DNA of 64,000 bases from an uncultured Actinomycetes bacterium (GCA_963843705.1 CAWJLQ010000010.1:489-64488), one strand, 5' to 3'; shown: positions 1-64,000, counted from the first letter of the stretch. The notes: generated by a model not told the origin, from the letters alone. A program made the numbers and translations.

Positions 1-673
1 CCTTCAGGCAGCGCTCGACATGGTGGCCGGGATAGGTCTCGTGGGCGAGCAGCCGGATCAGGTCGATGACGGACAGCGGCAGGTCGCCGTTGATCGAGAT
101 CAGGCTGCGAAGACCACCCGTGTACCGGCAGTAGCCGAGCCACGGAACGTCGTGCACGATCTCCAGGTCCACCACCTCGCCGTCGGGTAGGTCGAGGAGC
201 TCGCGGGTGCGGGCGCGGGCTGCCTCGATCGCCCGGCCGGCCACCTGCTCCACGCGCTCGGGGGGCACGAATGCCGACCGCCGGAAGGCGGCGTAGCGCT
301 CGGCGAGCGTGCCTGCGCCGGGGAGCAGCTCTTCGAGCCGTTCGTGCACCTCCGCGAAGACGCCCTCGTCGGTGTGCGTCGGCCGCACCAGGTAGCACGC
401 CTCCACCTCGTCGGCGTACGGCCGCGACGCGCCCGCCGTCACCTGTGCGAACGCGTGCAGCGCCGCCGCCTGGTCGCGCAGCCAACCGTCCGCCAGCTCG
501 GCGAGCAGCGCACCCGCCGACGCCGCGATCTGCGCGGGCGCGACCGGCTCTGCGGCCTCCACCGCGGCCGCCAGCTCGGGCGGGCCGAAGTAGGCATCGA
601 CGACGTCGTCCGAGTGGCGGCCGAGCTCGAGCCCCAGCCGCAGGTAGCGCTCCGCCTGGGCGTCGGTGTGCAC
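1..673 (-). CDS. Hypothetical protein, C-terminus cut by window edge; contains HETYPGHH motif (DUF885-like / metallopeptidase-like, uncertain)
   Basis: GTG at 673 is preceded by an in-frame TAG. The frame stays open to position 1 with GC-rich third positions. It starts 10 nt after the stop of the upstream same-strand gene. Not in the ORF track because no stop lies inside the window. Confidence 0.55.
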   Translation of the reverse strand, partial: MHTDAQAERYLRLGLELGRHSDDVVDAYFGPPELAAAVEAAEPVAPAQIAASAGALLAELADGWLRDQAAALHAFAQVTAGASRPYADEVEACYLVRPTHTDEGVFAEVHERLEELLPGAGTLAERYAAFRRSAFVPPERVEQVAGRAIEAARARTRELLDLPDGEVVDLEIVHDVPWLGYCRYTGGLRSLISINGDLPLSVIDLIRLLAHETYPGHHVERCLK

Positions 674-682
674 GCCGCCAGC

Positions 683-2062
683 CTACCGGCCGGGTCGCGG
701 CGCGTAGATGGGCACGCCCGCGACCGTCGCCGCCAGCCGGTAGTCGCGGGCGATGATCGCCGCGGTGGCACCGGACGCGTCCATCGACCCCGGCGAGTTG
801 ACCTCGACGACGAGCGCGGGCCGGCGCGGGCCGGCCAGCATCCGCCGCGCCTGGGCGAGCGCGCCCGGGATGGCCTGGATGTTGCGGAACCACATGTACC
901 GGAACGACGGGTCGCGGTCGGCCAGGTAGTAGATGTCGGCCGCGGCCCACATGACGAAGATGCGCTGGCCGGGGCGCGTGTGGGCATCGACGTAGCGGAT
1001 CACGGCGGCATCCGTCTGCAGGTGGGGGTCGGACGGGAAGACCGCTTGCGCCTGGGCCGCCGGCGAGTCGAACCAGAGCGGCACCGTCCCGGCGATCGTC
1101 GCGGCGACGGCGGCGGCGACCGCGCCGGCGGCATAGACACGCCGCCGGCGCAGGATGTCGGCGCCGCCGATGCCGGCGAGCAGGCCGAGCGGCGGCACGA
1201 GCTGCTGGTAGTAGTGGTCGTGGAAGTTGCCGCCGCCGAGCACGCCGAGCAGCGCGAATCCCAACCACAACGCCGGCAGCAGCGGCGGCCGCCGCCAGGC
1301 GAGGACGGCGAGCAGGACGAGCACGCCCAGGCCGCGCTCGGCCGCCGGCAGCGAGGAGCGAAGCTGGGAGAAGCGCTCGTGCAGCGATCCCGTCACGATC
1401 GAGTCCGCCTGGTCGCGGTAGGTGACCATCGCGTACCACCAGTCGTGAAAGCTCGGCGCGGAGAGGGCGGCCGCGACGACCGGGACGAATGCCGCGCCGG
1501 CGAGGGCGGCGACCGGGCCGAGCGCGGCCCGGCGGCGCGTCCACAGGAGGTAGACGGCGGCGGCGGCGCCGGCGTCGAAGGCGGACTGCTTCACGAGCAC
1601 CGCGCAGCCCGTGAGCAGCCCCGCGGCCACGAGCCAGGCCAGCCGGTCGTGCTCGAGGTAGAGCACGAACGCGAGCATCGACGCGACGGCGAAGACGGAC
1701 GCCAGCAGCTCGCCCGACAATGTGAACGATTCAATAAACGGCCCCCCGCCGACGGTTGCGATGGCGAGCCCGGCCACCGTTGCGGGTATCCTCCCCGCGA
1801 GCCTGGCGGTGACGACCATGGTGAGTGCCACCACCACCGCGGCCACAACGGCCGCCAGCGCGTGCAGCGCCTCCGCGGAGCCGCCATCGACATGGAGCAT
1901 CGCCCGAAAGACGAGCAGCAGGCCCTGCGGGCGATCGACCCAGGCGCCGTGGTAGAGGACGGCGCCCCGGCTCCAGAGGCGCGCGACCTCACCGTACCCG
2001 CCTTCGTCGGCGGTCAGCGGCGCGTGCAGGAAGGGCAGCCGGACGGCGGCGGCCAGGATCAT
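683..2062 (-). CDS. Polytopic GT-C type glycosyltransferase (ArnT/PMT-like)
   Basis: C-terminal 460 aa of ORF 683..2320. Many hydrophobic helices, an N-terminal LPFLHAPLTADEGGYGE loop and a large C-terminal soluble part. The first ~86 codons of the ORF look like antisense of the neighbouring gene; ATG 2062 is the first plausible start. Confidence 0.65.
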   Translation of the reverse strand: MILAAAVRLPFLHAPLTADEGGYGEVARLWSRGAVLYHGAWVDRPQGLLLVFRAMLHVDGGSAEALHALAAVVAAVVVALTMVVTARLAGRIPATVAGLAIATVGGGPFIESFTLSGELLASVFAVASMLAFVLYLEHDRLAWLVAAGLLTGCAVLVKQSAFDAGAAAAVYLLWTRRRAALGPVAALAGAAFVPVVAAALSAPSFHDWWYAMVTYRDQADSIVTGSLHERFSQLRSSLPAAERGLGVLVLLAVLAWRRPPLLPALWLGFALLGVLGGGNFHDHYYQQLVPPLGLLAGIGGADILRRRRVYAAGAVAAAVAATIAGTVPLWFDSPAAQAQAVFPSDPHLQTDAAVIRYVDAHTRPGQRIFVMWAAADIYYLADRDPSFRYMWFRNIQAIPGALAQARRMLAGPRRPALVVEVNSPGSMDASGATAAIIARDYRLAATVAGVPIYAPRPGR

Positions 2063-2164
2063 CGCAGCGGCGACGGCGAGCGCTGGGGGCCACCACGGCG
2101 CGGCGTCGACCGTCCCACCGCCATCCTGGCGGGCGTCGCGTTCACGGCTGCGCTGCTCGCGCAG

Positions 2165-2980
2165 GTGTTCACGTTCGGGCTCTCGCTCACGCCCGACCGC
2201 TACCTGCTCGTGCTGCTCGCCCCCGCCCTCGTGCTGGGCCGGGGCCGCCGGTTTCTGCTCGATTGGGTCCCCTTCGTGGCGCTGATCGTGCTCTACGAGG
2301 AGTGTCGCGGACTCGCGCACACCCTAAACCCCAGCCCGTACTACCAGCCGCAGATCGACGCCGAGAAGTTCCTGTTCTTCGGGCACGTGCCGACGGTGAC
2401 CATGCAGAACTGGCTGTGGACGGGCCACCTGCAGTGGTACGACGAGTTCCTCTCGTCGATGACACGGGTGCACTTCATCGTCCCGCCGACGCTGGCGTTC
2501 TTCCTCTGGCTGAAGCGGCGTGCGCTGTTCTACCGGTTCGCGGCGACGCTGCTGGCGCTCTCCTACGCCGGCGCGCTCACGTTCGCGCTCTTCCCCGCGG
2601 CGCCGCCCTGGGCGGCCGCCGAGGTGGGCCTGCTTCCCCCGCTCGCGAGCCCGGCCAGCGTGCAGGCGGCCGACTCGCCGCTCCCGACCGACTCGGGGCC
2701 GCTCTACCACCTCGTCGCGGGCAATCCCTACGCCGCCATCCCCTCGCTGCACGAGGGCTACTCGATGCTCGTGTTCCTGTTCGTCGTGCTGCTCGCGTGG
2801 AACACCCGCTGGCGCTGGCCCGTCTTCGGGGTCGCGCTGCTGTATCCGATCATCCAGTCGATCGCCGTCGTGTACACGGCCAACCACTACGTGATCGACC
2901 TCCTGATCGGCGCCGTGTACGCATTCGTCGCGGTGTTCGGGATGCAGCGCCTGTGGCGGCGGCTGGGGTGGCCGGAGTGA
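2165..2980 (+). CDS. PAP2 superfamily membrane phosphatase/phosphotransferase (PAP2_3-like)
   Basis: C-terminal part of ORF 344..2980. Multi-TM with PSLHEGY and NHYVID motifs resembling PAP2 C2/C3. GTG 2165 is the first canonical start and lies divergent from the GT-C gene. Confidence 0.7.
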   Translation: MFTFGLSLTPDRYLLVLLAPALVLGRGRRFLLDWVPFVALIVLYEECRGLAHTLNPSPYYQPQIDAEKFLFFGHVPTVTMQNWLWTGHLQWYDEFLSSMTRVHFIVPPTLAFFLWLKRRALFYRFAATLLALSYAGALTFALFPAAPPWAAAEVGLLPPLASPASVQAADSPLPTDSGPLYHLVAGNPYAAIPSLHEGYSMLVFLFVVLLAWNTRWRWPVFGVALLYPIIQSIAVVYTANHYVIDLLIGAVYAFVAVFGMQRLWRRLGWPE

Positions 2981-4140
2981 GCGACACGCTCGTCGCCGAG
3001 CCGGCGGCGCCCGAGCCCGAACGGCCGGCGCGCGTCGACGTCCGCGGCCTGCTCGCCTCGCTCCGCTATCCGCTCACCGTCTTCGCGGTCAGCCGCCTGG
3101 CCGTGTACGGGCTGATCGCCGCGGCCGGCTGGACGTCACGCGTGCCGCGCGAGTCCGGCGTCTCCTACCACGCGTTCTTCGGGCCGCTGGGGCAGTGGGA
3201 TGCGGTCTGGTACCGGTGGGTCGCCGAGCACGGCTACGACCCGGCGATCGGCCACGGGAACGCGGCCGCGTTCTTCCCGCTGTTCCCCATGGTGTGGAGG
3301 GTCGTCGGCGTCATCCCCGGGCCGATGCCGCTGTGGGGCAGCCTCGCGTCGACGGCCCTGTTCGGCGCGGCGCTGTGCCTGCTCTATGCGGTCACGGAGC
3401 GCCGCTACGACGCGCGCCTCGCGCGGCGGACGGTGCTCTACCTGGCGATCTTCCCGCTCACCTTCGTGTTCTCGCTCCCCTACGCCGAGAGCCTCTTCCT
3501 CCTGCTCTCGCTGGCGGCGTTCGTGCTCACCTGGCACGGCCGCTGGTGGTGGGGCAGCGTCGCCGGCGCGCTCGCCGTGCTGGCGCGCCCGGTCGGCCTG
3601 GCGCTCCTCCCCGCGCTCGCCTGGCGCCGGTACCGCAGCGACGGCGGGCGCATCTGGGCGTACCTGCCGCTGCTGCTCCTGCCGCTGGCCGAGCTCGGGT
3701 TCTTCCTGTACCTGGGCTGGCGCACCGGGAACTTCATGGCCAGCCCCGACGCGCAGGAGCGCGGCTGGGGGCGCGGCGTCTCGGCGCTCCCGGTCGTGCT
3801 CGTGTACACGCTGTGGCACGACGTGGTCGAGGGCGGCCACCTGCGCTTCCTCATCCACGTCGTCTTCACCCTGCTCTGGTGCGCCCTCTTCTACAAGGCG
3901 TGGCGCATGCGCATGCCCGGCGAGTATCTGATCTACGCCGCGCTGCTCGTGCTGCTGCCGACGAGCGGCGGCCTGCTGGTGTCGATGGGCCGGTTCGGGA
4001 TGGTCGCCTTCCCGCTGTTCTGGGCGCTGGCCGCGTGGGGCGAGGACGAGCGGGTGGACACGCTGGTGAAGACCAGCTTCCCGCTGCTCCTGGGGGCGCT
4101 GGTGATGATCACCTACACGGCGCGCACGTTCACGCCGTGA
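2977..4140 (+). CDS. PIG-V-like / GT-C mannosyltransferase family membrane protein
   Basis: C-terminal 387 aa of ORF 1825..4140. GTG 2977 overlaps the upstream TGA (GTGA). Contains WDAVWYRWVAEHGY, FFPLFP and about 9 TM helices. Confidence 0.7.
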   Translation: MSDTLVAEPAAPEPERPARVDVRGLLASLRYPLTVFAVSRLAVYGLIAAAGWTSRVPRESGVSYHAFFGPLGQWDAVWYRWVAEHGYDPAIGHGNAAAFFPLFPMVWRVVGVIPGPMPLWGSLASTALFGAALCLLYAVTERRYDARLARRTVLYLAIFPLTFVFSLPYAESLFLLLSLAAFVLTWHGRWWWGSVAGALAVLARPVGLALLPALAWRRYRSDGGRIWAYLPLLLLPLAELGFFLYLGWRTGNFMASPDAQERGWGRGVSALPVVLVYTLWHDVVEGGHLRFLIHVVFTLLWCALFYKAWRMRMPGEYLIYAALLVLLPTSGGLLVSMGRFGMVAFPLFWALAAWGEDERVDTLVKTSFPLLLGALVMITYTARTFTP

Positions 4141-4963
4141 CCGAGGGCACCAGGAGGTAGTGCACCGCCAGGTTCGCGTGCCCGCCGAACGCGGCGCACG
4201 CGTCGCGCACACGCTCCTCCGGCCAGATCGGCTCCTCCGAGTACCAGCGCGCGACGGCCTTGCGCACGCCCAGGTCGCCGGGCGCGAACGCATCCGGACG
4301 GCCGAGGCAGCGGGCCAGGAACCAGTCGACCGTCCAGTGGCCGATGCCGGGCAGGGCCACCAGCCGCTCGCGCACCCGCGCGTCGTCAAGGCCGGTCAGG
4401 TCGAGGTCGGCCTCGCCCAGCGCGCGGATCGCCCGGATCTTCGCCCGCGAGAGGCCGAGCCCGTCGAGGCCGGCGCCGACGACGTCCTCCTGCCGCGGGA
4501 AGCGCCAGACCTCGACGCCGTCCAGCTCGTGGCGGACGCCGTGCCGGCGCACGAAGCGGCTGCGCATGGCGCATGCCGACTGGAGGGACACCTGCTGCGC
4601 GGTGACCGAGGTGACGAGCGCCTCGAAGGGGTCGGCGACGAGCGGGGGCCGGAATCCGGGGGCGCGCGCCGCGATCTCCGGCTGCGCCCGCGAGAACCCG
4701 GCCAGGTCGAACCCGGCCCCGACGATGTGGTGCAGCTCGGCGCGGTCGGCGGCGCTCGCCGGCCCGTCGGCGCGGACGCCGTCCGCCGCGATCCGCACCG
4801 CGCGGCCCGACCCGAGCACGCGGTAGAGGGCGCCGTCATGCCAGGCGCTGGCCGCGTCCTGCCCGAACGTGCGGAAGCGGAACGTCGAGCGGTGGAAGTC
4901 CCACGGAGCGGGCAGGTCGATGCGCACGTCCGGCACGCTACCGGGCGGTAGGCTAGGCGGCAT
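4130..4963 (-). CDS. HhH-GPD DNA glycosylase (AlkA-like 3-methyladenine glycosylase II)
   Basis: ORF 4130..5101. Shows VTAQQVSLQSA, GIGHWTVDWFL (HhH-GPD) and a catalytic-region D. The start is ambiguous: ATG 4963 or GTG 4936. Confidence 0.8.
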   Translation of the reverse strand: MPPSLPPGSVPDVRIDLPAPWDFHRSTFRFRTFGQDAASAWHDGALYRVLGSGRAVRIAADGVRADGPASAADRAELHHIVGAGFDLAGFSRAQPEIAARAPGFRPPLVADPFEALVTSVTAQQVSLQSACAMRSRFVRRHGVRHELDGVEVWRFPRQEDVVGAGLDGLGLSRAKIRAIRALGEADLDLTGLDDARVRERLVALPGIGHWTVDWFLARCLGRPDAFAPGDLGVRKAVARWYSEEPIWPEERVRDACAAFGGHANLAVHYLLVPSVTA

Positions 4964-6044
4964 GCCAGACCGCACCCTTGCCCTGCTCGGCCGCCTCGAC
5001 GCGGCCACCGGCGTCTCCGGCGACGAGTCGGCGATCGCCGACATCATCGCCGACGAGCTGGCCGGCCACCACGACCGCCACGAGTCCGACGCCCTCGGCA
5101 ACCACTACTTCTTCCACACCGGCTCGGACGGCGCGCCGACCGTCATGCTGTGCGCGCACATGGACGAGCTCGGCTTCGTCGTCCAGCACGTCGAGGACGA
5201 GGGCTTCGTCCGCATCGCGCCGGTCGGCTACCACGACGACCGCATGGTGATCGACCAGGACCTGCGTATCCACGGCCGCAACGGCCCGGTCGACGGCGTC
5301 ACCGGCGCGAAGCCGGCGCACGTCCTGCCGCCCGAGGAGGCGAAGAAGGCCATCCCGCTCGAGGAGCTCTTCATCGACGTCGGCACGTCGAGCCGCGAGC
5401 AGACCGACGCGCTGGGTGTGCGCGTCGGCGATCTGGTGACGTTCGCCCGGCCGGCCGGCGTCCTGAACGGCACGCGCGTCTTCACCGGCAAGGCCGTCGA
5501 CGACCGTTCCGGCTGCGCCGTCATGGTGGAGGTGATGCGGCGCCTGCCGGCCGACACGGCGGCCACCGTCTGCGCGACCGCGGCGGTCCAGGAGGAGCTG
5601 GGCATCCGGGGCGCCGGCGTCGCCGGGACGCGCATCCAGCCCGATGTGGCGCTCGCGATCGACGTGACCCTCTGCGGCGACACGCCCGGGGTCGAGTTCT
5701 CGCGGCTGCCGATCAGCCTCGGCGCCGGGCCGGCGATCAAGTACTTCGACTGGGCGCCGGCGATGGGCTTCGGCACCGCCGTGCCGCGCCGCCTGACCGA
5801 CCGCCTCGAACGGGCGGCGGAGTCGGCCGGCATCGCCTATCAGCGCGAGGTGCTGATGGGCGGCGCCACCGACGCGTGGGGCATCCAGCTGTCGGGGCTG
5901 GGTGTGCTGACCGGCTGCGTCTCGGTGCCGTCCCGCTACATCCACTCGGCCGTCGGCTGCGTGCACCTGGACGACGTGGAGCGTGCGGTCGAGCTGATCC
6001 TGGCCTTCATCGCCGACATCGACGCCAACGGCGTGCCCGACTAG
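4962..6044 (+). CDS. M42 family aminopeptidase (FrvX/CelM-like)
   Basis: From MPDRTLALLGRLDAATGVSGDE onward in ORF 4869..6044. Also has CAHMDELGF and DDRSGCAV motifs. Confidence 0.85.
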   Translation: MPDRTLALLGRLDAATGVSGDESAIADIIADELAGHHDRHESDALGNHYFFHTGSDGAPTVMLCAHMDELGFVVQHVEDEGFVRIAPVGYHDDRMVIDQDLRIHGRNGPVDGVTGAKPAHVLPPEEAKKAIPLEELFIDVGTSSREQTDALGVRVGDLVTFARPAGVLNGTRVFTGKAVDDRSGCAVMVEVMRRLPADTAATVCATAAVQEELGIRGAGVAGTRIQPDVALAIDVTLCGDTPGVEFSRLPISLGAGPAIKYFDWAPAMGFGTAVPRRLTDRLERAAESAGIAYQREVLMGGATDAWGIQLSGLGVLTGCVSVPSRYIHSAVGCVHLDDVERAVELILAFIADIDANGVPD

Positions 6045-6110
6045 CGCCGTCGCCATCGGCTCGCGCGCCGGGAAGCCGGCGGCCGGCGAATCGTTGTTAC
6101 GATTGCGACC

Positions 6111-7160
6111 ATGTCACGCATGTGGCGTCCGGCGCTGGTCGCGGCGCTGACGTCCGCGCTCGTCCTGGCCGGGGCCGGCAGCGGGCGCGCCGCCGCCGGC
6201 TGGTCGCTCGAGCGCTCCCCGCTGCAGACGACGCTCCTGGGCGTGCTCGCGGCCGGCCCGTCCTCGACCTGGGCCTTCGGGTTCGGCGCGGAGCGCTGGA
6301 CGGGCGCCGTGTGGCAGCTCGTGCCGACCGCCCGGCTCGGCCCGGACAGCGACCTGTGGAGCGCGACGCCCGCCTCGCCGGCGAGCCTCGTCGCCGTCGG
6401 GCAGTCGCCGGTCGGGGGCAGCGGGCACGGCATGATCGCCTTCTGGGACGGGATCCGCTGGCACCGCACCGGCGTGCTCGGAGTCGTGTCGGGCCTGCGG
6501 GCGGTCGCGCGCGTCCCGGGGACGGCGCGGCTCTGGGCGGTCGGATGGCGCGCGCACGCCGGTGCATCCGTACCGCTGGTCGAGCACCGCGACGCGAGCG
6601 GCTGGCATCCGGTCGCCGTCCCCGCCGCCGGCACCGGGATCCTGAACGGCGTCGCCACCGTGGCGCCCCACGAGGCGTGGGCGGTCGGCGGAGGGGGCGG
6701 CGCGGCGCTGGCGCTGCATCGCACCGGTGGACGGTGGACGGCGACGGCGGTGCCGCGGGCGGGCGGCGTCTCGCTGCTCGCCGTCGCGCGCGTCCCCGGG
6801 ACGCGGCGCGTGCTCGCGGTCGGGTCGCGCACGGCGTCGGGGCAGTCGCACCCGGTTGCGTACCGCTGGGACGGCACGCGCTGGCACGCGATGGCGATCG
6901 ACACCGGCTCGCGGCAGGGGGAGCTCGACGGCGTGGTCTCCATCGCCCCCGGCGAGGCATGGGCGGTCGGATCGGCGGGCGCCCGGCCGCTGGCCCTGCA
7001 CTGGCTGCGCGGGCCGGCGTGGACGCGCACGCCGGTGCCCCAGCCGAGCGGGAGCTGCGGATTGACGCTGCACGCCGTCGCGGCCGCGCCGGGCGGGCGC
7101 GCCCTGTGGGCCGTGGGCGACGACGGCTGCGGCCTGGCCGCGATCGTGCACCACGGCTGA
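6111..7160 (+). CDS. Secreted repeat protein, beta-propeller-like (6-7 units ending in WAVG)
   Basis: Signal peptide MSRMWRPALVAALTSALVLAGAGSGRAAA. Recurrent ~45-aa units such as LRAVARVPGTARLWAVG and LLAVARVPGTRRVLAVG. Confidence 0.7.
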   Translation: MSRMWRPALVAALTSALVLAGAGSGRAAAGWSLERSPLQTTLLGVLAAGPSSTWAFGFGAERWTGAVWQLVPTARLGPDSDLWSATPASPASLVAVGQSPVGGSGHGMIAFWDGIRWHRTGVLGVVSGLRAVARVPGTARLWAVGWRAHAGASVPLVEHRDASGWHPVAVPAAGTGILNGVATVAPHEAWAVGGGGGAALALHRTGGRWTATAVPRAGGVSLLAVARVPGTRRVLAVGSRTASGQSHPVAYRWDGTRWHAMAIDTGSRQGELDGVVSIAPGEAWAVGSAGARPLALHWLRGPAWTRTPVPQPSGSCGLTLHAVAAAPGGRALWAVGDDGCGLAAIVHHG

Positions 7161-7176
7161 CGGGACTTAAACGGCT

Positions 7177-7203
7177 GAGGCCCGGGGCCAGGCCCCGGGC
7201 CTC
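7177..7203 (+). terminator. GC hairpin GAGGCCCGGGGCC-A-GGCCCCGGGCCTC downstream of the propeller gene
   Basis: 13-bp perfect inverted repeat 17 nt after the TGA at 7160. No U tract (I-shaped type). Confidence 0.5.
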
Positions 7204-7238
7204 TCACCAGACGTAACGAGTGCCCCATGAGGGGGCCC

Positions 7239-7260
7239 ACGGGGGAGCCTGCTCCCCCGT
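7239..7260 (-). terminator. Hairpin ACGGGGGAGC-CT-GCTCCCCCGT just after the groEL stop
   Basis: 10-bp inverted repeat 7 nt downstream of the groEL stop (7267). Confidence 0.5.
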
Positions 7261-7266
7261 GATCGC

Positions 7267-9209
<1,943 letters not shown>

Positions 9210-9244
9210 GCATCCCTCCTCAGAGATGATCCGACGTCTCGATT

Positions 9245-9271
9245 CTGGCACTCTCATATCGGGAGTGCCAG
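9245..9271 (-). promoter_or_regulatory. CIRCE operator 1 (HrcA site): CTGGCACTC-N9-GAGTGCCAG
   Basis: Matches CIRCE consensus TTAGCACTC-N9-GAGTGCTAA in 14 of 18 arm positions. Lies 36 nt upstream of the groES ATG. Confidence 0.85.
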
Positions 9272-9276
9272 TAGCC

Positions 9277-9305
9277 AGCATAGCAGGGCCCCGAGCGGCG
9301 TTCAA
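9277..9305 (-). promoter_or_regulatory. Candidate sigmaA promoter of groES-groEL (-35 TTGAAC, 17-nt spacer, -10 TATGCT)
   Basis: Read on the minus strand between the two CIRCE copies. The predicted TSS falls at the edge of CIRCE 1. Confidence 0.5.
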
Positions 9306-10465
9306 ACGGAAGGTTGGCACTCTTTGTACGAGAGTGCCAACGGCCGCAGCGCGACCGCGACGACGAGCGAGACGGCGACGAGCACGAGGTAGGTGACGCC
9401 GTCGGAGGTGGCCTGGGCAAGGGCCGCCCCTGCGGCCGGGCCGACCAGGAAGCCGGCGCCCCAGGCCAGGTTCAGCAGTCCGAAGACGTTCGCATGGGCG
9501 AGTCCGACGGCGTCGGCGCCGTCGGCGCAGAGCGGAAAGGCGACGGCGTACTGGCCCGTGATCGCGGGCGTGGCGGCGACGAAGATCACCGCCAGGGCCA
9601 ACCCCGTCGGCGCCGCCGCCAGCGCCGCGACGAAGATCGCCATGCCGACGATCGAGACGAGCGCGATCGTGATCCCGCCGAAGCGGTCGAAGATCCTCCC
9701 GACGCCGTAGTTCGAGGCGCTCGCGAGCACGCCCGACGCCGTCAGCACGACCGTGATGGCCGGTGCCGAATAGCCGTCGATGCCCAGCCGCAGCGGCACC
9801 AACGTGTCCAGCGTCCCCGACACCGTGGCGACGAGCAGCATCATCACCAGCGCGGCGACCACCGCGTGGCTGCGCCGCACGGCGCGCGCGAGCGGGCGCA
9901 GCCCCACCGGCGGCGGCGCCTGCGCGCCCGCGGGCGCACGCACCACGAAGGCCATCAGCCCGAGCGTGATGGCGCCGAGCAGGAGGAACGGCGCCCGCAG
10001 GCTGTAGGCGCCGCCCAGCAGGCCGCCGGCGACCGGCCCGAGCAAGCTGCCGACGGTGGCGAACGACATCGCCGTCCCCAGCACCCGGCCGCGGCTGCCC
10101 GGCTCGCTCGCCTCCGAGAGCCAGGCCATCCCCGCGGTCCACGAGACCGCCGAGGAGAGCCCCTGCCCGGTACGCGCCGCCAGCAGCACCCAGAACCCGT
10201 TCGCGAACGCGCACCCGAACGTCGCCACGGCCAGCAACCCGACGCCGAAGATCGTCAGGCGGCGGGCGCCCACGTGCGCCGCCAGGTAGCCGACCGGCAG
10301 CGAGCCGACCAGCACGGCGCCGCTGTAGATGCCCACGACGAGGCCGGCCTGGGTCTTGGACAGGTGCAGGTCGTGCACGTAGCCCGGCAGGAGCGGCACG
10401 ATCGCGAACATGAGCAGGGCGTCCAGGAAGACGACCCAGTAGACGGCACGTGGCTGCCTCGGCAT
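9302..10465 (-). CDS. MFS transporter (12-TM type)
   Basis: 387-aa ORF with alternating TM helices and a GxLaDrxGrR-like motif (AAHVGARR). Confidence 0.85.
9314..9340 (-). promoter_or_regulatory. CIRCE operator 2: TTGGCACTC-N9-GAGTGCCAA
   Basis: Perfect 9-bp arms with 9-nt spacer. Lies just upstream of the -35 and inside the last codons of the MFS ORF. Confidence 0.85.
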
Positions 10466-10509
10466 CCGTGCGAGCGTAGCGGAGCCGCGCCCGGGCGGCC
10501 GGAGAAGGC

Positions 10510-10878
10510 ATGGTTATGATGCACCCGCACGTGAACGCCATCAACTTCTACTCGCCCGTCGTCGCCGACCAGCTGCGCCACCATCGCAAGACGGCGACCA
10601 TCAGGCTCGGCGACAAGAGCGGCAAGTACAAGAAGGGGCAGGTCGTCATGGTGCTCGTCGGGCAGCGCTTCGGCGTGCGCGAGAAGGTCTTCGACGCCGT
10701 GATCGACAAGGTCGAGGTGAAGCCGCTGCGCGAGGTCTCGCCGCGCGAGATCCAGCACGACAACCCCGAGATCCGCCACATCGACGAGTTCACGCACTTC
10801 CTCGGGCAGCTCTACAACCGCGACGTGACCGAGGACGACACGGTCACCGTCATCCACTTCTCCGAGATCCGCGGGTAG
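10510..10878 (+). CDS. ASCH (PUA-like) domain protein
   Basis: 122 aa. KTATIRLGD...KKGQVVMV...[11 protein letters not shown] pattern typical of ASCH. Confidence 0.65.
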
Positions 10879-12472
10879 GCGCCCGGGCGCTCGCGGGTCG
10901 GTGCGTCGGCAGGCTCGCACGCGGCGGCCGGGCCGGCGTGGGCGCCTGCCGCCCGGCGGAGGCCCTGCCGGGAATCGTCACGAGTGCGATCGCCGCCCCC
11001 GCGAGCGCGACGGCCGCCGCCGTGACCAGTCCCAGGTGCGCTCCGCTCATGAAGCCGGAGCTGGCGGCATGGGCGATGCGCGCTCCCGTGGCGCCGCCCA
11101 TCCGCTGCCCGACCTCGAGCGCGGCGCCGAGCGAGCCCCTCATCGTCTGCTCGAGCGCGGAGGGAACGTGCAGCGGTGCGACAACGGTCGCGAGGTGATG
11201 GTCGTAGCGGTTGGAGAGCAGGCTGCCGATCACGGCGACCCCGAGGGCGCCGCCCGTCTGGATGATGGTGCCGTTCGTGCCTCCGCCGACGCCCGTGTGC
11301 TCGCCGGGCACCGAGCCCATGACGGATCCCGTGGCGGACGGGATGACCAGGCCTGCGCCCACGCCGATCATCACCATGCCGAGGACGATCCCGGTGTAGG
11401 TGGTGGAGATGGTCGCACCGGAGACCTGCCACAGACCGCCCGCCACGGAGAGCATGCCGGCCGCGATCGTCAGCCGGGTGCCCAGGAACCGCACGAGCAG
11501 GCTCGAGAGCGGGGCGACGAGAGCGATCGCCCCGGCGGCCGGCAGCATCCGCACACCGGCCTGGAGCGGCGTGTAGCCGAGCTGGAACTGGAGGAACTGC
11601 GTCAGGATGAAGAGCGACCCGAAGAGGCCGAACATCGTCAGCCCGACCGACACGATCGGCGCCGAGAAGCTGCGGTCGCGGAAGAACGCCAGGCGCAGCA
11701 TCGGATGCGTCGTCGTGCCCTCCCAGCCGACGAAGGCGGCGAGAACGGCCGCGCCGCCGAGACCGGCCGCCAGCACGCGCGCGGACGTCCACCCGTGCGC
11801 GGGCGCCTCGATGATCGCGTAGAGCACGAGCCCGAGACCGGCGATCGAGAGCAGCGATCCGGCCAGGTCGGGCGGCTGCGCCGCCGGGTTCTTCGAGTCC
11901 GGCACGAAGCGCAGCGCGAGGACGAACCCGGCCGCGGCCACCGGGACGTTCACGAGGAACACCGAGCCCCACCGGAAGTGCTCGAGCAGCAGTCCGCCCA
12001 CGATCGGGCCGAGGGCGATGCCCGCCCCGCTGGTCGCCGCCCACAGCCCGATCGCCCGCTGGCGCTCGCCGGCGGCGGTGAAGGTGGTCGTGATGATCGC
12101 GAGGGTGGAGGGCATGATCAGCGCCGCGCCGACGCCCATGCTGGCCCGGGCGGCGATCAGCGAGCCCACCGAGCCCGAGAACGCGGCCCAGGTGGAGCAG
12201 GCGGCGAACGCGACCAGGCCGGCGAGGAAGGTGCGCCGGCGCCCGATCCGATCCGCCAGGCTTCCGGCCACCAGCAGAAGGCCGGCGAACACCAGCACGT
12301 AGGCGTCGACGATCCACTGCAGGTCGCTCGAGCTGGCGTGCAGCTTCTCGACCAGCGTCGGCAGGGCGACGTTCAGGACGGTGTTGTCGAGCGTGACGAT
12401 CAGAAGCGACACGCACAGCACCGCCAGCGCCGGCCAGCGCCGCACATCCGCGTGAGCAGAGACCGTTGTCAT
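10850..12472 (-). CDS. MFS transporter, DHA2 (EmrB/QacA, 14-TM) family
   Basis: MTTVSAHADVRRWPALAVLCVSLLIVTLDNTVLNVALP and LADRIGRRR. Start taken at the internal ATG of ORF 10850..12538. Confidence 0.85.
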   Translation of the reverse strand: MTTVSAHADVRRWPALAVLCVSLLIVTLDNTVLNVALPTLVEKLHASSSDLQWIVDAYVLVFAGLLLVAGSLADRIGRRRTFLAGLVAFAACSTWAAFSGSVGSLIAARASMGVGAALIMPSTLAIITTTFTAAGERQRAIGLWAATSGAGIALGPIVGGLLLEHFRWGSVFLVNVPVAAAGFVLALRFVPDSKNPAAQPPDLAGSLLSIAGLGLVLYAIIEAPAHGWTSARVLAAGLGGAAVLAAFVGWEGTTTHPMLRLAFFRDRSFSAPIVSVGLTMFGLFGSLFILTQFLQFQLGYTPLQAGVRMLPAAGAIALVAPLSSLLVRFLGTRLTIAAGMLSVAGGLWQVSGATISTTYTGIVLGMVMIGVGAGLVIPSATGSVMGSVPGEHTGVGGGTNGTIIQTGGALGVAVIGSLLSNRYDHHLATVVAPLHVPSALEQTMRGSLGAALEVGQRMGGATGARIAHAASSGFMSGAHLGLVTAAAVALAGAAIALVTIPGRASAGRQAPTPARPPRASLPTHRPASARAPTRGSRRSG

Positions 12473-12594
12473 CGCTCTCGCCCCCTCGGGCACCGGGATC
12501 GTGTGCTTCAGGATCGCTTCGCACGGCACCGGTCGCATCGGGGACGGCCCCTATGCCGCCCTCGGGATTCGCGCACCCCGCGCCGGGGTGCCGC

Positions 12595-13248
12595 TCAGCC
12601 GCGGTGGTACCAGGGCGGCGCCGCAGCGGCCGCTGCGAGCGCCGCATGCCCGTCGCCGACGACCGGCGGGCCGTGGGTGGCCAGCACGTGGTCGAACCGG
12701 TCGGCCAGGATCGGGCCGAGCGTGGGCGCGAACCGGTCGGCGTAGAAGCGCCGCCGGCGCTCGTCCACCGGCTCGTTGCACCACATGCGCAGGCCCTCGG
12801 GCGTGCCGACCACCGCATCGCCGAACGCAACCGCCGCGTGCGACTCCACCAGCACGGGCAGCTCCGCCCGCCGCGGCCTGCCGATGGCGTACGCGCGCAC
12901 CCCCTCGGGGGCGCTCGCCGGCGAGAGCTCGCGAAACGGGCCGCGGTCGCGCATCCGCCTGCCGACGTTGCGGTGCCCCCACACCGTGGCGCCCGGGTGG
13001 CGCGCGCAGACCTCCTCGGCGCTGCGCAGGTGGTAGCCGATCGTGATCAGGCAGGTGACGACGCCCTCGACGGCGCCGTCGAGCCGGTCCCAGAAGCCCG
13101 CGTCGCCCTCCGGCGCCAGGGGATCGATGAGGACGGTGCGGCCGCCGCCGACGAGGGCGTAGCAGCCCACCTCCGCGCCCCACTCGCCCGGATGCCACTC
13201 GGGATGACGCGCCGTCCACCGCCAGATGCCGTCGGCGATCCGCTCCAC
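12595..13248 (-). CDS. MBL-fold-like protein with degenerate metal motif
   Basis: 217-aa ORF with good GC3. VLIDPL...LITIGYHLRS sits where THxHxDH is expected. Confidence 0.5.
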   Translation of the reverse strand: MERIADGIWRWTARHPEWHPGEWGAEVGCYALVGGGRTVLIDPLAPEGDAGFWDRLDGAVEGVVTCLITIGYHLRSAEEVCARHPGATVWGHRNVGRRMRDRGPFRELSPASAPEGVRAYAIGRPRRAELPVLVESHAAVAFGDAVVGTPEGLRMWCNEPVDERRRRFYADRFAPTLGPILADRFDHVLATHGPPVVGDGHAALAAAAAAPPWYHRG

Positions 13249-13293
13249 GCCCCCAGCATACGCACCGGCGCGCGGGATTGGCCGCCGGCCCGG

Positions 13294-13788
13294 TCAGGGC
13301 GGATCGGCGGCCAGATCGCGCTCGTACCACGTGCCCCGCTTCCCGCCGATGTGGGCCGGGTCGGCCGGGCCGGCGGGGACGAAGCCCGCTCCCGTCAGCA
13401 CCCGCCGGGATGCCGCGTTCTCGCACGCGGTGGCGGCCCGCAGCGTGCGCAGCCCGTACCGCGTGGCTGCCAGGCGGCACAGCTCCCGGACAGTGGCGGT
13501 CGCCACACCCCGGCCGGCGATGCGCTCCGCCACGCGGTACCCGAGCTCCGCCGTGCCGTCCCCGCCGAAGATGAGGTTGAACCGGCCGACGACCGCGCCG
13601 TCGTCGTCGACGAGCACGTGGAATGCCCCGGCTCCGGCGTCCTGCTCGGCCAGGAGGGCGGCGTGCCGGTCGGCGAACTCGGCGAAGTAGGCATCGCCGC
13701 GGTCGGAGATCGAGGCGGCGAAGTAGGCCCGGTTCTCCAGCTCGAAGGCGAGCACGGCGCCGGCGTGGTCGGCTCGCAGCAGCTGCAG
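13294..13788 (-). CDS. GNAT N-acetyltransferase (RimJ/RimL-like)
   Basis: AELGYRVAERIAGRGVATATVRELC and ENAASRRVLTGAGF. No ATG/GTG near the domain start, so the start codon is uncertain (CTG 13788 used). Confidence 0.65.
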   Translation of the reverse strand: MQLLRADHAGAVLAFELENRAYFAASISDRGDAYFAEFADRHAALLAEQDAGAGAFHVLVDDDGAVVGRFNLIFGGDGTAELGYRVAERIAGRGVATATVRELCRLAATRYGLRTLRAATACENAASRRVLTGAGFVPAGPADPAHIGGKRGTWYERDLAADPP

Positions 13789-13804
13789 ATCGAGGCCGGG
13801 ACGG

Positions 13805-14449
13805 CTACTCGTCGTCGTCCCAGACGGCCATCGCCACCGGCACCGTGCCGGGCTTGACGGGCTCGTCGCGGACGGCGCGGCGGGCGCTGCGAAGGGCGGA
13901 ACCGGCCCGCTCCACCAGCTCCTCGAACGACTCGGCATGGGCGGGGCAGGCGGCGATGCCGACCGCCGCCTGGGGCGTGGAGCCGCCCTCGGTGCGGGCG
14001 CGGGCGATCGCGCGCAGCACGCGCTCCGACGCGACCGACGCCGACCGGCTGTCGGTCTCCGGCATGATCACCCCGAACTCGGTTGTCCCGACCCGGCAGG
14101 CGACGTCCAGTGCGCGGACGCTGCCCCCGATCGCGGCGCCCAGCGTGCGCATCGAGGTCTCCACCTCGTCGACGGCGACGTCGTCCACGCTCGCGAGCGC
14201 GAGCGCCACCGGCCGGTCGTACGCGCGCGAGCGCTCGATCTCGCGCGTCAGCGCCTCGACGAAGAAGCGGCTGTTGTAGAGGCCGGTGTGGTCGTCGCGG
14301 CGCTCGAGCAGCGATGCCTCGGTGCGGGCGAGGGCGAGCTCGTCGGCGAGGCCGTGCGCGCGCCGGTGCTCACGCACCGCCACGAGGGTGGTCGCGATGA
14401 GTGCTCCCACGGTGAGGACGAGTATGGGGAGGGCGATCGCGAGGGTCAC
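13805..14449 (-). CDS. Membrane-anchored GGDEF-domain protein with degenerate active site (GTTEF) and intact RxxD I-site
   Basis: N-terminal TM, DHTGLYNSRFF, RALDVACRVGTTEFGVIM. The GTG start overlaps the upstream stop (GTGA). Confidence 0.8.
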   Translation of the reverse strand: MTLAIALPILVLTVGALIATTLVAVREHRRAHGLADELALARTEASLLERRDDHTGLYNSRFFVEALTREIERSRAYDRPVALALASVDDVAVDEVETSMRTLGAAIGGSVRALDVACRVGTTEFGVIMPETDSRSASVASERVLRAIARARTEGGSTPQAAVGIAACPAHAESFEELVERAGSALRSARRAVRDEPVKPGTVPVAMAVWDDDE

Positions 14450-14760
14450 AACCTGGTCCTCTCGTTATCGCGCGAAGAGCGGCGCGCGTCAAGCCGCCGA
14501 TGCCGTTCCGGCTTGCGCCGGATCTCGGTGCCGAAGAGCTCCGCCGGGCGCAGCTGCTCGCCGCAGTCCGCGCACGTGAGCGCCATGAGCGAGCGGATGC
14601 CGCCGCCGCAGCTCGGGCACGCCGTGATCACCTCGCCGCCGCAGTCGGGACACTCGCGCGGGAGTGCGTCCGAGTTGGGCGCCATGAACCGCCGCCCCCA
14701 CCCGCACCGCAGGCAGAACCCGCACCGGTCCCCGAGCTCGCGGCTGCGGTCGTATCCCAT
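14446..14760 (-). CDS. Double zinc-ribbon protein
   Basis: 104 aa from ATG 14760. Cys pairs CGFCLRC, CPDC and CPSC...CADC. Confidence 0.6.
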   Translation of the reverse strand: MGYDRSRELGDRCGFCLRCGWGRRFMAPNSDALPRECPDCGGEVITACPSCGGGIRSLMALTCADCGEQLRPAELFGTEIRRKPERHRRLDARRSSRDNERTRL

Positions 14761-14878
14761 CGCTCGATTCTTGCACACGAGCCTCCGCGCCGACCGAACG
14801 CCCGGCGCCCGGGTGCGCGGGCGTGCCGCGATCGGGTGATGTGGCGCGTCGCGACCACCCGATACACTGCGTCGAAGC

Positions 14879-15925
14879 ATGGCGGTAGCCCGTGAAGCCA
14901 CGCCGGTTGCCTCGGCGGCGGACATCAAGCAGGCGGACCTCGACCGTGAGGACCTCCTCACCATCTACCGCAACATGCTGATCACCCGCGGCATCGAGGA
15001 GCGCGGGCACATCCTCTACCGCCAGGGCAAGATCCCGGGGAGCTTCTACACGGGGCGCGGCAACGAGGGCGCCTCGGTGGGGGTCGCGACGGCCATGCGC
15101 GCCGACGACGTCGGCACGCCGATCCAGCGCGACATGGGCGTGCACGTCGCCCGCGGCACCGAGCCGTGGCGGATCTTCGCCCAGTACATGGGCCGCGCCG
15201 ACGGGCTGGCCGCGGGCAAGGACGGGAACGTCCACATGGCCGACTTCCGGCTCGGCCTGATCGCGATGGTCAGCCACCTGCCGGCGCTGATGCCGGTGGC
15301 CGTGGGCTGCGCGCTCGCGTTCAAGATCCGCGCCGAGCACCGCGTGGCCGTGGCGTGGAGCGGCGACGGCGCGATGGCCCGCGGCGACGCCCACGAGGCG
15401 ATGAACCTGGCCGGCGTGCACAAGCTGCCCGTCGTCTTCATCTGCGACAACAACCAGTACGCGTACTCGACCCCGAACCGGTCGGAGTTCGCGGTCGACC
15501 ACCTCGCCGACCGCGCCGCCGCCTACGGCTTCGAGGGCGTGGTCTGCGACGGCACCGATGTCCTCACCGTCTACCGCGAGGCGCACGCGGCCATCGAGCG
15601 CGCCCGCGCCGGCGGCGGCCCCACGCTGCTCGAGCTGGTGACCCTGCGGATGGAGGGCCACGCCGTCCACGACGACGCCTTCTACGTGCCCCGCGAGCTG
15701 CTCGAGGCGTATGCGAAGAAGGACCCGATCGAGCGCTACCGGAGGTGGCTGAAGGAGCAGGGCGTGCTCGACGAGGTGCGCGACGACGAGATCAACGTCG
15801 AGGTCAAGCGGCTCCTGAACGAGGCGATGAAGCGGGCCGAGGAGAGCCCGATGCCCGAGCCGGACACGCTCGCGGCCGGCGTCTACGCGGAGCCCGACGA
15901 GCTGGACACCCCCCACCACCGATAG
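14879..15925 (+). CDS. 2-oxoacid dehydrogenase E1 component alpha subunit (TPP-dependent, PDH/BCKDH family)
   Basis: GKIPGSFYTGRGNEG, SGDGAMARGDAHEAMNLAG, VVFICDNNQYA. Confidence 0.92.
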   Translation: MAVAREATPVASAADIKQADLDREDLLTIYRNMLITRGIEERGHILYRQGKIPGSFYTGRGNEGASVGVATAMRADDVGTPIQRDMGVHVARGTEPWRIFAQYMGRADGLAAGKDGNVHMADFRLGLIAMVSHLPALMPVAVGCALAFKIRAEHRVAVAWSGDGAMARGDAHEAMNLAGVHKLPVVFICDNNQYAYSTPNRSEFAVDHLADRAAAYGFEGVVCDGTDVLTVYREAHAAIERARAGGGPTLLELVTLRMEGHAVHDDAFYVPRELLEAYAKKDPIERYRRWLKEQGVLDEVRDDEINVEVKRLLNEAMKRAEESPMPEPDTLAAGVYAEPDELDTPHHR

Positions 15926-15934
15926 CGAGGCCCA

Positions 15935-16912
15935 GTGGCGACGAAGACCTACCTGCAGGCGATCTCCGACGGGCTCCGCGAGGAGATGCGGCGCGACTCG
16001 CGCGTCTTTTTGATCGGCGAGGACATCGCCGTCTACGGCGGGGCGTTCAAGGTCACACAGGGCTTCCTGCAGGAGTTCGGCGAGGATCGCGTGATCGACT
16101 CGCCGCTCTCCGAGACCGCGATCGTGGGCTCCTGCACGGGGGCGGCGCTGATGGGCATGCGGCCGGTGTGCGAGATGCAGTTCTCCGACTTCGTCTCGTG
16201 CGCGTTCGACCAGCTCGTCACCGTCGCCGCCAAGCAGCACTACCGCGTCGGCACGCCGGTGCCGATGGTGGTGCGGCTGCCGTCCGGCGGCGGCTTCTCG
16301 GGCGGCCCGTTCCACTCCCAGAACCCGGAGGGCTTCTTCGCGCACTGCCCGGGGCTCAAGATCGCCTGCCCGGCCACGCCGGCCGACGCCAAGGGCCTCC
16401 TGATCCAGGCCATCCGCGACCCCAACCCGGTGCTCTACTTCGAGCACAAGCACCTGTACCGCCGCATCAAGGGCGAGGTGCCGGAGGGTGAGCACACGGT
16501 CGAGTTCGGCCGCGCCCGCACGCACCGCGCGGGCACCGACCTGACTATCGTGACCTACGGCGCGATGGTGTACACCGCCGAGGAGGCCGCCGACGCGGTC
16601 GCCGAGAAGGACGGCACCTCGGTCGAGATCGTCGACCTGCGCACGGTCACGCCGTGGGACAAGCAGGCGGTGCTGGAGTCGGTGGCGAAGACCGCAAAGG
16701 TGATCGTGCTGCACGAGGACACCCATACGTCAGGCTTCGGGGCCGAGATCGCCGCCACGATCGCCGAGGAGGCGTTCGAGCTCCTGGACGGCCCCGTCGT
16801 CCGCGTCACCGCGCCCGACACACCGGTACCGTTCTCGCCGCCGCTCGAGAAGGCATACCTGCCCCAGGTGGCCGACGTGGCCGCCGCGATCGAGAAGCTG
16901 TCCGCGTATTAG
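15935..16912 (+). CDS. 2-oxoacid dehydrogenase E1 component beta subunit
   Basis: FLIGEDIAVYGGAFKVT, DSPLSETAIVG, EMQFSDF. Confidence 0.93.
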   Translation: MATKTYLQAISDGLREEMRRDSRVFLIGEDIAVYGGAFKVTQGFLQEFGEDRVIDSPLSETAIVGSCTGAALMGMRPVCEMQFSDFVSCAFDQLVTVAAKQHYRVGTPVPMVVRLPSGGGFSGGPFHSQNPEGFFAHCPGLKIACPATPADAKGLLIQAIRDPNPVLYFEHKHLYRRIKGEVPEGEHTVEFGRARTHRAGTDLTIVTYGAMVYTAEEAADAVAEKDGTSVEIVDLRTVTPWDKQAVLESVAKTAKVIVLHEDTHTSGFGAEIAATIAEEAFELLDGPVVRVTAPDTPVPFSPPLEKAYLPQVADVAAAIEKLSAY

Positions 16913-16927
16913 GAGGAGCTGACCCCC

Positions 16928-18376
16928 ATGGCTACTGGAACGCTCGTCGAGGTCGTCATGCCCCAGATGGGCGTGAGCGTCTCCGAGGGAACGATCACAC
17001 GCTGGACGAAGGCCGTCGGCGAGGCGATCGAGGCCGACGAGACGATCGTCGAGATCTCGACCGACAAGGTCGACACCGAGGTTCCGTCACCGGCCACGGG
17101 CGTGGTGCGCGAGCTCTTCGCCGGCGAGGGCGACACGGTGCCGGTGAACACGAAGATCGCCGTCATCGACACCGGCGGCGGCTCCGCCCCCGAGCCGGAG
17201 TCCGAGTCCGAGGGTGGTGGAGATGGAGCAGTGTCGGTGCCAGGCACCGGCGATAGCGCGAGTGAAAGCGGCGGCGAGGTCGCGGCTTCCGTGCCGGCCG
17301 GCGGCGACGAGGGACCGGTGCCCGGCACCCGCTCTGGGAGTGGCAATGGCGATGCCAACGGGCGGACGTTCGTGAGCCCGGTCGTGGCGCGCATGGTGGC
17401 CGAGCACGGCCTGGACATCGACCGCATTCCCGGCACCGGCCGCGGCGGCCGTGTGACGAAGAAGGACGTGCAGCAGTTCATCGAGTCGGGCGCGGCGGCT
17501 GCGCCCGCCCAGCCCGAGGTGCACGACGTGCCCCACTTCGCGCCGCCGCCCGAGGCGCCCGAGACCGCAGCCCCGGCGGCGCCGGCACCCGCTCCCCCGG
17601 CCGCGCCGGCGGAGCGCACCGTCGAGGTGGTCGCGGCAGGCGCGGCCGGCCCCGGCGAGGAGCTCTACCGCTTCAACACGATCCGCAAGGTGATCGCCCG
17701 GCACATGCGCCAATCGCTCGAGACGGCTGCCCAGGTGACGACGGTGATCGAGGTCGACATGACGGGCGTCGTCAACCTGCGCAAGAAGTGGAAGCCGGAG
17801 TACCAGCGCCGGTACGGCGTCAACCTGACCTACGTCCCGTTCGTCGCCCGCGCCACCATCGACGCCATCGGCCGCTGGCCGTGGGTGAACGCCGAGGTGA
17901 TGGAGGGGGGCGAGTCCGCCCTCGTGAAGCGGTACGTGAACCTGGGCATGGCGGTCGCCGTCGACGACGCCAAGGGCCTGATGGTGCCGGTGATCCACCA
18001 GGCCGAGGAGAAGAACCTCGTCGGCCTGTCGCGGTCCGTCATCGAGCTGGCGGACAAGGCGCGGACGAAGACTCTCACGAACGACGAGATGAGCGGCGCC
18101 ACGTTCACGATCACGAACCCGGGCGTCTTCGGCGCGCTGATCGGCACCCCGATCATCCCCGAGGGCCAGGTCGCGATCCTGGACGTGGAGGCGATCGTGA
18201 AGCGGCCGATGGTGGTCGCCGACGAGCACGGCAACGACGCGATCGCGATCCGGCACATGATGTTCCTGTGCCTCTCCTACGACCACCGGCTGGTCGACGG
18301 GGCCTACGCCGCCCAGTTCATGGCCCAGGTGAAGCAGAACCTGGAGTCCTGGGACGAGCACGCCTTCGGGCTCTAG
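16928..18376 (+). CDS. Dihydrolipoamide acyltransferase E2 (lipoyl domain + PSBD + catalytic domain)
   Basis: EISTDKVDTEVPSP lipoyl-Lys motif, Ala/Pro linkers, SPVVARMVAEHGLD, DHRLVDGA. SD AGGAGG upstream. Confidence 0.93.
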   Translation: MATGTLVEVVMPQMGVSVSEGTITRWTKAVGEAIEADETIVEISTDKVDTEVPSPATGVVRELFAGEGDTVPVNTKIAVIDTGGGSAPEPESESEGGGDGAVSVPGTGDSASESGGEVAASVPAGGDEGPVPGTRSGSGNGDANGRTFVSPVVARMVAEHGLDIDRIPGTGRGGRVTKKDVQQFIESGAAAAPAQPEVHDVPHFAPPPEAPETAAPAAPAPAPPAAPAERTVEVVAAGAAGPGEELYRFNTIRKVIARHMRQSLETAAQVTTVIEVDMTGVVNLRKKWKPEYQRRYGVNLTYVPFVARATIDAIGRWPWVNAEVMEGGESALVKRYVNLGMAVAVDDAKGLMVPVIHQAEEKNLVGLSRSVIELADKARTKTLTNDEMSGATFTITNPGVFGALIGTPIIPEGQVAILDVEAIVKRPMVVADEHGNDAIAIRHMMFLCLSYDHRLVDGAYAAQFMAQVKQNLESWDEHAFGL

Positions 18377-19066
18377 ATGGCCGAGGGCGCGTACCTGTAC
18401 GACCTGCGCGGCCTGACGCCGTACCGGAAGGCGCTTGCGCTGCAGCAGGAGCTGGCCGCGGCGCGCTCGCAGCAGGCCATCCCCGACACCGTGATCGTGC
18501 TCGAGCACGAGCCGGTGATCACGCTCGGGTCGCGGGCGGTGCGCGCCGAGGAGCTGCCGCTCGCCGACGACGTCTACGCCGAGCGCGGGATCGAGATCGT
18601 CGAGGTGCCGCGCGGCGGGCGCTCGACCTACCACGGCCCCGGGCAGCTGGTCTGCTACCCCATCCTCGACCTCACCGGGCGCGGGCGCGACCTGCGCCGG
18701 CACGTGCGCGGCCTGGAGGCGGCCGTCGTCGCCACGCTGGCCGAGCTCGGCGTCGAGGGCCGCGCGCTCGAGGAGCCGCACCAGAGCGGCGTGTGGGTGG
18801 ACGACCGCAAGATCGCGTCAATTGGCGTTCGCTGCGCGCGCTGGGTGACGAGCCACGGCCTGGCCGTCAACGTCGACCTCGACCTCGGCGTCTACGACCT
18901 CTTCGACGCATGCGGGCTCGGGAACGCGCGCTTCACGTCGATCGCGGCGGAGACCGGGCGGCCGGTGACGACCGACGACGTGCGCGGGCCGCTCCTGCGC
19001 GCGATCGGCGAGGCATTCGAGCTCGAGCTCGACCCGCTGCCGGAGACGGCCGATGCCGTGGTCTGA
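18377..19066 (+). CDS. lipB: Octanoyltransferase LipB
   Basis: RGGRSTYHGPGQLVCYPILDL and KIASIGVRCARWVTSHG. The ATG directly follows the E2 stop. Confidence 0.9.
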   Translation: MAEGAYLYDLRGLTPYRKALALQQELAAARSQQAIPDTVIVLEHEPVITLGSRAVRAEELPLADDVYAERGIEIVEVPRGGRSTYHGPGQLVCYPILDLTGRGRDLRRHVRGLEAAVVATLAELGVEGRALEEPHQSGVWVDDRKIASIGVRCARWVTSHGLAVNVDLDLGVYDLFDACGLGNARFTSIAAETGRPVTTDDVRGPLLRAIGEAFELELDPLPETADAVV

Positions 19067-19979
19067 CCTGCAGAAGCAGCGGCCGGAGTGGATGACGGTG
19101 CGGGCACCGTCGGCGAACGGTCGGTTCCACGAGCTGCGCGGGCTGATGCGGGCCGGCGGCCTGCACACGGTCTGCGAGGAGGCCCGCTGCCCGAACATCG
19201 GCGAGTGCTGGGGCCGGGGCACGGCGACCTTCCAGATCATGGGCGACGTCTGCACGCGCGCCTGCCGCTACTGCGCCGTCACCTCCGGGAGGCCGCCGTC
19301 GGAGCCCGAGCCGCTCGAGCCGCTGCGGGTCGCCCGCGCGGTCGAGCGGATGGGCCTGCGTCACGTGGTGATCACCTCGGTCGATCGCGACGACCTGCCC
19401 GACCGCGGCGCCGGGCACTTCGCCGCCACCATCCGGGCCATCCGCCGCGCGAGCCCCGAGTGCGGAGTCGAGGTGCTCGTCCCCGACTTCCTCGGCTTCC
19501 GCGAGGAGGCGCTGCGAGTGGTGCTCGCGGCGGCGCCCGACGTCTTCAACCACAACATCGAGACGGCCGAGCACCTGTACCGGCGCGTGCGGCCGAAGGG
19601 CGACTACCGAAAGGCGCTCGACCTGCTCGACCGGGCGAAGGACGTGTGGGCCGCGCTGCAGCCGGCCCGGCCGCCGCTCATGACCAAGTCGGGCATCATC
19701 GTCGGCATGGGCGAGAGCGACGAGGACGTGCTGGCGGTGATGCGCGACCTGCGCGCGCACCGCGTCGACGTGGTCACGATCGGCCAGTACCTGCAGCCGA
19801 CCGAGCGCCACCTGCCGCTCGACCGCTGGGTCACGCCGGAGCAGTTCCGCGGGTACCGCGAGGCGGGCGAGGCGATGGGCTTCGGGACGGTGTTCGCCGG
19901 CCCGCTGGTGCGGTCGAGCTACCGGGCCGAGGAGCAGCGGCTGGCCGCAGAGGGCGGATCGCGCGCCGTCGCGCACTGA
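19053..19979 (+). CDS. lipA: Lipoyl synthase LipA (radical SAM)
   Basis: CEEARCPNIGECW and CTRACRYCAV cluster motifs. Confidence 0.95.
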   Translation: MPWSDLQKQRPEWMTVRAPSANGRFHELRGLMRAGGLHTVCEEARCPNIGECWGRGTATFQIMGDVCTRACRYCAVTSGRPPSEPEPLEPLRVARAVERMGLRHVVITSVDRDDLPDRGAGHFAATIRAIRRASPECGVEVLVPDFLGFREEALRVVLAAAPDVFNHNIETAEHLYRRVRPKGDYRKALDLLDRAKDVWAALQPARPPLMTKSGIIVGMGESDEDVLAVMRDLRAHRVDVVTIGQYLQPTERHLPLDRWVTPEQFRGYREAGEAMGFGTVFAGPLVRSSYRAEEQRLAAEGGSRAVAH

Positions 19980-20428
19980 CGACCGCGATCCGGCCGGCCC
20001 GGCCGGACGATGCTGCGGCTCTCCACGCGCTCGCCCTCGCGTCGAAGGGGATCTGGGGCTACGCACCCGAGAGGATCCGCGCGTGGGGGGAGACGCTCGA
20101 CATCGCCGCCGCGCTGGCTGACGAGGGCGAGGCCGTCGTCGCCGAGATCGACGGTCGCATCGCCGGTTGGGCGCGGGTGCTCGCGCCGCGCGACGGCGTC
20201 TCGGTGCTCGACCACCTCTGGGTGGAGCCCGGCTCGATGCGAATGGGAGTGGGCTCCGCGCTCTTCCGGTACGCGGCGGGGTCGGCGCTCGCGATGGGCG
20301 CGCGGACGATGGAGTGGGAGGCCGAGCCGAACGCGGCCGGCTTCTACGCCAGGATGCGCGGGCGGGTCGTGCGAGCGACGACATCCGAGTGGGGACGAAC
20401 GCTCGACGTCATGGCCGTCGACCTGTGA
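19976..20428 (+). CDS. GNAT acetyltransferase
   Basis: C-terminal 150 aa of ORF 19088..20428 (IRPARPDDAAAL...LWVEPGSMRMGVGSALF). No ATG/GTG nearby; CTG 19976 overlaps the lipA TGA, so the start is uncertain. Confidence 0.6.
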   Translation: MTTAIRPARPDDAAALHALALASKGIWGYAPERIRAWGETLDIAAALADEGEAVVAEIDGRIAGWARVLAPRDGVSVLDHLWVEPGSMRMGVGSALFRYAAGSALAMGARTMEWEAEPNAAGFYARMRGRVVRATTSEWGRTLDVMAVDL

Positions 20429-20461
20429 CGAACGTGCCACGCCGGTGTGATGGCCGGCGTT

Positions 20462-20513
20462 CGGGGTCAGACCCCGGGTTGGGGCCTGGCCCCGTCCGGC
20501 GGGGCCAGGCCCC
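20462..20513. repeat. Tandem array of three GC palindromes (CGGGGTCAGACCCCG, GGGGCCTGGCCCC, GGGGCCAGGCCCC) at a convergent gene junction
   Basis: Read directly. The same 13-15-mers recur at 7184, 45962, 52570 and 57625. Likely bidirectional terminators. Confidence 0.6.
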
Positions 20514-21219
20514 AATCCTCGAGCGACGCTCCCGCGAGCGCCGTCCGCAGCCCCGCCGAGCGCAGCCGCTCGGCGATCGCCGGGAGCGCGGCGGCCGTGC
20601 GCCGCCACGACCCCCTCGCCGAATAGGCGTCCGAGTCGTGCAGCAAGAGGATGTCGCCCGCGCGCACGCCGTCGGCGACGCGGCGCGCGATCGTCTCGGG
20701 GGTGGCCCGGCGCTCCCAGTCGCGCCCCCAGCGCGACCAGCTGACGAGCGGCAGCCCGGCGCCGGTCGCGTAGCGGAGCGTCGCCAGGCTCGCCGCCCCG
20801 AACGGGGCGCGCACGCTGTGCACCTCGGCGCCGGCGAGATCCTCGATCTCGGCCCGGGCGCGGGCGAGCATCCGCTCCACCGCGAGCGGCGGCACCAGGG
20901 CGTGCGGGAGGTGCCGGCCGCCGTGCACGCCGAGCTCGTGCCCGGCCGCGACGACGGCCCGCAGAGCCTCGGGGTGCCGGCGCGCCTGTGACGAGACGAC
21001 GTAGAAGGTCGCCGGCAGGCCGAGCCGCTCGAGCTCGTCGAGCACCGCGATCGTGCCCTCGGGATGGGGCCCGTCGTCGAAGGTGACCGCGACGGCGCCG
21101 GAGCGCGCATCGAGCCGGCGGACGACGCCCGGGAAGCGCAGCCCACCGACGGCGCCGAGACCGGGCGACGCATAGGCCGCCAGGGCGGCCGCCGCGGCTG
21201 CTGCTAGCGCCCTTCCCAC
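20467..21219 (-). CDS. Polysaccharide deacetylase (NodB/CE4 domain) with N-terminal hydrophobic anchor
   Basis: VAVTFDDGPHPEGT, HELGVHG and the LLHD region. GTG 21219 overlaps the upstream gene end by 16 nt. Confidence 0.8.
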   Translation of the reverse strand: MGRALAAAAAAALAAYASPGLGAVGGLRFPGVVRRLDARSGAVAVTFDDGPHPEGTIAVLDELERLGLPATFYVVSSQARRHPEALRAVVAAGHELGVHGGRHLPHALVPPLAVERMLARARAEIEDLAGAEVHSVRAPFGAASLATLRYATGAGLPLVSWSRWGRDWERRATPETIARRVADGVRAGDILLLHDSDAYSARGSWRRTAAALPAIAERLRSAGLRTALAGASLEDWGLAPPDGARPQPGV

Positions 21220-22421
21220 ACGTGGACGATCGGCGTCGCGTGGCTGGGCGCCGGCACCACCGCGACGGCGTCGGCCACCCTGTCGACCATCCCCAGCGCC
21301 ATGACCGTGGCCGTCAGCGCGGCCACCCGCCGGGCCCGCACAAGGGCGCGCGTCGGAACCGCCGCCGGCCGCACGCCGGCCAGGCATTCGGCCGTCGAGG
21401 GGCGCTCGAACAGCGCGGACGCGGCGGCGGCGGTCGTCGGCGCCGTCACCTCCCAGAACCGCTCGTCGGCGAGCAGGCCGCACATCGCCTCGGCGGACGC
21501 CGGGCACGTCACCATCCCCGCCCGCTCCATGTGCCGGCTGTTGTCCTCGCCGTGGCCGGGCAGCGGCTCGAACATCACGACCGGCAGGCCGGCGGCGAAG
21601 GCCTCGAGACACGTCAGCCCGCCCGCGTTGGCGATCAGGACGTCGCTCGCCGCCATGAGGCCCGGCATGCGATCCGTGAACCCGAGCACGACCGCGTCCG
21701 CGAGCTGCTCGTCCTGCTCGAGCCGCGCCTTCAGGCCGGCGTTCAGGCCGGTGACGACAACCGGCCGCACGCCCGGCAGCGACGCGACCGCCCGGGCCGC
21801 ACCGTGCAGGTTCCCCACCCCCCACGCGCCGCCGACGATCAGGGCCATGCGCTCCCCGGCACCGATCCCGAGCCGGCGGCGGGTGTGCATGCCGACGCCG
21901 GCGGCGACACGGAGGACGGGTACCGGCGGTCGCACCGACCGCATGCCGGGCAGGCCGGCGTGGCCGACGCCGAAGTTGTCGTCGAGCTCGCAGTGCACCC
22001 ACGCCGGGTGCGGGTCGAAGTCGGTGATCAGCGCACAGCACGGGACGTTCAGCCGGCCGGTGCGGCGCAGGCGCGCCAGCACCATCGACACGACCGGGTA
22101 CGCCGACACGACGCGGTCGTACCCGCCGGCCTCGATCCGCTCGAGCAGCGGCGCGCCGCCGCGCACCGCGAGGCCGGCGCCGAAGAGCCGGATCAGGCGC
22201 CGGGAGCGGGTGCCGCGGTAGAGCACCCGCCACGACCAGGCGGCGTGCTCGATCTGGCAGTGGTAGCCGTCGACGACGAGCCTGTGCACGCCGCGCCCGA
22301 GGAGCGCCAGACCGTCGTCGATCTCGACCTCGTGCCCGCGCGCGCGGAGCTCGGCCGCGACGCCGCGCGCGGCCGCGTCGTGCCCAGCCCCCACGGGGGC
22401 GGAAAGGATGAGGACCCGCAT
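21204..22421 (-). CDS. GT28 family glycosyltransferase (MGDG-synthase / UgtP-like diacylglycerol glycosyltransferase)
   Basis: MRVLILSAPVGAGHDAAARGVAAEL and DVLIANAGGLTCLEAFAAGLPVV. Confidence 0.85.
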   Translation of the reverse strand: MRVLILSAPVGAGHDAAARGVAAELRARGHEVEIDDGLALLGRGVHRLVVDGYHCQIEHAAWSWRVLYRGTRSRRLIRLFGAGLAVRGGAPLLERIEAGGYDRVVSAYPVVSMVLARLRRTGRLNVPCCALITDFDPHPAWVHCELDDNFGVGHAGLPGMRSVRPPVPVLRVAAGVGMHTRRRLGIGAGERMALIVGGAWGVGNLHGAARAVASLPGVRPVVVTGLNAGLKARLEQDEQLADAVVLGFTDRMPGLMAASDVLIANAGGLTCLEAFAAGLPVVMFEPLPGHGEDNSRHMERAGMVTCPASAEAMCGLLADERFWEVTAPTTAAAASALFERPSTAECLAGVRPAAVPTRALVRARRVAALTATVMALGMVDRVADAVAVVPAPSHATPIVHVWEGR

Positions 22422-22490
22422 ACTGGCCCTAGCGCGGCCTCGACCGCGGACGCACCGGCATGGGCGCAGAGCTTAGACGCTGGCCCGGGC

Positions 22491-23333
22491 ATGCGGGTGA
22501 CCACCCGGGCGGACGTCAACATTGCCTTAAACTCCGGCATCGTGAGCAGGTTCCGCATCCTGGAGTGGGGAGCCGGCGACCTGCCCGCGCTGGTGTGCCT
22601 GCACCGCGCCCGCGGGCACGCCCGCCGCTTCGAGCGCCTGGCACGGATGGTCGGCCGGCACCGCCGGGTGATCGCGTACGACCTGCGCGGGCACGGCCGC
22701 TCGCCGTGGTCGGGCCCGCACACTCTCCACCAGCACTCGCTCGACCTCGCAGAGGTGCTGGACGCCGCCGGGGTCGAGCAGGCCGCCCTGCTCGGCGACG
22801 GCTTCGGCTGCCGGGTTGCGCTCCATCACGCGGCGGCGCACGGCGAGCGCGTGACCGGCCTCGTCCTGCTCGACCCGCCCCTCGCTCCCGACCCGCAGCT
22901 GATGCTCGACCTGGCGGCGGTCGAGCGCAGGGCGCCGGCCTTCGCGAGCGCCGACGCCGCGCTCGCCGCCTGGGCCGGATACGCCGGCCTCGAGCACGCG
23001 CCGCGCTTCCTCCTCGAGGAGGACGTCGCCGAGCATCTGGTCGTCGACCAGGACGGCCGTCTGCGCTTCCGCTACTCGCACGACGCGGCGGCGGCGGCGC
23101 TCGAGGCGATGGCCGAGCCCGCCGGGAGCCTGAAGGAGATCGTCTGCCCCGTCCTGCTCGTGCACGGCCGTGGCTCGGCGCTGCTGTCGGCCGCAGACGT
23201 GGAGCGGGCCGCCCTGGAGCTGCGCCGATGCCGGGTCGCGACCGTACCGGGCGGCCACGCGCCGCTCTGGGACGCGCTGGCCGAGGCCGGCGCGCACGTG
23301 AAGGGCTTCGTCTCCACCCGCAGCCGCGCCTAG
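22491..23333 (+). CDS. Alpha/beta hydrolase fold protein (nucleophile position reads GDGFG)
   Basis: C-terminal 280 aa of ORF 21222..23333. YDLRGHGRS, LLGDGFGCRVAL, GGHAP. Confidence 0.75.
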   Translation: MRVTTRADVNIALNSGIVSRFRILEWGAGDLPALVCLHRARGHARRFERLARMVGRHRRVIAYDLRGHGRSPWSGPHTLHQHSLDLAEVLDAAGVEQAALLGDGFGCRVALHHAAAHGERVTGLVLLDPPLAPDPQLMLDLAAVERRAPAFASADAALAAWAGYAGLEHAPRFLLEEDVAEHLVVDQDGRLRFRYSHDAAAAALEAMAEPAGSLKEIVCPVLLVHGRGSALLSAADVERAALELRRCRVATVPGGHAPLWDALAEAGAHVKGFVSTRSRA

Positions 23334-23617
23334 CGCACGAGCGCGTAGACGATCACGCCGAGCAGGACGAGCACGAGCGCCGCGATCGGCACCGCCTGGG
23401 AGCCGGTGCGGGTGTCCACCACCCGCTGGTCGGGCGCCGGCGGCGGGTACATCGGCTCCTCCCCGGAGGCGATGCGGTGCGCGACCGCCTGGGCGGCGTC
23501 CGCCTTGACCAGCGCGGCGACCGCCTCGGGCTCGACGCCGAGCTCCGCGGCGATCTCGGCCTCGCCGGCGCCGCGATCGCGCAGCTCGATGAACCGGCGC
23601 ACCTGGTCGTCCTCCAT
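23330..23617 (-). CDS. Small tail-anchored membrane protein, function unknown
   Basis: ATG 23617. Soluble acidic N-terminus and C-terminal TM IAALVLVLLGVIVYALV. Its stop shares CTAG with the convergent gene. Confidence 0.45.
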   Translation of the reverse strand: MEDDQVRRFIELRDRGAGEAEIAAELGVEPEAVAALVKADAAQAVAHRIASGEEPMYPPPAPDQRVVDTRTGSQAVPIAALVLVLLGVIVYALVR

Positions 23618-23666
23618 GCCGAAGTCGGTCGCGTCCTGCGCGGCGAAGCGCAGGGCGAGGAAGCGG

Positions 23667-24392
23667 CTATCGGGCGGCGGGGACGGCAAGTTCGGCCCAG
23701 CGCTCGAAGATGCTGCGCCCGGTCGTCCGCATCGCCGCCTGGGCGGCGTCGAACTCACCCATCAGCCGTCCCATCCCGCCGTCGCCGAGGACACGGTCGG
23801 CGTAGGCCGCGTACTCGGGCACGAGCGCCCACTCGCGCGCCATCTCCGGGAGCACCTCGACGTGGAACTGGACGCCGTAGGCGCCGCGGCCGACGCGGAA
23901 GGCCTGGTGTGGATAGGCGGGCGACGAGGCGAGCAGCGTCGCGCCCTCGGGCAGGTCGAACGTATCGCCGTGCCACTGCAGGGTGGGGAACGACCGCGGC
24001 AGGCCGGCGAAGAGGGGGTCGGCCGCTCCCTCGTCCGTCAGCGTCACCGGCAGCACGCCGACCTCGGGGTCGGGGCCGGAGTAGACGCGCGCACCGAGGC
24101 TGGCCGCCAGCAGCTGCACGCCCAGGCAGGCGCCGAAGTAGGGCATGCCGGCGCGGACGGCATCGCCGATCGCGCGCTTCTCGGCGGTCAGCCACGGCAG
24201 GTCGGCGTCGTCGTTCACGCTCATCGGGCCGCCCATGGCGACGATGGCGTCGAAGCGGTCGAAGGACGGCAGCGGGTCGCCCTCGTCGAGCTCCACCCGG
24301 TGCAGGCGTGCGCCGCGTTCGAGGAGCACGGCCTCGTACTCGCCGGGCGGCTCGCAGGCGATGTGCTGCAGGACGACGACGTCCACGCTCAC
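23667..24392 (-). CDS. Class I glutamine amidotransferase (GATase1) domain protein
   Basis: GACLGVQLL nucleophile elbow and QFHVEV. The GTG overlaps the fumC TGA (GTGA). Confidence 0.8.
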
Positions 24393-25729
24393 GCCTCGCC
24401 CGTGTTGCTGCCGTGCGCCATCGCGTGCAGGTCGAGCGCCTTGTCCAGGATCTCGTCCGAGACGCCGTGCTCGCGAGCGACCTCGCGCAGCGAGCGGCCC
24501 GACGCGGCCGCGTCCTTCACGATCGCCGTCGCCGCGTCGTAGCCGATGTACGGGTTCAGGGCCGTCGCCACGGCGAGCGAGGCCTCGGCGTGGCGCTCGT
24601 TCTGCTCGCGGTTGGCCTCGATGCCGCGCACGCAGCGGGTGTCGAGCAGCCCGCAGGCGGAGGCGAGCAGGCCGACCGACTGCAGCAGGTTGCGGGCCAT
24701 GAGCGGGATCTGGACGTTCAGCTCGAAGTTCCCCTGCATGCCCCCGACGGCGATGGCGGCGTCGTTTCCGATCACCTGCGCGGCCACCTGGCAGCACACC
24801 TCGGGGATGACCGGGTTCACCTTGCCCGGCATGATCGAGCTGCCCTTCTGCAGCTCGGGCAGGAAGATCTCGGCCAGCCCGGCGCGCGGGCCGGAGCCCA
24901 TCCAGCGCAGGTCGTTCGCGATCTTCGTCAGCGACACGGCCACCGACCGCAGCCCACCCGAGGCCTCGACCAGCCCGTCGCGGTTGGCCTGCGCCTCGAA
25001 CGGGTCGGCCGGCGGATGGATCTCGAGTCCGGTCTCCTCGCTCAGCCGCGCACGCACGCGGGCGGCGAACTCGGGATGCGTGTTCAGGCCGGTGCCCGTG
25101 GCGGTGCCGCCGAGCGGGATCTTGCCCAGCCGCTCGAGCGTCGATCCGACGCGCGCGCGTCCCTCGCGGATCTGGGCCGCGTAGCCCCCGAACTCCTGGC
25201 CGAGCGTCACCGGGACGGCGTCCATCAGGTGCGTGCGGCCGGACTTGACGATGTCCTTGAACTCGTCGGCCTTCGCGGCGAGCGCGTCCGCGAGCAGCTC
25301 GAGCGCCGGATCGAGGTCGTGCACGATCCGGTCGAGGGCCGCCAGGTGGACGGCCGAGGGGAAGACGTCGTTCGACGACTGGCCCATGTTGACGTGGTCG
25401 TTCGGGTGCACGCCCTCGCCCGCGAGCGTGGCGATCACCTCGTTGGCGTTCATGTTCGACGACGTGCCCGATCCGGTCTGGAAGACGTCGATCGGGAACT
25501 GCTCGTCGTAGTCGCCGGCGGCGACGCGGTCGGCCGCCTCGGCGATGCGCGCGGCGACGCCGGCGTCGAGCAGCCCGAGGTCGGCGTTCACCCGTGCGGC
25601 TGCGGCCTTGATGCGCCCCAGCCAGTGGATCACGGCGGCCGGGATCGGCTCGCCGGACACCGGGAAGTTGTCGACCGCCTTGCGCGTCTCCGCGCCCCAA
25701 AGCTCTTGTTCATGCGTGATCTCGGCCAT
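24389..25729 (-). CDS. fumC: Class II fumarate hydratase
   Basis: [18 protein letters not shown] and [11 protein letters not shown] signature. Confidence 0.92.
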
Positions 25730-25750
25730 GGCATGGACATTACTCCGCGA

Positions 25751-26238
25751 CTACGGCGGCTGGGTGAGCCAGCGGCGTTGGGCGTGCCAGCGTTGGAGGG
25801 TGCGGCGGCTGGGGGTGTGGGCGGTGCAGGTGGTGCAGGCCGGGTGGGTGTGGAGGTGTGAGGGGTGCAGGGGTGGTGTGCCTTGGGCGTATCGGGCTTC
25901 GAGTTGGCGGCGCAGTTCGGGCCAGGAGTAGCTGCCCGGGCGTTTCCGTGGGGCGGGGGCGCGGAGGCTTGCAGGTGCGCGTCCAGCGCGTGGTGGCGGG
26001 CCTGGGTCATGCACCCGTTGGCCTGCCAGACGCCCCACAGGGTGCGGACGAAGTCTCTGCCGCCTCGGCGCGTCTGGAAGGCGTGGGAGGCGTGGCCGGG
26101 GCACAGCCACACCGTCACCCGGTAGCCGAGCCGGATTTCCTCGGTGCGGCCGCGGGTACGCTCGACACAGATCGCGCACACGGGTCGTTTCAGCGGCAGG
26201 TTGCGGGCTTTGTACAAGGTGGGCAGGGCGTCGGACAT
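25751..26238 (-). pseudogene. Cys/His-rich hypothetical ORF, apparently split by a 1-nt frameshift
   Basis: ATG 26238 gives MSDALPTLYKARNLPLKRPVCAICVER...WLCPGHASH. Protein-like sequence then continues in the +1 frame (KRPGSYSWPELRRQLEARYAQ...) to TAG 25751. Confidence 0.4.
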
Positions 26239-26319
26239 CGCGCAGATGAGTGTGACCGACGAACCGTCACGCGTGGGTGTCGAGGTGTGGCGAGAGTGTG
26301 GGGGAACTGCGACTGTCAC

Positions 26320-27698
26320 GAGCCTGCGCGTTTTTCTGTGTATCGGTGGGTGGTTAGGCATTGTCAGGGATGCGGTCTCCGAAGTGGATGCGCAGGACTG
26401 CCATCGCCTGTGTCCAGTTGTAGCAGGTGCGCCAGTTGGTCTTGGCGCGCATGATCGCGAGCCAGATCAACCTGAGGGCGGCGTCGTCGTTGGGGAAGTG
26501 GCCTCGGGTCTTGACCGTCTTGCGGATCTGCATGTGCAGGCTCTCGACCGTGTTTGTCGTGTAGACAACGCGGCGGATCTCCTGCGGGAAGGCGAGGAAG
26601 GGGATGAACCGCTCCCAGGCGCGTTCCCACACCTGCAGCGCCGCCGTCTTGGTCGTGCTGTCCGCCCAGGCAGCGGTCAGTTCGTCGAGCACCTGGCGGG
26701 CCTGGTCGGCGTCGGCGGCCGTGTACAGGCGGCGTAGCTCGCCGGCGCAGGTCTTGCGCTCCTTCCAGGACAGGTAGCGCAGGCTCTGCCTGGTCAGATG
26801 GACAACGCAGGTCTGGTTGACCGCCTCCGGGAAGACGGCGTCGATCGCCTCCGGGAAGCCGGTGAGGCCGTCGGTGCAGACGAACAGGACGTCGGTGACG
26901 CCGCGGTTGCGCAGCTCGGTCAGGACGCTCGTCCAGAAGCGGGCGCCCTCGGTCTTCTCAATCCAGAGGCCGAGGCAGTCGCGCTCGCCGTCGACGGTGA
27001 CGCCGATGGCCGAGTAGACGGCCTTCTTGCGGACGACCTGCTGGTCGCGGATCGCGACCTGGAGCGCGTCCAGGTACACGACGACATACAGCTCCTCCAG
27101 CGGCCGACTCTGCCAGGCGCGCACGTCGTCTTGGATCGAGGTGGTCACCTCCGACACCAAGCCGTCGGAGACGTCGACGCCGTACACCTCGCGCAGGTGC
27201 CGCTGGATCTCCCTGGTCGTCATCCCGCCCGCGTACAGGGCCAGGATCTGCTCGTCGAAGCCGTCGAACGAACGGCTGTGCTTGGGCACAATCCGCGGCT
27301 CGAAGCTGCCCTGTCGATCCCGGGGCAGCTCGACCGTCACCGGCCCGTCGACCGTCCGCAACGTCTTGCGCGAGCTGCCGTTGCGCCGGTTCGGCTGCTC
27401 CTGCGGCGCCTCACCGCCGGCAGGGTAACCGAGATGCTGCCCCAGCTCGGCGCCCGCGGCGCGCTCGATCAGCCGCTTCCGCAGCCGGTTGATCAAGCCA
27501 TCCGGACCGGTCAACTGCTCCGGCCCCTCATACCCCCCCAGCAGCTGATCGATCAGCTCGTCCGGGATCTCTCTGTGCTCGGCCATCAGGGCCTCCTTCC
27601 GGGCCGCCCGGCCCGGTCGCTCCGCTCACGGCTACGCCGCGAGCATCACGACCAGGCCGGACAGACCAGTCAGATACACAGAAATCCGCGCGGACTGC
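26320..27698 (-). mobile_element. IS256-family insertion sequence (about 1.38 kb) with imperfect terminal IRs and a 9-bp direct repeat GACTGTCAC
   Basis: Inner IR cores TTTCTGTGTATC (26333-44) and GATACACAGAAA (27673-84). Flanking GACTGTCAC at 26311-19 and 27699-07. Single mutator-type transposase inside. Confidence 0.85.
26354..27586 (-). CDS. IS256 family (mutator-type) transposase
   Basis: 410 aa. PRDRQGSFEPRIVPK, YLDALQV, VCTDGLTGFPEAI, VYTTNTVES. Confidence 0.95.
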   Translation of the reverse strand: MAEHREIPDELIDQLLGGYEGPEQLTGPDGLINRLRKRLIERAAGAELGQHLGYPAGGEAPQEQPNRRNGSSRKTLRTVDGPVTVELPRDRQGSFEPRIVPKHSRSFDGFDEQILALYAGGMTTREIQRHLREVYGVDVSDGLVSEVTTSIQDDVRAWQSRPLEELYVVVYLDALQVAIRDQQVVRKKAVYSAIGVTVDGERDCLGLWIEKTEGARFWTSVLTELRNRGVTDVLFVCTDGLTGFPEAIDAVFPEAVNQTCVVHLTRQSLRYLSWKERKTCAGELRRLYTAADADQARQVLDELTAAWADSTTKTAALQVWERAWERFIPFLAFPQEIRRVVYTTNTVESLHMQIRKTVKTRGHFPNDDAALRLIWLAIMRAKTNWRTCYNWTQAMAVLRIHFGDRIPDNA

Positions 27699-27750
27699 GA
27701 CTGTCACATGCCACCAGCGCCAACCGCCGTCTCCAGTTTGAATGCTTCGA

Positions 27751-27822
27751 CCTGGCTCCGAGGCCGGCCGGCGCGCCTCATTCAGCGCAGGCCGGCAGGC
27801 CTCGGGCGGCCCGCAGGGCCGC
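27751..27822 (+). repeat. 72-bp direct repeat, copy 1 (two-hairpin unit)
   Basis: Identical base for base to 29172-29243. Confidence 0.95.
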
Positions 27823-27966
27823 ATCGCCCCGGTGCTTTCGCCCATAGCGGCGCTGGGCGCCGCCCGCCGCAGCTCCGCCAGCTTCGAAAGGAGCGCTGTG
27901 CTGCGGCGGAAGAACCTCGCCCGCCCGAGACTGACGCATGCCAACGGCGCCAATCGGACGCTCCGC

Positions 27967-28980
27967 TCAGGGGAGCAGGCGCTCGAGACCGATCCCGCTC
28001 GTGAAGAGGTGCTCTCGGCGATCGGAGAGCAGGCGGGCCGCCCAGTCGACCGAACCACCATCTGCGAGCTCCCACTCCTCTCCGCGCAGCTCTGCGTCGA
28101 TGCGAAGCTGCAGGCCGTCGTAGTACCTGATGCCGTCCGTCCGGGTCAGGTCGATGAGCAGACGGCCGTCGGACGCCGCCGCGATCGGCGCCAGCGCCTC
28201 GGTCGCGGCTTCAAGGCGGCGCATGCGGCGGCCCAATCGGCGAGCCAGATCCGGAGGAAGGGCATCGCGGGGGCTGAGAACGTCAGGCATAACGGCCGCG
28301 CCAACACCAGTAGCTGCCAGGTGGATCGCCGTGTCGGAAATGCGCACAGCTGTTCGTCCGAGGGGGACGCCGAGCTCGCGCGCGGCCGCCACGATCGCAA
28401 GGTGGGCGCGGACGTGCTCCGCCATCGCATCGACCTCGGAACCGTGATCGGATCGCGATCGGGCGCCGGTTACCAGCGCGAAGATCACGAAATGCTGGAG
28501 GGCCGGCGGCTCGAATGCCTGTTGTCGCAGAACGCGGTGGGCCGCGCACATCCGCACCACGTCGACCCCCTCACGTCGTCGCCACGCCGCGCCGAGTGCC
28601 AGCGGCACGGTCGGGTCGGCGACCACTTCGGTCGCGCGCACCGTGGCCAGGACGTTGTTCTGATCGATCCCCGCAAGCACCGAGTTCGTCCCAACCGGCT
28701 CGACCGGAGCGAGCTCGACCGCCTCGTAGTCGGACACGGCGTCAAACGCCTCGACAACCAACCGTCCGAGCGCCCGTGCATCGATGCGACCGGCCTCGGT
28801 CGTGCGGTCGCGCCCGTACTGCGCCATCAGGTCGGTCGGCTTCCGACTCGCCGCTCGCGCGCGAGCCAGCTCCAGAAGGAGCGCTTGCACGTCGCTCGGT
28901 GAGGCGCGCTCCGAGAGGCGCTCAAGAAGGTCGGGAACGCCAACGTCTCGGCACACCCTCCGAACGACTGGACTCTCCAT
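27967..28980 (-). CDS. Orphan class II aminoacyl-tRNA synthetase core paralog (HisRS/HisZ-like), no anticodon-binding domain
   Basis: IDLTRTDGIRYYDGLQLRI, ADGGSVDW and FTSGIGLERLL match the HisRS/HisZ C-terminal motifs. Weaker motif 1 and 2 equivalents. Many A/T-ending codons, unlike neighbouring genes. Confidence 0.55.
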   Translation of the reverse strand: MESPVVRRVCRDVGVPDLLERLSERASPSDVQALLLELARARAASRKPTDLMAQYGRDRTTEAGRIDARALGRLVVEAFDAVSDYEAVELAPVEPVGTNSVLAGIDQNNVLATVRATEVVADPTVPLALGAAWRRREGVDVVRMCAAHRVLRQQAFEPPALQHFVIFALVTGARSRSDHGSEVDAMAEHVRAHLAIVAAARELGVPLGRTAVRISDTAIHLAATGVGAAVMPDVLSPRDALPPDLARRLGRRMRRLEAATEALAPIAAASDGRLLIDLTRTDGIRYYDGLQLRIDAELRGEEWELADGGSVDWAARLLSDRREHLFTSGIGLERLLP

Positions 28981-29171
28981 CCGCGCCGACCCTACATCGT
29001 GTCGGAGTTACGCGACATAGGCGCGATTTCGCCGAGCATCGAGCCCTGCGGTCAAGGGTCGTCGGCGCATCTTGAGAGAGCACCAGCACCATCGACACCT
29101 GACACATGCTGACGGCGCGAATTGCCGCGGCAAGGCCGCGACATCCGCCACCGGCCCAGCGTGGGAGCAGC

Positions 29172-29243
29172 CCTGGCTCCGAGGCCGGCCGGCGCGCCTC
29201 ATTCAGCGCAGGCCGGCAGGCCTCGGGCGGCCCGCAGGGCCGC
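29172..29243 (+). repeat. 72-bp direct repeat, copy 2
   Basis: Identical to 27751-27822. Confidence 0.95.
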
Positions 29244-29334
29244 GCTGTTCGCCCACAGGGGGCCGCGCAGCCCGTCCGCGGAAACGGGGAATGACACATG
29301 CGATGGAGCCAAGTGTCGCCATGGGACGCCCGAC

Positions 29335-29841
29335 GTGAGCGCGCCGCCCATCATTCTCGAGCCGTGGAGCGACGGCGACCTGCCGTTGCTCGAGCGGCCG
29401 CTGGGCGATCCGCGAACGACCGAGCACCTCGGAGGCCCCGAGAGCCCGCAGCAGCTGCGCGAGCGTCAGCGACGCTACGAGCGCCTCGAGGGCAGCGACC
29501 GCATGTTCAAGATCGTCGAGGCCGCGAGCGGTGAGGGGGTGAGCTCGGTCGGGGGCTGGACGAAGACGTGGCGGGACGCTGAGGTCTACGAAGTCGGCTG
29601 GATGGCCCTGCCCGGGTTCCAGGGCGGCGGCATCGCGGCGAGGGCGACGGCCGAGGCGATCGCCCTCGCCAGGCGCGACGGCGCGCACAGGTTCGTGCAC
29701 GCCTTCCCGAGCGTCGAGAACGCGCCGTCGAACGCGATCTGCCGCAAGCTCGGCTTCGAGCTGGTCGAGGCGTGCGAGTTCGAGTATCCCAGGGGACAAC
29801 TGATGACCTGCAACGACCGGCGCCTCGACCTGGGCGGCTGA
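29335..29841 (+). CDS. GNAT acetyltransferase (Acetyltransf_3 / RimJ-like)
   Basis: GTG 29335. EVGWMALPGFQGGGIAARA and ENAPSNAICRKLGF. Confidence 0.75.
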   Translation: MSAPPIILEPWSDGDLPLLERPLGDPRTTEHLGGPESPQQLRERQRRYERLEGSDRMFKIVEAASGEGVSSVGGWTKTWRDAEVYEVGWMALPGFQGGGIAARATAEAIALARRDGAHRFVHAFPSVENAPSNAICRKLGFELVEACEFEYPRGQLMTCNDRRLDLGG

Positions 29842-29851
29842 ACCGGCGGCG

Positions 29852-30208
29852 CTACTCGACCGGCGGGCCCCGGCGGGCCGATCGCCACACCAGACCGACC
29901 ACGAGGTCGACCATGATGCCGAGGACCGCGACGGCGAAGAGCAGGAGTATCAGGACACCGGTCCCGATCTCGCGGCCCGTCGGCCCGGGAGAGGCCGCGA
30001 GATCACGGTTGCTCGAGACGGCCAGCGCGGCCATCGCCAGTGCCAGGGCAAGCGCCCCGGCCCGGCTCAGGAAGAACGCCGCGCACAGCGCCACGACGAG
30101 AAACGACACGAACTCCGGGAACGCCGCCGCGCCCCCGGCGGTGAGCGACACCAGCGCGCCGATCGCGAGTACGACCAACGCGGTCGTCCGCCGGGCGCGC
30201 CGCGCCAA
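29852..30208 (-). CDS. Small 4-TM membrane protein
   Basis: 118-aa ORF with four hydrophobic segments. Confidence 0.5.
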   Translation of the reverse strand: MARRARRTTALVVLAIGALVSLTAGGAAAFPEFVSFLVVALCAAFFLSRAGALALALAMAALAVSSNRDLAASPGPTGREIGTGVLILLLFAVAVLGIMVDLVVGLVWRSARRGPPVE

Positions 30209-30209
30209 C

Positions 30210-31208
30210 CTACTCCGTCGAGTACTTCGGCTGCGCCTTCTCGCCGCGGATCCGCGCGACGGCGTGGTTCGCGGCCAGGGCCGCCTCGGCGAACCCCACG
30301 GTGATCAGCGTGATCTTGCCCTCGAACCCGGCGACATCCCCCGCCGCATACACCCCCGGCAGGTTCGTCTCGCAGGTCTGGTTCACCCTGATCTGGCGCT
30401 TGTTCGCGAACTCGAGTCCCCAGTTGGCGATCGGGCCGAGATGGGAGACGAACCCGAGCAGCGTCACGAGCTCGTCGCAGGCGACCTCGACCATCTCGCC
30501 GGTCTCGGTGTTCTCGACCGTGATCTGCTCGACGCGCCCGTTGCCGGCGGCCGCGCGCACCTCGCACGGCACCATGATCTCGACGAGGCCCTCCGCCGCG
30601 AGACGGCGCACCTCGTTGACCGACGACTCGAGGCCGCGGAAGCGGTCGCGGCGGTGGATCAGCCGGATCGGGGTCTCGGCCGTGTCCTGGAGCCCCATCG
30701 CCCAGTCGAGCGCGGAGTCGCCGCCGCCGACGAGCGCCACCCGCCGCCCGGCGAACGCCTCCTTGCGCTTCACGAAGTAGTGCAGGCCGTTGCCCTCCCA
30801 CCGCTCCAGGTCGGGCAGGTCGAGCTTGCGCGGGTTGAACGCCCCGTGGCCGGCCGTGATGATCACGGTGCGCGTGAGCAGCGTCTCGCCGGCGGCCGTG
30901 TGCAGCTCGATCACCTCGTCCTCGCGGTGCGTGATCGTCTCGATCACCTCGCCCAGCCGCACCTCGGGCTCGTACTGCATCGCCTGGTCGGTGAGCCGGT
31001 CGATCAGCTCCTGGCCGTTGATCCTGGGGTATCCGGCCACGTCGAAGATGTGCTTCTCGGGGTAGACGGCCGACACCTGGCCGCCCAGCTGCTCGAGGCT
31101 TTCGACGATGCGGACGCTCGCGTCGCGGTGGCCGCCGTAGTAGGCCGCCGCCAGGCCGGTCGGGCCACCGCCGACGATGGTGATGTCGATGATCTGCTCG
31201 GTGGCCAC
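30210..31208 (-). CDS. Ferredoxin-NADP+ reductase, thioredoxin-reductase-like type (YumC-like)
   Basis: IVGGGPTGLAAAYY, VALVGGGDSALDWA, GVYAAGDV. GTG 31208 within ORF 30210..31502. Confidence 0.85.
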   Translation of the reverse strand: MATEQIIDITIVGGGPTGLAAAYYGGHRDASVRIVESLEQLGGQVSAVYPEKHIFDVAGYPRINGQELIDRLTDQAMQYEPEVRLGEVIETITHREDEVIELHTAAGETLLTRTVIITAGHGAFNPRKLDLPDLERWEGNGLHYFVKRKEAFAGRRVALVGGGDSALDWAMGLQDTAETPIRLIHRRDRFRGLESSVNEVRRLAAEGLVEIMVPCEVRAAAGNGRVEQITVENTETGEMVEVACDELVTLLGFVSHLGPIANWGLEFANKRQIRVNQTCETNLPGVYAAGDVAGFEGKITLITVGFAEAALAANHAVARIRGEKAQPKYSTE

Positions 31209-31308
31209 CAACGGCAGTCTAGAAGACGGAGCTTGTGACAGCCGCCACCCCGCGAGAACCCGCTCGAATACAGGGATCCCGGCCGATCTGAGGCCGCGAT
31301 TGTGAGCG

Positions 31309-31318
31309 GTGCTATAGT
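31309..31318 (+). promoter_or_regulatory. Candidate extended -10 (TGcTATAGT) 8 nt upstream of the nuoA GTG; possible leaderless nuo transcript
   Basis: An AT-rich hexamer in otherwise GC-rich sequence. No SD between it and the start. Confidence 0.4.
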
Positions 31319-31326
31319 CGGCCTCG

Positions 31327-31689
31327 GTGCTCGGCGACTGGGCAGCATTCCTGGTCTTTGCGGCGATCGCATTCGTGATCCCGTTCAGCCTGCTCGTGGC
31401 GACGTTCACGCTCTCGACCCGAACGTCGCGGCACGCCGGTGACAAGAGCATCCCGTTCGAGTCCGGCGTGTCGTCGCACACGTTCACGGCCGGCCGGTTC
31501 ACCGTCAGCTACTACATGACCGCCCTGCTCTTCATCGTGTTCGACATCGAGATCGTCTTCCTCTACCCGCTGGCACTGGAGCTGCACGCGCTCAAGTGGT
31601 TCGGGCTGACCGAGATGGTCACGTTCGTCGTGCTCCTGGTCGTCGCGTACGCCTACGTCTGGCGGAGGGGGGCGCTGGAATGGCGGTGA
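31327..31689 (+). CDS. nuoA: NADH-quinone oxidoreductase subunit A
   Basis: PFESG...[20 protein letters not shown]. Confidence 0.9.
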
Positions 31690-32207
31690 CGCCGGTTCAC
31701 ATCGACCGCGCCGTGCGGTCGGAGGATCTCGAGCAGTACGTCATGCTGACGACCGTGGAGAAGGCGCTCGCGTGGGCGCAGTCGAACTCGATCTGGCCGG
31801 CCGGCTTCGGCCTGGCCTGCTGCGCGATCGAGATGATGTCGCTGCCCTCCCCGCGCTACGACATCGCCCGCTTCGGCGCCGAGGTGTTCCGCAGCTCGCC
31901 CCGCCAGTCCGACCTCCTGATCGTCTCGGGGCGGGTGTCGCACAAGATGTCGGCGCCGCTGCGGCAGGTGTACGACCAGATGCTCGTGCCCAAGTGGGTG
32001 ATGGCGATGGGAGCGTGCTCGAGCTCGGGCGGGATGTTCGCGAACTACGCCATCCTGCAGGGCGTGGACAAGATCGTGCCCGTGGACGTGCACGTGCCCG
32101 GCTGCCCCCCGCGGCCCGAGGCCGTGCTCGACGGGCTGCGCCTGATCCAGCGCAAGATCCGGGCCGGCATCCCGCCGGCGTACGAGCAGGAGAAGTCGAA
32201 GGCGTGA
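31680..32207 (+). CDS. nuoB: NADH-quinone oxidoreductase subunit B
   Basis: [25 protein letters not shown]. Confidence 0.93.
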
Positions 32208-32776
32208 CGGCGGCGCAGCTTGCGGCGGCGGTCCGAAAGGCCGTGCCCGGATCCGTCGTCTCGCACGAGAAGGGCATCGACATGCCGACGCTGACCGTGA
32301 AGCCGGAGAAGCTCGTCGAGGTGTGCACCTACCTGCGCGATGAGCAGGGCAAGAACTTCCTCTCGGCAGTCTCGGCCGTCGACCACCTCGGCTACGGCGA
32401 CGAGGTGTCCGGCTACTTCGGCACGGAGCGCGGCCGCGACCTGAACGCGACCGGGAGCTGGGGCGCGGCCGAGACGCCGGCGCAGCCGCCGAAGCGCTTC
32501 GCCGTCCGCTACCACGTCGCCCACGTCGGCGACGGCCCGCCCGAGCGCGTGCGCGTGCAGGTGTGGCTGGACGACGGCCAGGAGGTGGCGAGCGTCGTCC
32601 CGGTGTGGCCGACGGCCGACTGGCACGAGCGCGAGCAGTACGACCTGATGGGCATCGTCTTCGCCGGCCATCCCAACCTGCGCCGGCTGATCCTGCCGAC
32701 CGACTGGGACGGCCATCCCCTGCGCAAGGACTATCCGATCGGCGGCGAGCCGGTCCAGTTCACGGACGCCGTATGA
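32204..32776 (+). CDS. nuoC: NADH-quinone oxidoreductase subunit C
   Basis: [18 protein letters not shown]; GTGA overlap with nuoB. Confidence 0.9.
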
Positions 32777-34035
32777 GCATCGTCGAGCGCCCACCCGCCC
32801 CGGTCGAGCCGCTCTACACGCCCGCGCGCATCCCGCCCGGCGCGCCGTCGAAGGTCGACCCGCCGCCGGGCGAGGATCTGATCACCGTCAACTTCGGGCC
32901 CAACCACCCGTCGACGCACGGGGTGCTGCGCCTGATCGTGACCCTCGACGGCGAGGTGGTCGTCGGCCTCGACGCCGACATCGGCTACGTCCACACCGGC
33001 TTCGAGAAGAACTTCGAGCAGAAGACCTACTGGAAGTGCATCCCGTACGCGCCGCGGATGGACTACGTCGCCTTCTTCGCGAACGAGCTGGCCTATGTCG
33101 GCGCCGTGGAGAAGCTGATCGGGATCGAGGTGCCGGAGCGGGCGCAGTGGATCCGCACGCTCTTCGCCGAGCTGAACCGCATCCACAGCCACCTCATCTA
33201 CCTGGGCACGTCCGGGGTCGAGATGGGCGCGATGTCGGTGTTCTTCTACTGCCTGCGCGAGCGCGACGCGGTGCTCGACCTGTTCGAGATGGCCACCGGC
33301 GTGCGCATGCACGACCGCTACCCGCAGATCGGCGGCGTGGCCGAGGACCTGCCGAAGGGCTTCTACGCCGAGTGCCGCAAATTCTGCGAGATGATGCCCA
33401 AGCGCATCGACGAGTACCTCGACCTCCTGGCCGGGAACCCGGTCTGGAAGTCGCGCTACCACGGCATCGGCGCCATCACGGCAGACACGGCGATCGCGAT
33501 GGGGCTGTCCGGCCCGAACCTGCGCGCGAGCGGCGTCGCCTACGACCTGCGCCGCGTCGAGCCCTACCTCGTCTACGACCAGGTGGACTTCGACGTCATC
33601 CTCGGCGAGCGCGGCGACGCCTACGACCGCTTCCTGTGCCGGACGAAGGAGATGTACGAGTCGGTCAGGATCATCGAGCAGTGCCTCGACAAGATGCCCT
33701 CCGGGCCGGTGATGGCGACCGATCGCAAGTACGTGCTGCCGCCGCGGGCGGAGCTGCACACGTCGATGGAGTCGCTGATCCACCACTTCAAGCTCGTCAC
33801 CGAGGGCTTCCGTGTGCCGCCCGGCCAGGTGTATTACCCGGTCGAGTCGCCGCGGGGCGAGTTCGGCTGCTACCTCGTCTCCGACGGCGGCCCGAAGCCG
33901 TGGCGGGTGCACTTCCGCGCGCCGAGCTTCGTCAGCCTGCAGGTGACGGCGATGATGTCGGTCAACCGCTACATCGGCGACATGATCGTCGTCGTCGGCT
34001 CGCTCGACGGCGTCATGGGCGAGGCGGACCGGTAA
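32773..34035 (+). CDS. nuoD: NADH-quinone oxidoreductase subunit D
   Basis: NFGPNHPSTHGVLRL, ESPRGEFG; ATGA overlap with nuoC. Confidence 0.95.
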   Translation: MSIVERPPAPVEPLYTPARIPPGAPSKVDPPPGEDLITVNFGPNHPSTHGVLRLIVTLDGEVVVGLDADIGYVHTGFEKNFEQKTYWKCIPYAPRMDYVAFFANELAYVGAVEKLIGIEVPERAQWIRTLFAELNRIHSHLIYLGTSGVEMGAMSVFFYCLRERDAVLDLFEMATGVRMHDRYPQIGGVAEDLPKGFYAECRKFCEMMPKRIDEYLDLLAGNPVWKSRYHGIGAITADTAIAMGLSGPNLRASGVAYDLRRVEPYLVYDQVDFDVILGERGDAYDRFLCRTKEMYESVRIIEQCLDKMPSGPVMATDRKYVLPPRAELHTSMESLIHHFKLVTEGFRVPPGQVYYPVESPRGEFGCYLVSDGGPKPWRVHFRAPSFVSLQVTAMMSVNRYIGDMIVVVGSLDGVMGEADR

Positions 34036-34176
34036 AGATGGTCGACTCCGAACTCAACGCGCGCCCGGACGCACGACGGTCAGACGCCAGTTCAGCCACT
34101 ATGGCCGCTTCCTGCGTCCTTGCGCCGCTCGGTTCTCGCCCCCCAGGACATCACGTGAATTCGGAGTCGACCATCT
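34036..34176 (+). repeat. 141-nt hairpin element with perfect 17-bp terminal inverted repeats, filling the nuoD-nuoE gap
   Basis: AGATGGTCGACTCCGAA (34036-52) and TTCGGAGTCGACCATCT (34160-76). Inner pair GGACGCA (34067-73) / TGCGTCC (34113-19). Confidence 0.85.
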
Positions 34177-34177
34177 A

Positions 34178-34732
34178 GTGGACCCGGCCACCGCAGAGAC
34201 GCTCCGCGGCGCGCTCGAGACGCGCCCCGACATGCCCGCGCCGCTGCCGCCGGACGACACGAGCGCGCCGCTGCGCGACCGCATCCTGGCCGTCGTCGCG
34301 CTCTACCCGGAGCCGCGCTCGGCGCTGATCCCGGCGTTGCGCCTGGCCCAGGAGGAGTACGGCTGGCTGACGACCGAGGCCTACGAGCTGGTGGCCGACG
34401 CGACCGGGTTCACACCCGCTCTCTGCAAGTCGGTGGCATCGTTCTACGACATGTTCCGGCTGCAGCCGGTGGGCCGGCACGAGATCTGCGTGTGCACCAA
34501 CATCTCGTGCGCGCTCGTCGGCGCCGGCGAGACGGTGCGCGCGTTCGAGCGCGAGCTCGGCATCCAGGCCGGCGAGACGACGGCCGACGGCGCCTTCACG
34601 CTGCGCACCGTCGAGTGCTACGGCGGCTGCGGCTGGGGCCCGGTCGTCTCGGTCGACGAGCGCTACCACGAGCCCTTCGGCCCCGACCGCGTGAAGCCGC
34701 TCGTGGACGAGCTGCGGGGCGACGCGGGATGA
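34178..34732 (+). CDS. nuoE: NADH-quinone oxidoreductase subunit E
   Basis: CTNISCALVGA...ECYGGCGWGP 2Fe-2S motif. Confidence 0.9.
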   Translation: MDPATAETLRGALETRPDMPAPLPPDDTSAPLRDRILAVVALYPEPRSALIPALRLAQEEYGWLTTEAYELVADATGFTPALCKSVASFYDMFRLQPVGRHEICVCTNISCALVGAGETVRAFERELGIQAGETTADGAFTLRTVECYGGCGWGPVVSVDERYHEPFGPDRVKPLVDELRGDAG

Positions 34733-36039
34733 GCGAGCTGCGCAGGATCCTGCTCGACTTCGAGGGCGACCACCGCGACGTGCACGCCTACGAGCAGGCC
34801 GGCGGCTACGCGTCGCTGCGCAAGGCGCTCGGGATGGACACCGGCGACGTGGTCGCGGCGGTGGACGCCTCCGGCCTGCGCGGCCGCGGCGGCGCCGGCT
34901 TCCCGACCGGCCGCAAGGCCTCGTTCCTGCCCAAGGGGCGCACGCCGGCCTACCTGTGCGTGAACGCGGACGAGTCGGAGCCGGGCACGTTCAAGGACCG
35001 CGAGATCATGCTGCGCAACCCGCACGCGCTGATCGAGGGCATCGTGATCATGAGCTACGGGATCTCGGCCACCTCGGCGTTCATCTACATCCGCGGCGAG
35101 TACCGCACCGAGTTCGAGGTGCTGAAGCGGGCGCTCGAGGAGGCCCACGGCCGAGGCTATGTGGGCCGCAACGTGCTCGGGTCGGGCTACGACGCGACGA
35201 TCGTCCTGCACCGCGGCGCGGGCGCCTACATCTGCGGTGAGGAGACGGCGCTCCTGACCTCGCTCGAGGGCGAGCGCGGCCAGCCGCGCTCGAAGCCCCC
35301 GTTCCCGGCCGTCGCCGGCCTGTACGCGGCGCCGACGCTCGTGAACAACGTCGAGACGCTCGCGTCGGTGCCGTACATCCTGGAGATGGGCGGCGAGGCC
35401 TACGCCGCGATCGGCACCGAGCGCTCCAAGGGCACGCGCGTGTTCTCGCTGTCGGGCAACGTGAAGCGGCCCGGGAACTACGAGCTCCCGCTGACTGCCA
35501 CGTTGCGCGACCTGATCGAAGGCCGCGGCGGCGGAGCGCCGGACGGGCGCTCGATCAAGGCCATCATCCCCGGCGGCTCCTCGACGCCGCTGCTCATGCC
35601 CGACCAGCTCGACACCGGCATCGACTACGAGTCGATCGCGGCGGCGGGCTCGATGGCGGGCTCCGGAGCGGTGGTCGTGATCGACGACCGCGCCTGCATG
35701 GTGCAGCTCGCGCTGCGGGTGGCGCAGTTCTACCGCCACGAGAGCTGCGGCAAGTGCACGCCCTGCCGCGAGGGCACGAAGTGGGGCGTCGACATCATCC
35801 AGCGGATCGAGGACGGCACCGCCTCGCAGGGCGACCTCGACCTGCTCCTGAACGTGTGCGACCGCATCCTGGGCAAGTGCCTGTGCCCGCTGGGCGACGC
35901 GATGGCGATGCCGGTGGCGAGCTACGTCACCCACTTCCGCGAGGAGTTCCAGCGGCACATCGACGAGGGCGGCTGCCCGTTCGTCGAGCAGAGCCCGATC
36001 GCGAGCCTCTACCACGACACGGGCGGAGTGCCGGCGTGA
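34729..36039 (+). CDS. nuoF: NADH-quinone oxidoreductase subunit F
   Basis: GLRGRGGAGFPTG and ESCGKCTPCREG. Confidence 0.95.
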   Translation: MSELRRILLDFEGDHRDVHAYEQAGGYASLRKALGMDTGDVVAAVDASGLRGRGGAGFPTGRKASFLPKGRTPAYLCVNADESEPGTFKDREIMLRNPHALIEGIVIMSYGISATSAFIYIRGEYRTEFEVLKRALEEAHGRGYVGRNVLGSGYDATIVLHRGAGAYICGEETALLTSLEGERGQPRSKPPFPAVAGLYAAPTLVNNVETLASVPYILEMGGEAYAAIGTERSKGTRVFSLSGNVKRPGNYELPLTATLRDLIEGRGGGAPDGRSIKAIIPGGSSTPLLMPDQLDTGIDYESIAAAGSMAGSGAVVVIDDRACMVQLALRVAQFYRHESCGKCTPCREGTKWGVDIIQRIEDGTASQGDLDLLLNVCDRILGKCLCPLGDAMAMPVASYVTHFREEFQRHIDEGGCPFVEQSPIASLYHDTGGVPA

Positions 36040-36194
36040 ACACCTTCCACGACGCCTTCATGGACGTGCGCCGGCGCATCGAGGAGGGCGAGGACCCCGA
36101 GCTGATCGTCCCGGAGCTCCTGCGCCTGGCCTCCGCCCAGGACGAGATCGACATGGCCGAGGCGCTGTACGAGGACGAGGGCGACGATGAATAA
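36036..36194 (+). CDS. 52-aa acidic protein encoded between nuoF and nuoG (unassigned)
   Basis: The GTG overlaps the nuoF TGA (GTGA). All but one sense codon (50 of 51 after the GTG start) end in G or C. Sequence VNTFHDAFMDVRRRIEEGEDPELIVPELLRLASAQDEIDMAEALYEDEGDDE. Confidence 0.6.
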   Translation: MNTFHDAFMDVRRRIEEGEDPELIVPELLRLASAQDEIDMAEALYEDEGDDE

Positions 36195-36233
36195 CCGGTG
36201 CCTGGCACCGGGTGTTCACGAGGGGGCGTGCTG

Positions 36234-38528
36234 ATGGCGACCGTCGAGACGACCACGGTCACGCTGACGATCAACGGCCGCGAGGTGACCGTCCCGAAGG
36301 GCCTCTCGGTGGTCGAGGCGGCCGCCGAGGCGGGCGTCGAGATCCCCGTCTTCTGCTACGAGCCGCGCCTGGGTGCGGGCATCGGCGCCTGCCGCATGTG
36401 CCTGTGCGAGATCGAGGGCATGCCGAAGCTGCAGACCGCGTGCACGACCCCGGCCGCCGACGGCATGGTGATCGACTCCCACAGCGCCCGGGCGCGCGAG
36501 GGCCACGACGCCGTGCTCGAGTTCCTGCTGCTGAACCACCCGCTCGACTGCCCGGTGTGCGACAAGGGCGGCGAGTGCCCGCTGCAGGACCTGACCTTCC
36601 GCTACGGCCCGGGCGTCACCCGCATGACCCTGCCCAAGCGCACGCAGGAGAAGCCGGTCCCGATCTCGCCGCTGATCAAGCTCGACCGGGAGCGCTGCAT
36701 CCTCTGCTACCGCTGCACCCGGTTCTCGGAGGACGTCTCCGGCGACATGCAGCTCGTGCCGGAGAACCGCGGCGCCAACTCGGTGATCACCACCTTCGAG
36801 GGCCGCCCGTACACGAACGAGTTCTCCGGCAACGTCACCGAGCTGTGCCCGGTCGGCGCGCTCACCTCGACCACGTACCGGTTCCGGGCGCGGCCGTGGG
36901 AGATCCAGAACGTGCCCACGGTCTGCACCGGCTGCGCCGTCGGCTGCAACACCTACTCCACGATCCGCGAGGGCCAGGTCGCCCGTGTCCTCTCCCGCAA
37001 CCATCCCGGGGTGGACGAGGGCTGGCTGTGCGACCGCGGCCGCTACGCGCTCGGCCATCTGCGCGCCCCCGACCGCGTCACCCAGAACCTGATCCGCGGC
37101 GGCCGCGGGCTCGAGGCGGTGTCGACGGCAGAGGTGCTCGACCACGTCGCCGACCGCCTGCGCGCCACCGTCGAGCGCTTCGGCGCCGGCTCGGTGGCCG
37201 TGCTCGCCTCGGGCGAGCAGACGAACGAGGAGGCGTATGCCTGGGCGCGGATCCTGGAGGCGCTCGGCGGCGGGGTGAGCGTCGCCGGGCCGGAGAGCGG
37301 CCCCTGGTGGGACGACCTGGCGCCCTACGCGGCCTCGATCGAGGACGTCGGCCGCGCGCGCACGATCGTCGTCGCCGGCGACCCCGACCTCGGCCACCGC
37401 GCGCCCGTCATCGAGCTCTGGATCCGCAAGGCCGTGCGCGGGGGCGCCCGCGTGGTCACCGTCGGCCCCGGCGCCACCCGCCTCGACACGCTGCGCGGCG
37501 CCACGAACATCCCGGCCGCCCCCGGCACCGCCCACGCGGCGCTGCTCGAGGCCGCGGCCGCCGACGGCGCTCTGGCCGGGCCGCTGGGCGAGGACGGCGC
37601 CGTCGTCATCTGGGCCGGGCCGATGCGGGCGGAGGTGGCGTCGGTGCTCGCGCACGTCGCCCACGCGACCGGCTGCGCGGTGCTGCGGACGCCCCGGGCC
37701 GCGAACGAGGTCGGCTCCCGTGCCGCCGGTCTGGGCGGCGTCACCGCCGAGCAGGCGCTGCAGCAGGCGGAGGCCGGCGAGGTGCGCGCGATGATCATCC
37801 TCGGCGCCGACCCCGTCGGCGACTGGAGCGCCGGCGAGCGCTGGCGCGCCGCCCTGGCGCGCTGCTTCTTCGCGCTCCAGGTGACGGCGTTCCAGAACGA
37901 CTCGTCCGGCTGGGTGACGACGATGGTGCCCGAGGCGGCCGGCCTCGAGAAGGACGGCACGGTCACGAACCTCGAGGGCCGGGTGCAGCGCGTGCGCGGC
38001 GCCGCCCGCGCACCCGAGGGCGTCTCGGACGGCTACGCCTGGGCGGCCGAGCTGGCGGACCGGCTCGGCCTCGACCTGCCCCACGACCCGCCGGCGGCCT
38101 TCACCGAGATGGCGGCGCGGCTGCCCGCGTTCGCCGGCATGTCGTGGTCGGAGATCGGCGAGCGTGCGCCGCTCGGCGAGCGGCCCGCGGCGGCCGCCGC
38201 CCCGGCGGCGCCGCAGATGGCGCCGGCCGCCGTGCCCCAGACGGTCGTCGTCGGCTACCGCGAGCTGATGTCCGGGCCTGCGGTCGACCACACCGAGGAG
38301 CTCCAGTTCCAGCGCCGCAGGGGGATCGAGATCTCGTTCGAGGACGCCGAGCGGCTCGGCGTCGCCACCGGCGACCGCATCGCCGTCACGCAGGACGGAA
38401 GCACCGTGGCCGGGCCGGCGCTCGTGCAGCGGCGGCTGCGGCCGGGGGTCGTGCGCATGGCGGCACGCGTCCCCCACGTCGGCCCGGGCGCGGTGGCCGT
38501 CGCGCCCGCGGAGGCGGCCGGTGCCTGA
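36234..38528 (+). CDS. nuoG: NADH-quinone oxidoreductase subunit G
   Basis: CRMCLCEIEG, HPLDCPVCDKGGECPLQD, CILCYRCTRF. SD GAGGGGG upstream of ATG 36234. Confidence 0.93.
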   Translation: MATVETTTVTLTINGREVTVPKGLSVVEAAAEAGVEIPVFCYEPRLGAGIGACRMCLCEIEGMPKLQTACTTPAADGMVIDSHSARAREGHDAVLEFLLLNHPLDCPVCDKGGECPLQDLTFRYGPGVTRMTLPKRTQEKPVPISPLIKLDRERCILCYRCTRFSEDVSGDMQLVPENRGANSVITTFEGRPYTNEFSGNVTELCPVGALTSTTYRFRARPWEIQNVPTVCTGCAVGCNTYSTIREGQVARVLSRNHPGVDEGWLCDRGRYALGHLRAPDRVTQNLIRGGRGLEAVSTAEVLDHVADRLRATVERFGAGSVAVLASGEQTNEEAYAWARILEALGGGVSVAGPESGPWWDDLAPYAASIEDVGRARTIVVAGDPDLGHRAPVIELWIRKAVRGGARVVTVGPGATRLDTLRGATNIPAAPGTAHAALLEAAAADGALAGPLGEDGAVVIWAGPMRAEVASVLAHVAHATGCAVLRTPRAANEVGSRAAGLGGVTAEQALQQAEAGEVRAMIILGADPVGDWSAGERWRAALARCFFALQVTAFQNDSSGWVTTMVPEAAGLEKDGTVTNLEGRVQRVRGAARAPEGVSDGYAWAAELADRLGLDLPHDPPAAFTEMAARLPAFAGMSWSEIGERAPLGERPAAAAAPAAPQMAPAAVPQTVVVGYRELMSGPAVDHTEELQFQRRRGIEISFEDAERLGVATGDRIAVTQDGSTVAGPALVQRRLRPGVVRMAARVPHVGPGAVAVAPAEAAGA

Positions 38529-39520
38529 CGGCTTCATCGTCACCCTGATCAAGGCGATCGTCCTGGCCAACCTCGTGATGGGCGTCTTCGCGCTGCTGAC
38601 CTGGGCCGAGCGGCGCCTGCTGGGCCGCTTCCAGGTCCGCCTGGGACCGAACCGGGTCGGCCCCTTCGGCCTGCTGCAGCCCATCGCCGACCTGGTCAAG
38701 CTGATCCGCAAGGAGAGCCTGATGCCGGTCGGCGTGAACCCGCTGCTCTACCTGACGGCGCCGCTCGTCTCGCTCTTCGCGTCGCTGGCCGTGTTCGCGG
38801 TGATCCCCTTCGGCGGCCAGGCGACGATCCCCGGCACCGACTACAAGATCTTCCTGTGGATCTCCAACCCGGGCGTCGCGCTGCTGGTCGTCTTCGCGCT
38901 CGGCTCGCTCAGCTTCTACGGGTTCCTGGTCGGCGGCTGGTCGTCGAGCTCGAAGTACAGCCTGCTCGGCTCGATGCGGGCCGTGTCGCAGCTGATCTCC
39001 TACGAGGTCAGCCTGGCCCTCGCGGTGATCGGGGTGGTCATGATGAGCCACTCGCTCTCGCTGACCCGGATCGTCGCCTCGCAGCACCAGGGCAGCAGCC
39101 TGCCCTACATCATCCCGCAGTTCCTCGGGTTCCTCGTGTACGTGGTGGCCTCGACCGCGGAGACGAGCCGCATCCCCTTCGACCTGCCCGAGGCGGAGGG
39201 CGAGCTGGTCGCCGGCTACCACACCGAGTACGGCGGCATGCGCTTCGCGATGTTCCAGAACGCCGAGTACGTGGCGCTGATCGCCTTCTCTGCCGTGGCG
39301 TCCATCCTCTTCCTCGGCGGCTACGGCTGGCCGTGGCTGCCCGGCCCGATCTGGATGGTGCTCGAGATGTCCGATCTTCATCTTCGTGGCGATGTGGCTG
39401 CGGGCGACCCTGCCGCGCGTGCGCTATGACAAGCTCATGGTGATCGGCTGGAAGGTGCTCCTGCCGCTGGCCACCGTCAACCTGCTGGTCACGTCAGTGA
39501 TCGTCGCCTGGAGGGCATAG
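38521..39520 (+). pseudogene. nuoH: nuoH, interrupted as assembled: conserved C-terminus ([31 protein letters not shown]) lies in the +1 frame from about 39374
   Basis: Frame A reads NuoH-like sequence to [11 protein letters not shown], then nonsense to TGA 39429. Frame A+1 from 39374 to TAG 39520 gives the canonical NuoH end. Confidence 0.7.
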
Positions 39521-39521
39521 T

Positions 39522-39676
39522 GGGCCTTCTCGCGATGTCAGGCCCGTTCTGGCGGCTGCAAACCATCGCGCTGAGGCGTCCTCGGACGGCGTCGTGCAAA
39601 GCACTGCCGCCGTCCGTCGTCCTTTCATCGCTCGGTTTTCGCTCGCCATCTCCAAACCACCATCACGAGAAGGTCC
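39522..39676 (+). repeat. 155-nt structured spacer between nuoH and nuoI, related to the 34036 element
   Basis: Terminal pairing GGGCCTTCTCG (39522-32) with CGAGAAGGTCC (39666-76, one G-U). Inner hairpin CGGACGGCG (39583-91) / CGCCGTCCG (39608-16). CGCTCGGTTTTCGC matches the 34126-39 segment of the nuoD-nuoE element at 13 of 14 positions. Confidence 0.65.
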
Positions 39677-39683
39677 ACTGACG

Positions 39684-40178
39684 ATGCCGGTCACCGATTC
39701 GGTCAAGGGCTTCGGCGTCACGTTCCGACACCTGTTCCGCAAGCCCGTCACCCAGCAGTACCCCGAGTACAAGCGCCCCGTCTACCCGCGCTTCCGCGGC
39801 CGCCACCGCCTGCACCGGCACGAGAACGGCCTCGAGAAGTGCGTCGGCTGCTCGCTCTGCGCCGCCGCCTGCCCGGCCGACTGCATCCGCGTCGTCGCGG
39901 CGGAGAACACCGAGCAGGAGCGCTACTCGGCGGGCGAGCGCTACGCCCGCATCTACGAGATCAACATGAGCCGCTGCATCTTCTGCGGCTACTGCGAGCT
40001 GGCCTGCCCCTTCGACGCGATCACGCTCGGCCACGACTACGAGCTGGCCGAGATGTCGCGCGACGCGATGGTCTACACGAAGGACATGCTGCTCGAGCCG
40101 ATGCACCCGAGCCGGACGACGCCGGTCGCCCCCTCCGACCCGTTCGACGTGGTGGAGCCGGCGGGAGGCGAGGCGTGA
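39684..40178 (+). CDS. nuoI: NADH-quinone oxidoreductase subunit I
   Basis: [12 protein letters not shown] and [12 protein letters not shown]. Confidence 0.93.
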
Positions 40179-40819
40179 CCTACGACATCGTCTTCGTCGT
40201 CGCGTCGGTGGTCGCGATCGTCGCGGCGCTGACCGTGGTGCTGTCCGGCAACCCGTTCATCTCGTCGCTGTCGCTGATCGCGAACCTGATCGCGCTCGCC
40301 ACCTTCTACCTGCTGCTGCAGTCCGACTTCCTGGCCGCCGCGCAGGTGATCGTGTACGCCGGGGCGGTGATGATCATGTTCCTGTTCGTCACCGCCTACC
40401 TGGGCGGCAGAGCCGACGAGCCGACCCGTGAGCGGCCGGTCTGGCAGACGCTCGGGGCGCTCGCCGCCGCCGCCGCGGTCGCGGCCGAGATCGTGTTCGG
40501 CGTCGCCCGCCAGAGCTTCCTGCACGGCCCCGTCGTGAGCGACGCCTTCGGCGCCCCGCAGGCGATCGCCGGCCGCTTCCTGGGCCGCTACCTGCTCGCG
40601 TTCGAGGGCACCTCGATCCTGCTCCTGATCGCGGCGGTCGGCGGCGTCGTCCTGGCCACCCGCCGGCCGGCGCCGCGCGGCGCGGACGAGCCGGGTGCGT
40701 TCGAGGTCGTCCGGGCCGAGCCGGTGCCGTCGCTGCAGTCGTCGGTGATGGACCGCGAGACTCGCTTCGACGTCGTGCACACGGGGGCGCCCGCCGAGGA
40801 CGAGCAGGCGGACGCCTGA
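40175..40819 (+). CDS. nuoJ: NADH-quinone oxidoreductase subunit J
   Basis: [19 protein letters not shown]; GTGA overlap with nuoI. Confidence 0.9.
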
Positions 40820-41124
40820 TGCACGTCGGTATCCAGTGGTTCATCTTCGTGTCGGCCGTCCTCTTCGGGATCGGCCTGTACGGCGTCTTCACCCGCCGCA
40901 GCCCGCTGATCCTGCTGCTCTCCGTCGAGATCATGCTGAACGCCTGCAACCTGGCGCTGATCTCCTTCTCGCGCTACCTGGGCGAGCAGTCGGGGCAGGT
41001 GTTCGCGCTGGTCGTGATGGCCGTGGCCGCGTCCGAGGTCGTCGTCGGGCTCGGGCTGGTGGTCGCCGTCGCCAGGCGCAAGGCCGACCTCGACGTCGAC
41101 CGGATGACGGGGCTGAGGCATTGA
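40819..41124 (+). CDS. nuoK: NADH-quinone oxidoreductase subunit K
   Basis: LLSVEIMLNACNLALI...AASEVVVGL. Confidence 0.93.
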   Translation: MHVGIQWFIFVSAVLFGIGLYGVFTRRSPLILLLSVEIMLNACNLALISFSRYLGEQSGQVFALVVMAVAASEVVVGLGLVVAVARRKADLDVDRMTGLRH

Positions 41125-41143
41125 TGGCGGAGACGGCCGTCTG

Positions 41144-43042
41144 ATGGAGACGCTCGCCTGGATCTGCCTGTTCGCGCCGCTGGCCGGCGTCGTGCTGCTG
41201 ACGCTGGCCGGCTCGCGCATCTCCCGCACCGCCGCCGCCTGGGCGGGGACGCTGCTCGCGTTCGCGGCGTTCGCCGCCGCCGTCGCCGAGTTCGTCCAGA
41301 TCCTGGGCGAGAACGCCTCGCAGCGCGCCCACACCTACACGCTCTACACCTGGGCCGGGTCGCCGACGTTCAAGGTGCCGCTGGCGGTGCTCGTCGACCC
41401 GCTCTCGGTCACCGAGATGCTGATCGTCGCCGGGGTCGGGGCCGTGATCGTCATGTACTCGATCGGCTACATGCACGGCGACCCGAAGGAGCGCCGCTTC
41501 TTCGTCTACCTCGACCTGTTCCTGTTCTCGATGCTGCTCCTGGTGATGTCGGCCAACTTCGTGCTGCTCCTGGCCGGCTGGGGCCTGGTCGGCCTCTCGT
41601 CGTACCTCCTGATCGGGTTCTGGCACGAGCGGCCGGAGCCGGTCGCGGCGGCCAAGAAGGCGTTCGTGATGAACGCGATCGGCGACGTCGGCATCGTCGT
41701 GGCGATCTTCTTCATGGTGCGCGACCTCGGCACGACCGACTTCGCCGCGGTCTTCCACCTCGGCCCGCAGCACTGGGCGAAGGGCTCCGCCGACGCCAAC
41801 TGGGTGGCCGCGGGGCTGCTGATCGGAGCGATCGCCAAGTCGGCCCAGATCCCGCTCCACACCTGGCTTCCCGACGCGATGGAGGGCCCCACCCCGGTCT
41901 CCGCCCTGATCCACGCCGCCACCATGGTGACCGCCGGCGTCTACCTGGTCGCGCGCACGCACGTGCTGTTCGCAAACGCCCCGGACATCCAGGCGCTGGT
42001 GGCGCTGCTCGGCCTCGCCACCCTGCTCATGGCCGGCGTCATCGCCCTCGTCCAGACCGACATCAAGCGGATCATCGCCTACTCCACGATGAGCCAGATC
42101 GGCTACATGTTCACCGCGGTCGGCGTGGGCGCCTACGCGGCGGGCATGTTCCACCTGCTGACGCACGCCTTCTTCAAGGCCCTGCTCTTCCTCGGAGCCG
42201 GCATCGTCATCCACGCGCTGGGCGGCGAGCAGGACGTGCGCCGCATGGGCGGGCTCGGCTCGGCGCTGCCGAAGACGAAGTGGCTGATGTGGGTCGGCAC
42301 CGTCGCGCTGATCGGGTTCTGGCCGCTCTCCAAGGACGGCATCCTGGCCGGCGCGCTGCAGAAGGGCGGGACGACGGCGATCCTGGTCTGGGCCGGCGGT
42401 CTGGTGGGCGCCTTCTTCACCGGCGTCTACGCCACCCGCCTGATGCGGCTGACCTTCTACGGCGAGCGCTCGCATTACGCGACGGAGCACCTGCACACCG
42501 ACCACGGCGAGGCGCCGTGGGTGATGTTCTGGCCGGTGCTCGCGCTCGCCGTCGGCGCCGTCCTCTCCGGCTTCCTCGCCATCGGCTTCGGGATCAACAC
42601 GACGTTCGGGACATGGCTCGAGCGCGTGGCGCCAGCGATCGAGCCGACGACGCCGCAGGACCTGCTGACGACGGCGATCGCGTGGTCGGCCGGCGGCGCG
42701 GGCGCCCTGCTCACCTGGCGCGCCTACGCCGACCCCGGCCTGCTCGAGCGGCTGAAGCGCCCGTTCGGGGCGCTCATCACCGCGTCGGAGCACAAGTTCT
42801 ACTGGGACGAGGCGTACGACCGGTTCGCCTACGCCCCCGCCGCGGCGGTGGCCTCGGGGCTCTACCGCTTCGTCGAGCGGTGGCTGATCTGGGGCACGGT
42901 CGACCTGGTCGCGTGGATCGTGGGGGCGTTCGCCCGCGGCACCGCAGATGCGCAGTCCGGCGTGGTGCGCGAGTACGCGGCCGTGCTCGCGGCCGGCGCC
43001 GCGGTTCTCGGGGTCTACTTCCTGTCGAGGGCGACGCTGTGA
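41144..43042 (+). CDS. nuoL: NADH-quinone oxidoreductase subunit L
   Basis: 632 aa; WLPDAMEGPTPVSALIHAATMVTAG. Confidence 0.95.
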   Translation: METLAWICLFAPLAGVVLLTLAGSRISRTAAAWAGTLLAFAAFAAAVAEFVQILGENASQRAHTYTLYTWAGSPTFKVPLAVLVDPLSVTEMLIVAGVGAVIVMYSIGYMHGDPKERRFFVYLDLFLFSMLLLVMSANFVLLLAGWGLVGLSSYLLIGFWHERPEPVAAAKKAFVMNAIGDVGIVVAIFFMVRDLGTTDFAAVFHLGPQHWAKGSADANWVAAGLLIGAIAKSAQIPLHTWLPDAMEGPTPVSALIHAATMVTAGVYLVARTHVLFANAPDIQALVALLGLATLLMAGVIALVQTDIKRIIAYSTMSQIGYMFTAVGVGAYAAGMFHLLTHAFFKALLFLGAGIVIHALGGEQDVRRMGGLGSALPKTKWLMWVGTVALIGFWPLSKDGILAGALQKGGTTAILVWAGGLVGAFFTGVYATRLMRLTFYGERSHYATEHLHTDHGEAPWVMFWPVLALAVGAVLSGFLAIGFGINTTFGTWLERVAPAIEPTTPQDLLTTAIAWSAGGAGALLTWRAYADPGLLERLKRPFGALITASEHKFYWDEAYDRFAYAPAAAVASGLYRFVERWLIWGTVDLVAWIVGAFARGTADAQSGVVREYAAVLAAGAAVLGVYFLSRATL

Positions 43043-44496
43043 CGACCGCGCTCGTCGTCCTCCCGCTCGCCGGCGCGCTCGTCGTCGGGCTGCTGCCGCT
43101 GGGGCGCCGCCAGACCGAGGCGCTCGCGCTGCTGGTGGCGCTGGCGGAGGTCGTGCTGGGCGCGGTGGCGCTGGTGGGCTTCAAGGTCGGCGGCGGCATC
43201 CAGTACGTCCAGAACACGCAGTGGGTCTCCCACTTCGGCGACGCCGCACCCATCCGCTACCACGTCGGCATGGACGGCCTCTCGCTCTTCATGATGCTGC
43301 TCACCGCCGTGGGCATCGCCGCGGCGATCGGCGCGGCGATGGTGGCCGGGCGCGCGCGCCCGCGCGCCTACATGGGCCTCCTGCTCCTGCTCGAGTCGGC
43401 CCTCGTCCTGCTCTTCACCGCCCAGGACCTGGTGCTGTTCTACGTCGGCTGGGAGGTGATGATGATCCCGCTCTACATCCTGATGGGCGTGTGGGGCGGG
43501 GACGGCCGCCGCCGGGCGACGCTCCAGTTCGTCGTCTACACGATGGTCGGGTCGCTCCTCATGCTGACCGCGATCGCGGTGCTGGGCGTGTCGGCGCACT
43601 CGTTCGAGCTCGACGCGCTGACGGCGTCGCCGCACGAGTCGACCTGGCTCTTCCTGGCCTTCGCGGCGGCGTTCTGCATCAAGGCGCCGCTCTTCCCCCT
43701 GCACGGGTGGCTGCCCTCCGCCTACCGCGAGTCGACGCCCGAGGTGACCGCGCTCCTCTCCGGAGTCATCTCCAAGGCCGGCGCCTACGGCCTGCTGCGG
43801 TTCGCGCTGCCGCTGTTCCCGAAGGTCGCCCACGACTGGCGCTGGGTCTTCCTGGGGCTCGGCCTGGCGGGGCTCCTGTACGGGGCGCTGGTGGCGTTCC
43901 GCCAGCCGGACGCCCGCGGCGTCGTCGCCTACTCGAGCCTGTCGCAGATGAACCTGATCGTGATCGGGATCTTCGTCTTCAACGTGAACGGCGTCACCGG
44001 CGCGACGCTGCAGATGGTGAATCACGGCGTCGTCTCGCTGGCCGCGTTCCTGCTGATCGGCCTGATCGAGCTGCGCGCCGGCAGCGACGGCTTCCGCGTC
44101 CTCGGCGGGCTCTCGAACCGCCGCCCGGTGATGTCGACGGTGCTCCTGATCGCCGCGCTATGGGCGCTCGCGGTGCCGGGGTCGAGCATCTTCGTGTCCG
44201 AGCTCTACATCCTGATCGGCGCGTTCCAGCAGCAGGCGGTGCTGGGCGCCGCGGCGGCGTGCGGGATCGTGCTCGCGGCCATGTACATGCTGCGCTGGTA
44301 CTCGGCGCTGGCGCACGAGGACAACGGGGAGCGCGTCAGCGACGAGACGCCCGACCTGCGCCTGCCCGAGCTCGCGATCGCGGTGCCGCTCGTCCTGATC
44401 CTGCTCGCGATGACCGCCTATCCGTACGGCGTCATGCGCCGGATCGCGGACTCCCAGGTCGGCTTCGGCGTCCCGGCGAAGGTGCAGAAGCTGTGA
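43039..44496 (+). CDS. nuoM: NADH-quinone oxidoreductase subunit M
   Basis: FYVGWEVMMIPLY and HGWLPSAY; GTGA overlap with nuoL. Confidence 0.95.
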   Translation: MTTALVVLPLAGALVVGLLPLGRRQTEALALLVALAEVVLGAVALVGFKVGGGIQYVQNTQWVSHFGDAAPIRYHVGMDGLSLFMMLLTAVGIAAAIGAAMVAGRARPRAYMGLLLLLESALVLLFTAQDLVLFYVGWEVMMIPLYILMGVWGGDGRRRATLQFVVYTMVGSLLMLTAIAVLGVSAHSFELDALTASPHESTWLFLAFAAAFCIKAPLFPLHGWLPSAYRESTPEVTALLSGVISKAGAYGLLRFALPLFPKVAHDWRWVFLGLGLAGLLYGALVAFRQPDARGVVAYSSLSQMNLIVIGIFVFNVNGVTGATLQMVNHGVVSLAAFLLIGLIELRAGSDGFRVLGGLSNRRPVMSTVLLIAALWALAVPGSSIFVSELYILIGAFQQQAVLGAAAACGIVLAAMYMLRWYSALAHEDNGERVSDETPDLRLPELAIAVPLVLILLAMTAYPYGVMRRIADSQVGFGVPAKVQKL

Positions 44497-45947
44497 TCCA
44501 CACGATCCCCGTCTCGTTCACTGCCATCGGCCCGGAGATCATCCTGCTGGGGACGGCGGCGGTCCTGCTCGTGACGATGATCTTCCTGCCGGACGAGCCG
44601 GCCCGGCTCCTCTCCGCCGGGGCGACCGTCGCGGCCTTCACGGCGGCGACGGTGTGGGCGGCGGCCTCGTTCCACGACCATGCCCGGGCGCCGTTCGACC
44701 ACACGCTGCGCATCGACGCCTTCGGGCAGGGCGGCCGCATGCTCGTGTTCGTGGCGGCGATCGTCGCGGTGGCGTTCTCGTGGGGGATGCGCGACCTGCG
44801 CGAGCGCGGCGTCGAGTACCACGTCCTGCTCCTGACCGCGGGCGCCGGCATGTCGCTGCTCTGCGTCGCCAACAGCTTCGTGACGGCGTTCGTCGCGCTC
44901 GAGCTCTTCTCGCTCGCCCTCTACGTGCTGGTGGCGATCGAGACCGACGACCTGCGCTCGCTCGAAGGCGGCCTCAAGTACCTGATCATCGGCTCGATCG
45001 GAGCGGCCTTCCTGCTCTACGGAGCGGCGCTCACCTACGGCGCCAGCGGGCAGCTCGAGTTCGACCGCATCCACTCGGCCCTCGCGGCCGGCGACCGCCA
45101 CGACGTGCTCGTGCTGATCGGCCTGACGCTCGTGCTCGTCGGCCTCGGCTTCAAGGCCAACGCGGCGCCGTTCCACATGTGGACGCCGGACGCCTACGAG
45201 GGCGCGCCGACGCCGGTGACGGCGTTCATGTCGGCGGCGACGAAGGTCGTCGCGCTCGTGTTCGCGCTGCGGGTGCTCGTGACGGCGTTCCCGCGCCAGT
45301 CCGACGTGTGGCAGATCGGCGTGGCCGGGATCGTGATCGCCTCGTTCGCCGTGGGCAACCTGGGCGCCCTGCGCCAGGCGAACGTGAAGCGGATGCTCGC
45401 CTACTCGACCGTCGGCCACTCGGGCTTCCTGCTCACCGCCGTGGCCGCCCACAGCGTGCTCGGCACGCGGGCGCTGCTCTACTACCTGACGGTCTACGGG
45501 GCGATGAACCTGGGCGCCTTCGGCATCGTGGCGGTGCGCGAGCGCGAGATCGGCCGGCCCGTCGAGATCGCCGACTTCGGCGGCTGGGGCTACCGGCGGC
45601 CGCTGCTTGGGGCCTGCATGCTCGTGTGCATGCTCTCGCTGGCGGGCTTCCCGCCGACGGGCGGCTTCCTGGGCAAGCTCTACATCTTCTCCGCCGCCGC
45701 CCAGAACGGCCAGGCCTGGCTCGCCGTGGCCGGCGTCGTGGCGACGATGGTCGGGCTCGTGTACTACCTGAAGGTGCCGTTCGCCCTCTACGACCGCGAC
45801 GCGACCGTGCCCCAGGCGACGCCGGGGCCGGCCTTCGGCCTGACCGCCTCGGCGGCGGCGCTCGCGACCCTGGCCGTGCTCGTGCTCGGCATCGTGCCGA
45901 CGCCGCTGATCGACCTGGCGCGCACCGCGTCGAGCTCGCTGTTCTAG
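44493..45947 (+). CDS. nuoN: NADH-quinone oxidoreductase subunit N
   Basis: FHMWTPDAYEGAPTPVTAF; GTGA overlap with nuoM. Confidence 0.93.
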   Translation: MIHTIPVSFTAIGPEIILLGTAAVLLVTMIFLPDEPARLLSAGATVAAFTAATVWAAASFHDHARAPFDHTLRIDAFGQGGRMLVFVAAIVAVAFSWGMRDLRERGVEYHVLLLTAGAGMSLLCVANSFVTAFVALELFSLALYVLVAIETDDLRSLEGGLKYLIIGSIGAAFLLYGAALTYGASGQLEFDRIHSALAAGDRHDVLVLIGLTLVLVGLGFKANAAPFHMWTPDAYEGAPTPVTAFMSAATKVVALVFALRVLVTAFPRQSDVWQIGVAGIVIASFAVGNLGALRQANVKRMLAYSTVGHSGFLLTAVAAHSVLGTRALLYYLTVYGAMNLGAFGIVAVREREIGRPVEIADFGGWGYRRPLLGACMLVCMLSLAGFPPTGGFLGKLYIFSAAAQNGQAWLAVAGVVATMVGLVYYLKVPFALYDRDATVPQATPGPAFGLTASAAALATLAVLVLGIVPTPLIDLARTASSSLF

Positions 45948-45957
45948 CCGCGTGTGC

Positions 45958-45978
45958 CGGCGGGGCCAGGCCCCGCCG
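45958..45978. terminator. Bidirectional GC hairpin CGGCGGGGCC-A-GGCCCCGCCG after nuoN
   Basis: 10-bp inverted repeat between convergent stops 45947 and 45980. Confidence 0.55.
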
Positions 45979-45979
45979 C

Positions 45980-46237
45980 TCAGAGCGCACCGACGGCGGC
46001 GGCGATGCCGGCGACGATGACCACCCCGCCCTGGACGGGGATGCCGATCACGACCATGCAGAGGCACATCGCGCCGAGCCGGTGCAGGCGGGCGTGAACC
46101 CCCGTGCTGCGGCGAGGCGGCCCGATCTGCTCCTGCGCCCAGCGATACAGACCGGTGCGCGTCGAGATCCAGTACACCACCCCGACGTCCGCTCCAAGGA
46201 GCGCGATGACGACGACCGCCGCGACGACTGCACTCAC
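45980..46237 (-). CDS. Small membrane protein (2-3 TM)
   Basis: 85-aa ORF with hydrophobic segments and moderately good GC3. Confidence 0.45.
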   Translation of the reverse strand: MSAVVAAVVVIALLGADVGVVYWISTRTGLYRWAQEQIGPPRRSTGVHARLHRLGAMCLCMVVIGIPVQGGVVIVAGIAAAVGAL

Positions 46238-46274
46238 CGTTCCACTCTACGGCCGGACGCCGGAGTTGTGATGG

Positions 46275-47024
46275 TCAGGCGGGGTCGGAGACGACGATCC
46301 GAAGGCCCGTGTCCAGGTGGGCGAGGCGGCGCAGGTGGCCGTGACGGGCGTCCCACGCGCCGGACGCAAGGTCGCGGCGCAGGCGGGCGACCCCGACGGC
46401 CGCCTGCCGCCCGGGAAGCAGCCGGAAGGCCGAGATGTTGCGCCGCACCTGCGGGTCGAGGTAGGCCTCCGGCCGGGCCAGGAACGCTTCCGGGAAGCCG
46501 TCGAGGCAGTCGACCGGGACTCGCAGCGGCGTGATCTCGGTACGCCCACCAAGCCGCTCGGCGATCGCCTCCGGCCGCAGCTCGCGCCGGGCGGCGAAGG
46601 CCATGCCGGGGAAGTACTCGGCGGTCAGCCACAGCCGGTCGATCACCTGCGCGTCGCCCGCCACCACGACCACGCGCCGGGCGACTCGGCGCAGCTCGCC
46701 CAGACCGGCCGCCGGGTCGTCCCAGTGATGCACCGTGTGCAGCGCCATCGCGGCGTCGAAGCTGCCGTCGACGAACGGCAGCCGCTCGGCCGCCGCCAGC
46801 ACCGCCGGGGCGGCGTCCGCCGGCCGCTGGGCGACCATCACGGGCGACGGCTCGACCGCCAGCACGGTGCGGTCGTGCGGCTCGTACGCGCCGGCGCCGG
46901 CGCCGACGTTGAGGAGCGTGCGGCCGTCGCCCAGGGCGGCGTGGATCTGGACCGCGAGCTGGGGATCCTCGCGGCGGGTCGCGGTGTAGGTGGTCCCCAA
47001 CCGGTCGTACCACGGCATATCCAT
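46275..47024 (-). CDS. Class I SAM-dependent methyltransferase
   Basis: From MDMPWYDRLG. LLNVGAGAGAYE motif I and FDAAMALHTVHHW. Confidence 0.8.
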   Translation of the reverse strand: MDMPWYDRLGTTYTATRREDPQLAVQIHAALGDGRTLLNVGAGAGAYEPHDRTVLAVEPSPVMVAQRPADAAPAVLAAAERLPFVDGSFDAAMALHTVHHWDDPAAGLGELRRVARRVVVVAGDAQVIDRLWLTAEYFPGMAFAARRELRPEAIAERLGGRTEITPLRVPVDCLDGFPEAFLARPEAYLDPQVRRNISAFRLLPGRQAAVGVARLRRDLASGAWDARHGHLRRLAHLDTGLRIVVSDPA

Positions 47025-47026
47025 AG

Positions 47027-47050
47027 CGCGCGTACTATATAGCACGCGCG
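47027..47050. promoter_or_regulatory. 24-bp near-perfect palindrome CGCGCGTACTATATAGCACGCGCG abutting the methyltransferase ATG (possible -10 / operator)
   Basis: 11 of 12 mirrored pairs are complementary. AT-rich core TATATA/TATAGT lies 9 nt upstream of ATG 47024 on the minus strand. Confidence 0.4.
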
Positions 47051-47070
47051 TGATGGAGGCTCGGAGAGAG

Positions 47071-47259
47071 CTAGCCGGCGGGGCGGCGCCGCCAGCGGAC
47101 GAGGCCGGCCTGATGACAGGCGCCGAACACCAGCACGAAGGCGAGCGCCGCGCTGACGGCGCCTCCGACTCCCGCCGAGATCGCCCCGATCTCGACCGCG
47201 ATCGCCGCCGGGAGGGCGACGACCGCCGAACGACGCTTGCTGGGCTGCCGGGTGTGCAT
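47071..47259 (-). CDS. 62-aa membrane protein
   Basis: Strong SD AAGGAGG 6 nt upstream of ATG 47259. High GC3 and one long hydrophobic stretch. Confidence 0.55.
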   Translation of the reverse strand: MHTRQPSKRRSAVVALPAAIAVEIGAISAGVGGAVSAALAFVLVFGACHQAGLVRWRRRPAG

Positions 47260-47641
47260 GTACCGCCTCCTTCTGGGTGACGCCGGTCGCTCTCGACGAT
47301 AGGAGCCCGCCGGACGCCCGTCATCGGCGCCGCGGCGGAACCGGACCCCGTCGCGAGGAGGATCTGCGGCTCGCCCGCCCGGCGGATGCGCGGCGGGCGG
47401 TCGGGCGGTACGGTTGGAGCGATGGAGGAGTCGGTGCGGCAGGCGGTTCGCTCCGAACGTGTGCGCCGCGCTGCCGGCGCCCGATCGGCGCGATGATCGC
47501 CGTCACCGCCTCGGGCGGCCTGCTGGTCGCCGTCGCCTCTCCCCACCAGGCGCCGTTCGAGGTGTTCGTCGGCTCCGTCCTCGCCGCCTACTCGATCGGC
47601 GCGCACGTCGCCGGGCGGCGTGCCTACGTGGCGCCGGGCTG

Positions 47642-48460
47642 ATGTTCGCGGTCGGCCTGCCGTTCATGGTCGTCGCGCACAACCGGGGCATGACGACCGG
47701 GAATGCGCTCGCTCCGATCGCCTGGATCACGGGCTTTTGGGCCGTCGGCGCGATCATCCGCGGCCGGCGGGTGCGGACGGCCGAGCTGGAGCTCCTGACC
47801 CGGGAGCTGGCCCGGTCGCGCGACCTGCAGGCGCAGGCCGCGGTGGCGCTCGAGCGCGGACGCATCGCCCGCGAGCTGCACGACGTCGTCGCCCACAACG
47901 TGTCGATGATGGTCGTCCAGGCTGGCGCCGCCGACCGCGTCCTCGAGGGCGACCAGCCGGACGTGCGCCACGCGCTGCGGGCGATCTCGAACACGGGGCG
48001 CGAGACGATCGACCAGATGCGCCTGCTGCTGGGCGTCCTGCGCCGCGAGGACGACCCGGCGCTCGGCCCCCAGCCGGGGCTGCGCGACCTCCCGGCGCTC
48101 GTCCGCAACGTGTCGCGCACCGACGTCCACGTCGACCTGCACGTCGAGGGGTCGCCCGTGCCGCTGCCGCCCGGTGTCGACCTGTCCGCCTACCGGATCG
48201 TGCAGGAGGCGCTCACGAACGTCCACAAGCACGCGCGCCCCGCGACCGCCGCGGTGACGGTGCGCTACGGCGCGGACGGCGTCGAGGTCGAGGTGCGCGA
48301 CGACGGCCGGGCGCGCGTCCCCGACGGCGGCTCGGGCAACGGCCTGATCGGCATGCGCGAACGCGTCGCCATGCTCGGCGGCCAGCTCGACGCCGGCCCG
48401 GGCGCGGCGGGCGGCTTCACGGTGCGTGCGCGGCTTCCGATCTCCCGGCCGGCGACGTGA
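47642..48460 (+). CDS. Sensor histidine kinase, HisKA_3 / NarL-partner type; N-terminal TM part appears split off in another frame
   Basis: ARELHDVVAHNVS H-box, EALTNVHKHA, GNGLIGMRERV. ATG 47642 overlaps the TGA of upstream fragment 47493..47642. Confidence 0.85.
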   Translation: MFAVGLPFMVVAHNRGMTTGNALAPIAWITGFWAVGAIIRGRRVRTAELELLTRELARSRDLQAQAAVALERGRIARELHDVVAHNVSMMVVQAGAADRVLEGDQPDVRHALRAISNTGRETIDQMRLLLGVLRREDDPALGPQPGLRDLPALVRNVSRTDVHVDLHVEGSPVPLPPGVDLSAYRIVQEALTNVHKHARPATAAVTVRYGADGVEVEVRDDGRARVPDGGSGNGLIGMRERVAMLGGQLDAGPGAAGGFTVRARLPISRPAT

Positions 48461-49104
48461 TCGACCTGCTCCTCGCCGACGACCAGCCGCTCGTGCGGGC
48501 GGGCCTGCGCCTCATCCTGAGCGCCGAGCCCGACCTGCGCGTCGTCGCCGAGGCCGGCGACGGGGGCGAGGCGGTGTCCGAGGCGGAGCGCACACACCCG
48601 CACGTGGCGCTGATGGACGTCCGCATGCCCGGGCTCGACGGCATCGCCGCGACCCGCGCGATCCTGGCCGCCGTCCCGGCGGTCCGCGTGCTCGTGCTGA
48701 CCACCTTCGATCTGGACGAGTACGTCATCGAGGCGTTCCGGGCCGGAGCGTCGGGGTTCCTGCTGAAGACCGCCCCGCCGGCGCAGCTGGTGGCCGCGGT
48801 GCACACGGTGCACGAGAGCGACGCGCTGCTGGCGCCGGCGAGCACCCGCCGGCTGATCGAGGAGCACAGGCAGCGCGGCGCGGAGCCGCCCGAGCTGGCC
48901 GCGCTCACCCCGCGGGAGCGCGTCGTGCTCGAGCTGCTCGCGCAGGGCGTGACGAACGCCGAGATCGCCGACGCGCTGGTGATCGAGCCCTCGACGGTCA
49001 AGTCGCACGTGGCCCGCGTGCTCGCGAAGCTCGGCCTGCGCGACCGTGTGCAGGCGGTCGTGTTCGCCTACGACCACGGGATCGTGCGCCCGGCCCGCCG
49101 CTGA
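48457..49104 (+). CDS. Response regulator, NarL/FixJ (LuxR HTH) family
   Basis: LLADDQPLVR...ALMDVRMPGLDG and TPRERVVLELLAQGVTNAEIA; GTGA overlap with the kinase. Confidence 0.92.
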   Translation: MIDLLLADDQPLVRAGLRLILSAEPDLRVVAEAGDGGEAVSEAERTHPHVALMDVRMPGLDGIAATRAILAAVPAVRVLVLTTFDLDEYVIEAFRAGASGFLLKTAPPAQLVAAVHTVHESDALLAPASTRRLIEEHRQRGAEPPELAALTPRERVVLELLAQGVTNAEIADALVIEPSTVKSHVARVLAKLGLRDRVQAVVFAYDHGIVRPARR

Positions 49105-49110
49105 CACGAC

Positions 49111-49124
49111 CGAACATATGTTCG
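49111..49124. promoter_or_regulatory. LexA SOS box (Cheo-type) CGAACATATGTTCG, next to -10-like TATGAT (49126-31)
   Basis: Perfect 14-bp palindrome matching CGAAC-N4-GTTCG. The -10 hexamer ends 6 nt before ATG 49138. Confidence 0.7.
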
Positions 49125-49137
49125 CTATGATCCGGGC

Positions 49138-50076
49138 ATGGACGAGGCGCAGCTGCCGCTCTTCCCCGAGCTCGACGGCATGGGCGACGGCCGCTCGCTG
49201 CGTGATGTCGAATACTTGCACGTCCGGGCGAAGCGCATCATCAACAGGGTGCCCGAGGCCTCGCGGATGCCGTTCCGCTTCACGATCAACGCCTACCGCG
49301 GCTGCTCGCACGCGTGCACGTACTGCTTCGCCCGGCCGACGCACGCCTTCCTGGGCATGGACACGGGCGAAGACTTCGAGCGCCGGATCGTCGTCAAGGT
49401 GAACGCGGCCGAGCGGCTCGCCGCCGAGCTGCGCGACCCGCGCTGGGGCGGCGAGCACATCGCGATGGGCACCAACACCGACCCCTACCAGCCCGCGGAG
49501 GGCCGCTACCGGCTCACCCGGCGGCTGGTCACGGAGCTCCTGCGGGCCGGGAACGAGTTCTCGATCCTGACGAAGTCCCCCATGATCCTGCGCGACGTGG
49601 ATGTGCTCGCCGAGGCGGCGCGGGCGGGGCTCGTGCGCTGCAACCTCTCGATCGGCACCCTCGACGAGGGCGTATGGCGGGCGAGCGAGCCGGGCACGCC
49701 GCCGCCGCGGCGGCGGGTCGAGGCGGTCGAGCGCCTGAACGCCGCCGGCATCCCCACCGGCGTCCTGATCGCGCCTGTCCTGCCCGGCATGTCGGACGCC
49801 CCTGGACAGCTGGCCGAGGTCGTCTCGGCCTGCGTCGACGCCGGCGCCGTCTCGGTCAGCCCCATCCTGCTGCACCTGCGGCCGGGTGTGCGCGAGGTGT
49901 TCATGCCCTGGCTCGAGGGCTACCGGCCCGACCTGGTCGCCCGCTACCGCGTGCTGTATCCGTCGTCCTACGCCTCACCCGGCGCCCGGGCGCGGCTCGC
50001 ACAGGCCGTCGACGACATCGTCGACCGGGTCGGAGGGGTCGCCGTCCCGCCGTCGCGCACCCGCGACGCGGCCTGA
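49138..50076 (+). CDS. Radical SAM protein (SplB-like / DNA repair photolyase-type COG1533 family)
   Basis: YRGCSHACTYCFAR CxxxCxxC motif; 312 aa. Confidence 0.85.
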   Translation: MDEAQLPLFPELDGMGDGRSLRDVEYLHVRAKRIINRVPEASRMPFRFTINAYRGCSHACTYCFARPTHAFLGMDTGEDFERRIVVKVNAAERLAAELRDPRWGGEHIAMGTNTDPYQPAEGRYRLTRRLVTELLRAGNEFSILTKSPMILRDVDVLAEAARAGLVRCNLSIGTLDEGVWRASEPGTPPPRRRVEAVERLNAAGIPTGVLIAPVLPGMSDAPGQLAEVVSACVDAGAVSVSPILLHLRPGVREVFMPWLEGYRPDLVARYRVLYPSSYASPGARARLAQAVDDIVDRVGGVAVPPSRTRDAA

Positions 50077-50104
50077 GTCCGCCCGATCCCGCCCTCCTAC
50101 GTGC

Positions 50105-50455
50105 TCAGTGCACGTGCCGGCGCAGCGTGCCCAGCCGGTCCCACACGGTGCGCGGGCGGTGGCGGCGGCCGGACGGCTCGAGCAGGAAACGGGCGAGGCG
50201 GTCGGCCTCGGCCTCGTCGAGCGAGATGGCGGCCTCGGCCACGCCGTCGTCGTCCCAGACGCTGAAGCGGACGTGGCGTTCGTCCGCGCGCGCGCCCAGG
50301 TAGCGGGAGACACGCAGCGCCCGGCCGTGGTCGGACTCGACGTCCGGGTGGGGGCGGAAGAACTCGACCAGCTTGGACCGCAGCGGCGAGGCGCACCATG
50401 GACAGAACCGGTACCGACCGTCGATGCGGTTTCCACACCGCCCGCACGCCTGCAT
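50105..50455 (-). CDS. Zinc-ribbon hypothetical protein
   Basis: MQACGRCGNRIDGRYRFCPWC N-terminal ribbon. Confidence 0.55.
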   Translation of the reverse strand: MQACGRCGNRIDGRYRFCPWCASPLRSKLVEFFRPHPDVESDHGRALRVSRYLGARADERHVRFSVWDDDGVAEAAISLDEAEADRLARFLLEPSGRRHRPRTVWDRLGTLRRHVH

Positions 50456-50512
50456 GCGTCACTCCTCGTCGACCCTCCGAGCATAGAGCCCGGGTGGCGG
50501 CGATGCTAGGGC

Positions 50513-50929
50513 TCAGGTGCGGCGGATGACGCGGGCGATGCCCTCGTCGCGCAGGCTCACGAGCTCGCGCAGGTGCGCTCGGGCGACCGACGCGGCGGCA
50601 GCGGCGGCGGCCACCGCCAGCGCCAGCCACGCGAGCTTGACGGCCGCCGACGGCGTCTCGCCGGCGATGACGGCGGGGAAGCGCAGGCTGGTGCCGGCGA
50701 GCGTGAGCAGCGCGGCGACGGTGCACGCGCCGAGCTCGAAGACGGCCCACTCGTGTGGATCGTCGACGACGGCCAGATAGGCGGCGAACGCAGCGCCCAG
50801 GAGGACGGCAACGGCCATCAGCGACACGTAGAAGCCGATCAGAGTGGGTACCGTGGCGGCCGCCACCGCGGCGAGCGCGGCGCAGGCGGCGACGCGGGCT
50901 GGTGTGATCTGGCGGCGCAGGCGGGGCAT
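50513..50929 (-). CDS. Membrane protein (4 TM), unknown function
   Basis: 138-aa ORF with alternating hydrophobic helices. Confidence 0.5.
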   Translation of the reverse strand: MPRLRRQITPARVAACAALAAVAAATVPTLIGFYVSLMAVAVLLGAAFAAYLAVVDDPHEWAVFELGACTVAALLTLAGTSLRFPAVIAGETPSAAVKLAWLALAVAAAAAAASVARAHLRELVSLRDEGIARVIRRT

Positions 50930-51012
50930 CTCCCCGGTGTGTTCTCGACCGGCCGAGCGAGTCCTTCTCGGCTATCTTCTGCACCGTCCTTGCGACCCAC
51001 GAAGGAGCCCCA

Positions 51013-51732
51013 ATGCCTCTCGGTAACGGCGTCAAGCTCACCTGGTTCGGCCACGCGACGTTCCGGCTCGAAACGCCGGGCGGCAAGCGCGTCATGATCG
51101 ACCCCTGGATCACCGGGAACCCGAAGTGTCCGGAGGCGTTGCAGGATCCGGGCGACCTCGACCTCATCCTCCTGAGCCACGGCCACGGCGACCACACGGC
51201 CGACGCCGCCCGGCTGGCGAAGGAGAAGGGCGCGACCGTGCTCGGCATGGTCGAGTTGGCCGACTGGATCGAGCACCAGGGCGTCGAGAACGCGGTCGGC
51301 TTCAACAAGGGCGGCTCGCACACGGCCGCGGGGATCAGGGTCACGCTCGTGGACGCCCACCACTCCTCCAGCGTCGAGGGTGACGGCGGCCCGATCTACA
51401 CCGGCGAGCCCGCCGGCCTGATCATCACGCTCGAGAACGGCTTCAAGATCTACTTCGCGGGCGACACGTGCGTGTTCGGGGACATGGCGCTGATCGGCGA
51501 GCTCTACGCGCCCGACCTGGCCATGCTCCCGATCGGCGACTTCTTCACGATGGGGCCGTTCGAGGCGGCGAAGGCCGTCGAGCTGCTGGGTGTGAAGCGC
51601 GTGCTCGGCATGCACTACGGCACCTTCGACCTGCTCGACGGAACGCCGCAGGCCCTACGCGACGAGCTCGGCAAGCGCGGGCTCTCCGATGTCGTGGTGG
51701 AGGAGCTCACCCCCGGGGACACGCTCGAGTGA
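51013..51732 (+). CDS. UPF0173-type metal-dependent hydrolase (MBL fold)
   Basis: LTWFGHATF, LLSHGHGDH, FAGDT; SD GAAGGAG. Confidence 0.85.
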   Translation: MPLGNGVKLTWFGHATFRLETPGGKRVMIDPWITGNPKCPEALQDPGDLDLILLSHGHGDHTADAARLAKEKGATVLGMVELADWIEHQGVENAVGFNKGGSHTAAGIRVTLVDAHHSSSVEGDGGPIYTGEPAGLIITLENGFKIYFAGDTCVFGDMALIGELYAPDLAMLPIGDFFTMGPFEAAKAVELLGVKRVLGMHYGTFDLLDGTPQALRDELGKRGLSDVVVEELTPGDTLE

Positions 51733-52550
51733 CCTTCTCGCTGGTCGCGTTCGACCGCGCGTCGGGACAGCACGGCGTCGTCGTGGCGTCGAAGTTCCTC
51801 GCCGTCGGGGCGGTCGTGCCCTGGGCTCGGGCCGAGGCCGGAGCCGTCGCCACGCAGGCGTTCGCGAACATCACCTACGGGCCGGACGGGCTCGACCTGC
51901 TCGCGGGGGGCGCGAGCGCGCAGGAGACGCTCGACCGGCTCCAGGCCGGCGACCCGGAGTACGAGCAGCGCCAGATCGGCATCGTCGACGCCACGGGCGC
52001 GAGCGCCGGCTACACCGGCCCCGGCTGCTTCGAGTGGGCCGGCGACCGCACCGGCGACGGCTACGCCGCCCAGGGCAACCTGCTCGCCGGGCCGGAGGTC
52101 GTCGAGGCGCTCGCCGCGACGTTCGAAGCGACCGAAGGGCCGCTGGTGGAGCGCATGCTGGCCGCGCTCGCGGCCGGCGACGAGGCCGGCGGCGACCGCC
52201 GCGGACGCCAGTCGGCGGCCGTCATCGTGCGCCAGACGGGCGGCGGCTACGGGGGCAACAACGACCTGCTGATCGACCTGCGCGTCGACGACCATCCCGA
52301 CCCGGTGACCGAGCTACAGCGCCTGTACGCGATCCAGGACCTGCTCTTCGGGACGACGCCCGACGACCGGCTGATCCCGATCGAACAGGTGCAGGCCGAG
52401 CTGGCCGAGCTGCTCGGCAAGGTCGGCTACGAGGGCGACGTCGACACCGGCCTGCGCCACTGGGCGGGGATGGAGAACCTCGAGGAGCGGCTCTATGACG
52501 GCCGCGTCGACCCGGTCGTCCTGCGCGAGCTGCGCCGCCGGGCGGAGTGA
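51729..52550 (+). CDS. DUF1028 (Ntn-hydrolase-like) protein with C-terminal PG-binding-like tail
   Basis: VTFSLVAFD...GAVATQA...GDRRGRQSAA; GTGA overlap upstream. Confidence 0.8.
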   Translation: MTFSLVAFDRASGQHGVVVASKFLAVGAVVPWARAEAGAVATQAFANITYGPDGLDLLAGGASAQETLDRLQAGDPEYEQRQIGIVDATGASAGYTGPGCFEWAGDRTGDGYAAQGNLLAGPEVVEALAATFEATEGPLVERMLAALAAGDEAGGDRRGRQSAAVIVRQTGGGYGGNNDLLIDLRVDDHPDPVTELQRLYAIQDLLFGTTPDDRLIPIEQVQAELAELLGKVGYEGDVDTGLRHWAGMENLEERLYDGRVDPVVLRELRRRAE

Positions 52551-52592
52551 GCGGCGGACGGTCCGCCAAGGGGCCCGGCCCCGGTGGCGGGG

Positions 52593-53702
52593 CTACCGCA
52601 CGCTGAGCCGGTGCTCGATGCGCAGGGCGCCCGAGCGCGGCTGAAGGGCGCCGGGCAGGGCGGCCGCCACCTCGGCGATCGCCCGCGCCGACGGCGCATC
52701 CGCGTCGGAGAGCACCAGCGGCCGGCCCTCGTCGGCGGCGATCCGCAGCGGCTCGTCGAGCGGCACCTCGCCCAGCAGGGGCACGCCGAGCCGCGCCGCC
52801 AGCTCGCGACCGCCTCCCTGCCCGAACGGGTGCGACGCCTCGCCGCAGCACGGGCAGATCACCGCGCTCATGTTCTCGATCACGCCGGCCACGTGCATCC
52901 CGGTCTTCGCGGCCACCTCGGCCGAGCGCTCCGCCACCTGCTGCGCGGCCGGCTGCGGCGTCGTCACGATGACGACGTCGGGGGACGGCAGCAGCTGGCC
53001 GAGCGAGATCGAGACGTCGCCCGTGCCGGGCGGCATGTCGACGACGAGGTAGTCGAGCTCGCCCCAGTGGACGTCGGTCAGGAACTGCTCGAGCGCCTTG
53101 TGCAGCATCGGTCCGCGCCAGACGACCGCCTGGTCGGGCTCGAGGAAGAAGCCGATCGACATGATCCGGATGCCGTGGTTCACCGGCGGCACGATCATGC
53201 TGTCGACCACCACCGGCCGGCGGGTGATCCCGAGCATGCGCGGGATCGAGTAGCCGTAGATGTCGGCGTCGACGACGCCCACCTCGGCCCCACCTGCAGC
53301 GAGCGCCGCCGCCAGGTTCGCGGTCAGGGTCGATTTGCCGACGCCGCCCTTGCCGGAGGCGACCGCCACCACGCGCGTGCGCTTGGAGAGCGAGATCTGC
53401 TTCGCCTCTCCGGCGGCACCGCCGTGGAGGCGCTGGCGCAGCGCGGCCTTCTGCTCGGGCGTCATCACGTCGAAGCTCACCGAGACGGCGGAGACGCCGT
53501 CCACCGCCCCGACGTGGCGGCGCACCTGCGACTCGAGCTCGGCCTTCATCGGGCAGCCGGCCACGGTGAGCGCGATCGTGACGTCGACGTCGGCGCCGCG
53601 CACGTCCACGCGGCGCACCATGTCGAGCTCCACCACGCTGCGGCGCAGCTCCGGGTCGATCACCTGCACGAGCGCCTCGCGGATCGCGGATTCGGAAACC
53701 AT
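52593..53702 (-). CDS. Fe-S cluster carrier ATPase Mrp/ApbC (N-terminal DUF59)
   Basis: VIDPEL...VAVASGKGGVGKST and the CPCCGE region. Confidence 0.92.
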   Translation of the reverse strand: MVSESAIREALVQVIDPELRRSVVELDMVRRVDVRGADVDVTIALTVAGCPMKAELESQVRRHVGAVDGVSAVSVSFDVMTPEQKAALRQRLHGGAAGEAKQISLSKRTRVVAVASGKGGVGKSTLTANLAAALAAGGAEVGVVDADIYGYSIPRMLGITRRPVVVDSMIVPPVNHGIRIMSIGFFLEPDQAVVWRGPMLHKALEQFLTDVHWGELDYLVVDMPPGTGDVSISLGQLLPSPDVVIVTTPQPAAQQVAERSAEVAAKTGMHVAGVIENMSAVICPCCGEASHPFGQGGGRELAARLGVPLLGEVPLDEPLRIAADEGRPLVLSDADAPSARAIAEVAAALPGALQPRSGALRIEHRLSVR

Positions 53703-53737
53703 GCCTGCAGTCTAGATGCCCACCCGCGCGACCCGGG

Positions 53738-54553
53738 TCACGCGGGCTCGCCGGCGTAGACCAGGTCGGCGAGCCGCGTGCTCATCGACCGGTCGCGGGC
53801 GGCCACCGCCCGGGTGCGGGAGTGCAGGTCGAGCGGCAGGGCGGGGTCGTCGACGAGCAGGACGTCGGCGCCGGCCTCGCGCACGATCAGCCACGCGGCG
53901 GCCAGGTCGACCGAGCGCGACGGCTTCAGGGTCGCCACGCCGTCGACGCGGCCGTCCGCCAGCTGGCACATGGCGAGCGCGAGCGCCCCCAGCATCCGGA
54001 TCCGCCCCACGCTGCCGTCGAGGCGTGCGGCGGCGGTGGCGACGAGCGCGGCGTTCGTCGCCTCGAAGTCGACGATGCCGAGCCGGTCCTTCGGGCGCAC
54101 GCCGCCAAGCGGGCGCCCGTTCACCGCCGCCCCCTGGCCGGCCTCGGCCACCCACTCCTCGCCGCTGCCGAAGTCGCGCACGAAGCCGAAGCGGACGTCC
54201 GCGATCGTCGGGCCGTCGGCGAACGCGATCGAGAGGCAGTAGAACGGCAGCCGCCGCTTCGCATTCAGCGACCCGTCGATCGGGTCGACGACCACCACCC
54301 ACGGGCCGCCCGTCCCGAACGAGCGCTCGCCGAGCTCCTCCGAGACGAGCCGGAAGTCGATCCCGCGGGCGTGCAGCGCCTCGAGCTGGGCGACGGCAGC
54401 GCGCTCGGCCCGGTCATCCATCACGGTGGTGTCGTCGCCGCCGCTGCCACGGCCGACGACGGGCTCGCGGTCGTCCCGGGTGGGCATGCCCTCGAGCGCG
54501 GACTCAACGTCCGCCGACACCCTTCGGCAGAAGTCGAGCCAGTCCGCGCGCAT
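53738..54553 (-). CDS. Inositol monophosphatase / FBPase family protein
   Basis: WVVVVDPIDGSLN and the WLIVREAG region. Confidence 0.85.
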   Translation of the reverse strand: MRADWLDFCRRVSADVESALEGMPTRDDREPVVGRGSGGDDTTVMDDRAERAAVAQLEALHARGIDFRLVSEELGERSFGTGGPWVVVVDPIDGSLNAKRRLPFYCLSIAFADGPTIADVRFGFVRDFGSGEEWVAEAGQGAAVNGRPLGGVRPKDRLGIVDFEATNAALVATAAARLDGSVGRIRMLGALALAMCQLADGRVDGVATLKPSRSVDLAAAWLIVREAGADVLLVDDPALPLDLHSRTRAVAARDRSMSTRLADLVYAGEPA

Positions 54554-55842
54554 CAGGCGTCCAGGGGATTGATCAGGAAGCCGCAGTGCAGCTTCGGGAA
54601 GAAGTAGGTCGACTTCTGCGGCATGACCGCTCCGGCCGCCGCGACGGCCTGCACCTGCTCCACCGTCGGCGGCCGCAGGAGGAACGCCGCCGAGGCGTCG
54701 CCGCGGTCGACCGGCGCCGTCGCAGCGCCGAGCTCGCGCACGTACCGGATGCTGTCGGTGGTCGCGAACTGCGCCGGGTCGAGCAGGCCCAGGAGCGGCG
54801 CGAGGACGACCGCCTCGAGCACGGCCGAGTCGATCTGCCGCACCGGCGCCGGCGCGCCCATCATCGCCATGCTGACCGCGCCGCGGTCGCGCAGCGTGCA
54901 CAGCAGCGCGGGCCGGCCGCCGCCGCGCCACACGGCGAAGGCGATCGTCTGCGCCGGCACCTCGTGCAGCGCCGCCTCGACCTGGGCCGGCGGGGCGTCG
55001 AGCTCGCGCACGTCGAAGGCGTGCAGCACCTCGTCGGTCACCTGGCGGCTGCCCATGACGACCCGGTGGGTGGGGTAGATCACGAGCCCCTCGCCGTGCA
55101 GGTTCACGAGGTGCATGAGGATGAAGTCGTAGGGCTGATCCCCCTCGGGGTGGCCGTCGCGCTCGCGCCGCTCGCCGCGGTAGGCGAGGGCGGTCTCGTA
55201 GCGGTGGTGGCCGTCGGCGATCACGATCGGGCGGCCGGCCATCGCCTCCTGCACCGCCGCGATCGCCGCGGCGTCGGTCACCGGCCAGAAGCGGTGCGTC
55301 GTGCCGTCGGCATCCTTCATCTGCATCGCCGGAGCGCCGTCCGCCAGCGGCCGCAGGGCCTCACCGGGGGTGCCGTCCGGGTCGTCGTAGAGGCCGAAGA
55401 CGGGCGAGAGGTTCGCGGCCACGGCCCGGGTCAGCTCGAGCCGGTCGGCCCGCGCGGAGGCGTGCGTCATCTCGTGGGGGCGCACCCGGCCTTCGGAGTA
55501 GTCCGACAGCCGCACGGCGGACAGGAACCCCGACCGGCTGCCCTCGGCGCCGTCGGGGCCGACGTAGTCCTGGACGTGCCACCAGAGCGTGGGCCGGGCG
55601 TCCTGCCGGAGGATGCCGGCGCGCCGCCACTCGTGCAGGAGACGGCCGGCGCGGCTGGGCGAGTCGGGCAGCACCAGGTGCACGGCGGAGTACTCGCTCC
55701 TGGCCGCGTAGCGCTCGCGGTCGGACGGTGCGATCACGTCGTAGGGGGGCACGACGACGTCGTCGAGGCGGACGCGCTCGGAGTCGTAGCGCAGCGCCTG
55801 GAGCGGTCGCAGCGCTGCGCGCGTCGCGGGGGTCGATGCCAT
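54553..55842 (-). CDS. DUF1015 family protein
   Basis: PPYDVI, IADGHHRYETA, MPQKSTYFFPK. Confidence 0.85.
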   Translation of the reverse strand: MASTPATRAALRPLQALRYDSERVRLDDVVVPPYDVIAPSDRERYAARSEYSAVHLVLPDSPSRAGRLLHEWRRAGILRQDARPTLWWHVQDYVGPDGAEGSRSGFLSAVRLSDYSEGRVRPHEMTHASARADRLELTRAVAANLSPVFGLYDDPDGTPGEALRPLADGAPAMQMKDADGTTHRFWPVTDAAAIAAVQEAMAGRPIVIADGHHRYETALAYRGERRERDGHPEGDQPYDFILMHLVNLHGEGLVIYPTHRVVMGSRQVTDEVLHAFDVRELDAPPAQVEAALHEVPAQTIAFAVWRGGGRPALLCTLRDRGAVSMAMMGAPAPVRQIDSAVLEAVVLAPLLGLLDPAQFATTDSIRYVRELGAATAPVDRGDASAAFLLRPPTVEQVQAVAAAGAVMPQKSTYFFPKLHCGFLINPLDA

Positions 55843-55923
55843 CCGCGGCAGTCTAGTGGGGTCGCTGGCGGCCCCCGGCAGGCCCGGTTGACATACCCGC
55901 TGCAACCAGGTACCTTGTACTGC

Positions 55924-56271
55924 ATGGTAGATGTCCGGGATGCGGCGATCTCACAGCTGCGGCGGGGCGCGATCGAGCTCTGCGTGCTCGCGCTCCTGCG
56001 CGACGGCGAGCGCTACGGGTTCGAGCTGGTGCGCACGCTCGCGACGGTCGACGGGATGGTCACGACCGAGGGGACGCTCTACCCGCTGCTGGGACGGCTG
56101 CGGCGCGAGGGCGTGGTCGAGACCACATGGCGCGAGTCGCCCTCGGGCCCACCCCGGCGCTACTACCGGCTCACCGCCGACGGACGCCGCGCGCTCGACG
56201 CGTTCATCCAGGAGTGGCGCCGCTTCCGCGACGGCGTCGACACGGTCCTCGGGATTGGAGACCGACCATGA
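55924..56271 (+). CDS. PadR family transcriptional regulator
   Basis: LCVLALLRDGERYGFELV...GTLYPLLGRLRREG. Confidence 0.88.
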   Translation: MVDVRDAAISQLRRGAIELCVLALLRDGERYGFELVRTLATVDGMVTTEGTLYPLLGRLRREGVVETTWRESPSGPPRRYYRLTADGRRALDAFIQEWRRFRDGVDTVLGIGDRP

Positions 56272-56719
56272 CCACGCCTCCTCTGCACCCACTCGCCAAA
56301 GCCGCCCCGGCCGGTGCGACCGACGCCGAGGCGCGCACGGCGCTCGACCGCCTGGGCGACCCCGACCAGATCGTCGCCGCCGAGCGCGCGGACGGCGGCG
56401 AGCGACGCCGGCGCGGCCGGCTCGAGGGGGGTGCGATCACGCTGCTCCTGGCCGGAGGCGTCGTCATCCCCGTGGCCGGCTGGTTCGTGGGGGCGCTGTT
56501 CCTGTGGGTCTCGCGCGCCTGGACGCTGCGCGACAAGCTGATCGGAACGCTGACCCGCACCAGAAGTGCGTGACCCAGCCCAATGGTCTCCGCACCTGCC
56601 ACGTCGCGTTCGGGAGCGCGGGCGCCCTGCTGGTCACGCTCCTGATCGTCGTCCTCGTGCTCCCGCTGCTCACCTCGCTCTACCTCGCCCGGCGGGCGGA
56701 CTCGCTGCCCGCCGCCTGA
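56268..56719 (+). pseudogene. PadR-associated membrane protein, apparently split by a 1-nt deletion in a C run (56554-56)
   Basis: The ATG overlaps the padR TGA. The frame stops at 56573, but the last TM (GALLVTLLIVVLVLPLLTSLYL) continues in the -1 frame to 56719. Confidence 0.5.
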
Positions 56720-56736
56720 CCCCCCGTCCCGATACA

Positions 56737-57606
56737 GTGTCCGCCGTGGCTGGCGGCACCTACGTGGCCGATCTGAGCGAGGGGTCGATCGTCGACGCCA
56801 CGTTCGCCGTCCAGCGCAAGCAGCGGCGGCACACGCGCAACGGCGACCCGTTTCTCTCCATGGAGCTGGCCGACCGCACCGGCCGCGTCCCCGGCGTGGC
56901 CTGGAACGACGTCAACGTGCTTGCCGCCCGGTTCGACCAGGGCGACACGGTGCGCGTCCTCGGCCGCGTCGAGAGCTACGGCGGCCGGCTGCAGATCTCG
57001 GTGCGCGACGTGGAGAAGGTGGACGGCGGCGACCCGCTCGAGCTCGTCCCCGGCGCCCGCCGCGACGCCGAGACGCTGGACGGCTTCGTCGAGTTCCTGG
57101 CCGGCGAGATCGCCCATCCCGGGCTGCGCGCGCTGCTCGAGGCGTTCCTGACCGACCACGCCTTCCGCGAGCGCCTGCGCACGGCGCCGGCGGCCGAGAC
57201 GCACCACGACTACGCCGGGGGGCTGCTCGAGCACACCGTGGCCGTGGCCACGCTCTGCCGGGAGGCGGCCCAGCTGCACCCGAGGCTGAACGCCGACCTG
57301 CTCGTGTGCGCCGCCCTGCTACACGACGCGGGCCGCACCGAGACGTTCCGGCCGGGGGTGACGATCGCCGTCTCCGAGGAGGGCCGGCTGATCGGCCACG
57401 TGCTCGCCGGCGTGCGCATGATCGACGCGGCCGCGCGCAAGACGGACCTGGCCGACGAGGTGCTGCTGCCGCTCCTGAACGCGGTAGCAGGTCACCACGG
57501 CCCGCTCGAAGGCCGCCGCCTGGAGACACCGGAGGCGGTCGCGCTCTTCCATGCGAACGCCCTGGACGCCCGGCTGGGCGAAGCGCTCTCGGCGCCGAAG
57601 GCCTAG
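56737..57606 (+). CDS. OB-fold + HD-domain nuclease (YhaM-like 3'-5' exoribonuclease)
   Basis: FAVQRKQRRHTRNGDPFLSMELADRTG OB part, and HHDYAGGLLEHT...LLHDAG HD part. Confidence 0.75.
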   Translation: MSAVAGGTYVADLSEGSIVDATFAVQRKQRRHTRNGDPFLSMELADRTGRVPGVAWNDVNVLAARFDQGDTVRVLGRVESYGGRLQISVRDVEKVDGGDPLELVPGARRDAETLDGFVEFLAGEIAHPGLRALLEAFLTDHAFRERLRTAPAAETHHDYAGGLLEHTVAVATLCREAAQLHPRLNADLLVCAALLHDAGRTETFRPGVTIAVSEEGRLIGHVLAGVRMIDAAARKTDLADEVLLPLLNAVAGHHGPLEGRRLETPEAVALFHANALDARLGEALSAPKA

Positions 57607-57624
57607 CAACGGGGTCCTGAGAAC

Positions 57625-57639
57625 CGGGGTCAGACCCCG
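57625..57639 (+). terminator. GC palindrome CGGGGTCAGACCCCG
   Basis: Identical 15-mer to 20462-76. Lies 19 nt after the stop at 57606. Confidence 0.45.
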
Positions 57640-57690
57640 AACGCAACGCGTGGCGAAGTTGTCACGCCTTCGTGACTAGCATCCTCCGGC

Positions 57691-58404
57691 ATGGCCGACC
57701 GCGTGCTCTTCATCACCGGCGCCTCGACGGGGATCGGCGCCGCCACCGCCCGCCGGGCGGTCGCAGCACGCGACCTCGTCGTCCTGCTCGCACGCCGCCG
57801 CGAGGCGCTCGACGCGCTTGCCGCCGAGCTCGGGGCCGACCGCGCCCACGCCCTGGCCTGCGACGTGACGGAGTGGAATCAGGTCGAGTCCGCCGCCGCC
57901 ACGGCGCTCGAGCGCTTCGGCCGCATCGACGTCGTCTTCGCCAACGCCGGCTTCGGCGCCGCCCGCGGCTTCCTGAAGGAGTCGCCCGAGCACTGGCGCT
58001 CCATGGTGCTGACGAACGTGCTCGGCGTCGCCCACACCATCCGGGCGACGCTCCCGCACCTGCTGGAGCGCGGCACCGGCCACTACGTGATCACGAGCTC
58101 GGTCGCCGGCCGCCGGTCGCTGCCGGGGTCGCTCTACTCGGCCACCAAGTGGGCCGCGACGGGCATCGGCCAGAGCCTGCGCGCCGAGCTGCGCGAGATG
58201 CACGGGAACACCGCCATCCGCGTCACGCTGGTCGAGCCGGGCGCGGTCGAGACGCCGTTCTTCGACAACCCCGGCGAGGGCCGGCTCGAGGCCGGCGACG
58301 TCGCCTCGGCCGTGATGTGGGCGCTCGACCAGCCGGCTCACGTCGACGTGAGCGAGCTCCTGATCCTGCCGACGGCGCAGGGCGGGCCGCCGCCGACACG
58401 CTGA
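57691..58404 (+). CDS. SDR family oxidoreductase
   Basis: ITGASTGIG, NAG, YSATKWA. Confidence 0.9.
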   Translation: MADRVLFITGASTGIGAATARRAVAARDLVVLLARRREALDALAAELGADRAHALACDVTEWNQVESAAATALERFGRIDVVFANAGFGAARGFLKESPEHWRSMVLTNVLGVAHTIRATLPHLLERGTGHYVITSSVAGRRSLPGSLYSATKWAATGIGQSLRAELREMHGNTAIRVTLVEPGAVETPFFDNPGEGRLEAGDVASAVMWALDQPAHVDVSELLILPTAQGGPPPTR

Positions 58405-58405
58405 C

Positions 58406-58756
58406 TCAGGCCCCGGCCCGCTGCGGCCGGGGGTGGGACGGCTCGTACAGGCCGATCTCGCCGGCGCCCGGCACCGTGATCGTGGTGACGCGGCCCCACG
58501 ACTCCACGTGCACCGGTCCGACCGTGACGCCCTTCGCGCCGAGCTCTGCCGTGGTCGCGTCGAGGTCGTCGCACATCAGGTACAGGCGGTGCGTCCCCGA
58601 TGCACCGGGATGCAGGGCGAGCTCTCCCGGCGGGAGCGCGAAGATCAGCCAGCCCTGACCGGCGTCCACCGCCGGGAAGCCCAGCACGTCGCGGAAGAAC
58701 GCGCGCGCGGCGTCGGCGTCGTCGGCGAGGAGGATGGTGTGCGCACCGGTGATCAC
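58406..58756 (-). CDS. VOC / glyoxalase-family protein
   Basis: 116 aa; AARAFFRDVLGF...LALH...GEIGLYEP. Confidence 0.8.
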   Translation of the reverse strand: MITGAHTILLADDADAARAFFRDVLGFPAVDAGQGWLIFALPPGELALHPGASGTHRLYLMCDDLDATTAELGAKGVTVGPVHVESWGRVTTITVPGAGEIGLYEPSHPRPQRAGA

Positions 58757-58760
58757 GGGC

Positions 58761-58959
58761 AGATGGTTGACCCTACGCCCCTGTGTGGTCTGTGCGGTTG
58801 CGAACCGAGCAGCGCGCGGACGCAGGGAGCGTTCATCGTGGGCGAACTATGGGCGCGACTGAGGACGCAGCGATGCGACGGTTCGCAACCGCAGCCCCAC
58901 CAACGCCCATACCGCGCCAACGGCCTGATGTCCAGACGCCCGGGTGGAATCAACCATCT
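58761..58959. repeat. 199-nt hairpin element between ychF and the VOC gene, same family as 34036-34176
   Basis: Outer IR AGATGGTTGA (58761-70) / TCAACCATCT (58950-59). Inner perfect 15-bp IR TGCGGTTGCGAACCG (58793-807) / CGGTTCGCAACCGCA (58879-93). Ends and core match the nuoD-nuoE element. Confidence 0.8.
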
Positions 58960-60037
58960 AGACGTTGAAGCGGATGTTCATGACGTCGCCGTCCTGCACG
59001 AGGTAGTCACGGCCCTCGACCCGCATCCACCCGTGCCGCTTGGCCTCGGCCTCCGAGCCGGCCTCGACCAGCTTCTGCCACTCGATCACCTCCGCCCGGA
59101 TGAACCCGCGCTCCAGGTCGGAGTGGATGCGGCCGGCCGCCTGCTGGGCGTTCTGGCCGCGGCGGATCGTCCACGCCCGCGTCTCCTTCGGGCCGGTCGT
59201 GAAGAAGGGGATCAGGTCGAGCAGCCGGTAGGCGGCCAGGGTGACGCGGTCGAGCGCCGGCCGCTCGATGCCCAGCTCCTCCAGGAACGCTGCGGCGTCC
59301 TCGTCGGGCAGCTCGCGCAGCTCGGCCTCGATCTTGGCGTTCAGCGCGATGCACTCGGTCCCGCGTTCGGCGGCGAACGCGGCCACCGCCTCGAGCTGGG
59401 CGGGATCGGGGTCGTCGCCGGTGTTGGCGACGTAGAGCGCCGGCTTGGCGGTGAGCAGGTCGACCGAGTCCGGGATCTCGACGCCGCTCGTCCGCGCCGG
59501 GCGGCCGTCCTCGAGCCACGCCGCCAGCCGCTCGAGCGCCTCGTGCTCGGCCGCCGCCGCCTTCTCGCCGCCCTTGGCCGCCTTGGCGACCCGCTCGGCC
59601 CGCCGCTCGATGGCGGCGAGGTCGGCGAACACCAGCTCGAGCTCGACCGTCTCGGCGTCCTCCTGCGGGTCGATCGCGCCCGACGGGTGGGCGACGGTCT
59701 CGTCCCCGAAGCAGCGCAGGACGTGGACGACGGCGTCGGTGTTGCGCAGGCTGCCGAGGAACTGGTTGCCGAGGCCCTCCCCCTGCGAGGCCCCGCGCAC
59801 GAGCGCAGCGATGTCGACCACCTCGAGCGTGGCCGGCACGATCTTCCCGGAGCGCGAGCTGGAGACGGCGTCGAGCGCCTCCAGCCGCGGATCGCGGACG
59901 TCGGCCACCCCGTGCACCGTCTCGACCGTCGAGAACATGTGCGGGGCGACGGTGGCGCCGCCGCCGGTGAGGGCGTTGAAGAGTGTCGAGCGGCCGCTGT
60001 TCGGCAGCCCGACCAGACCGACCTCGACGCCAGCCAT
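58958..60037 (-). CDS. ychF: Ribosome-binding ATPase YchF
   Basis: GLVGLPNSGRSTLFNALT and C-terminal YLVQDGDVMNIRFNV. Confidence 0.95.
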   Translation of the reverse strand: MAGVEVGLVGLPNSGRSTLFNALTGGGATVAPHMFSTVETVHGVADVRDPRLEALDAVSSSRSGKIVPATLEVVDIAALVRGASQGEGLGNQFLGSLRNTDAVVHVLRCFGDETVAHPSGAIDPQEDAETVELELVFADLAAIERRAERVAKAAKGGEKAAAAEHEALERLAAWLEDGRPARTSGVEIPDSVDLLTAKPALYVANTGDDPDPAQLEAVAAFAAERGTECIALNAKIEAELRELPDEDAAAFLEELGIERPALDRVTLAAYRLLDLIPFFTTGPKETRAWTIRRGQNAQQAAGRIHSDLERGFIRAEVIEWQKLVEAGSEAEAKRHGWMRVEGRDYLVQDGDVMNIRFNV

Positions 60038-60481
60038 CTACAGGGCCGCGGCCACGGATCCGGTCAGGACGCCGACCGCGACGCCGACCGCGACGTCGTC
60101 GGAGTGGTGGACGCCGGCGTAGACGCGGCTCCAGGCCATCGCCGCCGCCATCGCCACCCACACCGGCGCCAGCCGGGGCCGCTCGGTGCAGAGCACGACG
60201 GCGGCCGCCGCCGACATGGCGGCGTGGCTGGAGGGGAACGACGGCGACGCGGGGGCGGGCACGAGCGTGCCGGCCGCCGGCTCGACGGGCCGCTCGCGCC
60301 GGACCGCGAGCTTGACGGCGTAGTTCGCCGCGAGCGTGGCCCATACGGTCGCAGCCGTGCGCACCGGGCGGCCCGCTGCCATGCCGGCGGCGACCCAGAC
60401 CAGGCCGTAGTTCCCCGCGCGCGTGTACGGCCGCACGATCCGGTCGAGCCGGGGATGCGGCCGCTGCGCCGCCTCGGTCAG
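60038..60481 (-). CDS. PAP2 family phosphatase (short)
   Basis: KLAVRRERP, PSSH, SRVYAGVHHSDDV. Start uncertain (no ATG/GTG near 60481; GTG 60436 is the alternative). Confidence 0.7.
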   Translation of the reverse strand: MTEAAQRPHPRLDRIVRPYTRAGNYGLVWVAAGMAAGRPVRTAATVWATLAANYAVKLAVRRERPVEPAAGTLVPAPASPSFPSSHAAMSAAAAVVLCTERPRLAPVWVAMAAAMAWSRVYAGVHHSDDVAVGVAVGVLTGSVAAAL

Positions 60482-60696
60482 AACCCCACCCTCCCGAGGT
60501 GCGTCTCGTGCTTGACGTAGCTGATCTTGGAGACGTCGACGTGGTAGGCGGCCTCGTCGTCGCCGGCGAAGCGGACGACGCCCTTTCCCGATTCGAGCGC
60601 CTTCTCGAGGGTCGCCCACTCGGCGGCCGAGACCTTGGTGATCACGATCAGTCCCCCGTCGAAGCCGATCTCCACCCGCATCACGTCCGAAGCCAT
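60478..60696 (-). CDS. DUF3107-like small protein
   Basis: 72 aa; MRVEIGF...ending HLGRVGF. Confidence 0.7.
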   Translation of the reverse strand: MASDVMRVEIGFDGGLIVITKVSAAEWATLEKALESGKGVVRFAGDDEAAYHVDVSKISYVKHETHLGRVGF

Positions 60697-60706
60697 CCCG
60701 CCTCCT

Positions 60707-61108
60707 TCAGTATTGGACGTACTCGACCAGCACCCCGGCGACGCTGCTGGGGTGGATGAACGCCACCTCGAGGCCGAAGAGCCCCTCGCGCGGCTCGGCG
60801 TCGATCAGCTCGGCGCCCGCCTCCGCGGCCGCTGCGAGGGCGGCGCGGATGTCCGAGACCTGGTAGGCGACGTGGTGCATCCCCGGCCCGCGGCTCTGGA
60901 GGAACCGCCCCACCGGCGTGTCGCCGGCCAGCGGCCAGAGCAGCTCGACACGGCCGTCGCCGACGAGCAGGGTGACCGCCTCGACGCCCTGACCGGGGAC
61001 GACCTCGCGGTGCTCGACCTGCGCCCCGAACAGGCGGACGTACGTGTCCACCGCGCCCGGCAGGTCGTCGACGGCATGACCGATATGATGGATCCCTCGC
61101 AGATGCAC
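60707..61108 (-). CDS. mce: Methylmalonyl-CoA epimerase (VOC family)
   Basis: IHHIGHAV...VELLWPL...GPGMHHVAYQV...AFIHP. Confidence 0.85.
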   Translation of the reverse strand: MHLRGIHHIGHAVDDLPGAVDTYVRLFGAQVEHREVVPGQGVEAVTLLVGDGRVELLWPLAGDTPVGRFLQSRGPGMHHVAYQVSDIRAALAAAAEAGAELIDAEPREGLFGLEVAFIHPSSVAGVLVEYVQY

Positions 61109-61149
61109 TGGACGGCATCCTACGAGAACACCGCACAGGGGGGATTGGC

Positions 61150-61545
61150 ATGGGATTCCTGGACAAGCTGAAGCAGGAGGCGACCGCGGTCGCCGGAACA
61201 GTCGCCGAGAAGACACAGGAGGTCGCGAAGACCGGCCAGCTGCAGGTGCAGCTGCGCAACCTGAACGGCGAGGAGCGCGACGCCGTGGCCGAGTTCGGGC
61301 GCGAGGCCTTCAACCTCTACGAGGCGAACGCGCTCGCGGAGCGCTCGGGCGAGCTGGCCGGAGCGGCGGCGAAGATCTCCGACCTGCGCGAGCAGATCGC
61401 GGCCAAGGAGGCCGAGATCGCCGCCGTGAAGAGCGACGGCGACGGTGCCGCGTCCGCGTCGTCGGACACGGTCGAGAGCTCGGCCGAGGAGGTTGCCGAC
61501 ACGCCCGCGGCGGACGCTGCGGACGGCGGCGCATCCGCGGGCTGA
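61150..61545 (+). CDS. Coiled-coil hypothetical protein with acidic Ala/Ser/Asp tail
   Basis: 131-aa ORF with good GC3. Confidence 0.6.
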   Translation: MGFLDKLKQEATAVAGTVAEKTQEVAKTGQLQVQLRNLNGEERDAVAEFGREAFNLYEANALAERSGELAGAAAKISDLREQIAAKEAEIAAVKSDGDGAASASSDTVESSAEEVADTPAADAADGGASAG

Positions 61546-61569
61546 CCGGTCGGCCGGCCGCCGCGGGGC

Positions 61570-63378
61570 TCACACAGGCGGCTCGGGCCGCCGCATCGCC
61601 AGCGCCTCGACGCCGATGTCGAGGGAGGAGTTCGACTCCGGCTCGAGCCCCTCGAGCAGCGCGTCGATCCGGGAGCGGCCGAGCGTCTCGGACTCGAGCA
61701 GCGCGCGTGCGAGCCGGTCGAGGTAGCCGCGGTGGTGCTCGACCAGCCGCAGCGCATCGCGGTACGCGGCGTCGGTGATCGCGCGCTGCTCGGCGTCGCG
61801 CATCCGCTTCGTCTCCTCTGACAGGGCGTAGTTGTCGGCCCGCATCTGCTGGTGCGGCATCGACTCGCCCATGCCCCACTCGAACACCATCGACCGGGCG
61901 ATCGCCGTCGCCCGCTCCAGGTCGTTCGCGGCGCCGTTCGTGATCCGCCCGAACACCACCTGCTCCGCCGCCCGCCCGGCCAGGATCACCTTCAGCCAGT
62001 CGCGCAGCTCCTCGGTCGAGTGCAGGTAGCGGTCCTCCTCGGGCAGGTTCATCGTGTAGCCGAGGGCCTGGCCGCGGGGCACGATCGTCACCTTGTGCAG
62101 CTGCATCGCATCGCCCATGAGCCGGGCCACGAGCGCGTGCCCGGCCTCGTGGTAGGCGATCACCCGCTTCTCTTTGTCGGTGATCAGCTTGCGCTGCTGA
62201 AGCCCCGCCACGACGCGCTCGAAGGCGTAGTCGAAGTCGGCCTGGGCGATCCGTTCGCGGCCCTCGCGGCCCGCGGCGATCGCGGCCTCGTTGGTGATGT
62301 TCGCCAGGTCGGCGCCCGTGAGGCCGGAGGTCTGGCGGGCGATGTCGGCGAGGCGCACGTCGTCGGCCAGCGGCTTTCCGCGCGTGTGCACCGCGAGGAT
62401 CTCCTCGCGTCCCTTGAGGTCGGGCGGGCTGACGCCGATGTGGCGGTCGAACCGGCCCGGGCGCAGCAGCGCCGTGTCGAGCGCTCCGAGCTGGTTCGAG
62501 GCGCCGATGATCACGAGCCGGTCGCTCTGGTCGAAGCCGTCCATCTCGACCAGCAGCTGGTTCAGCGTCTGGTCGTGCTCCTGCCCGCCCCCGCCCGGCC
62601 CGCCCCCGCCGCGGTGGCGGCCGACGGCGTCCAGCTCGTCGATGAAGATGATGGCCGGCTGGTTCTTGCGGGCCGTGCGGAAGAGGCGCCGGATCCGGGC
62701 GGCGCCGAGCCCGCTCCACATCTCGACGAACGACGAGGCACTCTGGAAGTAGAAGCTCGCGTCGGACTCGTTCGCCACCGCCTTGGCGAGCAGCGTCTTG
62801 CCCGTGCCGGGAGGGCCGTACAGGAGCACCCCTTTGGGCACGCGTGCGCCGAGCTTCTTGAAGCGGGCGGGGTCCTTGAGGAACTCGACCACCTCCTCGA
62901 GCTCGGCACGGGCCTCCTCGACGCCCGCCACCTCGTCCCAGCGCACGTCCGAGTCCTCGTGCGGCACGAGCTTGGCGGGCTTCACGTTCGGCATCATCTT
63001 GATGAACTTCCACGTCAGCCAGCAGATCAGGACGAGGAGGATCGGAAAGCCCCAGACGACGATGAAGGCCTGCAGCAGCCCGAGCGCGTCGCCGAGCCAG
63101 CGCACCGCCGTGTGCAGCAGGTCATGCAGGTTCCGCCGTGAGACCCAGTCCGGGCCGGCCGGCCCCACGCTCCGCAGCGTGGCGATCAGCTCCCACGCCG
63201 GCCACGCAAGCACCGCGAGCACGACGACCACCAGCCGCCACCCCTGCAGCCGGGAGAGCGCGCTGCCCAGCCCCCGCCACGCGTCGCGCAGCCGTCGCCG
63301 AAAGATCCAGTCCACCGGATTCCAGCGTACAGGCCTTGCCCGTGCCCGGATAGCTTGCGCCCGGTTGCCCGGAGGCAT
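61570..63378 (-). CDS. FtsH-like AAA+ zinc metalloprotease
   Basis: GPPGTGKT, IIFIDELDAVG, HEAGHAL. ATG 63378 within ORF 61570..63615. Confidence 0.9.
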   Translation of the reverse strand: MPPGNRAQAIRARARPVRWNPVDWIFRRRLRDAWRGLGSALSRLQGWRLVVVVLAVLAWPAWELIATLRSVGPAGPDWVSRRNLHDLLHTAVRWLGDALGLLQAFIVVWGFPILLVLICWLTWKFIKMMPNVKPAKLVPHEDSDVRWDEVAGVEEARAELEEVVEFLKDPARFKKLGARVPKGVLLYGPPGTGKTLLAKAVANESDASFYFQSASSFVEMWSGLGAARIRRLFRTARKNQPAIIFIDELDAVGRHRGGGGPGGGGQEHDQTLNQLLVEMDGFDQSDRLVIIGASNQLGALDTALLRPGRFDRHIGVSPPDLKGREEILAVHTRGKPLADDVRLADIARQTSGLTGADLANITNEAAIAAGREGRERIAQADFDYAFERVVAGLQQRKLITDKEKRVIAYHEAGHALVARLMGDAMQLHKVTIVPRGQALGYTMNLPEEDRYLHSTEELRDWLKVILAGRAAEQVVFGRITNGAANDLERATAIARSMVFEWGMGESMPHQQMRADNYALSEETKRMRDAEQRAITDAAYRDALRLVEHHRGYLDRLARALLESETLGRSRIDALLEGLEPESNSSLDIGVEALAMRRPEPPV

Positions 63379-63418
63379 AGGGTCAGCACCGGCGCTACCC
63401 CAGGGGAAAGGAGCAGCT

Positions 63419-64000
63419 GTGGGCGTCAGACAGGCACTGTGGACGCGCGTCCGGGGCGCGGTCCGGATCGGGGCGGTGGCCGCGATCGTCGCCGTCGGGG
63501 CGTCGGCGGGCACCGCCGGCGCGGTGGGGACGACGGCGCGCGTCGTCCCGAACGCGATGGGCGAGCTCGACTGCAACGGATTCAGCCCCATCCAGCGCTC
63601 CGTCAAGCTGACCATGCTGTGTCACGACCCGTCGCTGCCCGGGCCGGCACGGCTCGAGGATCACGAGCACTACATCGGCCACGACGAGCCGTCGATCCGG
63701 TTCCTCTCGTCGCGGCCCGGATCCGGGAACGACGTCACCTGGGTGGAAACGCTGGGCAAGGATCCGCGCGCGCTGCCAACGGTCAGGCATCCGGGACGCG
63801 ACGTCACGCACAACTTCGAGCTGACCGTGGCGCCCTGGTTCTCGATGGAGCTGTGCGACCCGAACTCCGACCCGCAGCTGCCCTGCCGGCCGCGCTCCGA
63901 TACGAACGCACCCCATGGCAGCTACCCGGGCGGCGGCAGCGCATTCATGGAGCTGCAGTTCTATCCGCCGGGCTTCGCGCCGTTCGTCGACTCGATCAGC
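63419..64000 (+). CDS. Secreted hypothetical protein, 3' end beyond the window
   Basis: SD AAGGAG 6 nt upstream of GTG 63419. Signal-like VRIGAVAAIVAVGASAGTAGA. Open to the window end with high GC3. Confidence 0.6.
   Translation, partial: MGVRQALWTRVRGAVRIGAVAAIVAVGASAGTAGAVGTTARVVPNAMGELDCNGFSPIQRSVKLTMLCHDPSLPGPARLEDHEHYIGHDEPSIRFLSSRPGSGNDVTWVETLGKDPRALPTVRHPGRDVTHNFELTVAPWFSMELCDPNSDPQLPCRPRSDTNAPHGSYPGGGSAFMELQFYPPGFAPFVDSIS

Follow-up and report, generated by a model that had tools for sequence, protein, structure and literature searches.

The hairpin element of 199 nt between ychF and a VOC-family gene (copy A, 58761-58959) and a second one of 141 nt between nuoD and nuoE (copy B, 34036-34176) are divergent members of one dispersed family, which this work identifies as a previously undescribed miniature transposable element, abundant in soil Thermoleophilia (positions refer to the window, i.e., the whole stretch of 64,000 nt analysed). 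Its units are short (141-201 nt) and have neither a transposase nor conserved coding capacity, they are bounded by terminal inverted repeats (TIRs; 10 perfect nucleotides in copy A and 17 in copy B) and flanked by TA, mostly within CTAG, and their many dispersed copies differ in presence or absence between relatives. These are the properties of a MITE, and a non-autonomous MITE is very probably what the family is. An earlier note on this DNA had argued, from the occurrence of two related copies in 64 kb, for a dispersed repeat or structured RNA family rather than a one-off hairpin. The repeat family and its dispersal stand, since the similarity of the ends recurs in more than 200 further copies, whilst the RNA part of the claim gives way to a mobile MITE instead of a dedicated RNA gene.

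The two copies and their host genes

Copy A was recognised both by its TIR pattern and by a match to the nhmmer profile of the family (minus strand, E 1.8e-6), and is an old member of a subfamily of about 200 nt. Its arm adjoining ychF, TCAACCATCT on the plus strand (58950-58959), is the 5′ end of the copy in family orientation and does not vary in the family alignment, an invariance partly imposed by the search pattern. The arm adjoining the VOC gene, AGATGGTTGA on the plus strand (58761-58770), forms with it a perfect outer repeat of 10 nt and is decayed beyond these (GACCC against GATTCC in its partner). Further inside lies a perfect inner repeat of 15 nt (58793-58807 with 58879-58893), a stem extension specific to the ~200-nt subfamily and present as an insertion also in the copies L024, L076, L014 and L009, and ACGCCC occurs at three sites (58775, 58903 and 58936); all these counts had been given in the earlier note and are confirmed.

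Upstream of copy A is ychF (58958-60037, minus strand), coding for the ribosome-binding ATPase, with Pfam domains PF01926 and PF06071 on an identical product and homologues named YchF; downstream is a gene of the VOC/glyoxalase family (58406-58756, minus strand), with a weak PF00903 match on its product. The ychF stop TAG, the complement of 58958-58960, overlaps the last two bases of the copy and consists of the flanking TA and the first base of the element core. The VOC start, GTG at 58754-58756, does adjoin the copy, as had been noted, with a spacer of 4 nt in between (58757-58760). A scan around copy A found no promoter-like or terminator-like sites. The organism of the window is placed in Gaiellales by its YchF and NuoE homologues.

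Copy B, which matches both the TIR pattern and the family profile (plus strand, E 4e-7), has a perfect terminal repeat of 17 nt and is a derivative of the ~200-nt subfamily with about 60 nt of its left arm deleted. Its host genes, both on the plus strand, are nuoD (32773-34035, with the stop TAA at 34033-34035, the start predicted from 420-aa orthologues, and PF00346 on orthologues) and nuoE (34178-34732, with a GTG start at 34178, and PF01257 and the name NuoE on its homologues). An open frame of 46 codons spans the element (34038-34178, plus strand), from an ATG 2 nt past the nuoD TAA to a TAG overlapping the nuoE GTG; judged by sequence comparison, it is a by-product of the TIR and not a conserved protein. 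The NuoE of the window, used as a protein query, had no 100% self-match (best 89%), and the YchF of the window was found exactly on an ENA contig; in the source assembly, a different start for NuoE might have been called beside copy B.

Between them, the two copies share 47 nt at 81% identity (BLAST E 3e-7) and are about 60% identical over the aligned columns. The end matches reported earlier, 11 of 13 and 11 of 12 positions, are correct by direct reading. The motifs GCGCGC..GGACGCA and ACTATGG are present in both copies too, but they had been read plus against plus, whereas the true homology is between nuo(+) and ychF(-), with a global alignment score of 69.5 compared to 33; motifs are shared plus against plus because each element is a fold-back carrying the complement of the motif on its other arm. 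In the homologous orientation, both copies are thus sense to their host genes. That the two are alike by chance, in sequence so rich in GC, could only be entertained because their interiors agree so modestly; against this, the pattern of two TIRs plus spacer occurs in the 64-kb window as copies A and B only, with 0.00 expected in 100 shuffles, the BLAST match between them is strong, and both match a profile made from 92 other copies, copy B on the plus and copy A on the minus strand and nothing else in the window. Moreover, each is closer to a copy from another genome, both of these being of the ~200-nt subfamily (80% identity of copy A to L024, 77% of copy B to L076). Chance resemblance is refuted and deserves practically no credence.

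The family, its target site and its insertions

Two scans were made for the family. The reference scan, over one genome per GTDB species with the pattern AGATGGTYGAY..RTCRACCATCT, by which the terminal A and T are forced, gave at least 120 loci; nearly all the named matches listed are Thermoleophilia MAGs, and the hosts among the matches listed include Gaiellales, Gaiellaceae, Solirubrobacterales, Conexibacter and Thermoleophilaceae. The replicate scan, over JGI metagenomes with GATGGTTGAT..ATCAACCATC, where nothing outside the core is forced, gave at least 120 further loci, with 100 profile matches and 98 family copies usable for flanks. Together they amount to at least 240 loci, and about 200 copies form one family. 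Of 122 TIR-bounded units in the reference scan, 101 fell into a single BLAST cluster, without one orientation conflict in 588 edges, and 92 canonical copies served to build the nhmmer profile. Family members are mostly 165-168 nt long (modal lengths 168, 165, 167 and 166), with the consensus ends CTAGATGGTTGAT...ATCAACCATCTAG, TIRs of 11-20 bp (AGATGGTTGAT...) and a first helix of 19 pairs, 97% paired. In the literature searched, neither an account of AGATGGTTGAT as an element of this kind nor one of Thermoleophilia MITEs was found. Matches to the core pattern on low-GC JGI contigs packed with tandem or interspersed repeats that resemble GATGGTAGATGATGAGACAGATAA (L140, L159, L203, L216, L211 and L243) are unrelated and were left outside the family.

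The repeat arms are shared by some smaller families as well. One of these, seen in an Acidimicrobiales MAG of 42% GC (MAG-167; L071 2078-3660) and also at L021 and L045, is a separate family of 174-177 nt with the same TIR and CT..AG flanks. At L071, a purB-like gene has a solo left end on its TAG stop; a full copy lies 1.4 kb away, and the two bracket a 310-aa M14-peptidase-like ORF in a composite-transposon-like arrangement. Elsewhere, a truncated copy stands head to tail with a full copy, one CTAG being common to both (L067 1839-2016), and two inverted copies on the same contig, 2.4 kb apart, are 98.8% identical (L065 and L101).

The finished ends of the element read CTAGATGG...CCATCTAG. 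In the reference copies, where the terminal A and T are forced, the left flank is CT in 59/101 and the right flank AG in 71/101, whilst the unforced JGI copies have TA on the left in 71/98 (72%), on the right in 76/98 (78%) and on both sides in 55/98, mostly as CTA...TAG. A duplicated TA would give the same sequence as an element that itself begins with A and ends with T and had entered between the T and the A of the target. IS630 makes a 2-bp duplication within a CTAG target (PMC2577343 Table 1; Tenzen & Ohtsubo 1991, as cited in a passage of PMC2170065), and the junctions that are one base short here, C/AGATGG and CCATCT/G, agree with the in vitro products of ISY100, which have TA on one side and A alone on the other (PMC2170065).

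CTAG itself is scarce in the 64-kb window: base composition predicts 160 sites and a second-order Markov model 64, but 16 occur (4953, 6041, 18373, 21204, 22429, 23330, 31219, 34175, 45944, 47071, 50506, 53712, 55853, 57603, 57676 and 58958). At least six of them are TAG stop codons and two are element junctions; the natural junctions at 18373 and 53712 read CTAGATG, resembling the element end. Since CTAG is scarce and many of the remaining sites are TAG stops, insertions accumulate exactly on stop codons, and since the duplicated TA and the terminal G of the element remake TAG, the upstream protein is unchanged. With gene contexts taken from a purpose-made, simple GC3-based gene finder that is not validated, the junction TAG was the stop of the abutting gene in 30/50 upstream co-directional cases of the reference scan (20/39 in the JGI replicate) and in 18/30 downstream convergent cases (18/27 in the replicate).

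Elsewhere in the family, mobility is recent. Copies from the same genome on different contigs are 98-99% identical; the near-identical copies L012, L067 and L078 (CAWASP) were checked for their flanks, which are different, and the pairs L018/L095, L060/L102 and L065/L101 are just as similar. Young copies, 99% identical, also occur in MFD02416.bin.2.159, and carriers include the complete Thermoleophilia chromosomes OY970157.1, OY969915.1 and OY969106.1 and a 4.28-Mb contig of ERZ25039538. One canonical copy (L108 5455-5660) has a direct duplication of 16 nt outside its CTAGs (GGCGACTGGCAAATCT / GGCGACTAGCAAATCT), which is the 3′ end of the upstream gene and far longer than the usual TA.

As for the window, the comparison with orthologous loci lacking the element, which the earlier note had proposed, found both sites empty in close relatives; these were obtained via YchF and NuoE homologues, there being no orthologous sites among the 120 reference-genome loci. 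At ychF-VOC, the relatives L122-L127 are empty and read GTCTGA/TGATCACG (YchF 94% identical), GTGTGAGCAGTGATC (90%) or GTCTGAGGCATGATCCGGCCGTGATC (88%), their ychF and VOC genes overlap or lie 3-14 nt apart and their ychF stop is TGA, compared to GTCTAG[ATGG...CCATCT]GCCCGTGATC in the filled site of the window. At nuoD-nuoE, the relatives L128-L130 are empty and read CGGTAGTGGACC, where TAG overlaps GTG, or CGGTGATGGACC, compared to CGGTAA[AGATGG...CCATCT]AGTGGACC in the window; the site has thereby gone from CGGTAGTGG to CGGTA..TAGTGG. Because four relatives without the element (YchF 87-94% identical) have TGA at the same codon, the ychF TAG of the window derives from the insertion, so that copy A indeed supplies part of this stop, as had been claimed. 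Likewise, the exact filling of the gap by both copies is borne out: they inserted at junctions whose genes had at first overlapped or lain almost end to end. The junctions of the two copies are slightly imperfect, with two extra A on the left of copy B and T for TA on the VOC side of copy A; in addition, the ychF of the relatives ends in TGA and not in a TAG that contains TA. These departures weigh against the MITE reading, but they fit old copies.

The history that explains all this best is as follows. An element that folds back over its whole length and codes for no protein inserts at TA, with a strong preference for the palindrome CTAG. As CTAG is depleted about ten-fold in the genome, with remaining sites often being TAG stops, insertions fall onto stops, and restoration of TAG by the duplicated TA and the terminal G keeps the upstream product. 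Copies A and B landed where the genes of the pairs ychF/VOC and nuoD/nuoE had overlapped or all but abutted, and moved the genes of each pair 141-203 nt apart; as hairpins they would now be carried within the operon transcript. Copy A is very probably a decayed MITE and copy B a second copy minus about 60 nt of one arm. Both are probably still co-transcribed with their host genes, and the ATG of the left repeat and the TAG of the right junction may help ribosomes to cross the insert.

Mobilisation, coding frames and the strand-asymmetric fold

TA duplication and CTAG preference are both characteristics of IS630/Tc1-mariner elements, and a DDE transposase of this type, which duplicates TA, is suggested to mobilise the element in trans, a class read from the target site alone. 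We lean towards an IS630-type enzyme as the one that moves the element, an IS5-group enzyme being the alternative. No autonomous element combining these TIRs with a transposase was found in about 1.6 Mb around the copies, nor any autonomous partner by blastn against plasmids (PLSDB); similarly, the solo repeat ends in the loci, the long ORFs around the copies that end in ..STI and a stop, and pairs of repeats spaced by 600-3000 nt, under exact as well as relaxed matching, gave no transposase. Two candidates for an autonomous element were discarded, L071 2078-3659 because it brackets the peptidase-like ORF and L229 because it is an unrelated repeat array. An IS110/bridge-RNA-like reading with a CT core was dropped, since IS110-type elements have no TIRs, and so was an integron attC reading, the ends being a misfit to RYYYAAC/GTTRRRY and the copies lying between core genes.

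The repeat arm sets an ATG right after TAG and ATC-TAG at the far end, so that about half of the copies have an exact ATG..TAG frame (49/101 in the reference and 51/93 in the replicate set). In addition, the length is divisible by three in 124/201 copies, with 165 and 168 nt dominating and putting ATG and TAG in frame, an excess that looks like a property of the founder lineages. One could take these frequencies, together with the exact 46-codon frame of copy B and its TAG overlapping the nuoE GTG, as signs of a mini-ORF selected to keep the translational coupling of the separated genes, as proposed for mycobacterial MIRUs, all the more so as full frames make up 67% of sense, operon-like contexts compared to 48% elsewhere (pooled p 0.036). 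This enrichment, however, was weak in the first data set (p 0.03) and was not replicated in the second alone (p 0.45), and the frame of copy A that opens with ATG ends after 36 codons. Frame openness, at 66, equals the dinucleotide-shuffle expectation (61±4.4), indels between nearest relatives are multiples of three in 23/85, without bias, substitutions by codon position show no third-position excess (1424/1393/1229 family-wide), and the encoded peptides are not conserved. Codon periodicity, frame openness and indel phase, taken over the whole family, accordingly lead us to reject a small protein-coding gene, and a selected mini-ORF seems highly improbable.

The fold is a different matter. On the better-folding strand of the fold-back, 92% of the cells are paired, falling to 31-41% when the partners are slid, and there are 881 double-change cells compared to 327 in shuffles; compensatory change is seen in 35/45 pairs and in every helix beyond the invariant ends. 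On the forward strand, i.e., nuo(+)/ychF(-), fold-back mismatches are A·C in 722 cases and G·T in 212 (658 and 223 in the replicate) and unpaired positions are rich in C (1953, against 474 G). The more stable fold is that of the reverse strand in 99/101 copies and, in the replicate, in 95/100, at a mean of -119 compared to -95 kcal/mol, an advantage of about 22-24 kcal/mol gained via G·U pairs. The forward, weaker-folding strand tends to be sense to co-directional flanking genes (42 vs 17, p 0.0015), and is so in copies A and B, where the better-folding strand is antisense to the host genes; selection may, plausibly, disfavour hairpins of great stability within operon mRNAs. Such strand asymmetry is not predicted by double-stranded cut-and-paste transposition, and counts against the MITE reading. 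Given the G·U and G·A pairs, the purine-rich loops and the compensatory changes, one strand might be under selection to fold, either as a functional RNA that hundreds of loci produce or as a strand-specific, single-stranded transposition intermediate, which we regard as rather unlikely. If true, a single-stranded intermediate in spite of TIRs and TA flanks would be a new mode of mobilisation for a TIR/TA element.

Were a structured RNA function (for example antisense, regulatory or as a substrate of RNase III) the main role of the element and its spread secondary, with selection on its well-folding strand, one would understand the rod-like fold preserved by compensatory changes, the near-constant identity of the better-folding strand, the prevalence on it of mismatches of the G·U type in both data sets and its unpaired positions, rich in G and A and poor in C as in real RNAs. 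But copies occur in both orientations and the well-folding strand is antisense to co-directional genes in 42/59, so that most copies would need a promoter of their own, and neither promoter-like nor terminator-like sites were seen around copy A. Nor is there an Rfam family: the check for a known RNA such as 6S, which the earlier note had called for, gave nothing at gathering thresholds over the whole window (Rfam 15), no match for a canonical copy at E up to 1, and at E up to 10 no more than 14 bits for copy A, against a gathering score of 50. The TA/CTAG flanks, the near-identical copies within genomes and the empty sites show spread by transposition, and compensatory change can also come from conversion between copies. 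Altogether, a primary RNA function is quite improbable. The element also changes unusually fast. On one contig (ENA ERZ25039539 contig_12521; L001 11079-11278), it is 95.5% identical to copy A (8 mismatches and 1 gap) whereas identity is 99.8-99.9% in ychF and over 3 kb upstream, and two of the changes are compensatory ones in the stem, from T:A to C:G; divergence confined to the element suggests conversion between copies, strain mixture, or an assembly or polishing artefact at the hairpin.

The same asymmetry, along with the whole-length hairpin, might instead mark the transposed strand of an element moving as single-stranded DNA by a strand-specific enzyme, in the manner of REPIN/RAYT or IS200/IS605; CT does precede the element and is also its last two bases, and no DDE partner turned up in the ~1.6 Mb around the copies or in plasmids. 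Such an enzyme would be hard to reconcile with inverted repeats of perfect symmetry at the termini, each side having the palindromic CTAG/TA, and with equal conservation of the left and right flanks; IS200/IS605 elements have no TIRs, and the GTAG or CGTC tags carried by REPs (PMC3733652) are absent here. Moreover, copies A and B lie 25 kb apart in opposite orientations, so that orientation does not track the direction of replication. Single-stranded movement is therefore very unlikely, and we retain the non-autonomous MITE as the best explanation.

Known systems compared and significance

The closest systems are IS630/IS870-type targeting and the miniature insertion sequences ERIC and YPAL of enterobacteria, with Correia elements, REPINs and MIRUs as more distant analogues. 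The family resembles IS630/IS870 and the MITEs derived from them in its insertion at TA, strong CTAG preference and 2-bp duplication (PMC2577343 Table 1; PMC2170065), ISY100 in its aberrant junctions with one base of TA (PMC2170065), and IS870 in the target TAG that becomes a stop codon at the element end, IS870 needing CTAG so that the target TAG closes its ORF (as cited in passages of PMC13630536). It differs from IS630/IS870 in that no transposase gene or autonomous partner was found around its copies, and in its whole-length, strand-asymmetric fold-back. ERIC (RU-1, 127 bp) and YPAL (RU-2), the latter with just the 168 bp common here, are equally small, with TIRs, a stable long stem-loop, TA ends with duplication and open frames across the unit, and lie next to or are fused with genes (PMC2759123). 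There is, however, no sequence relationship, and the family here belongs to another phylum (Thermoleophilia, 65-72% GC). The effect of ERIC/YPAL on upstream mRNA depends on orientation. Two further features, the targeting of CTAG and stop codons and the 3:1 surplus, on one strand, of G·U-type over A·C-type mismatches, are measurements of this work and do not come from the ERIC/YPAL papers.

The Correia elements of Neisseria are abundant MITEs of 100-160 bp, with terminal repeats and TA duplication, which are co-transcribed with their neighbours; we know of no cognate transposase for them, and their interiors are not known to form a continuous fold-back and carry IHF sites and promoter elements. 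REPIN/RAYT systems share with this family the abundant long hairpins, two inverted conserved ends, a variable but compensating middle and a frequent position at gene 3′ ends. REPs are not known to give a target duplication, however, whereas the ends here (CTAGATGGTTGAT, or CTAGATGG when finished) have TA on both sides and none of the REP tags, and no RAYT gene was seen. MIRUs, finally, are intergenic units in operons, oriented with the genes and with small ORFs overlapping the stop and start codons of their neighbours; they are tandem direct repeats of 46-101 bp and are not known to have TIRs, whereas the present insertions are single units, each with inverted repeats at its two ends.

Thermoleophilia (Gaiellales, Solirubrobacterales), which abound in soil, are known almost solely from metagenome bins. 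Hundreds of ~165-nt hairpins lying on their stop codons and in their operons will lead gene callers astray, about half of the copies carrying a spurious ORF of 54-66 codons, and will likewise confound operon prediction and the search for non-coding RNA. The family may also cause errors in assembly or polishing, and is a ready presence/absence marker for strain typing in Thermoleophilia lineages. It provides, in addition, a clean natural case of a scarce palindrome, CTAG, steering a transposon onto stop codons that the transposon's own ends repair, so that an insert is tolerated even between nuoD and nuoE of complex I. All told, the family is a genuine genomic parasite of a rather common sort, and if any one of its features could open new ground, it is the covarying fold with its strand asymmetry.
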